This document shows positions 1 through 64,000 of a stretch of DNA of 64,000 nt, one piece after another. Position numbers and translations under genes: made by a program. How positions within the stretch are numbered: position 1 is the first letter of the stretch; each line of letters starts with the position of its first letter. The notes below the pieces were generated by a model. That model made no database searches and was not told the DNA's origin. It worked only from the letters and a program-made list of their open reading frames with translations. Origin of the DNA: Curvularia clavata (lineage: Eukaryota); NCBI GenBank assembly GCA_023920165.1, contig CP089277.1:4030001-4094000 (forward strand). Direction: 5' to 3'.

Positions 1-927
1 CAGAGACAGGCACTCCAACGTGCCAACACATTGCCCAACCCCGCCTACGAGTCCATGTTCCCGAACAACATCGACTCTGGCTTTGTTGAGGACCTCACCT
101 TCCCAGACGGTCCCAGGGGCCAATCAACAGCTGCAAAGCCCGCCTTGGACAGGAACCAGACGTCAGTCGCTCCCAACGCTACCTCCAAGCGTACCAAGAA
201 CAAGCCAGATATCCTCTCAGCATGCTGGACCTCACCACTGTGTCCTAACCACGATCAAGACGGCCCGCCTCCCAATCCATCAACTTGTGGTGGTGGATGC
301 GCGCCCTTTTTGTTTGCCGACCAAGACAATCTACCAAGCATCAACGATCTGCTTGCCGAGCCTCAAGAAATCACAGCTGAAGACGGTATTGTAGAGATTC
401 AGCCTAGGCCCAAGAAGCGATCAGAGAGTGACGTATCCGCCAACGGCTTCTCTGGTCGCCGGTTCGGGACCAAAGAGCAGGATGCATCCCCGACTGAGGA
501 TCGTCCCAGGATGAAGAGTGAGACTACAGAGGAGACATCTGCCAAAGAATCCCCTCAAACCAACGACGACGGAAAGCCAAAGTCTCGTCGGCGACTGCCA
601 CACAACCAGGTTGAGCGCAAGTACCGCGAATCACTCAACACGCAGCTCGACTCCTTGAAGCGTGTTGTACCGTCACTACAACAAAACCCACGCGCTTGCG
701 ACGGCGCTGACATTGAAGATCTGCCAGCCCCATCCAAGCCCAGCAAGGCCGTCATCCTCGCTTCAGCCACTGCTTACATTAAACAAATGGAAAAGGAAAA
801 GAAGAGCCTGGCAGATGAAAACCAAATGCTGCGTACAAGAGTAAAAGCCCTTCAAGCCTTGGTAAAATGTGACGACTGCAGCTTAATGCAGTATGTCATG
901 GATCTCAAGATCAAGCAAGGGGCTTAG
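1..927 (+). CDS. bHLH-leucine zipper transcription factor, SREBP-like basic region; 5' end probably lies upstream of the window
   Basis: ORF 31..927 starts at TTG, so the true start is uncertain. Basic/HLH region RRRLPHNQVERKYRESLNTQLDSLKRVVP...SKAVILASATAYIKQMEKEKKSLADENQMLRTRVKAL, with Tyr in ERKYR. Confidence 0.9.
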   Translation, partial: QRQALQRANTLPNPAYESMFPNNIDSGFVEDLTFPDGPRGQSTAAKPALDRNQTSVAPNATSKRTKNKPDILSACWTSPLCPNHDQDGPPPNPSTCGGGCAPFLFADQDNLPSINDLLAEPQEITAEDGIVEIQPRPKKRSESDVSANGFSGRRFGTKEQDASPTEDRPRMKSETTEETSAKESPQTNDDGKPKSRRRLPHNQVERKYRESLNTQLDSLKRVVPSLQQNPRACDGADIEDLPAPSKPSKAVILASATAYIKQMEKEKKSLADENQMLRTRVKALQALVKCDDCSLMQYVMDLKIKQGA

Positions 928-1681
928 AGGAACCTACTTTCCACTCAAGGACTTCAAGATGCCGGCATCTGTACAGCATGGGCTTGGTGTTTTGAAAAAG
1001 AAAGAATGACCCCCGGGAAAACGCTCTCTGGGTTTTATGCGCAAAAGCATGGCAGATCTTTTTGTCTCCATCTCCACACAACCACCGCTGACTTCGGCAA
1101 TCGCACTTTTTCGCTTGCCTGCATTGTTTTTTCTTAAACCTCACGGCCGAAATCACAGCAAACTGCGATCTTTTTTTTTGTAACGATAGGCGTCATGCGG
1201 CACTGGGAATCAAAAACGCGCGCGCGAAAGCGGACAGCGCTCGTTGGTGTTAAGGGCGTTACTTTTGTTTTTGTGTTGGCTTCGATTACGTGGACAGATG
1301 TAGAGCATATACCTCAGCAGAACAAATGCCCAACCATTCATCTGACAGCGTGCGCTTTGCGACTGAAGAAATAAGAATTATGTGGTACGACGAGAGCTAT
1401 GAGATGCCAATATGATGAGTGTGCTTTGCATTACATGATGGTCATTTCAGTCATGCCAACGGCTGCGAAATGGTTTTACATGATGAGTGTAGATTGACAT
1501 ATTACAGTACCCAACTGATTATGATTATTTAAACTTTTGAAATTATCATAGCGACTATTTCAACGATAATATCCTGCTCAGCACGTCCCAAACACCAGTA
1601 TACACAAGAAGAAGGCCCATTCAGTGCAAACCATGCATATTCATCATTGTCATAATCCCGTCATCGTTCCTATATGCATCA

Positions 1682-1978
1682 TCACTCGCTCTCCGGCGTC
1701 TTGCCCCCTTCATCCGTATTTCGCGCGCCAGGCCAAACATAGTCATCCGCTTCTACACCACCAAACGTTTCGTCAGCCATCCTATCCATTATCAAGTGTG
1801 GATTAAGAACGGGGCCAAACTCACGCATGCGACACTGCACGTATCCAACCGGCCAGATAGGCCCATCCCACCTGTCCCATCCATCCTCATATGAGATGAT
1901 GGCAGCTTTTTCGCGCTCAAACGCTTCGTCGGCCGCGGTCTGCGCGGCGGCTGCGGGTCCACCCATGGGTGAAGACAT
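1682..1978 (-). CDS. small hypothetical protein (~98 aa)
   Basis: ATG at 1978; protein-like composition (DEAFEREKAAIISYEDGWDRWDGPIWPVGYVQCRMREFG); no recognised domain. Confidence 0.45.
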   Translation of the reverse strand: MSSPMGGPAAAAQTAADEAFEREKAAIISYEDGWDRWDGPIWPVGYVQCRMREFGPVLNPHLIMDRMADETFGGVEADDYVWPGARNTDEGGKTPESE

Positions 1979-2729
1979 TTTACGAGTGGAGATGGTTAAG
2001 AAGACGAGGTTGTAGGGGTCGTAGAGCATACGAACACTATATGACAATAGATATATCAAGACAGAAGACTGGGGTGCTTGTGAGCTTGTTGTCAATAATG
2101 CTTAATTACAATATTCAGCACAGAAACATATCTTCTGCTATCTTATATTTACACGTGGACGCCTTGTTTGGCGGCGACTCGATGCCGCGCATTGGTATGT
2201 GTGGAGAGATCCAGTATTATTTTTTCGTTGATTCGTGTCCCACGTGCGGCGCTCAGAAAAGGTAACGCTGTCTCCAGATACCTGCGCCATGTGTGAAACG
2301 GTATCAAGGCGTCGCTCTGCACTGGTGTGGTAGATGTCGGAGGGATCCGGGACGTGAGGGAGTGGTGGCGAGACCGGGTACCTCCGTGTACTGTCACGCC
2401 ATGTGTCTCTCCACTACGGGGATTATTTGCACATATGGGATATGCAGTGCGCTTTTCAACCAAATGAGGTAGGTCAATTTAGTGGATGTGTGTTCTCCGG
2501 TATGAATTCAACGATGGTCACACCATGATGCTCTGCTGCCAATGTTGCTTGTGTGTGTCCATGTGGTCAGGATGGATGGGATAGCAAATTAAGCGCTACA
2601 CAACAACGCCTTTAATAAACCCATCCAAGGTATTTTGACATACATCAACATCAATCGCGAATATCCATACACAAGCCCTCACGTCTACATCTATTATACA
2701 CAACAATCCATTCGACCGTCCAACCTCTG

Positions 2730-3206
2730 ATGTCATTATACCCCAACATCCTCCACACATCCACCTACAACACCATGCTCGCCCGGCACCCCCAACTACC
2801 TTCACCCAACGATTCCGATCTCTCAAACTCTCCCCAACATCTACACCAACCGCACCACCCCACCGGCCACACCCCCCACCACCACGACATTTCCACAACC
2901 CTTACGACCCTCCTCACCCACCTCTTCGCTCCCACAGCGCATCTCCAATGCACATGCTCAACACCTGTCTTCTCACCCTCGCCCTCGTCCTCCTATAACA
3001 CCCCAGCGCACCCGAAATTGCTTCCGGACGACGATATGGTGTTGCTGGTTGGAGACGAGGTAGATGGGGGGCCGTTGTGTAGGGAGGAGGGTATTGAGGC
3101 GTGGAAGGAGCAGAAGGACGGGAATTGGAGGGGGTGTGAAAAGAGGGGAAGGAGGAGAAGCATAGAGTGGTTGGCGAGGGTGATTTCGAGAGAGGGTGGG
3201 AATTAG
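2730..3206 (+). CDS. hypothetical His/Pro-rich orphan protein (158 aa)
   Basis: Single ATG-initiated ORF; His/Pro-rich N-half and charged C-half; no recognised domain. Confidence 0.4.
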   Translation: MSLYPNILHTSTYNTMLARHPQLPSPNDSDLSNSPQHLHQPHHPTGHTPHHHDISTTLTTLLTHLFAPTAHLQCTCSTPVFSPSPSSSYNTPAHPKLLPDDDMVLLVGDEVDGGPLCREEGIEAWKEQKDGNWRGCEKRGRRRSIEWLARVISREGGN

Positions 3207-4199
3207 AGCGAGAGAAAGACAGCAAGGGAAAAGGACAGGTCTTGTACTGTCCACTGCTGGTAACTTCCTTGGGTTGAGTTTTAGTCTCTCGGGTTTGGAG
3301 TTGGAGTTTTTTCTCTTCTTGTTCGGCAAGAGTACAGGAAGAGATGGGAAAGTGCAAGCGTTGGATCGTCTTCGGCCTAACGCTCATAACCTTCTTGGTT
3401 TGGACTTCCTTTGGGGAGCTGGATTTTTCTTTTTTCTTTTCTCTGAGAGTACCTACGTGAGAATCAGGGCAGTTTAGGCGTTTAGGGAATTTTTCTGGTC
3501 TAATGTTCATACTACTCAGGTAGCAAAGGGTCTTGTTGCCTTCTTTTTTCTCCCTTTGTTCACATCTCATGGCAGAGAACGAACACTAGATATGTTTTGC
3601 AGTTCGGGCACATCTAGAGCAGGCAGAGCGTTGATACATTAAGCCTTTGGGTTGCATGTTGGTTGAAAAGAGAACTGCTTTCCATTGGGAATTTATGTTT
3701 TTGACAATAATGAAAACAGTAGATACCGTTTCGCGATGCTTCTACGAGTGAAAATAGAAAGATTAAAGTGATTGTATGACGTATCCAATGCTCATTGCAA
3801 TCTAGCGAGGAGATCGATCAAGTCAGTCTGTCTTGTCGTACTTAATGTTTTGCAGTCCATACAACTGAATAGTCCGCATATCTGAGAATCTTGAAGCAAC
3901 CGTTCAATCCATATACTTCACACCCACCCTACCTTGGTCGCCTCTTTCAAACGTTTTGATATTCTGCATTTTTCGATTATTCCCGCATCCAGACCCTTCA
4001 AAAGAAAACATGTTCTCGAACATGGTTGATCTTTTCCTAGCCACAATTAACCGTCTACTAGCTCCTTGGCATCAAGATATGTCACTGGGCGTTGCTGATT
4101 GGCCTATTCACAAGCCAGAATCCTTGCTTAAAAAGAACCACCAACGACATCGCAACGTGAACTTTAGCTACACCAGGGCTTTGTACTTTCGCAATCGCC

Positions 4200-5476
4200 A
4201 TGAATACAATCGAGCACGGATCGATACACAATATGCAGGATGGGAGAAGAGACGAGGAAGACATTGAAAAGGCTGGTGGCGAGCAGGGAAAAGGAAACGA
4301 CAGGATCATAGGTAAGATGGCAATGTAGTCCACCAGAAACGGAAACTCATGGTTGTTGACAGGCCTCGATATTGAAAAGAGAGAACTCCCACCTCTCAAG
4401 GCATTGTCCTTCCTAGATCGCTTTCTGGTAGTCTGGATCATTCTTGCTATGGGGATAGGTATCGCCATAGGGAATACCGTCGACGGCGTAGGACCAGCGT
4501 TGCAAAAAGGCGAATTTGTTGGCGTGAGTGTACCAATAGGTATGCGATGTCCAGACCGCCAGCTATCTCTCTGAATACTGACCGTAATCGCACAGCAATC
4601 GGCTTACTTGTCATGATGTACCCCATCCTCTGCAAAGTCCGCTACGAGACGCTGCACCTGCTGCTCAAGTCCAAGGAACTCTGGATCCAAATTGCCGTCT
4701 CCTTCGTTCTGAACTGGATCATCGCTCCGCTATTCATGGTAGGCCTTGCCTGGGCTTTTCTGCCAGATCGCCAGGACCTGCGCGAAGGCTTGATCTTTGT
4801 CGGCATAGCGAGATGCATTGCTATGGTGCTCGTCTGGACCGATCTTGCTCAGGGCGATGGGGACTACTGTGCGGTTCTTGTCGCCTTCAATTCCATACTG
4901 CAAATTGTACTGTTTGCACCTTTCGCTATCTTTTACATCCAGGTTGTCAGCCACGGTGAAAAGACATCGGTATCCTACCAAGGTGTTGCACAAAGTGTAG
5001 GGGTATTCCTCGGCATACCCCTCGGTGCAGCGGTGGTTACCAGGCTCGCGCTGAGAACCCTGTTGGGAGAAGACAGATACCAGCGCCGCTTCATCAGATA
5101 CATTGCACCTTTCTCCCTAATTGGCTTGATCTACACCATCATTATCCTCTTCGCAAGTCAGGGTGCGCACGTCGTCAGACAGATTACAGATGTTCTTCGG
5201 GTTTGCGCGCCATTACTCATCTACTTCTCGGTCATATTCACGAGCACCGTTTGGTTCTGCTGGAAAATGGGCTTTGGGTATAAAGTCAGCTGCACACAGA
5301 GTTTCACTGCCGCGAGTAACAACTTCGAACTCGCTATTGCAGTTGTGGTCGCCGTATATGGCGCAGGAAGTGGGCAAGCTCTGGCAAGTACGGTTGGACC
5401 TTTGATTGAGGTGCCAGTCCTTGTGCTATTGGTATACGTGTTGAAGTGGATCCGAACGAGATGGCAATGGGTCTAG
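4200..5476 (+). CDS. ACR3: Acr3 family arsenite/antimonite efflux transporter (3 exons)
   Basis: ATG 4200 (cgccATG); introns ~4312-4362 and ~4541-4595 (GT..AG). Motifs LSFLDRFL, IGLLVMMYPILCKV, GIARCIAMVLVW (conserved Cys), SNNFELAIAV, VGPLIEVPVL. Confidence 0.95.
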
Positions 5477-8400
5477 AAGGTGTGAGATCGAAAAGCAATC
5501 AACTGCGATCAGATTCGCCCCCGGAACAATACTAGAATAGGAAATTGGGACCCTGGCATAAAGAAGGATCATTCGGAGATAGCCTTGGTCCGGGAGATGC
5601 TTGTTCATAATGGGAAGCGGCATCTACCCATTGATAGCAACCCGATGACCCGCATAAGCCAGGTAGGCTTTCATGCGATTCCAGCATGGTGTATTCGGGA
5701 ATTGGTCCCTGTGGAATGATATCCAAGTAGCGGGAACCGTAGCCATGGGTTGAGGGTGGGCTTTGAGCGTTTTAGGGCTTGTGCTAATCTCCTAGTTTCT
5801 CAGCATACGGAGAAGCGTACTGTATCGTTCTGCAAATCACGTAACCCTTGGGTGACACGAAGAGTGGTGTTGCCGTCTGATTTGCAAGGAGGCGCAGAGC
5901 CTGTTGTCAAATGCGTCCGGAGAAGATTCCTTACTTACTTGCAGTGCTTTCGCTTAGCAAACGCGACATTTTAGGCGCATAGAATTCTGCGTCAGATTCT
6001 ACCACCTGACCAACGCCAGCCAGGGTACATCTCCCGTGCAAACCCCATACGGAGATACCTTCCTCACACGGGCCATGCGGCTTACAAGTCCGAAGCCACA
6101 AGAGACGGCGGAATTTTGAATATACGGTAGGCGGTGAGAGACGGCCGCGATCTTATCGTCGTTGATAATGATCAACCGGTGGCTCATACCGCAGCAAAAC
6201 TCATTAATCGTGCATGAACCTGCGCACTATGAACCGATGAGTGCAAAAGGCCAGAATCATCTGTGAGACGGTAATACGAAATCCTTCCATTGAACGGTAC
6301 ATCAGGGGCGTTGTGAGAAAACTGATGTCCGGGGCGTTTGCTTCCATAAGAACAAGAAACTCGTCATGGCGGAGATAGGCGCCCCATCGGAAATGCCGAT
6401 TCGTCGCTAGAGATGGACGCAAATGATGTCGCCATAGTCTGGCTGAACCTCATGTGCAGCGTGGAAGCTATTACATGCGAGTGTTGATTGCAGACACCCA
6501 GCTAGAAAGTTCCATGTAGATACGCAGATACATACGAAGTACATGCTCAATGCATTTACTGTTCGTGCCCCACAATCCTACTACGTATGTACATACATAC
6601 GTAATTGTCTAGTTGCACAAACCGAGCGAGTAAGTCGTGTATGCACAGGACGAATGATTTCGTACTGTGGCAGAGAACTAAAGTCTGTCAGTATCGTACG
6701 TGATGGGAGCCTTGGCAACAGTCTCAAGGTTACGGCTGTAAGCATCCGTTGCGCCAGGTGGAACGCTTTCCAACCATCCCTGTACATTTTACTGGCACAC
6801 ACGTTCGGAAATTTGGTGGCTCTGTAACTGCTGGACATGACTCCAAAGTCCAAGGATCCATCCATTCGTGGTATCTTGCGACACATAGACAGTTTGGTAT
6901 ACTGCATGCGGATAGGTAACGAGGTGTTTGCTCGGCACAGCTGTCGTGATGTAGAAGCGTAAGTAGCATGCGAGAAAGATTTGGTAGATGCAGGATATAG
7001 AGCGCATTGTTCAATAGGTCACAACTTTATATGTAATCAAGCACAATGTTGATGGCGCACTCAAAAACAGTCTTGCGGGTCAGGCCTCGGGCGTAAACTT
7101 GGCGGTTGTTGGACTCAGGTCCTGCTTACTCATGCTAAACGATCGGTAAACAAATATGAAGCTACATGTTTTTTTTTCCTTTGCGATGCACAGCTTCACC
7201 AGCATGGTTGTGGTAGTCGTGGGAACGTAGGAGAGCCACTCCGCAATCTTGACAGGAAGCCGCTATAAGCGCCAGGCGCTGAGACATAGGCCGAGAGAAG
7301 TTCCGTATGTTCAGTAAGATTAGGCATGACGTAGAGAAGTCTGCATTTGGGCAGGTGTTGGCGAGGTAGTGGGAGGATCTTGCACATCAGGGCAGTTATG
7401 CTCGATGCCGATGTTTGTTTCGTCGATGGTGACAGCCGAGCCGTCGGGCACAGAACGGCGTGCTCAGTTACCAACGCACACGTTGCTCTTAACAGCTGCA
7501 ATATAGCTGGAACATATCCATGACGGCTGAAACTTGTGCTCCAATGCGCTAGGACGGCGGTAGGGCTTCGGCTACCGTGGTCTTTTGTCTCAGGAGTGTC
7601 AGATGTGTGCGCCCCGCATGCGCTTCACCGTGCAGTCGACGAATTGTGGCTCGAAGCGCGCCTCGTAGCGGGGACCCACGTGCTTGCTGCCAGCGAGAAC
7701 AAGCATTCACCTTGCTGATGGCCGTCAAATGTGAAAGACAGGTTGCTTCTACGTTGGAAGGGAATAGGCGTCCCTTTCTGTCCGTTGTTCCGAAAAGGGC
7801 GGACTGGCGATTCTGGAGCGGACAAAGATGCAGTTGGCCCGGTTGGCGGCGCACTCTTCTTTCCCAGCCTTGTGGAGCACCCGGGACAGCGGTTCCGCCA
7901 GGCTAGCGAAGACCGTGTCTCAATCTGCCCTACCCTGCCCCGTCTGACTGTCTAGCTGTCTGGTTGTCTCGCGCTCCCCGCACTCTTGTCGCCTTGACAC
8001 CACCTCAGGCCTGAGTGTTCGTCTTGAACCTTGCAGCTATTCCTTGCAACGTTGCATCGGCCTGGCGCGATGCAGCTGTTTGGACTGTAGCTGAAACTGC
8101 TCCTCTCCGTTCCGTCAACAGGAACCGTCGGACCTCGCTACCGTCCCCTCCCCCCAGCAGGACCTGGATCGTCGCCGCTTACAAAGAAGAAGAAAAAGAA
8201 TTATCAACGTGGTGCATTCATGTTGCTGGCAGCCAGGGCCTGAGATGACAGCAGACGTGGAGAGTGGGCCAGGAGCCCCTTGGGCCCCCTTTGAATACGA
8301 CACTAGCAAGAGCTCGTTTGACCCAGGTTATGGTTGCCCCGTGGCATTGGATAGATGGCGCACGGCCAGGGCCTTGGCTGCTCGCAGTGTTCAGTTCGCG

Positions 8401-9947
8401 AGCTCGACAGTCTTTCCGTGTGCGGCGCAGCTGAGGGGGACGGCAGCTAAGAGCCGCCAGCGCAACATGTATGATCCTAGGCGAACCACCCATCTGGGAG
8501 CGTAGTCGACTCTGGCAGCCATCGGCGTCTTGACTATGTCCCGTGTCGGCGATTGCATGAGCATCACACAGCCAATCTCACCCGTTGGCTTTCTAAATTT
8601 GTCAGCGGGAGTAGCGCTCGTTACTCGGATGCATAAAGAACATGGACAGGTTCCTGTTTGTGTGTGTGTGTACGTCGAAGCGATGCTGACTAGATGTAGG
8701 GCGCGGCAAAGATCTACGCCAGTGCCCTATGACATAGGTCGCTAGCGAGGCCTGTCATGTCTCTGTACATGGGCAAACCAGGACGCCCATGCTATGGCGG
8801 CGGCCCACTTGCTCTACAAGCTGGACAGAGCGCATGGGTGCCTCACCGCCGGGTCGTTGGCTGCGATGGTGCTCGTGTTGCGGTTGACGACTGTATGTAC
8901 ATAGCATAGTGGTGCGGCCGACACAAACAGATGAAGAAATAAAAATAAAAAAAAAGGTGGGACTACACTGACAGGCCACATTATGTAACCCTTCCTGTAC
9001 CGAACGACGATACGGGCAGCGGAACGGCGCGCGGCGCTGCAACAGAAAAAGTGTATCCATGATGGGGTCGTGGCCGTGCAGCGCAATGCGAGCCCTGGCC
9101 TGTCATGATTGACCAGGGCACAGTGGGCGCAATGAGGCCGGGTCTAGCGTGCATCTTTGGCAACGTGCATACTCGGTCGCGCAGCATACCGGAAAACGCG
9201 CCAGAAGGAGAGGGTGCATGGAGTTGCGTATAGCGCGCCTCATGACGGTGGACTGGGAATTGAGGACTAGACCAAGCCGAACTGGCGTCTCGCGTAAGCA
9301 GCATGGTGATTGAGCATTTGCGGAGATTATCGATGCCGCACGGTACTGTGATTTGGATTTGGCTAGTCATGTCGGACGTGAATGCAAAAGCGTCACTTGT
9401 GCCGATTGAGGCATGTGTGTATATTTGAGTGCTGATGGTATAAGGTGCAGTATACGATGCAGACACTACTGAGCCACAAGAGAAGCGAAGAGAAGAAAAG
9501 GGGGGCGGCGAGGGACGCCTGGAACGCCAATGCAGGCAACCGAGGGCAGTTGATTCGCGCGAGGCCACGCCGTAGTTGGCTGCGAGGCCCGATATGGCAG
9601 ACGACGAGCGACGGGTCCTGTCATGGCTTGCTGCACATGGTAAATGGGGGGGGGCCATGGTGGGAGCGTGCCATTCGCTGGAGTGGAGACATGGTACGGG
9701 ATTCCGCGCAGCTCTCTTACCGGTCCATTGGGCAGGCCAGGCCAATGCGAGACAGGGCCGGCCGGGGCAGCATAGAGTACGAAGTAGATGGGTACAGGAA
9801 TACAAAGAAGGGCCGGCGGCGTATGCGTGGACGGCGATGATGTTGACCATGGCCATGGGCGAGAAAGCAGGACGTGGGTGGTGGTGGATGGCATGAGGGC
9901 GACTGGATAGCATCTGACGGCGGCGGTGGTGGTAGGGCGGCAGAGGC

Positions 9948-9990
9948 ATCAGCAGCAGAAACAGCAGCAGCAGCGGTAGCAGCAGCAGCA
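9948..9990. repeat. imperfect (CAG)n microsatellite
   Basis: cagcagcagaaacagcagcagcagcggtagcagcagcagca. Confidence 0.8.
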
Positions 9991-10610
9991 GGTGGATGAG
10001 GTAATGATGTATGTGTATATGCAGCGGCAAGAGTTGAGGCCAGCGGTGGCTGTCATAGCATTGTGAGCAAGGTAGTGTGGCAGCGTGTTGGGCAGAGGCG
10101 TGGGTGCACGGGTCTACATCCGAGAGTATGGTAGCTGGAAAGGACTAGGCCGGATTGGGGCGACCGCCGAAAAAGAAGCAGGCGCGATGGTGGCCGGGTG
10201 GCATGGGGCCACCTAGTAATTAATAGCTGTGCTGCTAATGGCCTACGCCGCCGATGGGTGCAGTGCAGTATTCTGCAGAGCGGTGCGCTGCTCTGCAAAG
10301 ATGGGTGGAGCCGCCTCGGACTGCCTCTTGCATTCATGCCGGCACGCCTGCGTGTAGTCGACCAGCCCCAGCCCAGCGTCAGCCCGTCTCGCTTTTAAAT
10401 ACGTCGCGCCGCCCTCTCGCCCTCGCCCTAGAAGGAGTTTGAGATCCGGCGGCCTGCTCACTGCTGCTACCATTCCACCACTACCTACACCGTTACTAAC
10501 GCCGCCATCCGCCCGCTCCCATATACACGACGCCCTGCCTCTCCCTCTCCCTCTCCCTCGCTCCCTCGCTGCCGCGCCCGCCAGTCGTCATCTTCACCGT
10601 CACCGCCACG

Positions 10611-10631
10611 ACTACTACTACTACTACTACT
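10611..10631. repeat. (CTA)n microsatellite in the laeA upstream/leader region
   Basis: actactactactactactact. Confidence 0.85.
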
Positions 10632-10706
10632 CGGACGCTGCGTCTCTTTGCCCGTCTGCCGCCCGTCTCCGCAGCGACACGTGAAGCCAGAGTGTGCTTT
10701 CGTCCC

Positions 10707-10772
10707 ATGATCAGCGCCCGCACCGCGACTCAGCACCTCACAGCCCCAATCTCTGCTGCAGCAACCTACTAG
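10707..10772 (+). promoter_or_regulatory. upstream ORF (21 aa, MISARTATQHLTAPISAAATY*) in frame with laeA
   Basis: ATG 10707, TAG 10770-10772; same reading frame as laeA ATG 10863, with no other stop in between. Confidence 0.55.
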
Positions 10773-10862
10773 CATCCGCCCCCCGGCAATTCGAGCCAGC
10801 CCGCCCAAACCCCCCTCTCTTTTCCCGCCCCTGAGGCTGTTCAGCGACCGCCGTTCGCTCCA

Positions 10863-12311
10863 ATGCTCACGATGACATCGAATGGGTGAGTGTTCCGCTT
10901 CTCCCCGCTCTCTGTGCAACCCTCTCCAACCCCGGCGCCAGTGCGCCCTGTACTGGCCGAGCCAAGCGGCGCACTACCACTCTTCGCACAAGGCTAACCC
11001 GTCCCCCCCTCCCCAGACTGCCCGTGCCCGCTCAGAACAGCAACTACATGGAAAATGGCCGCTGGTATCATGGCTTCCGGAGAGGCATCTACATGTACCC
11101 GTGCGACGAGGTAGGCAGCCGCCCGCTTTATCTTCCCACCGCTTGCTGCGCTGACGCGACACGTAGCCAGAAAAGGATCGCATGGACATTTACCACCAGT
11201 TCTTCGCCGTGGCACGGAGAGGCCAGCTACACCAGGCGCCCGTGCCCGCAGAGCCACACTTACAGCCCCGCATCCTCGATGTAGGCTGTGGGACGGGTAT
11301 CTGGGCAATTGACATGGCCGAGTAAGTTTGCGTTCCGCAGCTTGCACTTTGAGTCCCGTAAGGCTAACCACAACGGCACCAGCAAATACCTAAACGCAGA
11401 GGTACGGCTCACGCTCTAAACTACGGCTCCGATACACTGCGGCCACCGACAGACAGCTAACGTAACTTTGTGCAGGTTCTAGGCTTAGATCTGGTCAACA
11501 TCCAACCCGAAAAGTAGGCCGCCCAAAACTGCATTGCCCCAGCGCGACACTGACGAATCCGCGCAGAATTCCCCCGAACCTGCGGTTCCGTGTACCACGC
11601 GATTACGAGAGCCCGTGGACGCTCGGCGAGGATTCATGGGATCTGATTCACCTGCGCATGGCCTGTGGCAGCGTGACGAGCTGGCCGGAGCTGTACCAGA
11701 AGATTTACGCGTATGCAGTGCTCTCCCAACCCCTACCGTCTTGCCACCATTGCTGACCGGGCGCCCCAGGCACCTCAAACCAGGCACCGGCTGGATCGAG
11801 CACATTGAAGTCGACATGGAACCCCGCTGCGACGATTACACACTCCCTCCCGATAGCATGCTTCACAAGTGGTACGGCTGGCTGGCGGATGCCACACAAC
11901 GAGCTTCGCGGCCCATTGCATACGAACATCGTACTCGGCAGCTGCTGCAGGCAGCCGGCTTCATTGACATACAAGAGACGGTGATTCGCGTTCCCTACAA
12001 CACATGGCCCAATGACCCGCACCAGAAGGACATTGGCAGGTGGTACAATCTGGGCCTGACCGAGGGCCTGGAGGCACTAACCTTTGCCCCTCTGACCAGA
12101 GTCTACCAGTGGGACCTCGAGGCCCATGTCCGGCCCATCATCGAGGCTGTACGCAGAGAGCTCTGCAACCGGAAAATCCATGCGTACAACAACATGTAGG
12201 TGGCACCTCCTCCCGCTGCGTCGTACCAATTGTTTGCTTCATGTTACCCGTCGATGCTGATAGCTTGTTTCTTGTAGTCACATCTGGACGGCCCGCCGCC
12301 CCCAGCAATAG
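10863..12311 (+). CDS. laeA: LaeA, SAM-dependent methyltransferase-domain global regulator of secondary metabolism (velvet complex); 8 exons
   Basis: Exons 10863-10885, 11017-11110, 11167-11321, 11383-11401, 11476-11513, 11567-11710, 11770-12195, 12278-12311 splice in frame to ...[30 protein letters not shown]...[18 protein letters not shown]...GWIEHIEVD...[16 protein letters not shown]...[10 protein letters not shown]. Alternative ATG at 10872. Confidence 0.93.
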
Positions 12312-13505
12312 AATCCAGGCCAAGAAGCTTTTGCAACAAGTCTGTTGATTGATATCATGGCCAGCCGTGTTTTGCACTGCACGCATGGCGGGCGACACAG
12401 GCAACCCAGGCCACGTCTCCACTTAGCTGGATCCAAAGTTCCGGAAGCCCTGCTAAGCGCTTGGATGCACCCGCGCCGTTACGCCTAGACCGTTTTTCCT
12501 TTTCCCCCTCTGCGCTCTTTGAATGTTGTGCATTCGGCGAAACATTCCTAGCGTCCCTTTGGCCGTAGGCACCTGAAGCCGAGCCGTTTGGAGCTTTGGA
12601 GCCTTGGGGCTTTAGAGTCCATGGGCATGCAGAGGAAAGGGGGCAGGGAGTGGCTTTGGTTATCACTCTCGATGCCTCTCCCTGTCTGTCTGTGTACCTT
12701 TGGTCATGACAGGATGACAAAATGCGCAGTTTGTGTGCACGAATTTGCTATCTACCCCCCCAATGACGCAAAGATGCGTATGGGAAAAACTGGCGTTTTG
12801 TTTCTATTTGCGGCGACTACCCTCTCCGTCTGGCGTTTCGGCATGTCTAAGAATATGATACCTCGGTTTCCCTTTTGAAGAAAAAATGCAGTAGTGGTAT
12901 TTGTGGAGCCCGGCCCGGCATTGTGGTGGTTACAGGGTGGTGTTTGGAGGTGGGCGGCAATGGCTCGGCATGACGGCATGGGCGGCTGTTGGGCCGGAGC
13001 CTGATGCCGTGGCTGGCTATTGTATGATTTCACCCATGTTTTCGTATCTTTTTGTTTGCTTTCTTTTTTCACGTCCCTTGTACCTGGCGTGCTCGTTGAC
13101 GAGCATTTTGATTGATCTAGCGAGCAACTGGGATGAAAGGTGTCTCCTCTCCAACATGCACATGGGCGCAGGCACAGGTGGTATACATATAATAGCTGGG
13201 ATATAGCGAACCCCACTTTGAATGATAGACTTTAAGCGTGGCAAACAAAGCAAGACTGCATGGACATGTGTATATGGGGTGATTATGGGTGAGGCATGCC
13301 ACGCGTCGTTACCGAGTGGATGGGTGTTTCAAGGAGGACAGAGGCAGAGGGGCAATTGAAGAAGTCGGGCGCGTATGGTTTCAGGAGGTGCAGGGCTGGC
13401 GTGGTTAAGGGCCAGGATGGCGGACCGATGCCATGGCATTGAGCGTGCAAGCGAGCTGCAGGACGGCAAACACATGTCTAGGCAGCGCTGCACGATAGAG
13501 TTGAC

Positions 13506-13582
13506 GTGTATATATATGTATGTGTGTATGTGTGTATGTATGTATGTATGTATGTATGTATGTATATATGTCTGTCTGTCTG
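13506..13582. repeat. compound (TA)/(TG)/(TATG)n/(TCTG)n microsatellite
   Basis: gtgtatatatatgtatgtgtgtatgtgtgtatgtatgtatgtatgtatgtatgtatgtatatatgtctgtctgtctg. Confidence 0.9.
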
Positions 13583-13847
13583 TAGGTAAGCAACATGTCC
13601 GAGATGGGGGCTGACTCGTGCAGGACGTCGACTAGGAGAGCAGGTTTATCGAGACGAATAACGGATGGGGGGGATGGATATATGATACAGGATCGATGGT
13701 TGGAGTAGTTGGAGTGCATGGTAGATAGAGCCCTAGTCGGAGGGTCGTCAGTGGTGGTGAAGTTGATTGCGGCGATCCGGCGCGGTGGGTCGGACGTGGC
13801 TTCTCCCGTAAGCCGCGCCCTTGCCTTCCCGCGCGAACGAAGGAACA

Positions 13848-13878
13848 GACACACACACACTCACTCACTCACTCACAC
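13848..13878. repeat. (CA)n-(CACT)n microsatellite
   Basis: gacacacacacactcactcactcactcacac. Confidence 0.85.
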
Positions 13879-14370
13879 CTACGCCTACATACTACATAGT
13901 ACCATCTTCCGCTCAGTCTCAGCCACCCGGCCTGCTTCGCGCGCGCCTCGCCCGGTTCGCATCCATGGCGCACGCACATGGACATGTACACCCGAACCCA
14001 CAGCCAAGACGCTTTTATCTCGTCGAGCTGATTTGGGCGTCCATGCCAAAGTGAAGTGCCCTCAGGCGTCGCGCCCGCAAGAGTTGCTGGCAAAAGGCAC
14101 AAGAGAGGCGCATGGGCCCCCCCACCCGTGATTATCCGGGCCTTTTTCGGTCACACCCACACCCACGCCCACGCACCCCCCAGCCCTGGCAGACAAAAGT
14201 CAACGACACAGCTGGCCAGCGATCGACACGACCTTCTGCACCGCGGATTCTAGGCGACGCGTTGGCACCACGCCCGGTAGACATCGGCCGACCACTCCCA
14301 CGGGCTCGCTGTGACGCCGTGCCCATGGCCGTCTTCTGACCGCCAGTTCTGCCCCTTCAGTCTGTCCTTT

Positions 14371-14413
14371 GACACGACGCGACACGACACGACACGACAC
14401 GACACGACGCGAC
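14371..14413. repeat. (GACAC)n pentanucleotide tandem repeat
   Basis: gacacgacgcgacacgacacgacacgacacgacacgacgcgac. Confidence 0.9.
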
Positions 14414-16228
14414 GGATGCCATATCCGACCCCTCAGCCCTTGCATCGCACTCGATGCTCGCCTTCTTTTTGGGCTTCCCCAGGGCGCCGAATCACGTCGT
14501 GTCGTCAGGCACACCGGGGCGCAATGCGTCGCCCGTCGCCAGTCAGCGTGAGCTTCCGCCCACCCGTCTCACTTACCAGCCGCAGGGTTCTGCCGCCCAG
14601 CAGCCCAGCCAAGTGTGCCACTATTCTGCCTGTCCAGCCGCCTGCCCACTTACCTCTTCCTTACCACGCTGCCGGATAAACTTTGTCCGCCCAAGACATG
14701 CCTCACCTGCCTCACCTGCCACGCTCTAGGCGACAATGCCGCATCCGCCTGCTCCCACGCTCGCCACGCCCATCCATAGTAGTACGTCTGCTTCAGATTC
14801 TCTTATTCCCGTGCCCACATGATGACAACGCTGGGGCCAGAAGAGTTCCTCTCCCCGATTGCACTGCCCTCGGCAGAGTTAGGGGATTGCAGGAACCATG
14901 CTTTCACATCCAGCAACCTTACATCTTCTCACCTTGCCTGATACTACCCTACTATAATACTCGGCTACACCGCTAGCGCTGGAGCTTTGTGTCGTACATG
15001 GTTGTAGGCTAACAATTGGCCAGGATCCGTTTTAGCCTCCGAACCATTGCCACTACCAGCACCCGCCATGGCCGGCTTGCGAGCTTGTGGGGTTGACCCT
15101 ACCCAGCCCGTGCCTGAATCACGTAGCCTCTTGCTCGAGCTGAGCCTGACTGGCCACACCCCGACCTGCCCGCTGACACCGCTTTGCCTTTGTCTGTCCA
15201 AGACGGCCTCTCTCAAGCCCCGGAAATAATGCCCCTCCCAGTCTAGTCGATGCTCATGATTTCGCCAATCACGCCCGCCTGTCTCGCCGTTTACCAATCT
15301 TGTCCAAACGACGATGCATGTGCTTCTTGCTCTACCAAACTTACCTGCTCCTGGGTGCCTTCTAGTCTCTGCCATTCTGCCTTGTCTTTGCCGATCCTCA
15401 TCTACATCTCCCTTCCACCTACCCACTAGACTAGCTTCTTGCATTGCATGCTATCACATGTTCTGCAGAAACCCAAACTCTCTTCGTCGGCATTTCTCTT
15501 AGCTTTTCCCTCAAGACCAGGGTCCAGGGTTACATACGACATGACAAAAACCGGTCGGGTCCCGGGACTGCGTCTACGGGTGTTGCAGGCATATCCCTCT
15601 TTGCTAGTGTCTGAGCTAGGATACGCACAATATGTAAATGCTGTCCTTTTACATGGTTGTCAAAGTAGGATACGCTAACACTAACCCTTGTCATTATTTT
15701 CATCTGTCAAGAATCTGTTGGACGCTTAGAAGCACACTGTCGCTACCTGCAGTTGACGTCTGTAAACAATGCCACGTGATCGCATATTCGCAGTTGCAAA
15801 TCAACAGCAACCCAGTATCGAAGGAGCCTGCCTGCTGGTGTAACAATAGTCGGATGAAACTGCTGCACGGAAAGCACACCACTCACAGTCAAATCACCAT
15901 AGCAGTATTATGACCACTTTCACACATCATTCAAGTTGATCTGGAAACATTCGTGCTCGCATCGTGTCTTTCACCTCTAAAGTGCGTTCTTTCCAGGTTT
16001 GGTGGGTGCAGTTTTGTTCGATACACCGAGAGGCTGCTACCTGCCCTACGGCCTCATGCGACAGGTAAGAGCCACAGGTATGCACTGCACAAACCTGAAA
16101 AGAGCAAGCCCGTCATGGCCAGATAAAACCTGCTCAGGCGGCCGTTTTCTTCTTTTGCCTCCACCAACTCCATTTTTCTGCATCAGCTTCCACAACAGCC
16201 AGCCCAACAGTACTACCTTCTGAACATC

Positions 16229-17021
16229 ATGGTCGCCCGAATCTTTTCACCTAGTGCACAAACATCCCACGATGCAGGGGCTGCAACCCAGCATGGAAGA
16301 CACTTTTTCTGTCGAATCGCAGAGCTAGCAACTCACATGTTGCATCTCATCTCCACCAGTGTCGTCTTCGGCATCTCCATCTACTTCATTCACGAGTATC
16401 AATACGAAACCATTGCATCACCATTTTGGGCCGCGTTGGTAAGATTCACCGTCCGTTCCACATACCCACAAACTAACGCTTCCCCAGACTATCATGGACA
16501 TCTTTGTATGTTTCTATGCCTTGTTCCGCATCATGTTCCAGCCACGTGCCGGCGACGTTGCCCTCGTCATGTTCACGCTTGCTGGCCTCTGGCTAGCCGC
16601 GCTCGCATTCGCAACGAAGGACTATCTTGACAGCACATGCCCTATATCGTCCTACAACTTTGATGATTGCGACCTCAGGCGGACCCACATCGCCTTCTCG
16701 CTCCTGGCTTTGTGAGGATGTCTTTGCTTACGCTCTGTACTGTGCTAATGGCTGGATAGTTTGACAAGTCTCTTCACCATGGTCATGGCCATTGCACGCT
16801 GGAGGCACAATAGTCGGCTGACTCGGGTTGACGACAAGGCTAGCCAGACGTCGGCTCCTGTGGCTATTACGACGACGCCTTTTCCGGCACAAAATACTCC
16901 CTTTCCGGCTCACACAACTACAACGCTTCCTCGAAAGACTTCATTGGCCCCTCAAAACACACCGTCTCCTGCTCAGAAGTCTTCACTTGGTCCTCAGAAT
17001 ACGCCGTTTCCTGCTACCTAA
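16229..17021 (+). CDS. MARVEL-like four-TM membrane protein (3 exons) with repetitive Pro/Thr-rich tail
   Basis: Introns ~16439-16487 and ~16712-16759; four hydrophobic segments, Cys pair in the loop (TCPISSYNFDDCDLRRTHIAFSLLA); tail with repeated PQNTPFPA. Confidence 0.7.
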
Positions 17022-17424
17022 GCGTGTCAAAGTCCACCAACCGCGCACAAAAAAACGAGTACAGATGAGTAGGGCGCTAGGCATCAGGGCAACAACCTGG
17101 TTGGAATTTCGATGCGGAGCTTGAAGGAATACATGCCATGGATTGGTTGAGACCCTAGATTGTTGCTACTGTTTCCTATCGCGTTTTCCTCTTTCTATTT
17201 TCAGCTTTCTTCCGATGCCTTCACGGGCAGGAGGTTATTTGAGCAGCGCATGAATATTCTTCTGTTTTCTAGATCCAGTTCCGAAATTCAGCACCCTTTT
17301 CCTTTCTTGCAATACCTCCGCCCTTTTACGCTATTTGCTTGGTGAGATGCCCTTGAAAAATATAAGCTGATATCCAGTGCTGCAGACATTAAAATTCCCC
17401 AAACTCAATTCGATACAAGTAACA

Positions 17425-19695
17425 TCAGATGCGGCCGCGATCCAAAAACTTCTTTGGCAAGTCCACCGTCTTTGCACGCATATACTCCAGAGTATCTGCA
17501 AACGTCAGTTCAGCAATCCAAGTAACGTGAAACCTCGAAGAGAACTAGCATCTCTCCTCCACTAGTACTTACTTTTCCCCAATGTATCCAACTCAGAACT
17601 AGCATTATACCCGCGATCCAGCTGATCATGCAGCAGAAAATGCACGGCACGAATTCCCTTAATCTCAAACCGATCAATCGCCTTGCCCTTGTACTCGTCC
17701 GGTCCAAGCAACTGCTTCACTCGCTCCACCGTCATAAACGAGCGCAACCAATCCCACTCGTCGTCATGGCGGACAAAAAACCCACAGTTGCAATCTGACG
17801 CCTTGTCGCCCGAGCGCCCAGCAACTATATACCCCAGAGGCGCGCGCACCGTCTCTCCAAAAGTTGTGAGGTCGACTGGCGACTCCGTCTCGTATGAGGC
17901 CTGTTGACGGGGGTACTCTTTGGTTATCTTGGGCGGACTCAGCGACATAACAGCATTGTCGCCGAATAGATAGTGCACACGAAGCGGCAGCTGCTCCTGC
18001 GGTAAAAGCGCAACCCAGTACTCGTAGTACGGCTTTGGTGCGACTTGCCGCAGGTCGTTGGTGAGTGATAGACCTGGTGCGCATTGCAGGAAGACTTCAA
18101 GACACCAGCGATTGAATCCATTGGGAATGTCTGGGCGGACGAGTTCTGGGTCTGAAGACTGTGCGAAGACGCGGAAGTCGACAGTTGCAGCGTCTTGATT
18201 GCGGGCATCGAGGGGTGCAGATCCGATGGCGTGAAAGCGGAGGGTGGTGAAGCGGTGGATGTTTTCGCCCATGGCTGGTATTTGTGAGTCTGGTGGTTTT
18301 GATGGAGGAAAGTAATGTACGTACCGTATCGAATCTGGTCTTCAGTGACCTTACACTTTTCCTCGATATCCAGGCCACACATGTACATATGCCATTCGCA
18401 CTGCCAACCTGCCGGCGCTGTAATACCGACTTTAGTCGTCGGCGGAGGAGGTAGCCCCTTGACACCCGTAACGCGAACTCTGTCCTCTTCAATCTGCTCC
18501 ATTTTAACATTTGTCAGATCGGCTGTGACATCGCAGTTGTAATACAGTGGTCCTTGGATCTCGTAAAGTAGCTGTGAAGCACAGGATCCCACCGTTACGC
18601 ATCCTATTTCGCTCGTCAACATTTTTCATATCAGGGGAACATAGCGAACACAATACTCACCCCCACTATCCTTCTCTTTCGCAACAGTAAAAGTTCCGTC
18701 GTATTCGACCTCAGCAATCGGAAAGCCCATGTTAACATGTTTCCCCGTCTTGATCAAATCCTTGAACATGGAATAATATCCTCCACAGACATAACTTGAG
18801 CACTCGATCAAATGGCCCGCCACCAGCGCTCCTGCAAGTTCGTCGAATTGGTCGTCGTGCCACTCGTGCCACCACCTGTCCACCTCACCATTAGCTCTAT
18901 TGTCCCCCCCCCCCCCCACGAAATCCAGCAAAACAATAAGGGGAAGAAGAGATTTAGTACTCACGCTGCCGCTCCCACCACCGGCGCCGCATCCGCCACC
19001 CTCCCCGCAATCACCACATCCGCGCCCCCCCTCAGCGCCTCTGCTATACACAACCCCCCAAGATAAGCTTGAGCGCATAAAGGCTCCAATCCCCACTCCT
19101 CCAACCCCTTCCCATGCATCAAACTCTCGAATCGCTCCCCCTTTTGAATTAACCCCTGCACCTGCCCCGTCACATCGTCTCCCTCTATCCACGCTACTTT
19201 CAAATGCCCAGCACCGTTTTTCTGCAATAGATCGAGGACCACTTCCGCGAGAAGCTGGGTATCTGATGCCCCGGCGTTGACGGCGAGTTTGGTCCCGTTG
19301 CGTATGAGGTGGGGGATTGCCGGGATGAGACATTGGAGGAAGGTTTCGGCGTACATTGCTGTTTTCATGCGGTCTTCTAGCGTCTGAGGGGTATTCTTTT
19401 TGGTGGAGGTGGACGAGGTGTTGCGGATTTTGCCGCTGCCGTGTTGGGTCATGGTCATTTCGGAGAGCCAGTCGCCTGTGGGTGAGTGTAAGTTGGGATG
19501 TTCCGGGACTTTTGAGTTTTTTTTAAAGAGGGGCAGAAGGCAAGTACCCATTACGACGTCGACGTCTGGATCGCTGGCCATGCGGGTGATGGCGGTTGAG
19601 CGGTCAGTGAAGCCGCCTGAGCAGCCGGCGATGCGGACGGCGCGTTTGTGGGAGGCGGAGGGTGACATTTTGATGCGTTTGGGGGTTGGGGACAT
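17425..19695 (-). CDS. AtuA / DUF1446 (acyclic terpene utilisation) family protein, multi-exon
   Basis: VRIAGCSGGFTDR, GDWLSEMTM, KLAVNAGASD, ADVVIAGRVADAA, LAGALVAGHLIECS, QLLYEIQGPLYYNCDVTADL, GRSGDKASDCNCGFFVR, DRFEIKGIRAVHFLLHDQL; last exon ...EYMRAKTVDLPKKFLDRGRI* ends at 17425. Confidence 0.92.
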
Positions 19696-20334
19696 TAGTT
19701 CCGTCTATGAAATCCGGGTTGGCATGGGAAGAAGGGTATGAGTGAGTAACAGATGTTTCTTCGGAGAAGTTGCAGGCATGAATAGTTATATACATGTTTG
19801 GCTGAACCTTTGACGGACAAAAGGCAGCTCGTGCCCATCTTGGACATTGTTACTGGCCAATGGTAGGCAAGAGTGTTAGGTTCTACGACGTCCATCCTAC
19901 CCGTCTCGGAATGCGTTGCGGATAATAGTTCACGAGGGAAGACGATTTCCTGCGTGTGGTTGGGGCGGGGTTGCGGGGAAGATGAGGTTACTGAACACAA
20001 CATTCATGTCAGGAGATGGGTTTTTTCTTTGGAAATGCTGGATTATAAAGCGGTTCATACGCACGGGAACAACTCAAAGATGTGAATTGATATTCTCTAA
20101 AATATCTTCATTGAGTGGAATATGTTGAGATTTGTTTTACAAGATTCGAAGAGACGTAGGAAGTGTTGCCGTGTGAGGGTTGTAAACTATAAACATGAGT
20201 CATGCTCCTGTCCGTTCACAACCGACACGACTCGATACTATCTGGCCTTTGTCCCAGTTTGAAAATGCATGTACACTGACTTGCAGGTCTAAATCAGAAA
20301 TCCTCGCATTTATTTACACAAATACATAAACCAA

Positions 20335-22115
20335 CTAAATTCGTCCTTCATCCAAGATTTTCTCCCCAACACTCCCCTCACCCTCCAACCCCGGCATTGC
20401 CGCACCCTCCAATGCCTCCACTAGCTGCCTCGGTCCCACATATCCCTTGTTCCTAATCCAAAGATACCATCCTCCCAGCAAAATAGTAACTCCGCCCACC
20501 AGCGCGCTGGTGTAGTTCATCGTCGTAGTATCAAAAGGTACAGCAAAGGGAAAACAATAGATCGGGATCCAGACAATCATGTACGCACTCGCCAAACAGG
20601 CAACTGTGTAAAAGACAGGATCCGACATGGTGAAGGGGCCTTTAACGACGTGTCTGCGGCGAGAAAGGATGTTTGGCAGGATAAACGCGAGAAAAGACAA
20701 CGAAGTCAAGACGATCATTGAGCCGACAAACGCACTGAATGCAGTACTGCTGCCAATGTAAATGCAACCAAGGATCGTGTTGATGACACCACAGACCAAT
20801 GTGGCGTTGAATGGATTCTCCCACTTGCGATCTACCTTGCCGACCCATTTGCTAAAAGGCGTTGCGTCGTCGCGGCCGAGGGTCCACAGCATACGGCCGC
20901 TGGTAATGTAGCAGCCAATGTTTGTGCAAAAGGTAGGTAGGAAGATAACGATGAGGAGGCCGAGGGAGCCGCCGTGCGAATTTGTGGCTTGGCGGTAGAG
21001 TTCAGCGAGGGGGAAGGGCCAGGGGTTGGAGAAGAGGGCTTCGAGGTCGTTGACGGAGTAGAAGATTGCGATGAGATAGAGGAGGGCGGTTATGAAGCCG
21101 ACGGTATATTGGGCGAGGATTGCTTTCGGGATGTTGGTACGTGGACGGGGGAGTTCCTCAGCGAGGTGTGATACACAGTCACTTTAAGAAAAGGTGTTAG
21201 TATGCGACCAATGTATGGGCAAAGAAGGGTATACACACGGTGTACCAACGGCAAAGGCTCCATTGAGCATTCCAGCGCAAAAAACAAAGCCGTCGCTGCT
21301 CCATCCTGCTTGATTTGACCACTCTCGCCATACGAACTCGCTGCTCGCATATCCCTTGCCTGTCTGACTAGGCATTATTGCGCATACCATGATCGTAATA
21401 CATACGCCCAGCACTATGAAGAAGAGACCAATATTTGTAAGTTTCGGAAGGGCGCGGTTGGCGAACATGACGACTGCGCAGGAGAGCCAGGTGACGATGA
21501 GGTAGACGATAAAGACATGCCAGCGCTCGTACGCATAGCCCGGGTGGAACAAGCCGTACATGGAAATGACTTGATTGGCGAGGATAGAGGATATGGACGC
21601 TGTGCCGAAGATCCAGCCTAGGGCATTCCACCTGCTCGTGATTAGCTCTCATTTCCATCCCAATTCTTTGATGATATTGACGTACCATCCGGCATAAAAT
21701 CCAATGACCTTTCCGAATCGTGCACCACCCGTGACGCTCGCCCAATGATATACACCAGCAGAGGAAGGAATGGAAGACGCCATCTCTGCGATGCAGGCCG
21801 CAATCATGAAGTAGCAGCATGCTACAGCGATGAACTCGTAGATGACGCCTGCAGGACCGCCATTATAGAGAGCAATGACCTGGACAAAGTTAGACTCTGA
21901 GAGCGGCCCGGACGGGACAGACATACGATAGAACCACCCAGCGCAGCCCAAACGTTGCCAGTTGTAATGCCGATGGCGCAGATACTCAGTAAACTAAAGT
22001 TCCGCTCAAGCTCCTGTTTGTGCCCTGAGGCGTTGATCACCTCAGTAACGCCCGTCGCTCGATCGACATCCTCTGGCGTTTGTTTCTCCGAGGACGGCCT
22101 CTTTTCCAAGTCCAT
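20335..22115 (-). CDS. amino acid-polyamine-organocation permease, choline/GABA (HNM1/UGA4-like) type
   Basis: INASGHKQELERNFSLLS, NGGPAGVIYEF, AEMASSIPSSAGVYHWAS, GMLNGAFAVGTP, GRMLWTLGRD, MNYTSALVGG; several GT-AG introns. Confidence 0.92.
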
Positions 22116-23263
22116 GTTGACGGTTGGCTGATGGACAACGAGGAGTGTATGGGATGAAAGGGAAGAACAAAATTTTCTCTCGTACTTATCAACAGACACT
22201 CGGCAATCTGAAGCAGCGGCCTCGGAGGCCTCTATCTATGTACTGAAAATATAGCATGGCCTCTTCACGTAAGTACATGTGCTAAGCGACAAGGGAGAGA
22301 TAGCACTCCAAACAGCGCTTGCATGGTCTAAAAATGACGACAACTAAGGCGACCGGGCCAGGAGTCCAGGCGAGGGGTAAATGGATATGTACAAAATGAA
22401 CCTTGTCGGCATTTACATAGTGGAGGGGGGAGGCGTGCGTGGGCGGGTGAGGCTAGTCGAATTGTGCTGCTTGGAACTGATAAGGAACCCTGCCATGTAA
22501 GGCTAGCCGCAGGGTACAGATAATCGATCCCAGGGTAGAGATAATCAACCCTAGCGGGCTGGGGGTAAATGCTGTGTGGGAGCCAATAGGTGCATCTTCC
22601 GTGGAATATCGCGGAGATACGCGAGAATTGATTTTGATGGGCTGCGTGGTGGTCGAATAACAGGGTGAGGTAATGCGAGATAACGTTCCTGGTCCACTGC
22701 ACAATTTAGAGCCGGTAATAAAGTTATTATACCAGTCCAGAGCACGACTGGATATGAAAAAGCTGGAGCTGTGTTTTTGGTCTCCATGTTATGATTCGCA
22801 AGGCTGTTTGGGAATTGCGAGCCACTGCATACAGAGTGGTGTACCGGTGCCGTGCCGTCCCGCGGGTGTCTTCAGCCCCAATGAGTTTCATTGGCTTTTG
22901 GACATATCTGCAATGGAAAAGTTCTAGACACAAAAAAAACCATTGAAGAAACAGAACAAAATACGAATGACAGGGAGAGCGAGGAACATGTATGCAAAAA
23001 GCGGAAGAAGTAAGTCAGGTGATGCATTTGAGAAACAAGATTATGTTACAAAGAAAGCGAAGTGACATGCGCTATGCTGTGCCTTGAGTAGTATACACAG
23101 AGAAAACGCACCTGCAACTCCGAGCCCATATCGCCCTACCAGAGGACCATTGATTACTATTTGTCTTGTCCCGTAAAGCGTGAGCGACGCCGATTCTAAT
23201 GTCATTGCAAATGTCACGTCAAGTCATGCCGTGTGTGAAGAAGGAGAAGGAAAAGACGAGACG

Positions 23264-24067
23264 CTAAGCTGTGCGCATCTCGGTGTCGTCGGTGTCGTCG
23301 ACATCGCCAATCTTGCGCTTGCTGGGCGTGGCACTGCCCTCGTCGTCGACGTCGAGGCCGTCGCCTTCAGTCCACTCCGTGACTTCCCACTCGACATGAA
23401 CGCCACTGTCTGTGTGTCCTCCACGCTGCTGCTTGAAGCGTCCCAGCCGAGTATTGCGCACAATTTCTTCGAACCATGGAGCGCCGCGAGACTGCGGGCC
23501 TGGGCGGGCAAGGGTGCGGGAAGGGTTCGCGCGGGTTGGTGCAACAGATGTTACTTCGTCGTCATCGCTGCTGTCGCTGCTGGGCAAAAAGCCCAGGTCG
23601 CCCAGAAGCTCCTGGTCCTCATCAAGCAAGCTGCCGACAGTCAGGGAGATGTGCTCGGCCTCGTCGCGTGTGCGCTCGTTCCAGGACGTAAGTTGGGTGC
23701 CGCAATAACCACAGAACTGGCGGCGGGTGTGGGATGCAAAGGGTGATTCAAAGTTGCGCTTGATGCTCATTCGCGTCTCGTCAGGGAAGTGGGCAAAGGT
23801 GGCCGACGTGTACCAAGGCAGAGGCACGCGCAGCCAGAGAGTGAGGGGATTGGCGGCATGGTATCCTGCAGACCATCATGGCTGGTTAGCAACAGCACCG
23901 TCATGGCTGGAGGGGTGGTCGGTCAACTTACGCGACGCCGGTGTGTTGTCGTATCTCAACTCGGCCTGGCGCACCTGCTGTGGCGGAATCTCAATGACAT
24001 AGCGGTTGCGTCCGCAGGCACAGGAGCCGTGCAGTGTCTGCGTCGCCATGTCGGAAGAGGCTGCCAT
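23264..24067 (-). CDS. GFA/CENP-V (Mss4-like fold) protein with acidic C-terminus, 2 exons
   Basis: N-terminal LHGSCACGRNRY and RRQFCGYCGTQL motifs; intron ~23872-23927. Confidence 0.75.
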
Positions 24068-24571
24068 GGTTGATCTTTTGTGGTGTTTTCAAGGCAATTG
24101 AGGCGTGTAGATGTTTTGCGGGGTTGCGCGACCAAGGTGAGTGAGCGTGATGTCTGTTGCGCTGTGTGCCCCAGATGTTGCTCAACGGTCCGTGCTGCGA
24201 TTGGTCAGACAGTTTAGATAGAGACTACGCTGGCTACGTCTCAACTAATTGTACGTTTGGGCAGGTCGAGTCTTGCTGTCTTGGAGTGAATGGGAGATGA
24301 GTTATACCATACAGCTCAATCTCCGCGCTGCAGTCCAAGTGGCCGCCTGCCTGCATGCTCAGGCGTGGACATCGCGTCATTGGGTGGGGAAGCGGTCCAG
24401 AAAGGAACATTCGAGCATGCCCCAGCGTCTTCGCGAAACACGGCCATGATGCGCGTCTCGTCCATGTTCAGCTGAAACAAAACCAAAAACTTCAAATATG
24501 TACGTAGTGTATCAATATACTGGCCCTTGAAACCCTCGCCCCAAACCCATGGCATTCGCACGTGACCTGAC

Positions 24572-26258
24572 CTAAGCATGCTCAATCTTTCCCCGCCTCA
24601 GCTCAACCGCCCTCTGATTGACCTGGACAATGGCCTCCCGTGCACCCTCCCAACGTCTCCGTTTGCCCTCAAAAACACGGTGTATGTGCGGGCTCCAGAT
24701 ACCCCCCATCATCATATTGCAGAACTTCCTCTCCCGCAGCCAGAATGACCACCCTTTCCATCCGTAGCCCAGGTACTCATTGACTCCCGTCCCAGCCAGA
24801 CTGTCCATGGCTCGCAGCCATACACCAGTATCGCAGTGGCCCGGCGATACGTTTGGGCTCCGCCGTGCGTGACCAGCGAGCCACTTGTGATGTTTGTCCA
24901 CTGCAGCAATCATCTTGCGGCGCGCCGGGAGCTTCGACTTCTTGGCCCACACCTGTGCGATAGCCATCGAAGTCATGTCGAAGATTGGAAATCCACCAGT
25001 CGTGGCATGCACGTATCCTATGAAAGCCAGGCTCTCTGGTTTCTCTACCGAGAATATGTTGTGATATAGCCTGAACAGTGGCTTGCCATTCGACCCAGGA
25101 GCGTCCATCCACCGCCGTGGGTAGCATGACGGATCGAACTTGGAGTCTATCATGCCAAAGTCGGACTTGTATCCTGTGCACCATATTATGGCATCGACTT
25201 CGACACATGTTCCGTCTTGGAGCTCCACTTGGCTATCGGACAAAACCCTTCGGATTCCTGGGACGGACGAGATGCTACCTTCTTCCAGGTATGAAACTAA
25301 GTTGTCAGATACCACGGGTACTTTCCCCACTGGCTCCAACCGCCACTCGGGCCGAATGCGGAAACTTTGATCCTGGATTTTTTTGAGGGCTTTGTCAAAG
25401 AGCTTTTCCCCAAGTCGTGGGAACAACTTTGTGGCTACAACTTGAACAGTGAAGAGCCGTAAGTTCATAGCGTGGTCCATGGGCACACCATCGACGCGCC
25501 GTGGGAGCTACCGTCACACATTAGTTCAACCATAATACAAAGACTAGAACATGCCAAAGACACTTACAACTCTTGCTCCATGACGATGGGCGATATAAAC
25601 CTTGTCTGCAATACCAACTAGCGAAGTCGCCGTATCCGCCGCCGTATTGCTGAACCCGACAACTAGAACTCGTTTCCCTTCAAACTCGCTCGGGCGCTTA
25701 AAGCTTTGCGAGTGTATACTTGTGCCGGCAAACTTGTCCATTCCCTCAATAGTTGGCATATGTGGCTTGGCGACCATCCCGCCAGTAGCCATAACGACCT
25801 TATCAAAGTACTGTGCGCCTTCTCCTTGGACTTGCACAACCCATTTCTCGCGCGATTCATCGAACGTAACCTGATGAACACAAGTGTTGAGCCTAAGGTA
25901 GGGTTCAAGTTGGAAATGCTGAGTGTACGCGATCAAATATTCCTGGACCTGTGCGGCAGTGGGGTGAGAGGGCACATTGTCGGGAAAGGGAAAGTCTGTA
26001 AAACATGTCCGTTGCTTGGAGCCATTGGCTATGGTGGACTCTGTGACCGATGTCTGCTCCTGTGTAGAGTATTGCCACAGTCCACCGACATAGCTATTGC
26101 GATCAAACCCAGTTACGTTAAACCCCTCTTCTCTAAGGTTCTTCAGCGCCACAAGCCCGGCGGGTCCTGAGCCATACAGTTAGTGAACTCTCTAGTACAT
26201 TGGTTGGATGGCGGACTCTACCTAGACCTATAACAGCTACAGTCGCGGCTTTGTCCAT
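24572..26258 (-). CDS. class B flavin-containing monooxygenase (FMO-like), 3 exons
   Basis: VAVIGLG|PAGL (FAD), VGGLWQY, FMO fingerprint FAGTSIHSQSFK, RVLVVGFSNTAAD (NADPH), DAIIWCTGY. Confidence 0.93.
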
Positions 26259-27280
26259 AGTCTCGGTATCTCAGTAGGGTCGTGGTGAAGCAATGTTTTT
26301 TTTTCTCTCCGCCAGCATCGATTTTGCCTCAGTAACGGGAACATGGGCGCCATCTATTGCTCGCTTGAGACCCTGTCACGCTAGATAGGTAAGGAAAGCA
26401 AAGAAGCAGAGCAAATGTACGCTCCGCTGACGTGTCCAACTCTGTACCACTTGGGTAATACTACGGCGTCTTTCTCGGTGGTTTAGACACTGGGAAAGAA
26501 CTGACCCACTAGGACAGCCAAACTCGCGGGTCAAGAGCACAAGTCAAAGTTCAAGACAAAATCATCATCTTTGGTATCAAAAATAGCGGAAAAATCCCAT
26601 GAACATTCCAAATCCTTCATCGTCTATTGAGGTATCCATCTCTCGTCACTGAAAACCAACAACTGCATGTTGTCAGAATTCGCGCGCAGATGCACCGTGG
26701 TGGCACAGTAACGAGTAACTGTGCAAGTACTTTCATCTCGACGCACCACAACCGTCATGGTCACGCATTGCCGGCAATTATGCCGAAGCCGGTTGCATCC
26801 TCCGCGGCTATCACGCCAATTGCCGCCCGTGGCCCGCCCGCTGTCAGAATCCTTTCAAACCCCTCGTGGCAAGTTTGGGAATACCCTGCATTCCGTTGAC
26901 CTGCCACCCTGATTTGGTTACTGCACCGCCACGGTAGTGTGGCGTCGTGCCCCGCTTCACAGCCCACCCCTCCGCGCGTTGTGGTGCCACAAAGTGCTTC
27001 TGCGGCTTCGCATTGACCGGAACGCCCCCAACAAACTGCCTTGTCCAGCTAATCAACGCTAAATGTGATAATTGATGTGCTTTTGCAAATTGCGATTGGT
27101 TGTTGCTTTCTCGTCTCAAGGCAGCAGCAATGCCATCATGCAAAGGAGCAGGAGACGGCCATCAAAAGGAATAAACTTGCCAGCTCCACTACCTCCCCTC
27201 TTCGTCTTTGCCATTCTCATCTCCCCACAACATCCTATCGTCCTATCATCCCGTTTGAAGAACCATTTACGTAAACTGCT

Positions 27281-29596
27281 ATGGCTGGTCCGCCTCCAAA
27301 CCCCGCCAATCCAAACGTCAGCTCACACCCCTCACCTCCGTCCGTATCGTCGCAGTCCAGCATAGCATTCACCCCGAGCGCGACATCAGTTGCTGATTCC
27401 TCTGACAATGAGTTCGATCCGACCCCTGTACACAGCCCTGGAGGCCCTCGATATGACGATCTGCCACCCTCCTACGATGACGCGAGGTACCAGGCTGTTC
27501 ACGATGCACGCAACGGTATTGCCCCTATAGATCCAAATCAAATCGAAGCCCATCGCATTGCCCTCAGCCAAGGGCCCAACGACCCTGAAATATGGGAATA
27601 CAGAATCAGAGGAGAGCAGCTGGACCCCACGAGTGAGCAGGAACAAGCACCCGACTATGCAAATCATAGAAGCGACAAGGCCACCAGTGTTCCTGTCCAA
27701 CATGTGAGCTCTACTGAGAATATCCCTGTTGGACGCATGAGGAGCGAGTTCAATTCGCCGCAGACGCCGGTCGACTTGGCTTCTGCCATGCTAAACCAAG
27801 CCTTGGAGTTTACACGCCAGCAACCGAATACCCCTGCGCAGCATGCTCCGCGTCTGAGTAGAATCATTGCCATTCCTGGTGAAGGAGGATCGGTCAGATC
27901 CGCTGAAGAGCATGAGCAGTTTTTATGTGCATACACTCAGACTTTGCATGGTCATGCTATCGAACCAGATCAATTCTTGAGCTTCCTGCGTGGCCTCAAT
28001 GTCTTGCTTAGATCAACCAACACAACAGCTACAGACTTGCTACGCGACCCTTCTGGCCTCGTCGATCAGTACATCAGAGGTGCCAATGAGGCCTTCTTTG
28101 CTCCGAGGGGTCTGAGGGTATCGTTCCGCAGTGAAGCAGCAATTCTCGCATCTCTACCTCTTCCTACTGGACCAGGGCAACGGGATGCAGTCGCTGACCG
28201 CCTCTTGGAAGAACCCAGGTCTGCTGCTACTCGCGCGCAAAGATTGACTCCATGGATCGAACCGCTTAATACCGAGAAACTGCCCGCGCCGAGCGAGCAC
28301 ATGTATAGGTTGCACGAGATGGGCGAGCGCTTTTCTCGTCAAGCAACTTCTACGGCTCGTGCAAACGCATATGATGACCCACCGCATTCGATTCCGACAA
28401 TGGCGGAAGAAGCTCATTATGGAACTGGCCAGCAGCCCACCACGCAAAGGAGAGGAAATTGGTCACCGTTTGGTCCACCAGGTCACGGCCCATTTGGCGC
28501 TCCAGGCAACAGACCCTTTGGCGCACCCGATAATGGTCCCTTTGGACGTCCGGGTCGGGCACCTTTTGGAGCCGCTGGCTTTGGTTCGTTTGGCGCACGT
28601 GGTCATGGAAACCTCGGTGCAGCGGGGCCTTCACGGCAAGGAGACTACTCTGTTGGCAAGGAATGGGCGGAAGTGGGCAAAGAGATTGGGAAAATTGGCG
28701 AAGAGTTTGGAAAGATGATGGGCGATTTGGGTATGCAATTTGGCCAGCGCGCGAACAGGCTCGGCATGAATCTTGAACGGATGACGAGCGGCAGCAGTTC
28801 CCGGCAGGCCGGTGCCCCTAGGTCGAATACCTATGGACAAGCACATGACGATCTGCCGCCCTCGTATGAGCCTCCAAGCGGTCAAGAAAGTGGCGTGATA
28901 CCTGGTGACCATAAGATTCAACCCGATTACGATTCCTCGAAAATGACAAAGGAGAAGAGCAAGGAAACTCATGTAGACGATGACGATGATGACGCATCTT
29001 CGCTTTCATCTGATAGCTCCGACTCTGATTCTGACAGTGACTCGGACGATGAAGACTACCGCGATGCTGAGAAAGAATGTGACAAACGTCTGCGTTCTAT
29101 CGAAGAATTCGCTGCAAAGTCTGCTGCAAAGGGCACCAAAACGCCCGAGGAAATATCACGCGAGCGTGCGTCTGCTGTGGAAAAAGTTCAGAAAGACAAG
29201 CAGAAGCTAGCGAGCAAGTTCGCAATGAAACAATCCAAACGCGCTGCCATGCGTGAGGTTAGGAAGCGCAGTCGTCAACTCAAGAAGGAGCATCGGCAGC
29301 GGAAGAGGGAGCTCCGTGCTTCTTCTTCTTCTTCTGAGGGCAAAGGCAAAGGCAAGGCCAAGGCTAAGAAGAGCAAAGAATGGAAGGAGGAGAAGAAGGC
29401 ATACAAAGATTTGAAGAAGGTGCTCAGGAAGGATAAATTGGCTGCTAGAAAAGAGTGGCGCGATGCAAGGAAGGAATGGCGTGAGACGAGAAATGACATT
29501 CGCCGGGGTAGAGGGGAAGTGATGGGTACAAAGGGTGTTCAGGGACCTGATCAAGACGAACTGGTGTGGTTGGTGGTTGAGAATTTGGGGCCCTGA
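27281..29596 (+). CDS. conserved-looking hypothetical protein (771 aa) with PY motifs, Gly-Phe repeats, acidic tract and Lys/Arg-rich C-terminus
   Basis: Single 2.3-kb ORF; LPPSY twice; globular-looking core (FLCAYTQTLHGHAIEPDQFLSFLRGLN...YIRGANEAFFAPRGLRV). Confidence 0.85.
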   Translation: MAGPPPNPANPNVSSHPSPPSVSSQSSIAFTPSATSVADSSDNEFDPTPVHSPGGPRYDDLPPSYDDARYQAVHDARNGIAPIDPNQIEAHRIALSQGPNDPEIWEYRIRGEQLDPTSEQEQAPDYANHRSDKATSVPVQHVSSTENIPVGRMRSEFNSPQTPVDLASAMLNQALEFTRQQPNTPAQHAPRLSRIIAIPGEGGSVRSAEEHEQFLCAYTQTLHGHAIEPDQFLSFLRGLNVLLRSTNTTATDLLRDPSGLVDQYIRGANEAFFAPRGLRVSFRSEAAILASLPLPTGPGQRDAVADRLLEEPRSAATRAQRLTPWIEPLNTEKLPAPSEHMYRLHEMGERFSRQATSTARANAYDDPPHSIPTMAEEAHYGTGQQPTTQRRGNWSPFGPPGHGPFGAPGNRPFGAPDNGPFGRPGRAPFGAAGFGSFGARGHGNLGAAGPSRQGDYSVGKEWAEVGKEIGKIGEEFGKMMGDLGMQFGQRANRLGMNLERMTSGSSSRQAGAPRSNTYGQAHDDLPPSYEPPSGQESGVIPGDHKIQPDYDSSKMTKEKSKETHVDDDDDDASSLSSDSSDSDSDSDSDDEDYRDAEKECDKRLRSIEEFAAKSAAKGTKTPEEISRERASAVEKVQKDKQKLASKFAMKQSKRAAMREVRKRSRQLKKEHRQRKRELRASSSSSEGKGKGKAKAKKSKEWKEEKKAYKDLKKVLRKDKLAARKEWRDARKEWRETRNDIRRGRGEVMGTKGVQGPDQDELVWLVVENLGP

Positions 29597-29720
29597 GACG
29601 GCTTGATGGTTTTGTTCAACTGCGTATTTAGAAGTTTAACTGATCTTTGCGGATAGCAGCGAAGTATAGTCCCTTTGCCTTTTGAAGCTATAAGAAACCC
29701 CGTTTCCATCAATTGCTAGC

Positions 29721-31544
29721 TCAGTATCCGTATAACATGATACGCTCATTTGTCGAAGATTTAAGTCTTCTGTTCTCCTTAATCAACATCCCGCGAATGA
29801 CCCAAGCACATGCAATTGACAGCAGTGCAAAGCCGGCCGAAGCTCCAAAGCCGATACCATAGCGCGGCTTATCAGTGTCTGGCCAGAGATAGGCTCCATA
29901 TATGTATCCTATTTGGCCTCCCACATTTGTCATGGCAAGGACAACCTGCTGATCGTTAGGTGCATTTCTTTCGAGGGAAAAGATATGAAGGTGGGAAGAG
30001 CTTAGGGAGAACTTACAGCCTTCTTCTCCTTGGTTTGGCTCAGTGTCGAAGAGGCCCATCCGATGATCACAGAGTTTACAGAGTACGCCCCGACCGGAAA
30101 GATGAAACAAGCGACATAACGGCCCGCCGTGTTCAGGGTACTCGCGGCGATTACAAAGCCCACGACTGCGACTAGCAAGCCGCCAGTTATGTGCCAGGTA
30201 CGCTCGTGCATGCGGCCTGAGCTCCAGCCCGTGGCGATTCCGGCTGCCCCTGCAAACAGGAAAGGCGGGCATGTCAGGACGAGGGTAACGGTGGTGCTGA
30301 AGCCAAGCGTCTTGACAACACTGCGAAATTACCTGTTAGAAACATGGTCTTCCGACGAAAGGAAAAGTGGTCATGATTTCCAATGGAATACTCACGTTGG
30401 GAAGAACGAGTTGAATGAGCAAGCGCTCAGATGGAAGTTCTGCATCAAAACGAACAGCCAGCATCTCTTGTCTCGGCATGCTTGCTTCAACCCCTCCATC
30501 ATGCTGACGGGCTCGGTAGCATCACCAATACGGTCTCGCTCCATACGTGCATTCGCTAGCTCCCGTTCGCGCGGCGTCAGCCAGCGGGTAGTAAGGGGCG
30601 TGTTGGGAAGCATGAAGAAGCCGACGATCGCTACGAGAGCAGTCGCTGCACCTTCACTACGAAAACGTTAGTGAAAACCCTCCAGGTACAACATGGAAAG
30701 ATGAGGAACCAACATGATGAACAGCCACCTCCAACCCGCAATCCCTCTCAAGCCATCCATCTGAAAGACAGCCGCAGCAATCAAACCACTAAATCCCGTG
30801 GCAAGAATCTGCGCACAGTACAGCAGCGCAATGCGTGTCGCCACTTCTCTCCGCGTATAGAAAATGGACAACATATACGTAGCTCCAGGGTAAAAAGGCG
30901 CCTCGGTAATACCCAGGAAAAATCGACATGCAACCATGCCGCCAAAGTTCTGCACCAGCGCCGTACATGCCGATACAACTGCCCAAACAAGCATCCAGCT
31001 GCTCATATATATGCCGGGTTTGATGCGTGTAATGAGCATATTGGAGGGAACTTGCATCAAGACGTAGCCGACAAATAGACTATTTTCAAGAGGGACGCGG
31101 TCAGTCCTGGTTTTCGGTATGGAGGCTAGGATGAACTAACATGCTAACACAGGTATTGAACTGCACACCTGTCATACCCAAATCATCTTCAAGATTATTC
31201 AATCTTGCCTGCGCGATCGCATTACGATCAACGTAATTAAGGAAATACATAACCATTAATGTTGGCTATTATTTCTGTTAGCTTCCAAATAATCCGTTTT
31301 CCTTTCCATTTCCAACCCATTTCTTCGACTGCCAGGAGAGACAATAAATTGCACATACCATAAGTCTCCAGTCAATCTTCCTCACGAGCGCAATCTCCTC
31401 AGGGTCGTTCTTCCGCTCCGCTCCCGTGTAGTCGACCGCGGCGGCATGCTTATCCGGACCAAGCTCCGACTTGTCGTCGAGGTGCGCCACAACGGCGGGC
31501 TTTTCATCGATCGGCTCGACGGTAGCATGGTGTTTAGAATCCAT
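29721..31544 (-). CDS. MFS transporter, anion:cation symporter (Dal5/Tna1-like) family
   Basis: EIALVRKIDWRLM, YFLNYVDRNAIAQARL, RFFLGITEAPFYPG, FYTRREVATRIAL, GIAGWRWLFI|EGA; multiple introns. Confidence 0.93.
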
Positions 31545-32431
31545 TGGCACGTCACTCTATTTAAAAAAAAAGACCACTGGGCTCGGAAGTTGAAAAGAAA
31601 AAGAGAAAGGGCAAATGCAAGACCCAGCCGTCTAAAATATAGAAGAAATCCCCACTGCACACAAGCACCTTTTTCTCAACGGCTCCTCCACTGTAGGGAA
31701 ACCCGGTTCCTTCGCCATGATGTTTTGCTTGGCAAGGCATTGGCACAGGGTAGCTTGAAGTGCTTCCAAGACGTTTCCCCGCACCGCCGTACCACCGTGA
31801 CACTCATCCAGCCGTGTCGGAAGGCCAGCCACAAAACTTGGCCCTGCCGATCTAAGCATGGGGACCAGGAATCAGGCGTACAATAACCAGCAGACTAGTA
31901 TATATCGCGACTTCCAAGACTTTTGCTTCGGAAGTTGTTTTGGTACCGATCTCGCTGGGTTTTGCTTTTGGTGCAGGATGCGCGCTCGTTATTGTGGAGG
32001 GATCTGGGGAAAAACTGGGACCGACAACATGGTTAGGGGCTTGTGGGGATGCAAGAGGAGTTGCCTAGGCTCGTTGATTGCGGCGTGACGCTTGATTCAC
32101 TTGTTCAGCTGGCATTGGCACAGGTAATTGGTATGTCAGGTCAAAGAAGTGCAATGTGACTGTGACCAAGTACCATTGCATACATCCGCCTAACGCGCGT
32201 TTGTTTCTTTTCTCGTAAATTTCTTGCGTACCGCATTCAGGAATGGCTTTGTGCTCATGCATAAAAATTTCACATTGCTTTCGTATACTTCATCATCTGA
32301 ATAAGTCATAAAATTCGTAAGCCGGCTGGACAATAAAGCCAGGCCTCTGTATGTGCAAGCATACTTGCTTCTTTGCTATAGCTTTCAGCTGCCACTCACA
32401 GAGGGCACCAAGTGGCTGGTCAACTGTGTTT

Positions 32432-34037
32432 CTAACAAGAGGCACCGAACTTGTACTGTACCTGCCCGTTCGTGATCGGAGGGAAGACACCGGCATCAAC
32501 GAGCCTGAAAGCATCCCACTCAGCTGCACCCTCGGTCTTGAAGTTCCACCAGATCCAACCCTGGGTTGCAGCCTCGTAGGCGCGGATCTGTGCCTCGATG
32601 TAGCGTCTGGTATCGTCCTTGAAGGAAGCAGACCACTGGGAAATATCTTGTCGCCAGCCGCAGTCACCAAGCTTAGGGTTGCCCAAATAGGTACCATCGA
32701 AGCGTGCGCCACGTCCGTAGCCATTCAGGTACTTTGCACAGTCCCTGGTGAAAAGTTAGCGAATTCGCCTACTATCATCCGCAAAATGGGTATTCTTACG
32801 TCATGGCGCCTGTCCACTCCCCAACTAAACACAAACAAGTCAGTAAAGGCTGCAAAATGCACCAAGTCGTCTTTTACATACCAAAAGTCCACTTATCCGC
32901 ACCACCGTATGCACCCGTGTTCGTACAAGCGTACTGTGCATGTTGGGCAGCCGACATCTTAAGAAGATTTGAATCGAACACTTGGTACTGGTGAGTATCA
33001 ATGGCGACATTCTGAGCGTTGGCGTCTGAAGGAGTGAGGAAGCCATTCCATGAGTTTGGTGCAGTGAAGCCATCGCCAATGATTACTGGGGTGTCGGAAA
33101 CGTCACGTGTTTGACCATATCCATCGCGATAGAACTGTGCCAGAACATCGCGGCTAAGACCATTGTACAACGCCGGTTCATTGAGCAACTCGATACCAAT
33201 AATGACATCTTGATAGCCCGTTTGCGCGTATTTTTGGGAAATGGTCCGGAGAACTTGTAGCGTCTTCTGAACAGTGTCGCCTTGTTGCCAAGTTGGGCGA
33301 TCCATGCGTTGACCAGAGTTGTCGAATCCATTCTGGGAGCCAGGTGCGCCGTGGAGGTCGATTATAATTTTGAGCCCAAGGCTTCGGGCCCAGTCGACAG
33401 CAGCATCGATGTAGACACTTGCTCCGCTAACGTAAGGCGAACCGAAGGTGTCGTAGGCCCAGTATCCGACAGGGATACGGACGACGTTGAACCCCGCTTG
33501 CTTGATCTTGTTAAAGTCTTGCCAGGTGACCCAAGTGTCCCAGTGGCGACGAAGAATGCTAAGTGCAGCCTGGCTTCCAAGCTTCTCTCCCAGCGTATAC
33601 TCTGCGCTTGTTAAGTGTCCAATCTCTTGACAAGAATGTAGGCACACGCAACATACCGTCAACAATGTCTTGCTGGGGACGACCACTGTTTGCACTGTCG
33701 AAGATCGATGGTGTGATCCAGCTGGTTAAGGCAATTAGCGTTTTGAGGCAAAGCATGAAGCAGTACGTGTTACTTACGGCTCCAGGACCAGCCACCCGCC
33801 AATATTTACACCGCGAATCTTCTCAGATCCCCAACCGAAGCTCACTCCGCGTTTTTGGCTAACGGACCAGTCAGCAGCTGCATGATACATGGATTGTTTC
33901 AGAAGGCAGAACAGGGTATTTGCAAGTGGTTTATGTGTCGGAACAGGCAAGGCATGTGCTTCAAGTGTCACTTACGTTGGGACTGCAAGAACAGTGGCGC
34001 ATAGTGATAGCGCAGATACGAGTTTTGTGAGAATCAT
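32432..34037 (-). CDS. exgA: secreted GH5 exo-beta-1,3-glucanase
   Basis: Signal peptide MILTKLVSALSLCATVLAVP; IRGVNIGGWLVLEP|WITPSIF, VRIPVGYWA, IDLHGAPGSQNGFDNSG, IELLNEP (acid/base), VGEWTGA (nucleophile), GWIWWNFKTE. Confidence 0.95.
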
Positions 34038-35629
34038 ATTGAAGAAACGATAGTTCTCTCAGACTGTGTCACCGGATAGCGGGCCAAAGAGGTGGTGATA
34101 CTGCCTTATTTAATAACTATTCCAAGCCTAATCATGCGGCGAAATGCCAACTTACCCAGATGTCTGGTTGCCATCTGGGCCATGGCACGATCCCGGAAAT
34201 TAAGACGGACTGCGCATCTAGCTTTCACATGATGTAGGTCAACAAGCGGAGACTATCTTCACCAGGCAGAAAAGGCAGGTATGCTGCTACTGCCAGTCTG
34301 TGCGTGTGCGGAGAGGATTCTGTCAGCAAGCACAATCAAGATGTGATTGGCTTCGGCTTCGGTAGAGTACGCGGGACAGTGTACTAACCATGACAAAATG
34401 CCAATTTAGGCAGGAGATTTAAATTGACAACAACACCAAGGAGGTCATGATGAGCATCGCTGCTCACCAAGTGGGACCACGGGGTAGGTGGGTGCCGAAG
34501 CATGTGAGGCATTAAAGCGGAGCTCGACTACACAACTGCAGTACACCCAACCCTGCTGTCCACTAAGAGGGAGTCATACGGGCCGGGAACCCGGGTAAGT
34601 TGACTGCGCATTCTATCGAAGTGTACTCACTCGTGAGATGTTTGAGCTGCCGAGGAGGCAAACAACGGTACACTACTATCGGGTTCGAGCTGTAGCGCAT
34701 TTATGTAGTCGAGTGACGTTCAAAATACACCATGCTTCCAAATCAGCCTTGGTCGGACAAGTTGCCAGCTCTTGGGCGCCTAGTGGCGGTTTGTTGTTGC
34801 GAATGGCAGCATGAAGCTTGTACTTGGCGGGGATTTGGCATGCAGCCAAACCAGGCACAGCGTTCGGTCCAATCTCGCGCAGTCATCTGATCTATGGCGA
34901 CCTATGACAGGGCAGAAGGTGTGGATCATGGATTAAGGTTCGTACAAATAGTTCGCCGTTGTCGCATGGCGGTCAGGTTTTCTTCAGTCTGGCCCCGAGC
35001 GACAATGGCTGGCATCCCTGACATGTACCCCACATGCCCCAGCGAACCCCATACTCACTAGCCAACCCCATGTGACCCCGCGCCACGTTGTTCATGCTGC
35101 TCTGGAGAGCGGCAGTGTAGGGCAGCTTGAAGAGGCCAATACTGGGCGCGTGGTATTCTGGCATTCTGAGGGAGAAGCCAGCTGAATCTAAGGGCCTGCA
35201 GGTATGTACGGCCATCGTCTCTGCACACAGGGTGTGCCGGAGTATCGGCGCGTGCTTACACCTTGGCTTTGGGCTGCAAAAGTTTACACGGCCATCGAAT
35301 GGTTATGGAACACCTGGGAACCTTGAAGGGCCGACCCATGAGTGATGCGGCGACGAGTGGCGTACCGCCAAAATGTTCCTGAGGCGCACAGGCAGTTTGC
35401 ATCAAAGATGAACATCACATGACTAGAGCCGCGACACCTATTAGTGGCGAACAACTCTACCTCTAGAGACAGTGATATAGAGAAGTCACTTGTGTAAAAA
35501 AAAAGGCTCTAATTCTCTGTTTTGGAGGGTATTTAGCATAACTGCGTGTACTTCCCGCAACGCACAACTCACGTGAAATCTTAGTCCAACATCCGGTTGT
35601 AAAGTGTAGTTCGTGAATGAAGTTGCATA

Positions 35630-37371
35630 TCAACGACATGTAGCAGTCATCTTCTTTCCAATCCACCCGCTCACCCACAAGAATCCGGGCACCGCAGTGA
35701 CAGCAGATAATATTCCAAGCACCAACGCCATCGTCGCCCACCCATTTGCCTCGACAATTTGGCCAGCTAGAAGTGGACCCGCCATACAGCCCCCAGCGAA
35801 TGCCATATTGAACAGTGCGTAAGCCTGAGCAAATGCGCCGCCCTTCCCAAACCCAGGACGTCCGCTTGCGATCATGTTCTTCTCCTTCGCTTCAGCCACA
35901 GCGGAGATCTCAGCCATCACTGGGGGAAACGTCATGCCTATGAAGAGACCAATGACTGCCAATAATGCGCATAAGAGAACTTTGTCCTGAAGAGTATCTT
36001 CGTTGACAAAGCGCAGGCAGATAAGCGGAGGGCAGCCGCACAGGAAGCCAATAATGACGAGGTAGCGCCCACCATACTTATCAGAGAGGTGACCCCACAA
36101 CGGCGCAAAGAAAGTTGGTATGATAATAGGGAGAAATAGAAGCGCAGCGCCCGTCGAATTCCACTTAAAAGTATCCGCAGCGTGAATGGTAAGAACAGAG
36201 TCAAATGCTGTCAACAGAAGTGCCTGGATGAGTGCGCAGAAGAGTGAGGCGAGCAAGCGTCGGGAATAAAGGAGTGATAAGACTGGTGGAAAGCGATCGC
36301 GTAGACGCTGCTGAGGCGGAGCCTCCCGTTGCACTTCGACATCGCTCGAATCCGACTGTCCTGGTGATTTTGAGGCATCTGACCCGGAATTCTGCAACGG
36401 GAGTGTTGATGCAGCGTCTTTGTTTGGTTTGGCATCCGCACCTACTCGCTGACGTCCTGCGACATTGGGGTCCCATTGTGCGGCTACCTTCTTCTCTACA
36501 AGCAACAGTCGGAGAATAACGTCCAAACCCACTAGTGCATAGCACATGCCGAAAACAGCATTGTACCCAGCCTGATCATACACTACGCCTCCAAGAAGCG
36601 GAGATATGAGCATTCCTAGTGACATGCCAATCGACAACCACCCTGAAGCCGTTGCGAGTTGGTCTTGAGGTACGGTATCGGCTAAGAGGGCGAGTCCAAC
36701 AACCCATCTATTCAATGTCAGCATGTAAATCACACAGATAAGGAGATGATACCACATACACTACAGCAGCTGAGGCTCCCTGCAGAACTCGCCCGGTGAT
36801 CAGCACGCCAATGGAATTGCCAATATTTAGTAATACTGTCGAGCCTAGAAGGACGAATAAACCTAAGAGAAGCGGCAACCGACGAGACGAGCTTCGGTCA
36901 GCAAGCCAACCGCAAATTGGCGAAAACAGGAGAAGCGAGGCTCCGTATACTGCGACTAGCACAGATACCCAGTATTGTACTCGATCTTCTTCTATATGGC
37001 TGCGAGATCTTATCGCGAATGGAATAACGGGTACGACAACGCCGTACAAAAACATGTCCTTTCAAAATTAGTCCTAAACTTTGGACACGATTGCTCAAGC
37101 TAGCGTTAAAAGCGGGAATACATACAGTAAAGACAGCCAAAGCGATAGTACCAATGATGAACGTATCAGAGCTTCTGTACTTGAGCATGAATGGGGGGTT
37201 GGAGCCATGCTGTGTAAACCACGACAACCATCTTTGCCGAGCCATACCCATTGAAACTATTCCCTCGCGCAATTGAGTATTAGATTTCTGTGCGTCAGAA
37301 GCGCCATGGAGTTGCTGGTGGTCAGAAGTCGTTCCAGATTGCCGAAGTGGCTCTGCACCTTGTTTCTCCAT
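35630..37371 (-). CDS. MFS transporter, vesicular amine transporter-like (DHA1-related)
   Basis: FT|DMFLYGVVVPVIPF, GWLADRSSSRRLPLL, GRVLQGASAAVV|WVVGLALLADTV, AQAYALFNMAFAGG; two introns. Confidence 0.9.
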
Positions 37372-38521
37372 CTGGTCGAACTCCGCAAAGTCAATAGCAC
37401 TAGCCCCTGAAACTTCTGCTTCTCTTTCTGCCCTTGGTCTATGGGCAATACATGCTACCGCAGTCTGAAGGGCAGAAGCAGTTTCAATTCGGTTTAGGAT
37501 GAGACGATCAATAGCTGCCGCTAGAAGGATTAAACGGACCCCGTACTAGCCGAGGATGAGTTAGCCTGCTCATGGCAGCCCCACTCCGCTAAATGATCAC
37601 TGCCGATGACATCACGAGGTTTTCTCAAGCAACACCCACAATACACCATTCTTCAGTTTTGCAACACGGAAACGATGCGCTTAGTCTTGGCTAGATGTGG
37701 TTGCATAACGGCCTGCACCGTCGGGTTGTTGCCTAGTAACCTGTTGTTAGCCGCAGAATGGCAAGTCATTTATCCAGTCGAGAAGCGCGAAGCCCGTCAA
37801 TTCACCGCGTTCACTGGACTGTGTCACATACCAAGGCCCCGAGGCGATGGGCTAATGCAGCAATTGACTCACACATTAGGCATCATGGATTAATAATATC
37901 CTGAATTAATTCTATAATATGCAACTTCAACGAGTGGGATGACTTAATAGTGTCTATCCTACTAAGCTCAGGCCAGCTTGTGGTGTGGTTACTTGACCAA
38001 AAAACTTTCGATATTCACTATTTGGTATGTCAGTGCATTTTCGGTTGATGGACAACATGCCGATACCATTACCCCTGCTGCTCTCAATACTGTGATTTTA
38101 ATAGATACCAAGAGACTGGTTCTCTCTGGATGGCAAAGGTTGGTAATGACTTTGTAGAACGAACTACCGACAGCAGTAACCCTCTCATAGCTCTAGACAG
38201 CATCGACTGGGCATATTTTACCGTCTCAATCCTGTGATGTACTCTAGCCCTTAAGTACAAGAAAGAGAACGTTAAAGAGGAGAGTTCGCAGACTTAACGT
38301 CCGCCACATTCCCTTTGTTAACTTCTACATCATTGACTTTGGATTGGGTCACAACATTGGTCCACAGTCCTTGATCCAACGAGCAATCAGTATATCGTAT
38401 CGGCCACTGAAGCAGCTCAAATGCCAAAGTACCCGATCCCAAATGCGGGTCGAGATCAGAAACAACGTCATTCATTAAAGTCATTACAGCATTTTCTGTT
38501 CTCTTTTATGCACAAGAACCC

Positions 38522-39955
38522 CTAATTCTCAGTTAATCTACACTCCTTCACCATCGCCGAATGTCGCTGCGCCGCTCTCCTTGACAACCTCGAACATAGA
38601 GACTGCCAAGAAGAGTTCATTCTACTGCGCTGCCGGATTGGCATGTGAGGCTTGGGGCCGGCAATGGTGCGGCATCGCCTCATCATGCACATTTCGACTG
38701 TGAGTCCTGGTCCGAAGCTGACGGCAGCCACTTCATCCCTGCCTCGGCCTATATGCCTCATTTTGTCGAGCACTATGAGTACGGATGCGCTAGAAGAGTT
38801 GCCGTATTTTTCATAGACATCGAGCGAGGCTGTAATGTGATCATCGCCGAGTTCAAGCGATTCCTTCGTGCCGTATAGAATCGAGGCACCGCCCGGGTGG
38901 ATTGCCCAGTCAAAGTCAGCCGCTCTTCGAGGAGATGGTACTTTGTTATTACCCAATACGTCGGCGGTGTTGCAAAGTTGCCGAAACATGAGTGCAGCAC
39001 TTTTGACCGCTGCTTTCGGCACATGTTTACTGATAGTGGCTATCAAGCCTATTACTATCAGCATTAGCATCAAGTAGTGTTATGCTTCCCGTCAGGGCTT
39101 CGGAAATCTCACCATTCTTTTCAGTGTCATACGACATGAAGTCAGACGTACCCGGCGCCACCATACTCGCGCAATCCGCCAGCTCAAAGACGGGAATCTG
39201 GTGCCTCTCCAGCGCAAGGCCATTGCATACTACCAGTGCAGCAGCAGCATCAGAGAATAATGCTGGTGCTATGCGTAAAGCCTCATCTCCACTCTGCAAA
39301 ATATTTTGTATCTCCGCTCGAAGAAACAAAGTACACAACTCACATGCCACGACCAAAACACGGGCGGATCGACTCTTGAGCGATGCTGCAGCAGCTATAT
39401 CTGCAGCTGTTCGCAGCGCGGATAAGCCACCTGCGCAGCCCACGCCCTGCAGAAGAACGCGCTGGACGTCTTGTCTGAGACCCAGCTTCTCACAAACGAA
39501 GAGGTCGTAGCCTGGATTGCCTGAGCCGGTGCAAGTTACTGCAACGATATGTGTTACGTCTTCTAGTCCTAGGCCAGCCTCCTGCGTTGCCTTCTGGCAC
39601 GCCGACGTAGCGAGGTTGACGCCTTCAGTACGAAAGGCCTGGGATATAGAGGCGAGGGTCGGGGGTATGGCATCCTTCTGAGTCCACTTCTCGTGGTCGA
39701 GAATAGTCGGACGAGAAGAGATTCTGGTTTTTGTGTTGAAGTCAAGAAGCTTTTGCACACTGTTGGGATCAGAAGAGCGTCTTCCCAAGTAGATCTTATC
39801 TGTGATACTGACGCTGGTAGAGAAAGGTACTCAGGGTATAGCCGCTTTAGTAAGCTATTGAATTCCTCTTGTTTGATTGTGTTGGATGGGTACTGATGAC
39901 CCATTCCAATGATGTACACAGAATCATTCTTGCTGCGTCGCGTCATACCGATCAT
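38522..39955 (-). CDS. type III polyketide synthase (chalcone synthase-like), 3 exons
   Basis: Catalytic triad intact: LLQGVGCAGG (Cys), WAIHPGG (His), YGNSSSASV (Asn); also ALFSDAAAA and SFGPGLTVE; introns ~39762-39812 and ~39052-39112. Confidence 0.95.
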
Positions 39956-42708
39956 TGAAGAGCGTGGGGATCTGAACGATTAGGTGCTGATGAAACCATA
40001 AGTAGAAAATAAGACAGGTACCTTTCTCACCATCTTGTATATCGGCTTCTGCATTTCGCCCCCTCTGCTATGCCATCATCGGCGACGGTCTGAGACTTGA
40101 ACCTGTTATCCTGTGACTATGGGTCCGCGATTCAGCCATTCCTCCAGGCTCCCAACAATCTTTTACAAGACCTCGATACGCTGCCACAAGGCATGATTGG
40201 GTCAACCGGATATCATATCTGAGCCATTCACGGTCGCCGAGGGCCTTGGGAGTCCTTTGACAACAATTTATTGAAGCGCCACTTGCAACATGATTGGAAG
40301 ATAGTGTCTTTAGCTCACGATAGGAATCCGGAATTGTAGAAGAGAACGCGGCGCTGCCGAAACGATAGTTCGGTATATCTGGAGAACAGCCTCGCCCAGA
40401 TTAGACCTCGATGGGGCGCGGAAACCGAAATTCAGCTCTTAGTCTTGCGCCTCTGAACCAACGGGAATACCGTGATGAGCCACAATAGGGCTGAGTATGT
40501 TGTGCGGCTATCACGACATCTTCTAATCGAAGGTTGATGTGTCTGTCATGTTCGCTCTTTTCCCAGTCCTTCCATCTCATTGGAAGGCGACGTTCTCATG
40601 ATAGATACAAGCGGACGAATGAAGTTTTAATGATTATAGAACATAGATGCGGTTACATAGTAGGTCGCTGAGCATTTGCAGCTCTCCAGGCTGCAACCGT
40701 TGCCTATGACCTCGCTTGTATCAATTTTGGTCGTCATAGAAGTAAGGCGCCCCACAAACCGGGAAATCGGTCTTACAGCCCCCATCCAGCTCACGCCTTG
40801 GCTGAACCAATGGATTTACACAGCCACTAACTAGCAGCTTACAGGTAGTATCTAGTGCAATTCCAATGGCGCGTGGATGTTGTGTGTAGTACAGGTAGAC
40901 GTTGGCATAGGCCGAGAAAAACGCCACCATGGTGAGACGGCCAAAACGAAGTCAGAAAATTTATCATCGCCGACGGCATCAAGAGGCGGTCAATGCTCAA
41001 TAGATCAGATACGCGGGTAGCATACATTCTACTGCTAGGGACAAGTGGATGACGTGAGCTTTGAACACCTGAGAGACCATTCCAAACGGTCCTATCTCGC
41101 TTTTACTTATCAGCCCATTACAAAAGCCAGGGCTAGGAACTCTGAACCCCAAACCTCGGTCTACGGGCCGAAGCGCTTTCTACGTACCTATGATGTTTGT
41201 GCATAGCCTTTTGTCTTTAAATGTGGCCACAATCAGAAATGTAAGATGAACAGTCAGCAGAAACGTGGAAATGTTTTACTTTCGAAATCGACTTCACACT
41301 AGAGTACCGATACACAAGCCAGATGTTATGGGTCCCTGGTATCCACAATGTTCGTATTACTGCCATGATCAATAACTTCAATACAATGGACGATTGGCGC
41401 GTCATGATACTTTTCAAACTCGCCCGCACTGAATCCAGATTCATGAGAATGAAACCCTGGGTTGTCATTCTTTTTAGCTGGCGGTCTAGATTCCGTTCTC
41501 TTGGTGTGGTTGGAGGTTGCGTACGTTTGGCAACAAGACCCCGGAAATTGCCGAAAAAGACCGAAAAGAAACCCGAGGTAAGCATTTCTCAACTGCGCCT
41601 TACGCATGTGAGGTCTGTATTGTACACATGTCATACCGCATGTTACTAAATCGAGCACTTGGCCCCACTGACAAAGAGCTTGGGGCCTCTTTTCCAAGGC
41701 ATCACCTATATGCATCCAACAATCTTATCGGCAATACGGCGTTGGCTGACCACATAGCGATTGAAAACAAGAAGCAAAGTGCACAAGCAACTCTTCGGTT
41801 TGTGTTGTGCCACGCTTCTCCTAGGTTTCAAGAAGTATGACAGGTCGGATACATGAAGCCTGTGAGCCATGAGATCGGGCTGTGGGGTATCTCCACGTGA
41901 TTTAGCGATGCTGCTAGCCACAAACAGCCAGATGATTGCGCAGATGAGACGTTGAGACGCCCAATCTGTGGCCTAGAACAAGCATTTCTGTCGTATTCGC
42001 AAACCCATGCTCGGGTTGTGATTCTGTGGGGGCGAGAGGTAGGTACAACCACGCTTGCACGCCGGGTTTGTCGGAATCAAATGGGCAGCGATACTGACAT
42101 ATCGAGACATTGATGGTGTGTTGGGCTGTGCCACACCATTCTGCATGCGTATTATTGGTGTCCTCGTAAACTCGGTGCTCTCAAACAGACCGCAATCTTT
42201 GTAGGATCAGCAAAGATACAGAATTCCCGTGGAGTCCGTGCGCCGCGCAATGGTTTCCTAAAGGGGTTTACCGCGTGTCAGGGCACCAACTAGGCGCAAC
42301 AGTGTGCTGGACGCCCACTCGCGAAAACGCTTTCTTTGCAGGTTAGTGCTCACGTGATTGCATGTGAGCCTCACACCCCCAATCTTACTTAATTATGCGT
42401 CGCCGCCGATTCTCATTGTGGGATATGCGAGGCGGAATGCAACTCTTAATTGTTTGCGCTGGCTTACATAGGGAGGACACCATTTAACAACGTCTGTGCT
42501 AGGACAGATGCGCGAGCATAGCCATCCCCTGCAACCGACGGGAACAGAATGCAAAAGTCATATAGACCAGCAAATAACAATTCTATGCGGTTCGAATCTA
42601 GAAAACAGTGAGCAAGACACACACTTCAGGCACTGTGGCCGGGACTGACTTTGCAGAAACAAAGACTATCATGCCAGTCCCCAGGATCCAAGGGGCAGTG
42701 CTTCCAAC

Positions 42709-43440
42709 ATGCTCGCAGGTTTACCACGCGAGCTCCGGAATCGTATCTACACCTTCTGTCTTCAAGGAGCTTATGACAACGAGGTGATAGTGCGTCGGGC
42801 AGCCTTGGGACAGACATATCGCTTCACCCACCTGATCCGGGAGCCATGCGGCCAATACTCGTACCAATGGATCGAGGACCCCATATCATCATGTTTGAGT
42901 AAAAAGAGCTATGATTCAAGTTTTTCCCGGGAAATGCTCGAGTGCTATTACTGGACACGCACCTTCAAGTTTGCTCATCACGAGCTTTGTCTGCTTGGAC
43001 CCTTCCTCCGGACCGATGACTTTGGTTTGGGAATGATCCCGGCTGTATATGCACGGCGACTGCAAATAGAGATACAACCTCTTCTATTTGCATTTCTCTT
43101 GCCGGACAACCGTGCACTCGAAGAGCAGCGGTGTTGCCGCGCAATCGAGTCCCTCCATTCGATTCAGACGTCACGAACCGAGATCGCGATCGAGGTTGAC
43201 TTGACGCAAGGAACATTAAGTGACGCTGACTACGAACAATTCTCCGATGCTGCTGCCAAGTTTACTGCCAAGATAAAGAGTGTGGTGGATGGTTTGAAAG
43301 AAAGGGGGCTACGGGTTACCCTAAGAGCCCCCGGATCTGAAATTCAGAATGAAATTTGGACACTTGCCTCGGATTCTATGACAGCCAGCAGTATGGTATT
43401 GACGTCTCTGGAAATGGCGATTCCACAAAAAGGGTCATGA
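42709..43440 (+). CDS. hypothetical protein with F-box-like LPRELRNRIY motif
   Basis: 243-aa ORF beginning MLAGLPRELRNRIYTFCL; 5' end uncertain (acceptor-like gactgactttgcag at ~42656). Confidence 0.7.
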   Translation: MLAGLPRELRNRIYTFCLQGAYDNEVIVRRAALGQTYRFTHLIREPCGQYSYQWIEDPISSCLSKKSYDSSFSREMLECYYWTRTFKFAHHELCLLGPFLRTDDFGLGMIPAVYARRLQIEIQPLLFAFLLPDNRALEEQRCCRAIESLHSIQTSRTEIAIEVDLTQGTLSDADYEQFSDAAAKFTAKIKSVVDGLKERGLRVTLRAPGSEIQNEIWTLASDSMTASSMVLTSLEMAIPQKGS

Positions 43441-44233
43441 AGCATTGGAAAAAGTTGGCTGCCGAGCCAAGCCAAGCAGCTCTCTTCATTTTCTTTACAT
43501 CAACAGCGATCTTGTGGCATCCTCGAGACACTCAGTGTGTATCTTGAAACTACTCTCGATACAGCCTCAGCACCTCATTGTAAAAGATGTCGGCTGGAAA
43601 GTTTTGAGCGCTGCTGCCTGGATGAGCGCTAGGTGGATCGTGAAAGGAACCCTCTGAGGCAACGCCCTCTCAGGAACGATGAAATGCGTTATGCTTGTTT
43701 GATTTAAGGGATGGTAAATTTTTAATACAAAGACGTTCTTTTTTCTGAAAAAAAAAAGCCGAGGCTCTAGGCGAACAAAAGGGGGCATAAAGGAAAGAGG
43801 GGAAGATGCATACGCAAGCAACGAGTGCGTAAGGGCTATAGGGCACAGACGTTACATGCTCACGAAACGCATTGGCAGGAAATTGCATGAAGGGAAAAAC
43901 ACGACGGAAAAGTTAGATTAGACACTGGTTGACACTCTCTAGACGGATTAGAATGCAGATTATTTGCATTTGATGAACAGAATATAGGCCGTATCACTGC
44001 AGCGCAACCGCTCTTGTACAGAAATTGCCTATATGTTCTGCGAGCATATTGCACACCGGTGCCATCTATGCTAGCAGCCACAAGTCAATGCAACCCGAAA
44101 CACTGCAAAGACACCAAACGACTTCGCAAGCACACGTCCAAGCCGATCATAACCAAAATCATCGCTATTCATGTACAACCGTGCCTCACAAGCTACGAAC
44201 ATCTCTTGATCAAACAAAGCGAAGACAACAACA

Positions 44234-45853
44234 CTACAATCCGTACACCTCCTCCTCATTCAAAAACACCAAAACCGCTTCACTCCCCCTAACCATCACC
44301 ACCCCACTTTCGTCCACCGTTTCAATCACCGTATCTCCCACCGCCTCGCCCTGCGGAAATGCCTGCCCTGCCCAAGACACCAACTTACTATCCTTCGTAT
44401 CCACATACGGTGCCGTAAGCCTCTTCGCATGCACACGCCCTTGTCCGGCATTCGTACCCAAAGTGCCCGATAAATCCACACTAACGGAAAAACTCGAGGT
44501 GGAGTTAGCGTAATACGGATTCATATTGACAAGCGCGATCTTGGCCACACGGTCCTCGACGTAAAACGCATACGCGGCAAAACGTTCTGGGTTTACGCCG
44601 GCAGGGGCAGCGAGAGCGCGCACACGGGTATCAGGGACGGCGAAGGCCTCAGCCATGAAGAGCTGGGCGAGGAACGAAGGCAGGGTGCGGGCGGGGCCGC
44701 GTAATTCGCTGTCCCGCGGGTACAGCATGGAGTAGGTACTGAAGCCTGGGCTGCCATTGGCCCCAGGAGTGTTGACTTGGTTGTTGGATTGTAGGGCGAG
44801 CGTGGCGCCTTGGTGGAGATGGGTGGCGCTTGCATTCCGCGTGGCGTAGATGAGTTCGCTGTCGATGACCCAGAGGGCTTGGGCGAAGGTGTCGGTTACG
44901 TTGGGGGCGCCAGAGCACGAGACCGAGTTGAATTCGCCAATGTTCCAAGCGGAGCTTGCATTTAGGGCGGCGCGTGCTGAAGGGTATATTTCTTCGTCGC
45001 AGTACCGCACCAGCTCGGTGTGGTTGAGGATGTTCTTGATGGTTGCGAGAGCGGCGCGTTTGGGGTCACACGTGCTAAAGGCATACGAGTGAATCGAGTA
45101 GACGCCGACCTGGTGCTGAGAGTTGATACCAGCGGGGATGAGAGCCGCAGGTCGTACTTCCAACCCCGAGTTGTCAGTCGTGGCTGAAGACGCCCACCAT
45201 CGCTCTTTGGGAAGTCTTGAGGCATTCAGGGCATTCACTGCCGCATCTATGCTGGCCGTGTATTCCTTCCATTGCTTCACATAGGCTGCCGTGGAAAGAT
45301 TCCATCTGCTCCGCTTGTAGTTGGTGGGCTCGTTGCCAAGTTCAAAGTAGGCAACCTTGTCGGGCTGATATGTCAACGACGCGACAGCCAGGCCCGTGGC
45401 AATCTCCAGACTCTCGTTGCCAAAGTTGAGCGTAGAAATGAATTTAGTTTCTTTCGGAAAATTGGACCAGCTCTTGTAGTAGCCTGGCCCAACGGTTGTT
45501 CGCCAAACACCACCCTCTGGACTAGTTGTGCGCACAACGTCGCCTCCTTTGGGATCAAACGTCATGCTGTCCATGGTAATGCCGCCAGGTCGAATGGATG
45601 GACGTCCACCATGCTCGTGAATCCTGTCCAACACCCTGAAGGTGAGGTTATTCGGATTGCTAGCATTTCCAAAGAAATCGACCCAGAATGCAGGCTCGAA
45701 CGAGAATGAGGCAAAAGAGTTCGAGTGTGGAATTGAAGCTCCTGCTGCCAACTTTGGAATACTCAAACTCGAAACCTGCGCAGCGTCATTGGTGGGCAGA
45801 GCATAAGCCGTGGTCGTGGCAAGCAAGATGGCAGCGATTTTCAGATAGGCCAT
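44234..45853 (-). CDS. secreted glycoside hydrolase family 79 (beta-glucuronidase-like), intronless
   Basis: Signal peptide; FASFSFEPAFW, SIRPGG, YFELGNEP (acid/base), IGEFNSVSCSGAPNVTDTFAQALW (nucleophile), LHQG. Confidence 0.93.
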   Translation of the reverse strand: MAYLKIAAILLATTTAYALPTNDAAQVSSLSIPKLAAGASIPHSNSFASFSFEPAFWVDFFGNASNPNNLTFRVLDRIHEHGGRPSIRPGGITMDSMTFDPKGGDVVRTTSPEGGVWRTTVGPGYYKSWSNFPKETKFISTLNFGNESLEIATGLAVASLTYQPDKVAYFELGNEPTNYKRSRWNLSTAAYVKQWKEYTASIDAAVNALNASRLPKERWWASSATTDNSGLEVRPAALIPAGINSQHQVGVYSIHSYAFSTCDPKRAALATIKNILNHTELVRYCDEEIYPSARAALNASSAWNIGEFNSVSCSGAPNVTDTFAQALWVIDSELIYATRNASATHLHQGATLALQSNNQVNTPGANGSPGFSTYSMLYPRDSELRGPARTLPSFLAQLFMAEAFAVPDTRVRALAAPAGVNPERFAAYAFYVEDRVAKIALVNMNPYYANSTSSFSVSVDLSGTLGTNAGQGRVHAKRLTAPYVDTKDSKLVSWAGQAFPQGEAVGDTVIETVDESGVVMVRGSEAVLVFLNEEEVYGL

Positions 45854-46661
45854 GACGAAGGCGTGTAGATTGGTAGCGCGCGATGGCAGTCGCCGTAATG
45901 TAGCGATCGAGGCATCCTGGTGCTTGATGTGCCTTCTTCTCCTACACAGACTATATTAAGGGATGGCATCATGGTAGCTACATTTCGTGTTGACGCGGAA
46001 GATATTATACCGACGGCCGTATGATTCTCCACGAAGCCGGCGTCGATGTTGCTGAATTAGTCCTAGAGGTGCCGCGGCAAAATCAGTTGGGGAGCTTGCG
46101 GGGAAAAGCTTGTGGATCGACACGGCTGGCTTTTTTTTCGCGGGGAAGAAATTTTGATCATACCACCGGATAGGTAACTCAATTTAGCATCGCCCTCTTG
46201 GCAACAGTAAGACTTGCCTGGGTACAGTGACAACATGGATGAGACCCTAGGATGTGACACAGCTCTGGAGATCGTACCCTAGCAGCTGATTTCCGCTAAT
46301 CTGAATCGATCTCTCCTCCGTCTGCACAGCAAATGACCCAATCCTTGAACTGCGTCGTCAGTGCATCTAATATATGTCGCAGGACATTTTCCCAATGCGG
46401 AATTCTGATTGAGAGAGTGTAATAGTATCACACAGATGATATAGCAGGGTTCGCAAGTATGGCCCCGGTATGTGCGTGACAACACATTCACAGAGACATG
46501 CCCAAGCACATCTTGCATTTACGACAGAACGTTAATGGTCCATGCTTTGGTACTCTGTAAAAGTGAAGCCATGGTAGTGTGAGTTGACTATGACAACTTT
46601 CGTTGTTGCGATGCGAAACGCCTTGTGAATTGCTATCCAGTGTGTTTGTGTATTTCAAAAT

Positions 46662-47819
46662 TTACTTTGTTCCCTGTGCGCCGTGCGGAGCCCCAGTTCT
46701 TCTCCTCCTCATGACCTCTCCCATTGCATTCCTGACTTCTTTTTCTTGATGCACCACGTTCTGTACCATGTACTTCTTCAGCGCCTCCCTCAATTCGCTC
46801 TTTGCCTTTTCATTGTCCCGGTAAGGCACACTTTCCAGTTCTAGAAGCCTATTGGCATCCTTGTTACTCTCAGCAACGAACTGCGCAAGGCGGTTGAGTT
46901 GAGCGTGTCTCGACTCATCGCTGTCGTCGGTAGGCTCGGAGGGATTTTGCGGGTCTACACGATAGAGCGGCGTAAGGAGAGCGAGGAACTGGGTAAGAGA
47001 TATGCAAGTCTTCTTCATGATGGTGATGAGTTGAAATGGGAGGTATGGGGGTCGGACGTTGGTGGATGTAACGAGTGGGTTCAGGTACTTTGAGAGAAAC
47101 GCAGGATGATCTGGACGCATAGCGGTGCGCATTTCGAAAGTTGCGACAGCCAGAAGACCCAGGTAGCGCCAGTACACACCGTCTCTCAGAAAACCAAGGC
47201 CGTTTGCGCCTATCAGCAGGATAAGCAAGCCAGCATAAGTCATAGCCGAAGCTAACAGCGCGCTGTCGATGAACTCCTTGGTCGTCAAACAGTCTCGGCA
47301 CTGATTGAGGATATCTGGACCAAAGCGGTCATACGCAAAGCGCTTTACAGGATCCAAAATGATATCCCGTGCGTGCTTCAGGTGCACATAGTAGTTGTTC
47401 GCCATTTCGCGGTCCACATTCTGTCCAATCTTGTCCGGGTGGTATCTGATTGTCAACTTTCTAAAGCGCGAATTCAGCCCACCGTCGTCAATATCGACCG
47501 GTACACCGAGATCATGGTATGCGTTGCTGGAGCGCTGCAGGTTGAAATCGGTCTCGTAAATGGTAAAGACAAAGTATGCTGCGTAGATGGCGATGAGGAT
47601 ATTGCGGCGATGTTTGACGAAGCGAGGAGAGCCAGGCATGGGCTTCGGGTCACCGGCGCGAATGAAGATGCCGTAAAGGACTGTCTGTACCCATCCTGCT
47701 GCCTTTGTCGCATTAGATCTTGTTCCTCGACTGGATTAGGTGGCACTGACAATGGGGATAAGGAATTGCCACACCAAGAAGGGCAGAATTGTGTCGAGCG
47801 ACACGCTTGCTCCAGCCAT
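46662..47819 (-). CDS. membrane-associated DnaJ (J-domain) co-chaperone, 2 exons
   Basis: J-domain YHDLGV...RFRKLTIRYHPDK...ILDPVKRFAYDRFGP flanked by TM segments; exon 1 47751-47819, intron 47703-47750. Confidence 0.9.
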
Positions 47820-48327
47820 TCTCTGGTTATGGGTCGGATGTCATGTAAAAACAAGAGCGTAGAGTCGCGTAGAAAGATGGAACGCCAGGTGGCATTGGCG
47901 ATGATCGGAACGGTTCCGAGCCAGGGCACGTGCGCACGACAAACACTGGATCTACCTGTCACATGGATAAATTTTGATCAAGAAAGATCACAAGCAAAAT
48001 ATAGGACAAGAAACAGATTGAGTAAGAGAAAGCATAGATATTCAATCGGGTATACGACACTTCGTCGATCTATGGTATAATGCGATGATGCAATAGTTGC
48101 AACCAAATCAAAAAGAAACAGCCTACATGCTTTTGAACACAAAGCTCAACCTTCTGCTGTGTACATTTCTCCAGCCCGGATTGTTTGGCGACTCAGCGCC
48201 GGGTATAATTTCCACCAGACATAATGCATGTATTCATCGGCTTGCCGATAACATAGGACACGCAGCGCGCTCACTCGCAATCATTGCGACCAGCGCACAC
48301 ATACTTGCTTCAACAAAAATGAGACAT

Positions 48328-50023
48328 TTACATCTGAGCACCAGCCTGGGGCATCAGCTCCTCGTCTTGTCGGCGCTTCTCCTTCAGCGATCCCGCAGCA
48401 GATCGGTTCTCAATGTCGCTGTCAGAGATGTCGTACTGGCGGACAGCCTCGGCAATCTGGGCCTCGTCCATCTTGGGTAGCTGCTTAGCGGCATGGACAT
48501 AGCTGATCTTCTCAGTGTAGCCCTTGGCAAAGATGAGGTCAATCTCCTCGAGGGAACGACCAGCAGTCTCAGGGTAGAAGAAGTAGATGATGGGAATGAA
48601 GGAAGCGTTAAGAGCAGCGAAGAAGAGGTAAGTGCCCCAGCCGATGCTGTCAATAAGGACGGGAGTGATCATGACAATGAAGAAGTTCCACAGCCAGTTG
48701 TTGATGGTGGAGAAAGCGTTGGCCTTCTGACGAGTCTTGAGAGGGTTGATCTCAGCCGGGTACAGCCAGGGCAAAGGCAGCCATGTAACACCGAAGAAGG
48801 CAATGTAAACGAAGAGACCAACAGCAGCACCGGGAGCAGAAACGGTCTTGTCGATCAAGCAGGCGAAGGTAAGGATCATGGCTGTCATCTGGCCAACGGT
48901 ACCGATCAGGTAAAGCTTGCGGCGACCGACACGCTCAACGAAGAAGAATGAGGTAGCAGCGAAGAGAGCGTAGACAACCATGTTGACACCACCGAGAAGA
49001 AGGGCGAGGTTGTGGTCGGTACCGAGAGCGTCCTGGCAAAGAATGGGGAAATAGTAGATGACTGCATTGCATCCAGAAAGCTGTTGCATAAATTGCCCAG
49101 AGGCACCAAGGAGAGCGCGGCGGAAGTGCTGAGTCTTTCCTCCGGTGAGAAGAGCCTTAGTGGGGACCTTGCCACCGCCGCCAGAAGCGGAGACGGCATC
49201 GCGAATGACTTGCATCTGGAGGAGAACCTCAGGGTCGTCGCGGGGGACGCCATTCAGACCAGCCAGGACGGTGGCGGCTTCCTCTTCGTGGTGGTGGTTA
49301 AGTAGCCATCGAGGAGACTCGGGGAGCGAGATCATCATGACGATGACGATCAGGGCGAAGACACACTGGAAAGCAATGGGGAACCTCCAGGTGAACTCAT
49401 CAGGGCCGTAGAGACAGCCGTAGTCGATCCAGTAGGCGATGAGCGTGCCAATGGCAACCATGGAACCTTCAACGCAGATGACTTTTCCGCGGTTCTTGGC
49501 CTTGCAGCACCTTGATAGAGCGTTAGCTTATGGAGAAGAACAAGCAAGTGGACTCTTTGTAAGAAACTTACTCAGCCTGGTAGGTTGGGATGGTCGAAGT
49601 GTTGATACCGTTGCCGACACCAGTGATGCATCGTCCGACGATGAACTGGGCAGTAGCACCATGGGACGGAGGAACCGAGGCAATCTGGATGATGACACCG
49701 ATGATCATGACAAAAGCACCCAGGAAGATGCTCTTGCGGCGACCAAGCTTGTCACCAAAGATGAAGATGAAGCAGGCACCAAGGAAACAGCCGACGGCGT
49801 AGATGGAGACGACGAAACCTTCGTAGGTAGAGTCACCGTCGACCTGGGGGAAAGCCTTGACGAAAGCAGGGGCCGAGATGATACCACTCATGACACCCTG
49901 GTCGTAACCGAAGAGAAGGAAGTCTGTGACGGCGACAATGGTGATGAGGACCTGAAGCATCCTTCCGGACTGGCCCCAGTAGGTAGGAACGCCATGTTCA
50001 CTCTCATTGATTCGTGGCGCCAT
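48328..50023 (-). CDS. STL1: sugar porter (MFS), STL1-like glycerol/sugar:H+ symporter, 2 exons
   Basis: FLLFGYDQGVMSG, GDKLGRRKSI, TIPTYQAE|C, LPESPRWL, FMQQLSGCNAVIYY, LPWLYPAEINPLKTR, YPETAGRSLEEID. Confidence 0.9.
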
Positions 50024-50069
50024 GATTGCAGTGTATCGATGGTAGGCGGGAAAGAGAAAAGAGGAGATG

Positions 50070-50112
50070 CTGGGGGAGAAGGCAAGCTGGGGGAGAAGGC
50101 AAGCTGGGGGAG
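50070..50112. promoter_or_regulatory. 17-bp direct repeat (about 2.5 copies) carrying three CreA-consensus SYGGRG sites upstream of the sugar porter
   Basis: ctgggggagaaggcaag repeated; CTGGGG at 50070, 50087, 50104. Confidence 0.6.
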
Positions 50113-53100
50113 AGGGTGTGGTAGACCTTTATGTGATGATCCCCAAGAGCAGTACCAGGGTCCTCGGCAAAAACGTGGTGCTGGGTGGACGGTGATGGTC
50201 CACTAAAAACGACGCTACCGAGCAGCAGTCTGACGCGTGGAGAAGACTAGAAAACGGATTTTTTTTCAACATCTTGGCCTTGGCTGTTGTTGTAATAATG
50301 CAAGGCTTGCAGCTGGCGGAAGAGGCGCAAATAAACTGTGGAGATGCAGCGAGCCTAACAGGGTCTGGTGGTGGAGCCACACCGGCTGGGGCCAATCTTG
50401 GAGAAGAGCGGAGGACGCTTGCAGGTGCACAAGCGCGCTCGGCATAGGCTGCTTGTCGTCTTAGCCCGAGTGGTTTGCCTCCACCGTTACGTCACAGCTG
50501 CAAGCATCGGGAGAGAGGTGAGATGGAAGCGAACTGAGGACGGGCGGCACGTCAGACTGGCCAGCCGTTGCAAAGCGGGAGAGGAGAAGGAGCGAGAGAG
50601 AGGCCGATGGGGCGAAGAAGGCGATTCAGGCATACAAGGGCAGCAGTATTGACATGGGCAGCAGGTTGTATGTAGGGTGCAGGCTGCAGGTATGCTGTGC
50701 GGGTGTCACGAGTTGGGCGTTTATGGGGTTGGCGTGTGTGCATGTGTCTCCGCCTGCAGTAAGGAAGGCAGATTAGAGTACATACATGCACGTCCAGTCG
50801 ATGGAGTACCTACCTCCCTGGCATCTCTCTCTCTCTCTCTCTAGGCACAGCTCGGGCGACATGCCGCACTCAGGACATTGCGTTCTGAGTTTTTCGCAGG
50901 CAAAGGCTACACGAGCTTGGGTGACGTCACACACGGATGCAGGGTCTGACCAACCAGCAACCGTGCGCGTGCGGCTCTGCAATGTGGCGCCGATCTTTGC
51001 TAACACGGCTCGTAGCTGTGGAGCGTGAACGCACCAGCGCTGCGCCAGTGACGAGCGTCGTTGGATGGCCGGATACGCTACCCAACATGTGTGACAGATG
51101 CTGCAGCACCAGCACCTTGCTCGGCCAAAATTGCTTGCGGTGACGACTGCCGGCCGGGAATCATATCGCATACGTGCACGTCGCCGACCCCCATGGTCCT
51201 GGTTGGCTCTCTTTGCTGTCCTTAGTGTCGTCAACTCTTTTTTTTCCCGATCCCCAGACTCGCGACCCAAGATTGCCCAGGCAATGACGCTGCGCCGCCG
51301 TCGTCACCGTGAGGTAGCCAGATGGCATATCGTCGGCCCATGTCAGCGACGACATGGCGTGCCGCCTGCCAATGCGGGATAAGTTGCCAATGGCGAATGC
51401 TTAGCAGTCGGAGGGGATCGTGCGCTCGCGGTGCGGTTGAGCCTCTCGGGTCAGCCGTTCGCGGGGAGTGGGATGAGGCGTCCACCAGCATACGACGTTG
51501 ATCCGGCTCGGCCCAAACAGGAAGGTCCGGCTCGCTTGGCGCCCTCTACATGCAATGCACCACGCATACTACCCCAGGGCAGATGGGCATACATACACAC
51601 GCATGCACACACGCATACCACGAAATAAACCACAACAAACACTGCAGACAGCCGCATGTGACAATGGCCAGACTGATGCCCTCGGTCAGCTGCGCTGCCG
51701 ACCCCGTCTTCCCCACGGCCCAGAAGAGCTGCCTGCAGATCTCTCCAGTTCCCCATCATTTGCACGCACACAGCAACAATCTCCCGCAACCACCGCGCCC
51801 ACGGAAAAGACGGGTCCAACATGTCCTGCTAAAACACGCCAAACGCGCCTAACAATACCGCAGTCCACAAAAACATCCACTCTTCATGTCCACCTCGGAG
51901 CATCTCACACCGCGCACCTTCACACGTGTTCCTGCCAAGCATCACACCCTCTGGCCGCTCATTCGGATCCGCGTCCAATGTCGGCGTCTCCGCATCATGC
52001 ACATTGCAGAATGCCCCAACACAGATTATCACAATCACGCCTGCTTCTGCATCACATCCTGGGCCGCTTTCTGGCCCATCAGGGTTCCTCCAATAGCCCG
52101 CCAATCACCACGGCTCCCCGGATCGCGCTGTCAACCCATCTGGACCAGCTCGCTTGCTGTGATTCCACTTGGACACTTTCCTGTCTCCCTTCACCAGGAC
52201 GCTGGAACTGGGGAAAACGGCCGCCATCATAGTCGAAGCTCGTTTGTGCTCCATGTCTGCCAATCTCTCCCCTCTACCGTTAGCTCTCAACACAAGAGCT
52301 AGCCTAGGCTACCTAGCTCGTCCCCTGGCCCCTTTGTGTGTCCGCGGCACTGCTGTCGTGCCGCATACGGATGGTGAATGAGCCGTCTTCACGTTAATCC
52401 CGGACTTCTCATGTGCATGTCTTACTATTTCGCGCCACCCCCAAGCCCTTTCCCCGGTTCCCAAGACTTTGCCAAAGTCCGATAAACCCATTTCAAGTAC
52501 ATAGCCTCGTGTGTGGACCTCCAACATTCTCCACGCCCTGCTACTCGAGCAGTCATGTGTCCCACCATCTCACTCGCCAAGTTCGACTCCACTTTGCCCA
52601 TTGCCCTCCGTCTTAACCGAACAACGGTAACCGACATGCGACCGATAACTATTGCTTTTGAGGGGTTTTTTCCATGTCCCAATTCGACTTCTGATTGATA
52701 ATTCACAGTCATTGCCAAGTCGCCGCCTCTCACGTGCTGTTGGCACTTTCAATCTTGCATGCATGTGGTTCCGAGGTTCCTCCCGGCTCTCAACTACACA
52801 ATATCTTCTCATGCATCGCACCGATGTATCAACACCATGTGATTTAGCTGCCTCGCTTTACACTCTGACACCGAGATCCGAGTGTGTACGGCTGATGCCA
52901 TCACTACCTTGTCCTATCGCGCTTTCATTCGTACAATTCTTGCCAACATCTCGGCCAAAACATGTACTAGCGGAACACTCTAACCCTCGCGTATAGGATT
53001 TTTTTTGTTTGTTTAACCATCATCTGCTGCAAAGGCTCCCTTGGTTAGACAACAGCTCCTACCAGCGCTCCATATGAGCTCATATGCCCGAACATTTGCG

Positions 53101-53518
53101 CAAAGGAGTCTTTGACTCGTGTTTGTTTTGCAGTCATTCACGACCTTCCTAAGCAACACGTGCCGAATTTACAGTTTGTCTGCTCGCATGTTTCGCAGCT
53201 CAATGGTTTTGCCATTCTACGCCAGCCCCCATTCATGGTGACAATCGAGCTATAATCAATGTCAAAATCAGCTCGATTCAGCAAAGACGGTTTCACCACA
53301 GACGGCATTATCTAATTGCACTTATGCTCATGATAATTTGTACGGGCGAGAATATGGTTCAATGAGGTATTGTATTGATGTGTAATTGCTAATGATGATA
53401 GACAGAAGGTAATAGGACGATCAAAATACAATCCCTCTATAAACCTTACCCAGCTTTCTCTTTATTAAACAAAACTTACTAAAAGCAAGCAACTCACATC
53501 TCTTTGCCTAGCGAGAGC

Positions 53519-53970
53519 ATGGCCTGATAGCAGAACGCTGCTAGCACTGCGCCTGGTGTAAGAGCAGCTCCCAAAAGAGGAACTGGCTAAGAACTACGAT
53601 CCTACATACGAAGAAGAAGGTCCCTCTTGGCCTAGTGCCTTGGCATGATCTACAAGTATTCAAGTTGTAGGTGCAGTTACACTTTCGTTTCCAGCCATCG
53701 CTTTATACTTATTCCAACGTCTACCAGTGCTCACAGCGGTTCAATCAACACTTCGCGTTGCAACTCGGTGAACCCACTTCCCTGATAGTCGAAGATACTA
53801 CTGCTCCTTTTCTTACAAGCAAAGGACTCAAGCTAGCATCTTTTATTTTTCCTTCCTACTCATGCCAAATAGGACAGCTACACGTCACAAAGCTCAGTGC
53901 AAGTCTGATTGGCTTTGCAAAAATCCAACAGCTGAAGGATTCTAGCTTGATACTCGGTGTAACGTTATGA
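53519..53970 (+). pseudogene. possible degenerate histone H3-like gene relic
   Basis: TATAAA at 53438, ATG 53519; collinear fragments across stops and frameshifts: MA*.QNAA..G..AAPKR/ELAK, AL..IYKY/Q, LFQRL, STLR, AKIQQLKD..L. Confidence 0.35.
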
Positions 53971-55909
53971 GCGACAACTTTTCGGAAGTCTTGAATTCCC
54001 CCCTCTTCAGCTCTCCCCCTTTGGCCTAGAGTCGCATCATTTGTCTTTTCTTGTTCCATCTAAACAACCTTAAGAAGCACTCCCTCGCAGCTCGGTCGCA
54101 GTTCAGGCGTTAGTATACCGGAATATCGCAAACAACTCGTGCTCAATTAGTCAGAATAGACCGGCTGGAAGCGGCCCTTCTGTCAGCGTCGAACTACGAA
54201 TGCCAAGCGGTGCTTGATGGCCCAAGCCGGCCATGCAGACAAAGCAGGTGCCAGAGTGAGATTTTAGGTCCAGTGACCCAGTTCTGGCACTAACAAGAGG
54301 CCGTCATCACGCAACGTCTCAGGTGTCGAGGTATGAAACCTTGGGGGCGGATGGTCACAGAAAGTCTCTGCTATCTTTCCCCATCTTGTTTTTCCTGCTC
54401 TTCGTCCGAGACGAAACTTGTTCTGTTTGCACTAACTGTTTGCTGTCGATGACATGCTACGAGACTCACGTCGCGGGACAAGGTTCACACTCGCGACCCG
54501 CTCATGGGCAACACTAACTGAGAACTTGAGACCCGGTAGTGTGGAGCTGAGGACCGGAGAGAAAGAGAAAGAGGGCTGCTGCGGGAACACGGTAATCGCG
54601 GGATTGACATCAAGATCCACTCGTTTGTGGCGCCGGTCCGGCCCATGTTCTGCAGGGATAACCTGGAGAATCAATGTACAGGTCCGGACGGCCATTTGAG
54701 TTTGCCGGAACGAATACATAAGTCTTTTTTTTCTTGAGCCTGTGTTTTTGACCAGAAAGAGTTTCCATTGGTGCATCAGGGTGCTGCAAAATGCCGGTCG
54801 CGGCGATAAAGGACGATCCAGGCGCAGGGCTGACACCTGACCATGGCCATGGGTGCTACAGTGAGTTTGAAGAGTGACGCTTGTCTCCCAGGGAGTGCTT
54901 GTATGGGTAGTGCAGAAGGGCTGATACCAAGACATTGTGGTTTCCAAGGAGAATACGACATCAAGGTAAAGAAAAGTCTGGGCGGACAACGCGGCGAGTG
55001 CACAAAAGGGCCAGGACCTTCCGGTCAGACGTCGGCAGTGCTGCTATGTCTTGCAGGGTGGTTGTGTTTGAGAGTTGGGTTGTGGCTGATGTTAGCTGGC
55101 GGCCTTGAAGCCCCGGCGTCCGGCATATTTGCCAGGCTACGGCTTTTGCTTCCAGCATGGAGCTCGCAGAAGCTGTCACAGGTACTGAACAGCTGCGAAC
55201 GACATGAGAGAGGTGTCCATCCTAGCCTCACCGCCCATTCGTCTGGAGCAGCCACGCACACATCCATCGGAAGGCAAAGACCGATGAGTGTTTCGGCGTC
55301 GCGACGATCGATGGGTGCCGCCCACACAATGCGCACCGTGCATCAGCTGTATACATGGATGGCCTGCTGTGTACAGCATTCACTCCCGGCGTGTGTACAT
55401 ACGTGTCGCTGATATGTGAGCAAAGAAACCAATAATGGAATGGGCAGAAGGGAGGGGGAGCTGTACAGAAAGGAGATGATGACATGGATGGGGCGAACGA
55501 ATGGCTCTGGCGCTAACGCCTCTGGTCGGGACTGGGGAGCAGGCGCCCAATCGCTTCCTTGACAGACTTTGGATATGGCCGCAATTCACGCCATGCACAA
55601 AGGCCGTGCCGGAGCAAGCCCATTTGCGCTCTCAACAGGCGCGTTCCGTCCAACTCAAGAAGCTTGCTGCCCTAGCTGCATAACTTCTGCCATCCTGAAA
55701 CGCTGCCTTTTGCTACGGGGCGCGGCGGGGCATTCTTAGTCCCGGACGCCTTCGAGACCTTCAAAACCACACTGACGCACTCCCCGATTTGCACAGCAGA
55801 CAAAACTCGCGCCGGCGCCTCGTCCTTCTCTCTCTCGTCGGCCTCTGGATGACTATGCAGCACGTATCTGGCCGCAACCGCACTTTCAATCGACCTTGGA
55901 TGTGACTCA

Positions 55910-58750
55910 ATGGCGAACAGCAAGTAAGTAGTCGTCCGGACTCCGACTCCGACGTGCGCGAAACAAGCGACTGACAGACGCCTAGATATGAATACGTGCG
56001 CTTGTTTGAGCAGCCCGACATCTTGCTGTCCAACACCTGGATAGTAGTGCGAATCGATGGCCGTGGCTTTTCAAAGTACGTCCACTAGACTTATTTCATT
56101 CTTTCTTGCTCTCCCTCACCACCTATTTGCTGGTGGGAATTCTGATTGAGCCAGCATATGCAGGTACCCGTATCCTGCGGCATAGCCTGAGCGTGCGACC
56201 TCAGGCCAGTAATTTTTTTGCTTATCATGATACAACATCCAGCTGATCTTGCTGACCCTATGCCACCAGATTTACAACCAAATATAACTTCACAAAGCCC
56301 AATGACCAAAATGGCCTAGATGTCATGAACGCCGCGGCTAAGGCTGTCATGCAAGAAATACCCGACCTTGTCCTGGCATTCGGTAACAGCGACGAATACA
56401 GGTAGGTTTGTGTTGCCTCATTGGCCTGCGCCACGTTTGAGGGAGATGACAGTTCCCTGGAGCTCAGGGCCGCCCGCCTCGTCTCTACACGGACAGCCGT
56501 CCGCGTTTCAAAAGTTCGTTCAGCTGACGTGGGCTGTAGTTTCGTCTTTCATAAGGACTGCACCTTATTCGAGCGCCGAGCAAGGTACGGAAGCCCTGTT
56601 ATTGGTGCACCTGCACCATGCCGCGGCATGCTATTCCAATACTGACCCGTCCGCAGCAAGCTGACCACGACAATCGTCTCGACTTTCACTTCCTACTATG
56701 TTTATTCCTGGTCTCAGTACTTCCCACAAAAGCCGCTCACGCCCCCTCTCCCTTCCTTTGACGGGCGTGCAGTCTGCTATCCAAGTGACGCTAATCTCCG
56801 CGATTACATGAGTTGGAGACAGGTTGACTGTAAGTACTGAGCGATACCATCGACTTTGCGTTATGCCGTTTGACTTCCTGCAATTTCGCAAAATCCACCA
56901 TCAGTGTCTGATCGACATGTAGGTCACATAAACAATCTATACAATACTACCTTCTGGGCCCTGGTTCAGCAGGGAGGCATGGGTCCACGTGAAGCAGAGC
57001 AAAGACTCAAAGGAACAGTGGCATCCGACAAGAACGAAATCCTGTTCAAGGACTTCGGCATCAACTACAACAACGAGCCCGAGTGCTTTAGGAAGGGAAC
57101 TGTGCTGTATCGAGATGTAGGTCATGTTTGATTTGTATTAACATATTGAAGCATGGCACCTAACAACAATAGTTCTTCCCGCCAGCATTGGCTCCCGAGT
57201 TGCCAACACCCATGTTCTCAGAATTCCCTACACCACCCCTTGCTCAACCAAAACCTAGGCGGGCGTCGAAAGATCAATCTCGGTCCATTGAAAAAATCAT
57301 TCCACTGATGCCAGAGTCGGAGGATTTTGTGGTGTCGCCTGATTCGTTTTCACGTGCAACATTTCTCTCGACGACATCGACTCCCTCACCGCCGCCATCA
57401 CCACCCACCATGTCGAAAGGAGCATTCCCCAACCCGCTCCGGTCCAACCCTATCAGCAGCCGAGGTAGCCCTAATGTCCCTGATAATTCTCTTCCGCTCT
57501 CGCCGCCCTCGACTGCCACTTGGGCTACCAAGCCACATTCGAATGGCAAGCAGCCACTGCCCTCTTTGACACCTCTGCCTCTTTCCCCACCGACTTTAAA
57601 ACCGAGCACCAAGCCTCCATTGTCTCTGAACGCACCAAACCCAACAACACGCACAAACTTCTCACCGACGACACCACAGCACGACTTCCCTCCTGACTTT
57701 CCCGTTACGGGATACCGCCATAAACAAACGGCATCACTCAGTCAGGGCATCTCGCACTCAGCTTCCGCTTCTCTCTCTACACCACCGCCGCCACCACAAG
57801 ATCAGCAACATGGACTCAAAAGACGCTCACCCAGCCAGCCAACGCTCCCTACCTACGTCAACTCGAGTTCAAGTAGCAGAAGTACTACAGGACCACCGTT
57901 CATACCTTTGCGTATGTCAAGTATTCCCGCCAACAGCAAGCCTAGGAAACTATCGCTCTCTGTCCAACGGTCAACAAGCACGCTGAGAGCCACGAGGGAT
58001 GCCATTGACGGAACGGAGGGTGGTGCAGGTCCTAAAGAAGCAACTTCAACCCCGCCGCGCCGAGTCAGTCCACCAATGCAAAAGAACAAGGCTCTACCAA
58101 GCCCCCCAATGAGTGCAGAAGAGGAAATGCGTACAAGAGAGAAAGTCAAAGCCAGCAGCCCCCAACTCGACTGGAACAATTACAGCATGGCCTCCAATTC
58201 CAAAGACCCGCCACTGAGGCGAGCAAGCGACTCTGAAAACCAAAACAGCTACTGGACCACCAACGTCTACGCTCCCCACCCAGGCATCGCCGAACTTCCC
58301 GCCATCTCAACCGTAGCGACCGCCTCCGCCCCGACAACCGCAAAATCCCCCCTCACCTCATCATCTCTCCAATACCCTCCGGACATGCCTGCCCTCAACA
58401 CGTCTACCGCACCTGCACCAAAATCCCAGCCTTACCCCACAACACAGCCTTTCCCCAGCAGCATGCCCATGCGTAGTAACCTTCCTCTAAACCTCAAGCC
58501 TAAAGATTCAGTCTTGCCCAAACAACCGAACGACTCGCAGAAGCGGCGGCAGCCCGAGACGTCAGCAACCAAGAAGAAGGCCGAGGCAAGCACGGGAGAT
58601 GAGGGCCGCCCTGTCACTATGAGTCGTACGCAGCGCGAGAAGGATAGGAAGAAGAGGAGTAAAGCGGCGGTTCTGATGGAGCATGTGGATATTATAAAGG
58701 ATGAGTTTTGGGAGAAGAGGCCCTGGATATTGAGTGGGAAAACGGGGTAA
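55910..58750 (+). CDS. THG1: tRNA(His) guanylyltransferase Thg1 with a very large low-complexity insertion (7 exons, ~741 aa)
   Basis: Exons 55910-55923, 55986-56075, 56270-56401, 56540-56584, 56657-56829, 56923-57116, 57173-58750. [68 protein letters not shown]-tail [18 protein letters not shown]. Confidence 0.93.
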
Positions 58751-59553
58751 AGTGCGATAGCACTTTGGAACCTGAGCGATTTGGATGGGTTGTCGGGATG
58801 AACAACTCGGAGTGGTTTGATGTAAACTCTTTTCTTTGATTTCTTTCTTGAGCAATTACTTGAGCAGACCTGAGGGGTGAGCGTTTGCCCTCGGGAAGAG
58901 TGGCGCTCTTCACTCCTTTTCTTTCTTTTTTTACCAACTTTTTTTGGGCTGATGATGAGAGGATACATGGAATGAAAAAGGGGTAATTTTTTCCAGAGAA
59001 AAGGCGAGAATATATGTACGAATGGCATTTGTTGCGCATGTCCACGCTCCTTTACTACCTTGGATTAGGGTGGCTTGATAGGGGCATTACGTAGGAAACG
59101 TGTGGATCAGGAAAACCAGAAATAAAGAGTATATCCATATGTCTTACTTATTGGGGGTATATTGTAGCAGAATTTCTATGATATGCAATTCCCTCGTATT
59201 CTCTATCCGGGCCATTTCTCTACCCGATTCTAATCTTTGGCCAAGCCTTTTTCTCACCGCATCTATAGGCGTTTGACTGCACGGTTGCCGTTGCACCCAC
59301 AATGGTTAGTTGTTTAGTCAGACCATCTTTATTGTTGCTTCATGGAGTCACCGCCCGCTTGCCTGCAGACTAGACTTTGCTTAATGCTCTCGCACACGGG
59401 TGGTCATGTGCTGCTTCAAGCAGTGAGCTGGGGTGCGCAGAGACCCTCAATGTCCCGTATAATCCAGGTGCATGATGCGCTTGGCATAAGAATGTGTGAA
59501 AGTACACTTTCTGCCACCCTGTCTCTCGTATTTGGGAAAATTGAACTCTTCGT

Positions 59554-60316
59554 CTATTGCTTGCCATTCTTCTTCTGCTTCTTATCCGCCTTTTCCTGTT
59601 TCTTGGCCTTGGCTGCATCCTTGTCGCTCTTCTTCTCAATTCTACGGAGAACATATTGCTCAAGGGTCTGGCCCTTTGCCGCGGCGCGAGTCTCGTACTC
59701 AGCCTTCTCGGCAGGTTTCAGCTTCGCAAGCTTCTTTGCAACGATATCCTTTCCATCGCTGCTATCTTTGGGTTTCAAAGTTTTCCGAGATGACTCCGTC
59801 TTGCTCTTCTTGCTGATCTCGATCTCTGCTCCCTCCCGCTTGCGTTTGTTCTTCTTGTCGGATGATTTTGTAGGCGCTTCCGTATCGGAGGCAGAGGTCG
59901 GGGGCGTGCTGGTGCCGGATGAGGGGTTGGATGCGTCCGTAGGGGTTGCTGATGTGTCACCGATGGTTCCCTCTATTTGCTCGCCCTTGACGAAGAAGCC
60001 GTATAGGCCGCCACGGTTGATACCCTTGGTGCGGATCTGGTCGAGCGTGCTCTGTGCAGATAGTTAGCCAGAGAATCTTCCTCATGCGATGCCGGGCGCA
60101 TACGTCTTTTCCAGTGCCGATGCTTTGCAGACTCTGGTCGAACGCTCGCATCCACCATTGGTCGTCTGTTGTATGCGCCGCCTTCTTTTTGCCAAGTCCG
60201 AGCTGGTCGTTCTTGTGCGCAATAAGAAGCGGCTTCTTGATTCCGCGCCCGTTTGTGTCGAGCGAATGGCCGGAGCCTTGCCAGCCCTGCTTGCGCAGGT
60301 ATGCTTCGGCGTTCAT
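59554..60316 (-). CDS. G-patch-type, Lys-rich nucleolar protein (TMA23/PinX1-like), 2 exons
   Basis: MNAEAYLRKQGWQGSGHSL...GIKKPLLIAHK..LGLG..DQWWMRAFD|..GGLYGFFVKGE; Lys-rich C-terminus. Confidence 0.85.
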
Positions 60317-61063
60317 TGCTGGTGAAGATGAAAGGAACACGAGGGTTCGCGCCAGGAAATTTTGGTGGGGAAATTCTGGGCGTTAGCGCGCGCGTTGCAA
60401 TGCGGACCCCGGAGCCGCATCGTCTGTGTGCGGGCATTGAAGCGCCCATTGCTTTTTTCTTACACAAGGTAACTATAGAAATATGAAAAGGGCATTTGAT
60501 ATATTCTTGGGCATTTGCTCCTGACACTGTGTGCGAATGTTTCCCGCCCACACCCAAATTCTCCGATCCAACAGTATCTCTGCTCACGACACTCTGATGC
60601 GTCGTGCATCAATACCCACTCAAGCAAAAGAGGCAACTCAGAACTCTATATCATTTGTATTACGGCACTGCCGCTCGTGTAAGAATATGCTGAGTGTGAG
60701 AATGAGATATTTGTTTCTGCCGTTCACCCATACAAGATCCCAAGTTGAAGGATATGACTACTGTAGAGGAGAAGTTATTTAGTATCGTCTCACTTAAGAT
60801 TCATTCGGCTTTCTGCCAGCCAAAAGAGACTTTGAGAGTGCAGGTTTGTCAGCTTGAGCCTGGATGGCTCTTCTCTGATGTTGCCCAACCCCGTCGCCGT
60901 AGTGGCGCTAAGCCGACAAGAGTCTCCTTCCTCCTCTGATACACAACAGCTCCCAACAGTTTCTTTCCCTCTGTAGTCTGCCTTTGATTTTACTTCTGTC
61001 GGCCCAGCCTTTCCATTCCCCACTCGCTTCAATACGGTGCTAGTAGTCTACAACACAGTTAAC

Positions 61064-62372
61064 ATGAAGTCCTCACTTCTATCGTGGCTCCTTCCCACTG
61101 TATCGGTTGCGGCTGTCCTTCGATAAAAGCATATGCCTAACTATCCTGGTATTCAATTCTCTAGAGATGGAAAGCTGTTCATCACAGTCTTCAACGATCT
61201 CCACCTTGGTGAACGTAAGTCGCACAGTCACTGAAGCCTATGGCCAGCAGTCACTTACAATCTTGTGGCCGAGTTTGTGAGAAATCGACCCAATGCAGAT
61301 CTCAAGACTATTGGCGTCATCAAACCGGTACTCGAAAGCGAGAAGCCTGGCTTTTTAGCGTTCAACGGCGATCTCATTTCCTGCGAATGGGTCTCTCCCG
61401 ACGACGCCAACAAACTCATCGATAAAATCATCGCCCCGCTAGTTGACCATACTCTGCCTTTTGGGGTGGCATTTGGCAACCACGATGCCTCCAAAACTTG
61501 CAGCACTGCATCCATGTCAGAGCATATGTGGTGGGACGTCAAAAACAAGAATGGCAAGAAACTGTCATTCATAACGCAGTCTGTAACTGGCGAGGTCGAT
61601 CAGGTGGGCTGGAGCAACTACTTTGTGCCTGTATATAGTTCTACGAACAGGGGCGAGCTCAAAATGCTATTGTGGTTCTTTGATAGCAAAGGTGGGCGTA
61701 AGTATCAGCCAAATGGTGAGGATGTCGGGGTCCCTGACTGGGTAGACAACAAAGCGAGTAACCCCTCCAAGACGCGAGACAGCGCTGACTCGGCAGGTTG
61801 TTGACTGGTTTCGCAATACCAACGACGCCTTTAGCCAGCAGTACGGCCACGTGATTCCAAGCATGGCTTTTGTCCATATCCCAATGTCTGCAACCTGGTC
61901 GTTCCGTGGCAACTACCACACGCAGACCACCAATCCTGGGCTCAATGAAGAACTCATAGGGCATCAAGGCACTGCTTGTGACATCCATAGAAACAACTGC
62001 AGGTATAACAGAGCGGACATGCTTTTCATGAAGGCCCTTGTCTAGACCAAAGGCCTCATGGCGGTGTTTTCAGGTCATGACCACAACATCGATTGGTGCA
62101 TGAAGTGGGCTAAAAATCTTCCCAATATCTATCTGAGCAACGGTAATGGGCTGAAAATATACTTCAATCGACACTCTGGTTACGGCGGATACGCTGATTG
62201 GACTCGCGGAGCGCGCCAGATTAGTGTGAGTGAAGATATGTTAGCCAAGAATGTGGTCGAGACCTGGGTTCGTCTGGAAAATGGAAAAGTCTCGGGAAAA
62301 GTGACTCTCAACTCCACTTTTGGTACCGATCAGTACCCGGGAGTGGAAAGGTCCAAGTCTTCGGGTCTGTAG
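61064..62372 (+). pseudogene. calcineurin-like metallophosphoesterase (DCR2-like), secreted type, disrupted
   Basis: Motifs FNDLHLGE, FNGDLIS, FGNHD, AFVHIP, FSGHDH, RHSGYGGY; in-frame TAA at 61124-61126 and TAG at 62043-62045; degenerate splice sites. Confidence 0.8.
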
Positions 62373-63166
62373 TCCGAGTCTATGTCTGTAGCGGGCTTGC
62401 GCAAATGGTGTACCTGACAGGCCTACAATGAGCTCCAGTGCCGCATTCGAACAGGAAGCAGGTCTTCCTACCATAAGAATGATGGCATCAGCCAACTTCT
62501 TAACCACCAGCGCCTCTCAGACTTACAACCACACGCGTTCCTGAAGGATCATATACTTTCTTACACATGGGTATCGGCGATGGATCGTTAAGTGTACACT
62601 ATCTTCAGCAGCAATTCAATTGCAATATTTTAGAAGTTACCGGCTGATCCCCTTTGCTTGTCCTTCGCCTGCCAGTAATTGTCACTTTCTTTGAGTGCTG
62701 ACCAAGTACAAATTGGCTGCTGTAGTGTTGTCGACATGAATTAGATGCTATGCCTGGGCTCGCACAAAATGAAGCGCTGAATCGTAACACCGATATTAGT
62801 AACCATACTGCATGGAATTGTATCAGTTACTAAGAGATGTGGTGGAGGCTGTGTACCCTGCAATTTCATGAACATCAGATTGAGATCGCAGCATGACATC
62901 ATACCCTATCAACAGCACTACCCCGATTAGATTTCCGACTGGATCCGCAACATCGGCCGACAGACAATAGCGCGTCTCCAAGCCTTTCAGAATCAGACAA
63001 GCATGGCGCAGGACCCTGCTTGTTTCCTTTTCACGGCCACTGTGCTGCTCATCACGCCCTGAATCCTAGTTCCTGAACCTCAGGCCCCCTGTTTGAACTT
63101 TCCACTGTGCCTATCTATTTCAATGGTGGGCTAGATCTCCACCGAGACTATCTCTCCACATCCACG

Positions 63167-64000
63167 ATGCCTTTTCTCGAGCGCCAGACGACGCGAATCA
63201 CAGGTATCGAGAATGGCGACCGCCGGCAAAGCTTCCTGACCACCTCGTCGAAAGGCAAAGTACCCAACGCGAAGAAGCCTCGGCCCCGACCGCCCGCATC
63301 GCTACGCGACCACCTGCCCTTCCCAAACTCCGCACTATGCCCCTCATCAGGGCCATACTCCATCGGGAGCATGGAAATTGAAGTTCCCGTCGAGACTCCC
63401 CGATCCATATCCAAGATCAAGAGAAACGGCAGACATCTTTTGCAATTGGAGACTGTGTTATTTACACTCTACTACCCAGCCTCGGTGGAGAATGGAGCTG
63501 GGACTGCTCCAGGAGGAGAGAAGAAATGGAGTCGAGAGACATGGCTCCCAAGGCCGAGAGTGGAGACGGCGAAAGGGTACGCAAAGTTTGCAGGGTTGCC
63601 GGACGCTGTAGGCATTGGACTATTTGGTGCCACCACTATGCTCACAAAGCTGCGTGCGTACCGGAATAGTCCTCTCGCGAAACATTGGCCCCCTGAAGGG
63701 AATTCAAAGAAAAATGGATACAAGATTAAAAACCAACAAGGAAAACCACCGGAGGGCATGAGTGGAGAGCCGACCTTTCCTCTACTAATGTTCAGCCACG
63801 GTCTGGGTGGCTCAAGAACTGCCTACAGCAGTTTGTGCTCTGAGTTCGCGAGCTACGGCTTCGTTGTATGTGCTGTGGAACATAGAGATGGCAGTGGACC
63901 TCGTACCTTCATAAACCATAAGAGACGGGGGCAAGAACGGAAAGGCTCGCACAGCGAGAGCGGGCAAGAGCAAACAGCATCTGATGAAGATCAGCAAAGC
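63167..64000 (+). CDS. platelet-activating factor acetylhydrolase family alpha/beta hydrolase, 3' truncated by the window end
   Basis: Open frame from ATG 63167 to the window end: GPYSIGSMEIEVPV, TVLFTLYYPA, TWLPRPR, FPLLMFSHGLGGSRTAYSSLCSEFASYGFVVCAVEHRDGSG. Confidence 0.9.
   Translation, partial: MPFLERQTTRITGIENGDRRQSFLTTSSKGKVPNAKKPRPRPPASLRDHLPFPNSALCPSSGPYSIGSMEIEVPVETPRSISKIKRNGRHLLQLETVLFTLYYPASVENGAGTAPGGEKKWSRETWLPRPRVETAKGYAKFAGLPDAVGIGLFGATTMLTKLRAYRNSPLAKHWPPEGNSKKNGYKIKNQQGKPPEGMSGEPTFPLLMFSHGLGGSRTAYSSLCSEFASYGFVVCAVEHRDGSGPRTFINHKRRGQERKGSHSESGQEQTASDEDQQS

Follow-up and report, generated by a model that had tools for sequence, protein, structure and literature searches.

Thg1 is treated as a compact, highly conserved enzyme in the literature consulted here (the review PMC6471195). 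The canonical eukaryotic proteins of Candida albicans (3WBZ/3WC2), human (THG1L, 3OTB) and S. cerevisiae (5XOX) have the same catalytic motifs and C-terminal helix/strand as the protein described below, but the two parts are spaced differently. In the Candida enzyme 8 residues lie between the core, which extends to residue 222, and the tail, which starts at residue 231, whereas in the long form about 480-490 residues separate them.

Compact enzymes are also found in the sister orders of Dothideomycetes (Mytilinidion, 299 aa; Lophium, 274; Botryosphaeria, 296; Patellaria, 361), and their cores are 70-77% identical to the Bipolaris maydis orthologue P0002. At the site of the insert they carry a Pro/Ser/Ala-rich linker of about 45-125 residues without the motif islands of the long form. 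The core encoded in the window (the whole 64,000-nt stretch of Curvularia clavata DNA analysed in this work) shares 165/216 residues with Mytilinidion, the linker of which is identical to the window insert at just 9/32 alignable positions.

Long Thg1 proteins are present under automatic names in Bipolaris maydis (COCC4DRAFT_73194, 751 aa), Alternaria alternata (725 aa) and Parastagonospora nodorum (736 aa). These are orthologues with the same insert and motif islands and do not differ in kind from the window protein. The plant double Thg1 (about 500-580 aa) represents another route to long Thg1 proteins: judging from their doubled scores, the plant forms carry the entire Thg1 domain twice in tandem and owe their length to this rather than to a disordered insertion. 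The search for long forms covered the best 120 of 418 matches, mostly plant double-Thg1 proteins, and lower-scoring long forms from non-Pleosporales fungi are possible.

Gene structure and enzyme identity

The THG1 gene, coding for tRNA-His guanylyltransferase, consists of seven exons at 55910-58750 on the + strand. Its 2226 nt coding sequence specifies 741 aa and a stop codon, and every intron is of the GT..AG type. By sequence, the host gene is THG1 of a Pleosporales fungus near Bipolaris. The following features make up the gene:

55910-55923, 55986-56075, 56270-56401, 56540-56584, 56657-56829 and 56923-57116, + strand: exons 1-6, from the spliced translation
57117-57172, + strand: intron 6, 56 nt, GT..AG, located exactly at the core/insert boundary
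57173-58750, + strand: exon 7, 1578 nt, the insert followed by the Thg1 C-terminal tail
57173-58597, + strand: insert, ~475 codons, Pro/Ser/Thr-rich, predicted to be disordered, in place of the short linker of other Thg1 proteins
58598-58750, + strand: canonical Thg1 C-terminal tail, aa 476-525 of exon 7, with the stop TAA at 58748-58750

Exons 1-6 together encode exactly 216 aa, which end with GTVLYRD and form the catalytic core, i.e., the palm and most of the fingers domain (55910-57116, with introns 1-5). GTVLYRD is the last strand of the fingers domain, which other fungi connect to the C-terminal helix through a short flexible linker. The initial annotation had described a Thg1 split by a large in-frame Pro/Ser/Thr-rich segment, with a core assembled from six small exons with intact motifs, and the spliced translation reproduces this arrangement in full. 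Exon 7 is indeed open for 525 codons; since the remaining five frames of 57173-58750 contain 9-27 stops each, its open frame is not a matter of chance. The Thg1 tail is confined, as had been proposed, to the end of this exon, where the last ~50 codons align with Candida albicans Thg1.

All three motifs RIDGRGF, SDEYSF and HINNLYN were found in the spliced translation. The first two supply the metal-binding carboxylates, with HINNLYN as an additional motif. The core retains 62/62 invariant columns of the 57-sequence alignment A1. Identity to the B. maydis orthologue P0002 is 202/216 residues in the core, 350/470 in the insert and 43/51 in the tail. The Pfam assignment rests on this orthologue (PF04446, E = 6e-53, residues 6-136; PF14413, E = 6.7e-47); from the window, exon 7 alone was submitted, and its tail matched Thg1C weakly, with an E value (0.041) that misses the cut-off. 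The core of P0002 aligns end to end with the canonical structures (E = 1e-86 to 3wbz and 1.4e-82 to 3otb), corresponding to residues 4-222 of the Candida albicans enzyme, while residues 708-745 align to CaThg1 231-269, that is, to the C-terminal helix/strand. The helix and strand completing the fingers domain are predicted at pLDDT 71-83. On these grounds the protein can be assigned to the Thg1 family by its N-terminal catalytic domain, Thg1C domain and C-terminal helix/strand. As the catalytic core is unchanged, it should still add G-1 to tRNA-His.

Conservation of the insert

Exon 7 used as a query gave 110 database matches. Fifty-one proteins, all from Pleosporales-type genera, have 260-508 extra residues at the insert site, as measured by BLAST with core and tail matched separately against the 299-aa Mytilinidion enzyme. 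No clear loss of the insert was seen among 51 full-length Pleosporales proteins. The two short models in related fungi, from Lizonia (277 aa, partial, with a 20-aa linker) and Pleomassaria (328 aa, in a model showing other obvious splice errors), could reflect either genuine loss of the insert or introns introduced by gene prediction.

Across 46 aligned sequences, 18 columns of the insert show no variation and about 40 reach a conservation of 90% or more. The conserved positions fall into seven islands separated by variable spacers. The invariant columns include RSPS, IPLRxSSIP and the RK of KPRKLSL. Low-complexity sequence can inflate alignment identity; invariant residues other than Pro and Ser (F64, R218, I244, R247, R258 and K259) argue against such an effect here.

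The reading frame is open and collinear through the whole insert at five metagenome loci (L001, L002, L005, L006 and L007), so the open frame on which the initial annotation relied is conserved in relatives. Intron 6 is absent from L002, where the core and the insert form one uninterrupted ORF. Comparison of L001 and L002 by the Nei-Gojobori method (dS 0.97) gave an omega of 0.12 over the insert as a whole (0.024 in the islands and 0.16 elsewhere) and of 0.013 in the tail. Values of 0.12-0.16 over the whole insert indicate that the segment is read as protein. In the islands, 60/86 residues identical between the window and L006 are written with different codons. The omega of 0.78 for L006 vs L007 comes from a handful of changes at a dS of 0.011, which makes this pair too similar to judge selection. 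The dN/dS analysis left out L004, where the frame followed runs into a stop after 42 codons, and the short or partial L003, L008, L009 and L010; L009 was used in alignment A2 only.

Judging from these sequences, the insert is under purifying selection, which is very strong in the seven islands. The translated nature of the segment suggested in the initial annotation is in line with its retention in the 51 Pleosporales-type proteins together with the motif islands, and with the low omega (0.12 overall, 0.02 in the islands).

Composition and predicted structure of the insert

The first 480 aa of exon 7 contain 18.5% Pro, 15.6% Ser and 9.6% Thr (44% together), and K+R account for only about 11% of the insert. 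The islands and the single predicted helix are positioned as follows (aa numbering of exon 7):

57359-57406, + strand: island 1, aa 63-78; F64, S72, P73 and P74 invariant in 46 sequences
57554-57667, + strand: island 2, aa 128-165, Pro-rich; many columns conserved at 90% or more
57752-57775, + strand: island 3, aa 194-201, SHSASASL; conserved in the alignment
57815-57835, + strand: island 4, aa 215-221, LKxRSPS; RSPS invariant (46/46)
57893-57958, + strand: island 5, aa 241-262, PPxIPLRxSSIPxNxKPRKLSL; RKLS-type site in 45/46; includes the GTATGT at 57912
58067-58108, + strand: island 6, aa 299-312, SPPMxKxKALPSPP; conserved in the alignment
58115-58156, + strand: the sole predicted helix of the insert, aa 315-328, pLDDT 75-84; also predicted for the orthologue (H528-539)
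58277-58303, + strand: island 7, aa 369-377, HPGIAELPA; H369-L375 invariant among 6 sequences

AlphaFold2 models of the orthologue and of window exon 7 place the insert at pLDDT below 50 with no secondary structure except the helix at aa 315-328, and no Pfam domain was found within the insert. It is thus predicted to be intrinsically disordered apart from this short helix. A disordered insert with short linear motifs had been suggested initially, and both the models and the alignment agree with this; the three motifs named at that time, RRSPS included, are conserved.

Basophilic sites of the [RK][RK]x[ST] type occur 5 times in the insert vs 1.4 +/- 1.2 in shuffled sequences, and the basophilic serine sites are well kept: RSPS in 46/46 sequences, the RKLS-type site in 45/46 and the RRVS-type site in 37/45. 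No enrichment over shuffled sequence was observed in the insert for [ST]P, SH3-type or WW-type patterns. A tandem-repeat search returned just one 16-nt match in two copies, giving no sign of repeat expansion or recent slippage. A search of the ESM Atlas for look-alikes of the insert gave a best score of 0.85; all of these were "hypothetical protein" entries within the chance range and were not considered further.

Origin of the insert

Among 1.84 billion representative proteins, the insert profile found 30 matches and no non-Thg1 domain. Twenty of these were already among the Thg1 matches of exon 7, and the ten new ones comprise three with a Thg1 domain and seven that are domain-free. Outgroup Thg1 proteins (e.g., P0216) have a 45-60-aa Pro/Ser/Ala-rich linker at the insert site. 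Since the outgroup linker is already Pro/Ser-rich and the profile is confined to Thg1 contexts, expansion in situ fits better than the grafting of a module suggested in the initial annotation. We expect the insert to go back to the base of Pleosporales and to represent an enlarged version of this pre-existing linker, not a segment acquired from another gene.

Retention of the insert in mRNA

The X1 contigs skip introns 1, 3, 4, 5 and 6 at GT..AG boundaries and, lacking these five introns, derive from RNA. The 57116>57173 joint is present in X1 at a depth of 4.2, in agreement with the canonical intron annotated at 57117-57172, and an X9 contig (record 13) joins 57000-57116 to 57173-57500. An unspliced X1 contig over intron 6 (57087-57202, depth 5) is also present. 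One 3095-nt X1 contig spans 57173-59000 and beyond without any joint. Pieces of the insert are matched at 99% identity or higher in X15 and X16, two root metatranscriptomes with partial coverage of the insert, the uncovered parts of which carry no meaning. The insert therefore shares one exon with the tail and stays in the spliced mRNA; the expectation that the 1.4 kb belong to mature mRNA was borne out by contigs crossing exon 7 unbroken. The window and the run contigs differ at nine positions in exon 7 (five synonymous and four non-synonymous), too few to be weighed.

It was also suggested initially that the segment might be an exitron. On this reading, most or much of the 1.4 kb would be spliced from some transcripts, leaving a compact ~30 kDa enzyme for catalysis and a minor or regulatory long form. 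There are two strong-looking internal donors (57912 and 58626), 40 YAG acceptors and six in-frame pairs, some Alternaria database models are shorter (430-536 aa), as predictors sometimes splice part of the region, and contigs can miss rare isoforms. However, no internal joint within 57173-58750 was found in the assembled RNA contigs of any of the four runs, where five true introns were detected. All of this RNA evidence consists of assembled contigs, from which rare isoforms are dropped and which hold no strand or full-length information. The GTATGT at 57912 and the CAG at 58538-58540 singled out in the initial annotation both exist, but an intron running from 57912 to 58540 would be 629 nt long, a length not divisible by three, and the pair is therefore out of frame. 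Moreover, the GTATGT lies within the codons of the invariant IPLR[MI]SSIP, the donor GT is missing at 4/5 relatives' loci, and omega of 0.12-0.16 throughout the insert shows protein reading. Thus, the contig data showed no internal RNA junction, and the proposed pair has neither a conserved donor nor a length divisible by three; we regard an exitron as very unlikely.

Possible function of the insert

We consider it likely that the disordered insert is a Pleosporales linker expansion that gives an intact Thg1 a tethered platform made up of short linear motifs. Regulation or docking is the probable task of this arm, and the pattern of its conserved sites suggests docking regulated by phosphorylation. 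The invariant basophilic serine sites (RSPS, RKLS-type and R[RK]VSPP) together with Pro-rich segments would constitute the platform, on which kinases, phospho-readers or other partners could dock, coupling the activity, location or a second role of Thg1 to cell signalling. A more specific version is a tentative one: a Pleosporales-specific signalling hub on an essential tRNA-maturation enzyme, in which basophilic nutrient or stress kinases would phosphorylate the RSPS and RKLS-type serines, and phospho-readers (e.g., 14-3-3) or Pro-motif binders would switch Thg1 location or activity or recruit it to a non-tRNA role. A hint of such a role comes from the link of yeast Thg1 to Orc2 mentioned in PMC6471195.

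Harmless runaway growth of a low-complexity surface loop would account for an insert that has diverged much more quickly than the core (identity to B. maydis 74% in the insert vs 94% in the core), has a mean column identity of 0.39 vs 0.78 for the tail, varies in extra length from about 260 to 508 residues, and contains neither a domain nor a predicted fold. Such tolerated, functionless growth is nevertheless distinctly unlikely in view of the 18 invariant and about 40 nearly invariant columns across 46 sequences, the low omega both inside the islands (0.024) and outside (0.16), the lack of any clear loss among 51 full-length Pleosporales proteins, and the absence of a tandem-repeat signature of recent slippage. 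The insert might also act directly on the RNA substrate or on enzyme assembly, serving as an additional arm for binding tRNA or modulating the tetramer. Its point of exit is the fingers domain, which binds the acceptor stem and the anticodon according to PMC6471195, and its basic patches (KPRK, KKK) adjoin the basic tail; yet the insert is Pro/Ser/Thr-rich with few basic residues, its conserved islands are mainly Pro/Ser motifs and compact Thg1 proteins function without such an arm, so this role seems unlikely to us.

A gene fusion or a separate product, with exon 7 as an independent gene under its own promoter, is highly improbable. The mean depth of the X1 contig over exon 7 is 24 vs 6-8 for the upstream exons, but this 3095-nt contig crosses the convergent downstream gene, so the mean depth says little. 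Likewise, a large number of the ORFs called in metagenomes comprise nothing but exon 7, but come from callers unable to splice. The Thg1 tail ends the same ORF, L002 carries core and insert as a single ORF, and no host protein other than Thg1 was found with the insert profile. As for the downstream gene, its two ORF pieces gave no match in Pfam, and a resemblance to a G-patch protein was not supported by this search.

Significance of the long form

Since large disordered insertions are not uncommon among the housekeeping proteins of fungi, the long form is only moderately surprising unless a function for it comes to light. The long form is annotated in public databases across Pleosporales, in which sense it is already documented, as the initial annotation had allowed for; our literature search found no published description of an insert-bearing Thg1.

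The tripling of Thg1 length across an order, by a disordered arm with invariant motifs, implies an unstudied control layer or a second function of this reverse polymerase. Among the matches listed, neither plants, animals nor other fungi have the insert, so it can also serve as a lineage marker and a clean handle for genetic dissection. Pleosporales include many cereal and crop pathogens. If the signalling-hub reading were true, tRNA-His identity or a moonlighting role of Thg1 would be a regulated step across this plant-associated fungal order.

Gene model and the place of the insert

THG1 lies on the forward strand. All its introns are GT..AG and its 2226 nt CDS codes for 741 aa:

55910-58750, +, THG1 gene, seven exons
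55910-55923, 55986-56075, 56270-56401, +, exons 1-3
56540-56584, 56657-56829, 56923-57116, +, exons 4-6
57173-58750, +, exon 7

Exons 1-6 code for a core of exactly 216 aa, which carries the motifs [13 protein letters not shown] and HINNLYN and ends with GTVLYRD. Exon 7 is open for 525 codons, and the remaining five frames of the same stretch contain 9-27 stops. Its first 480 residues are rich in Pro (18.5%), Ser (15.6%) and Thr (9.6%), with C at 46% of second codon positions, and Pfam finds no family in the exon except a weak Thg1C match at its extreme end. Exons, frame, composition and Pfam agree, and the initial annotation, which described THG1 as split by a long in-frame insert ahead of its tail, is correct as written.

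The nearest database protein, the Bipolaris maydis orthologue P0002 (751 aa), is identical to the window protein at 202/216 positions of the core, 350/470 of the insert and 43/51 of the tail. Its residues 1-218 align with residues 4-222, and 708-745 with 231-269, of Candida albicans Thg1 in solved structures. In the Candida enzyme a linker of 8 residues bridges the final strand of the fingers domain and the C-terminal helix; P0002 has about 480-490 residues in its place. The spliced window protein retains every one of the 62 columns that are invariant among 57 aligned Thg1 sequences, and it is presumably an active Thg1.

Transcript evidence

Assembled contigs of four public sequencing runs were compared with the window over 55800-59000. 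Contigs of run X1 skip introns 1, 3, 4, 5 and 6 precisely at GT..AG, which indicates their RNA origin; one of 3095 nt starts at 57173 and extends beyond 59000 with no joints. X9, which derives from a close relative or strain, has a contig in which 57000-57116 is joined directly to 57173-57500, and two root metatranscriptomes (X15 and X16) cover parts of the insert with identity of at least 99%.

The insert had also been proposed to be an exitron or alternatively spliced segment, with a GTATGT donor at 57912 and a phase-0 CAG at 58538-58540. None of the four runs contains a joint within 57173-58750, at the level of assembled contigs, which are blind to rare isoforms, strand and full-length molecules. 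The putative donor is made of the codons CGT ATG TCA within the invariant motif IPLR[MI]SSIP, its GT is missing from four of five relatives' loci, and excision of 57912-58540 would remove 629 nt and break the frame. As far as these data reach, the insert is not an exitron.

Intron 6 (57117-57172) is also represented in X1 by an unspliced contig (57087-57202, depth 5) alongside the spliced joint (depth 4.2). If it were retained, translation would continue through [11 protein letters not shown] to a stop (ORF 56874-57131), giving a core-only protein without insert and tail; the contig may reflect plain pre-mRNA or regulated retention. For intron 2 (56076-56269) X1 has contigs that continue past the end of exon 2 (55986-56130) or enter exon 3 out of intron sequence (56166-56399), and none that splices across it, which may be due to poor splicing in the sample or to a break in the assembly graph. 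X9 skips 56077>56277 with 5 other letters between.

Mean contig depth in X1 is 24 over exon 7 (57173-59000+) versus 6-8 over the upstream exons (55800-57116). An internal transcription start may lie behind this, but the value is uninformative, as the 3095 nt contig spans the neighbouring gene. That gene (59554-60382, - strand; ORF pieces 59957-60382 and 59554-60063) lies downstream and is convergent, its 3' end facing that of THG1; its C-terminal half is Lys/Ser-rich, and no Pfam family was found in it at E <=0.01.

Conservation, selection and predicted structure

The window and 39 Pleosporales proteins, aligned with MAFFT, share seven high-identity islands amid a variable background (exon-7 residues 63-78, 128-165, 194-201, 215-221, 241-262, 299-312 and 369-377). 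Across 46 aligned sequences 18 columns of the insert are invariant (F64, S72, P73, P74, R218, S219, P220, S221, I244, P245, R247, S249, S250, P252, R258, K259, P311 and P312) and about 40 more reach at least 90%.

Exon 7 is open in full at five metagenome loci of relatives (L001, L002, L005, L006 and L007). L002 (2285-4072) lacks intron 6, so that exons 6 and 7 form one ORF in which HINNLYN, GTVLYRDFFPT and the insert follow without a break; in L001 and L005 the intron is at the same spot, judging from acceptor-like sequence directly upstream.

Omega (Nei-Gojobori) for L001 versus L002, the least saturated pair (dS 0.97)
Whole insert: 0.12
Motif islands: 0.024
Spacers between islands: 0.16
Tail: 0.013

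Between the window and L002 dN is 0.33, with dS saturated. Within the islands the window and L006 have 86 identical residues, and 60 of these use different codons, so the constraint acts on protein rather than DNA.

AlphaFold2 (57-sequence alignment) folds the P0002 core (10-residue block means 53-95, mostly 63-95, over residues 11-220) and predicts the tail as a helix and a strand (pLDDT 73-83). Residues 217-705 are without secondary structure, mostly at pLDDT <50, apart from one helix (528-539). The picture for window exon 7 (46-sequence alignment) is the same: one helix (315-328, pLDDT 75-84) is the sole element predicted in its first 475 residues. Spliced RNA contigs, island invariance, low omega and predicted disorder together bear out the earlier suggestion of a translated disordered module, here with motifs that are conserved, and the insert is very probably a translated, selected, disordered insertion.

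Distribution and origin

A database search with exon 7 gave 110 matches, the named ones all from Pleosporales-type genera: Bipolaris, Exserohilum, Alternaria, Pyrenophora, Parastagonospora, Plenodomus, Didymella, Melanomma, Massarina, Periconia, Lentithecium and Sporormia among them, as well as Zopfia, which NCBI places in Dothideomycetes incertae sedis. Against a compact reference, 51 proteins give separate matches for core and tail, and 260-508 extra residues lie between the two. The nearest compact Thg1s (proteins <413 aa, best 120 of 4753 matches) are held by other orders.

Compact Thg1 proteins
Mytilinidion (Mytilinidiales): 299 aa
Lophium: 274 aa
Rhizodiscina: 300 aa
Botryosphaeria: 296 aa
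Phyllosticta: 312-333 aa
Patellaria (Patellariales): 361 aa
Sordariomycetes: ~288 aa
Leotiomycetes: ~290 aa

Four short entries lie in or near Pleosporales. Two are fragments of the core alone (Ascochyta rabiei, 218 aa; Corynespora, 216 aa). The Pleomassaria siparia model (P0213, 328 aa) has 19 extra residues in the core, an obvious unspliced piece, and a linker that looks unrelated; the partial Lizonia empirigonia model (P0211, 277 aa) has 20 residues between YRD and the tail, through either real loss of the insert or a predicted intron. Both may be insert losses or annotation artefacts. The long-form search (best 120 of 418 matches) returned mostly plant double Thg1s and leaves scope for long forms in other fungal orders.

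The initial annotation had suggested an insert grafted onto the enzyme. An insert-only profile (window and five loci) found 30 matches at E <=0.001 in 1.84 billion representative proteins, 20 of them already among the Thg1 matches of exon 7; of the ten new ones three carry Thg1 or Thg1C and seven have no Pfam family, and Pfam found no foreign domain in any. No tandem-repeat signature was found in the insert, the Mytilinidion linker at the insert site is already rich in Pro/Ser/Ala, and the Patellaria protein is of intermediate length. These observations argue against a graft and suggest that the insert is an expansion of the linker that the enzyme already had, dating from near the base of Pleosporales.

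Proposed function

Long Thg1 proteins are already in databases as automatically named entries. In the searched literature, outside subscription journals and supplements, none of the papers listed deals with such a Thg1 insert in Dothideomycetes, Pleosporales or other fungi, judged by title and opening of the abstract, and the words "insertion" and "C-terminal" are absent from the available text of a review (PMC6471195). We regard the window THG1 as a variant within a known enzyme family, and the interpretation given in the initial annotation as partly supported.

The core would perform G-1 addition as other Thg1s do, and the insert has the anatomy of a disordered arm bearing short linear motifs. 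It contains five [RK][RK]x[ST] sites versus 1.4 +/- 1.2 in shuffles; RSPS is retained in 46/46 sequences, the RKLS-type motif in 45/46 and the RRVS-type in 37/45. Its [ST]P, SH3-type and WW-type patterns show no enrichment. The arm might instead act directly in tRNA binding or in assembly of the tetramer, an alternative that is still live: it exits the fingers domain, which according to the same review text binds the acceptor stem and anticodon (PMC6471195). The best reading, offered tentatively from the motifs, is that the insert may serve these fungi as a putative phospho-regulated docking arm.
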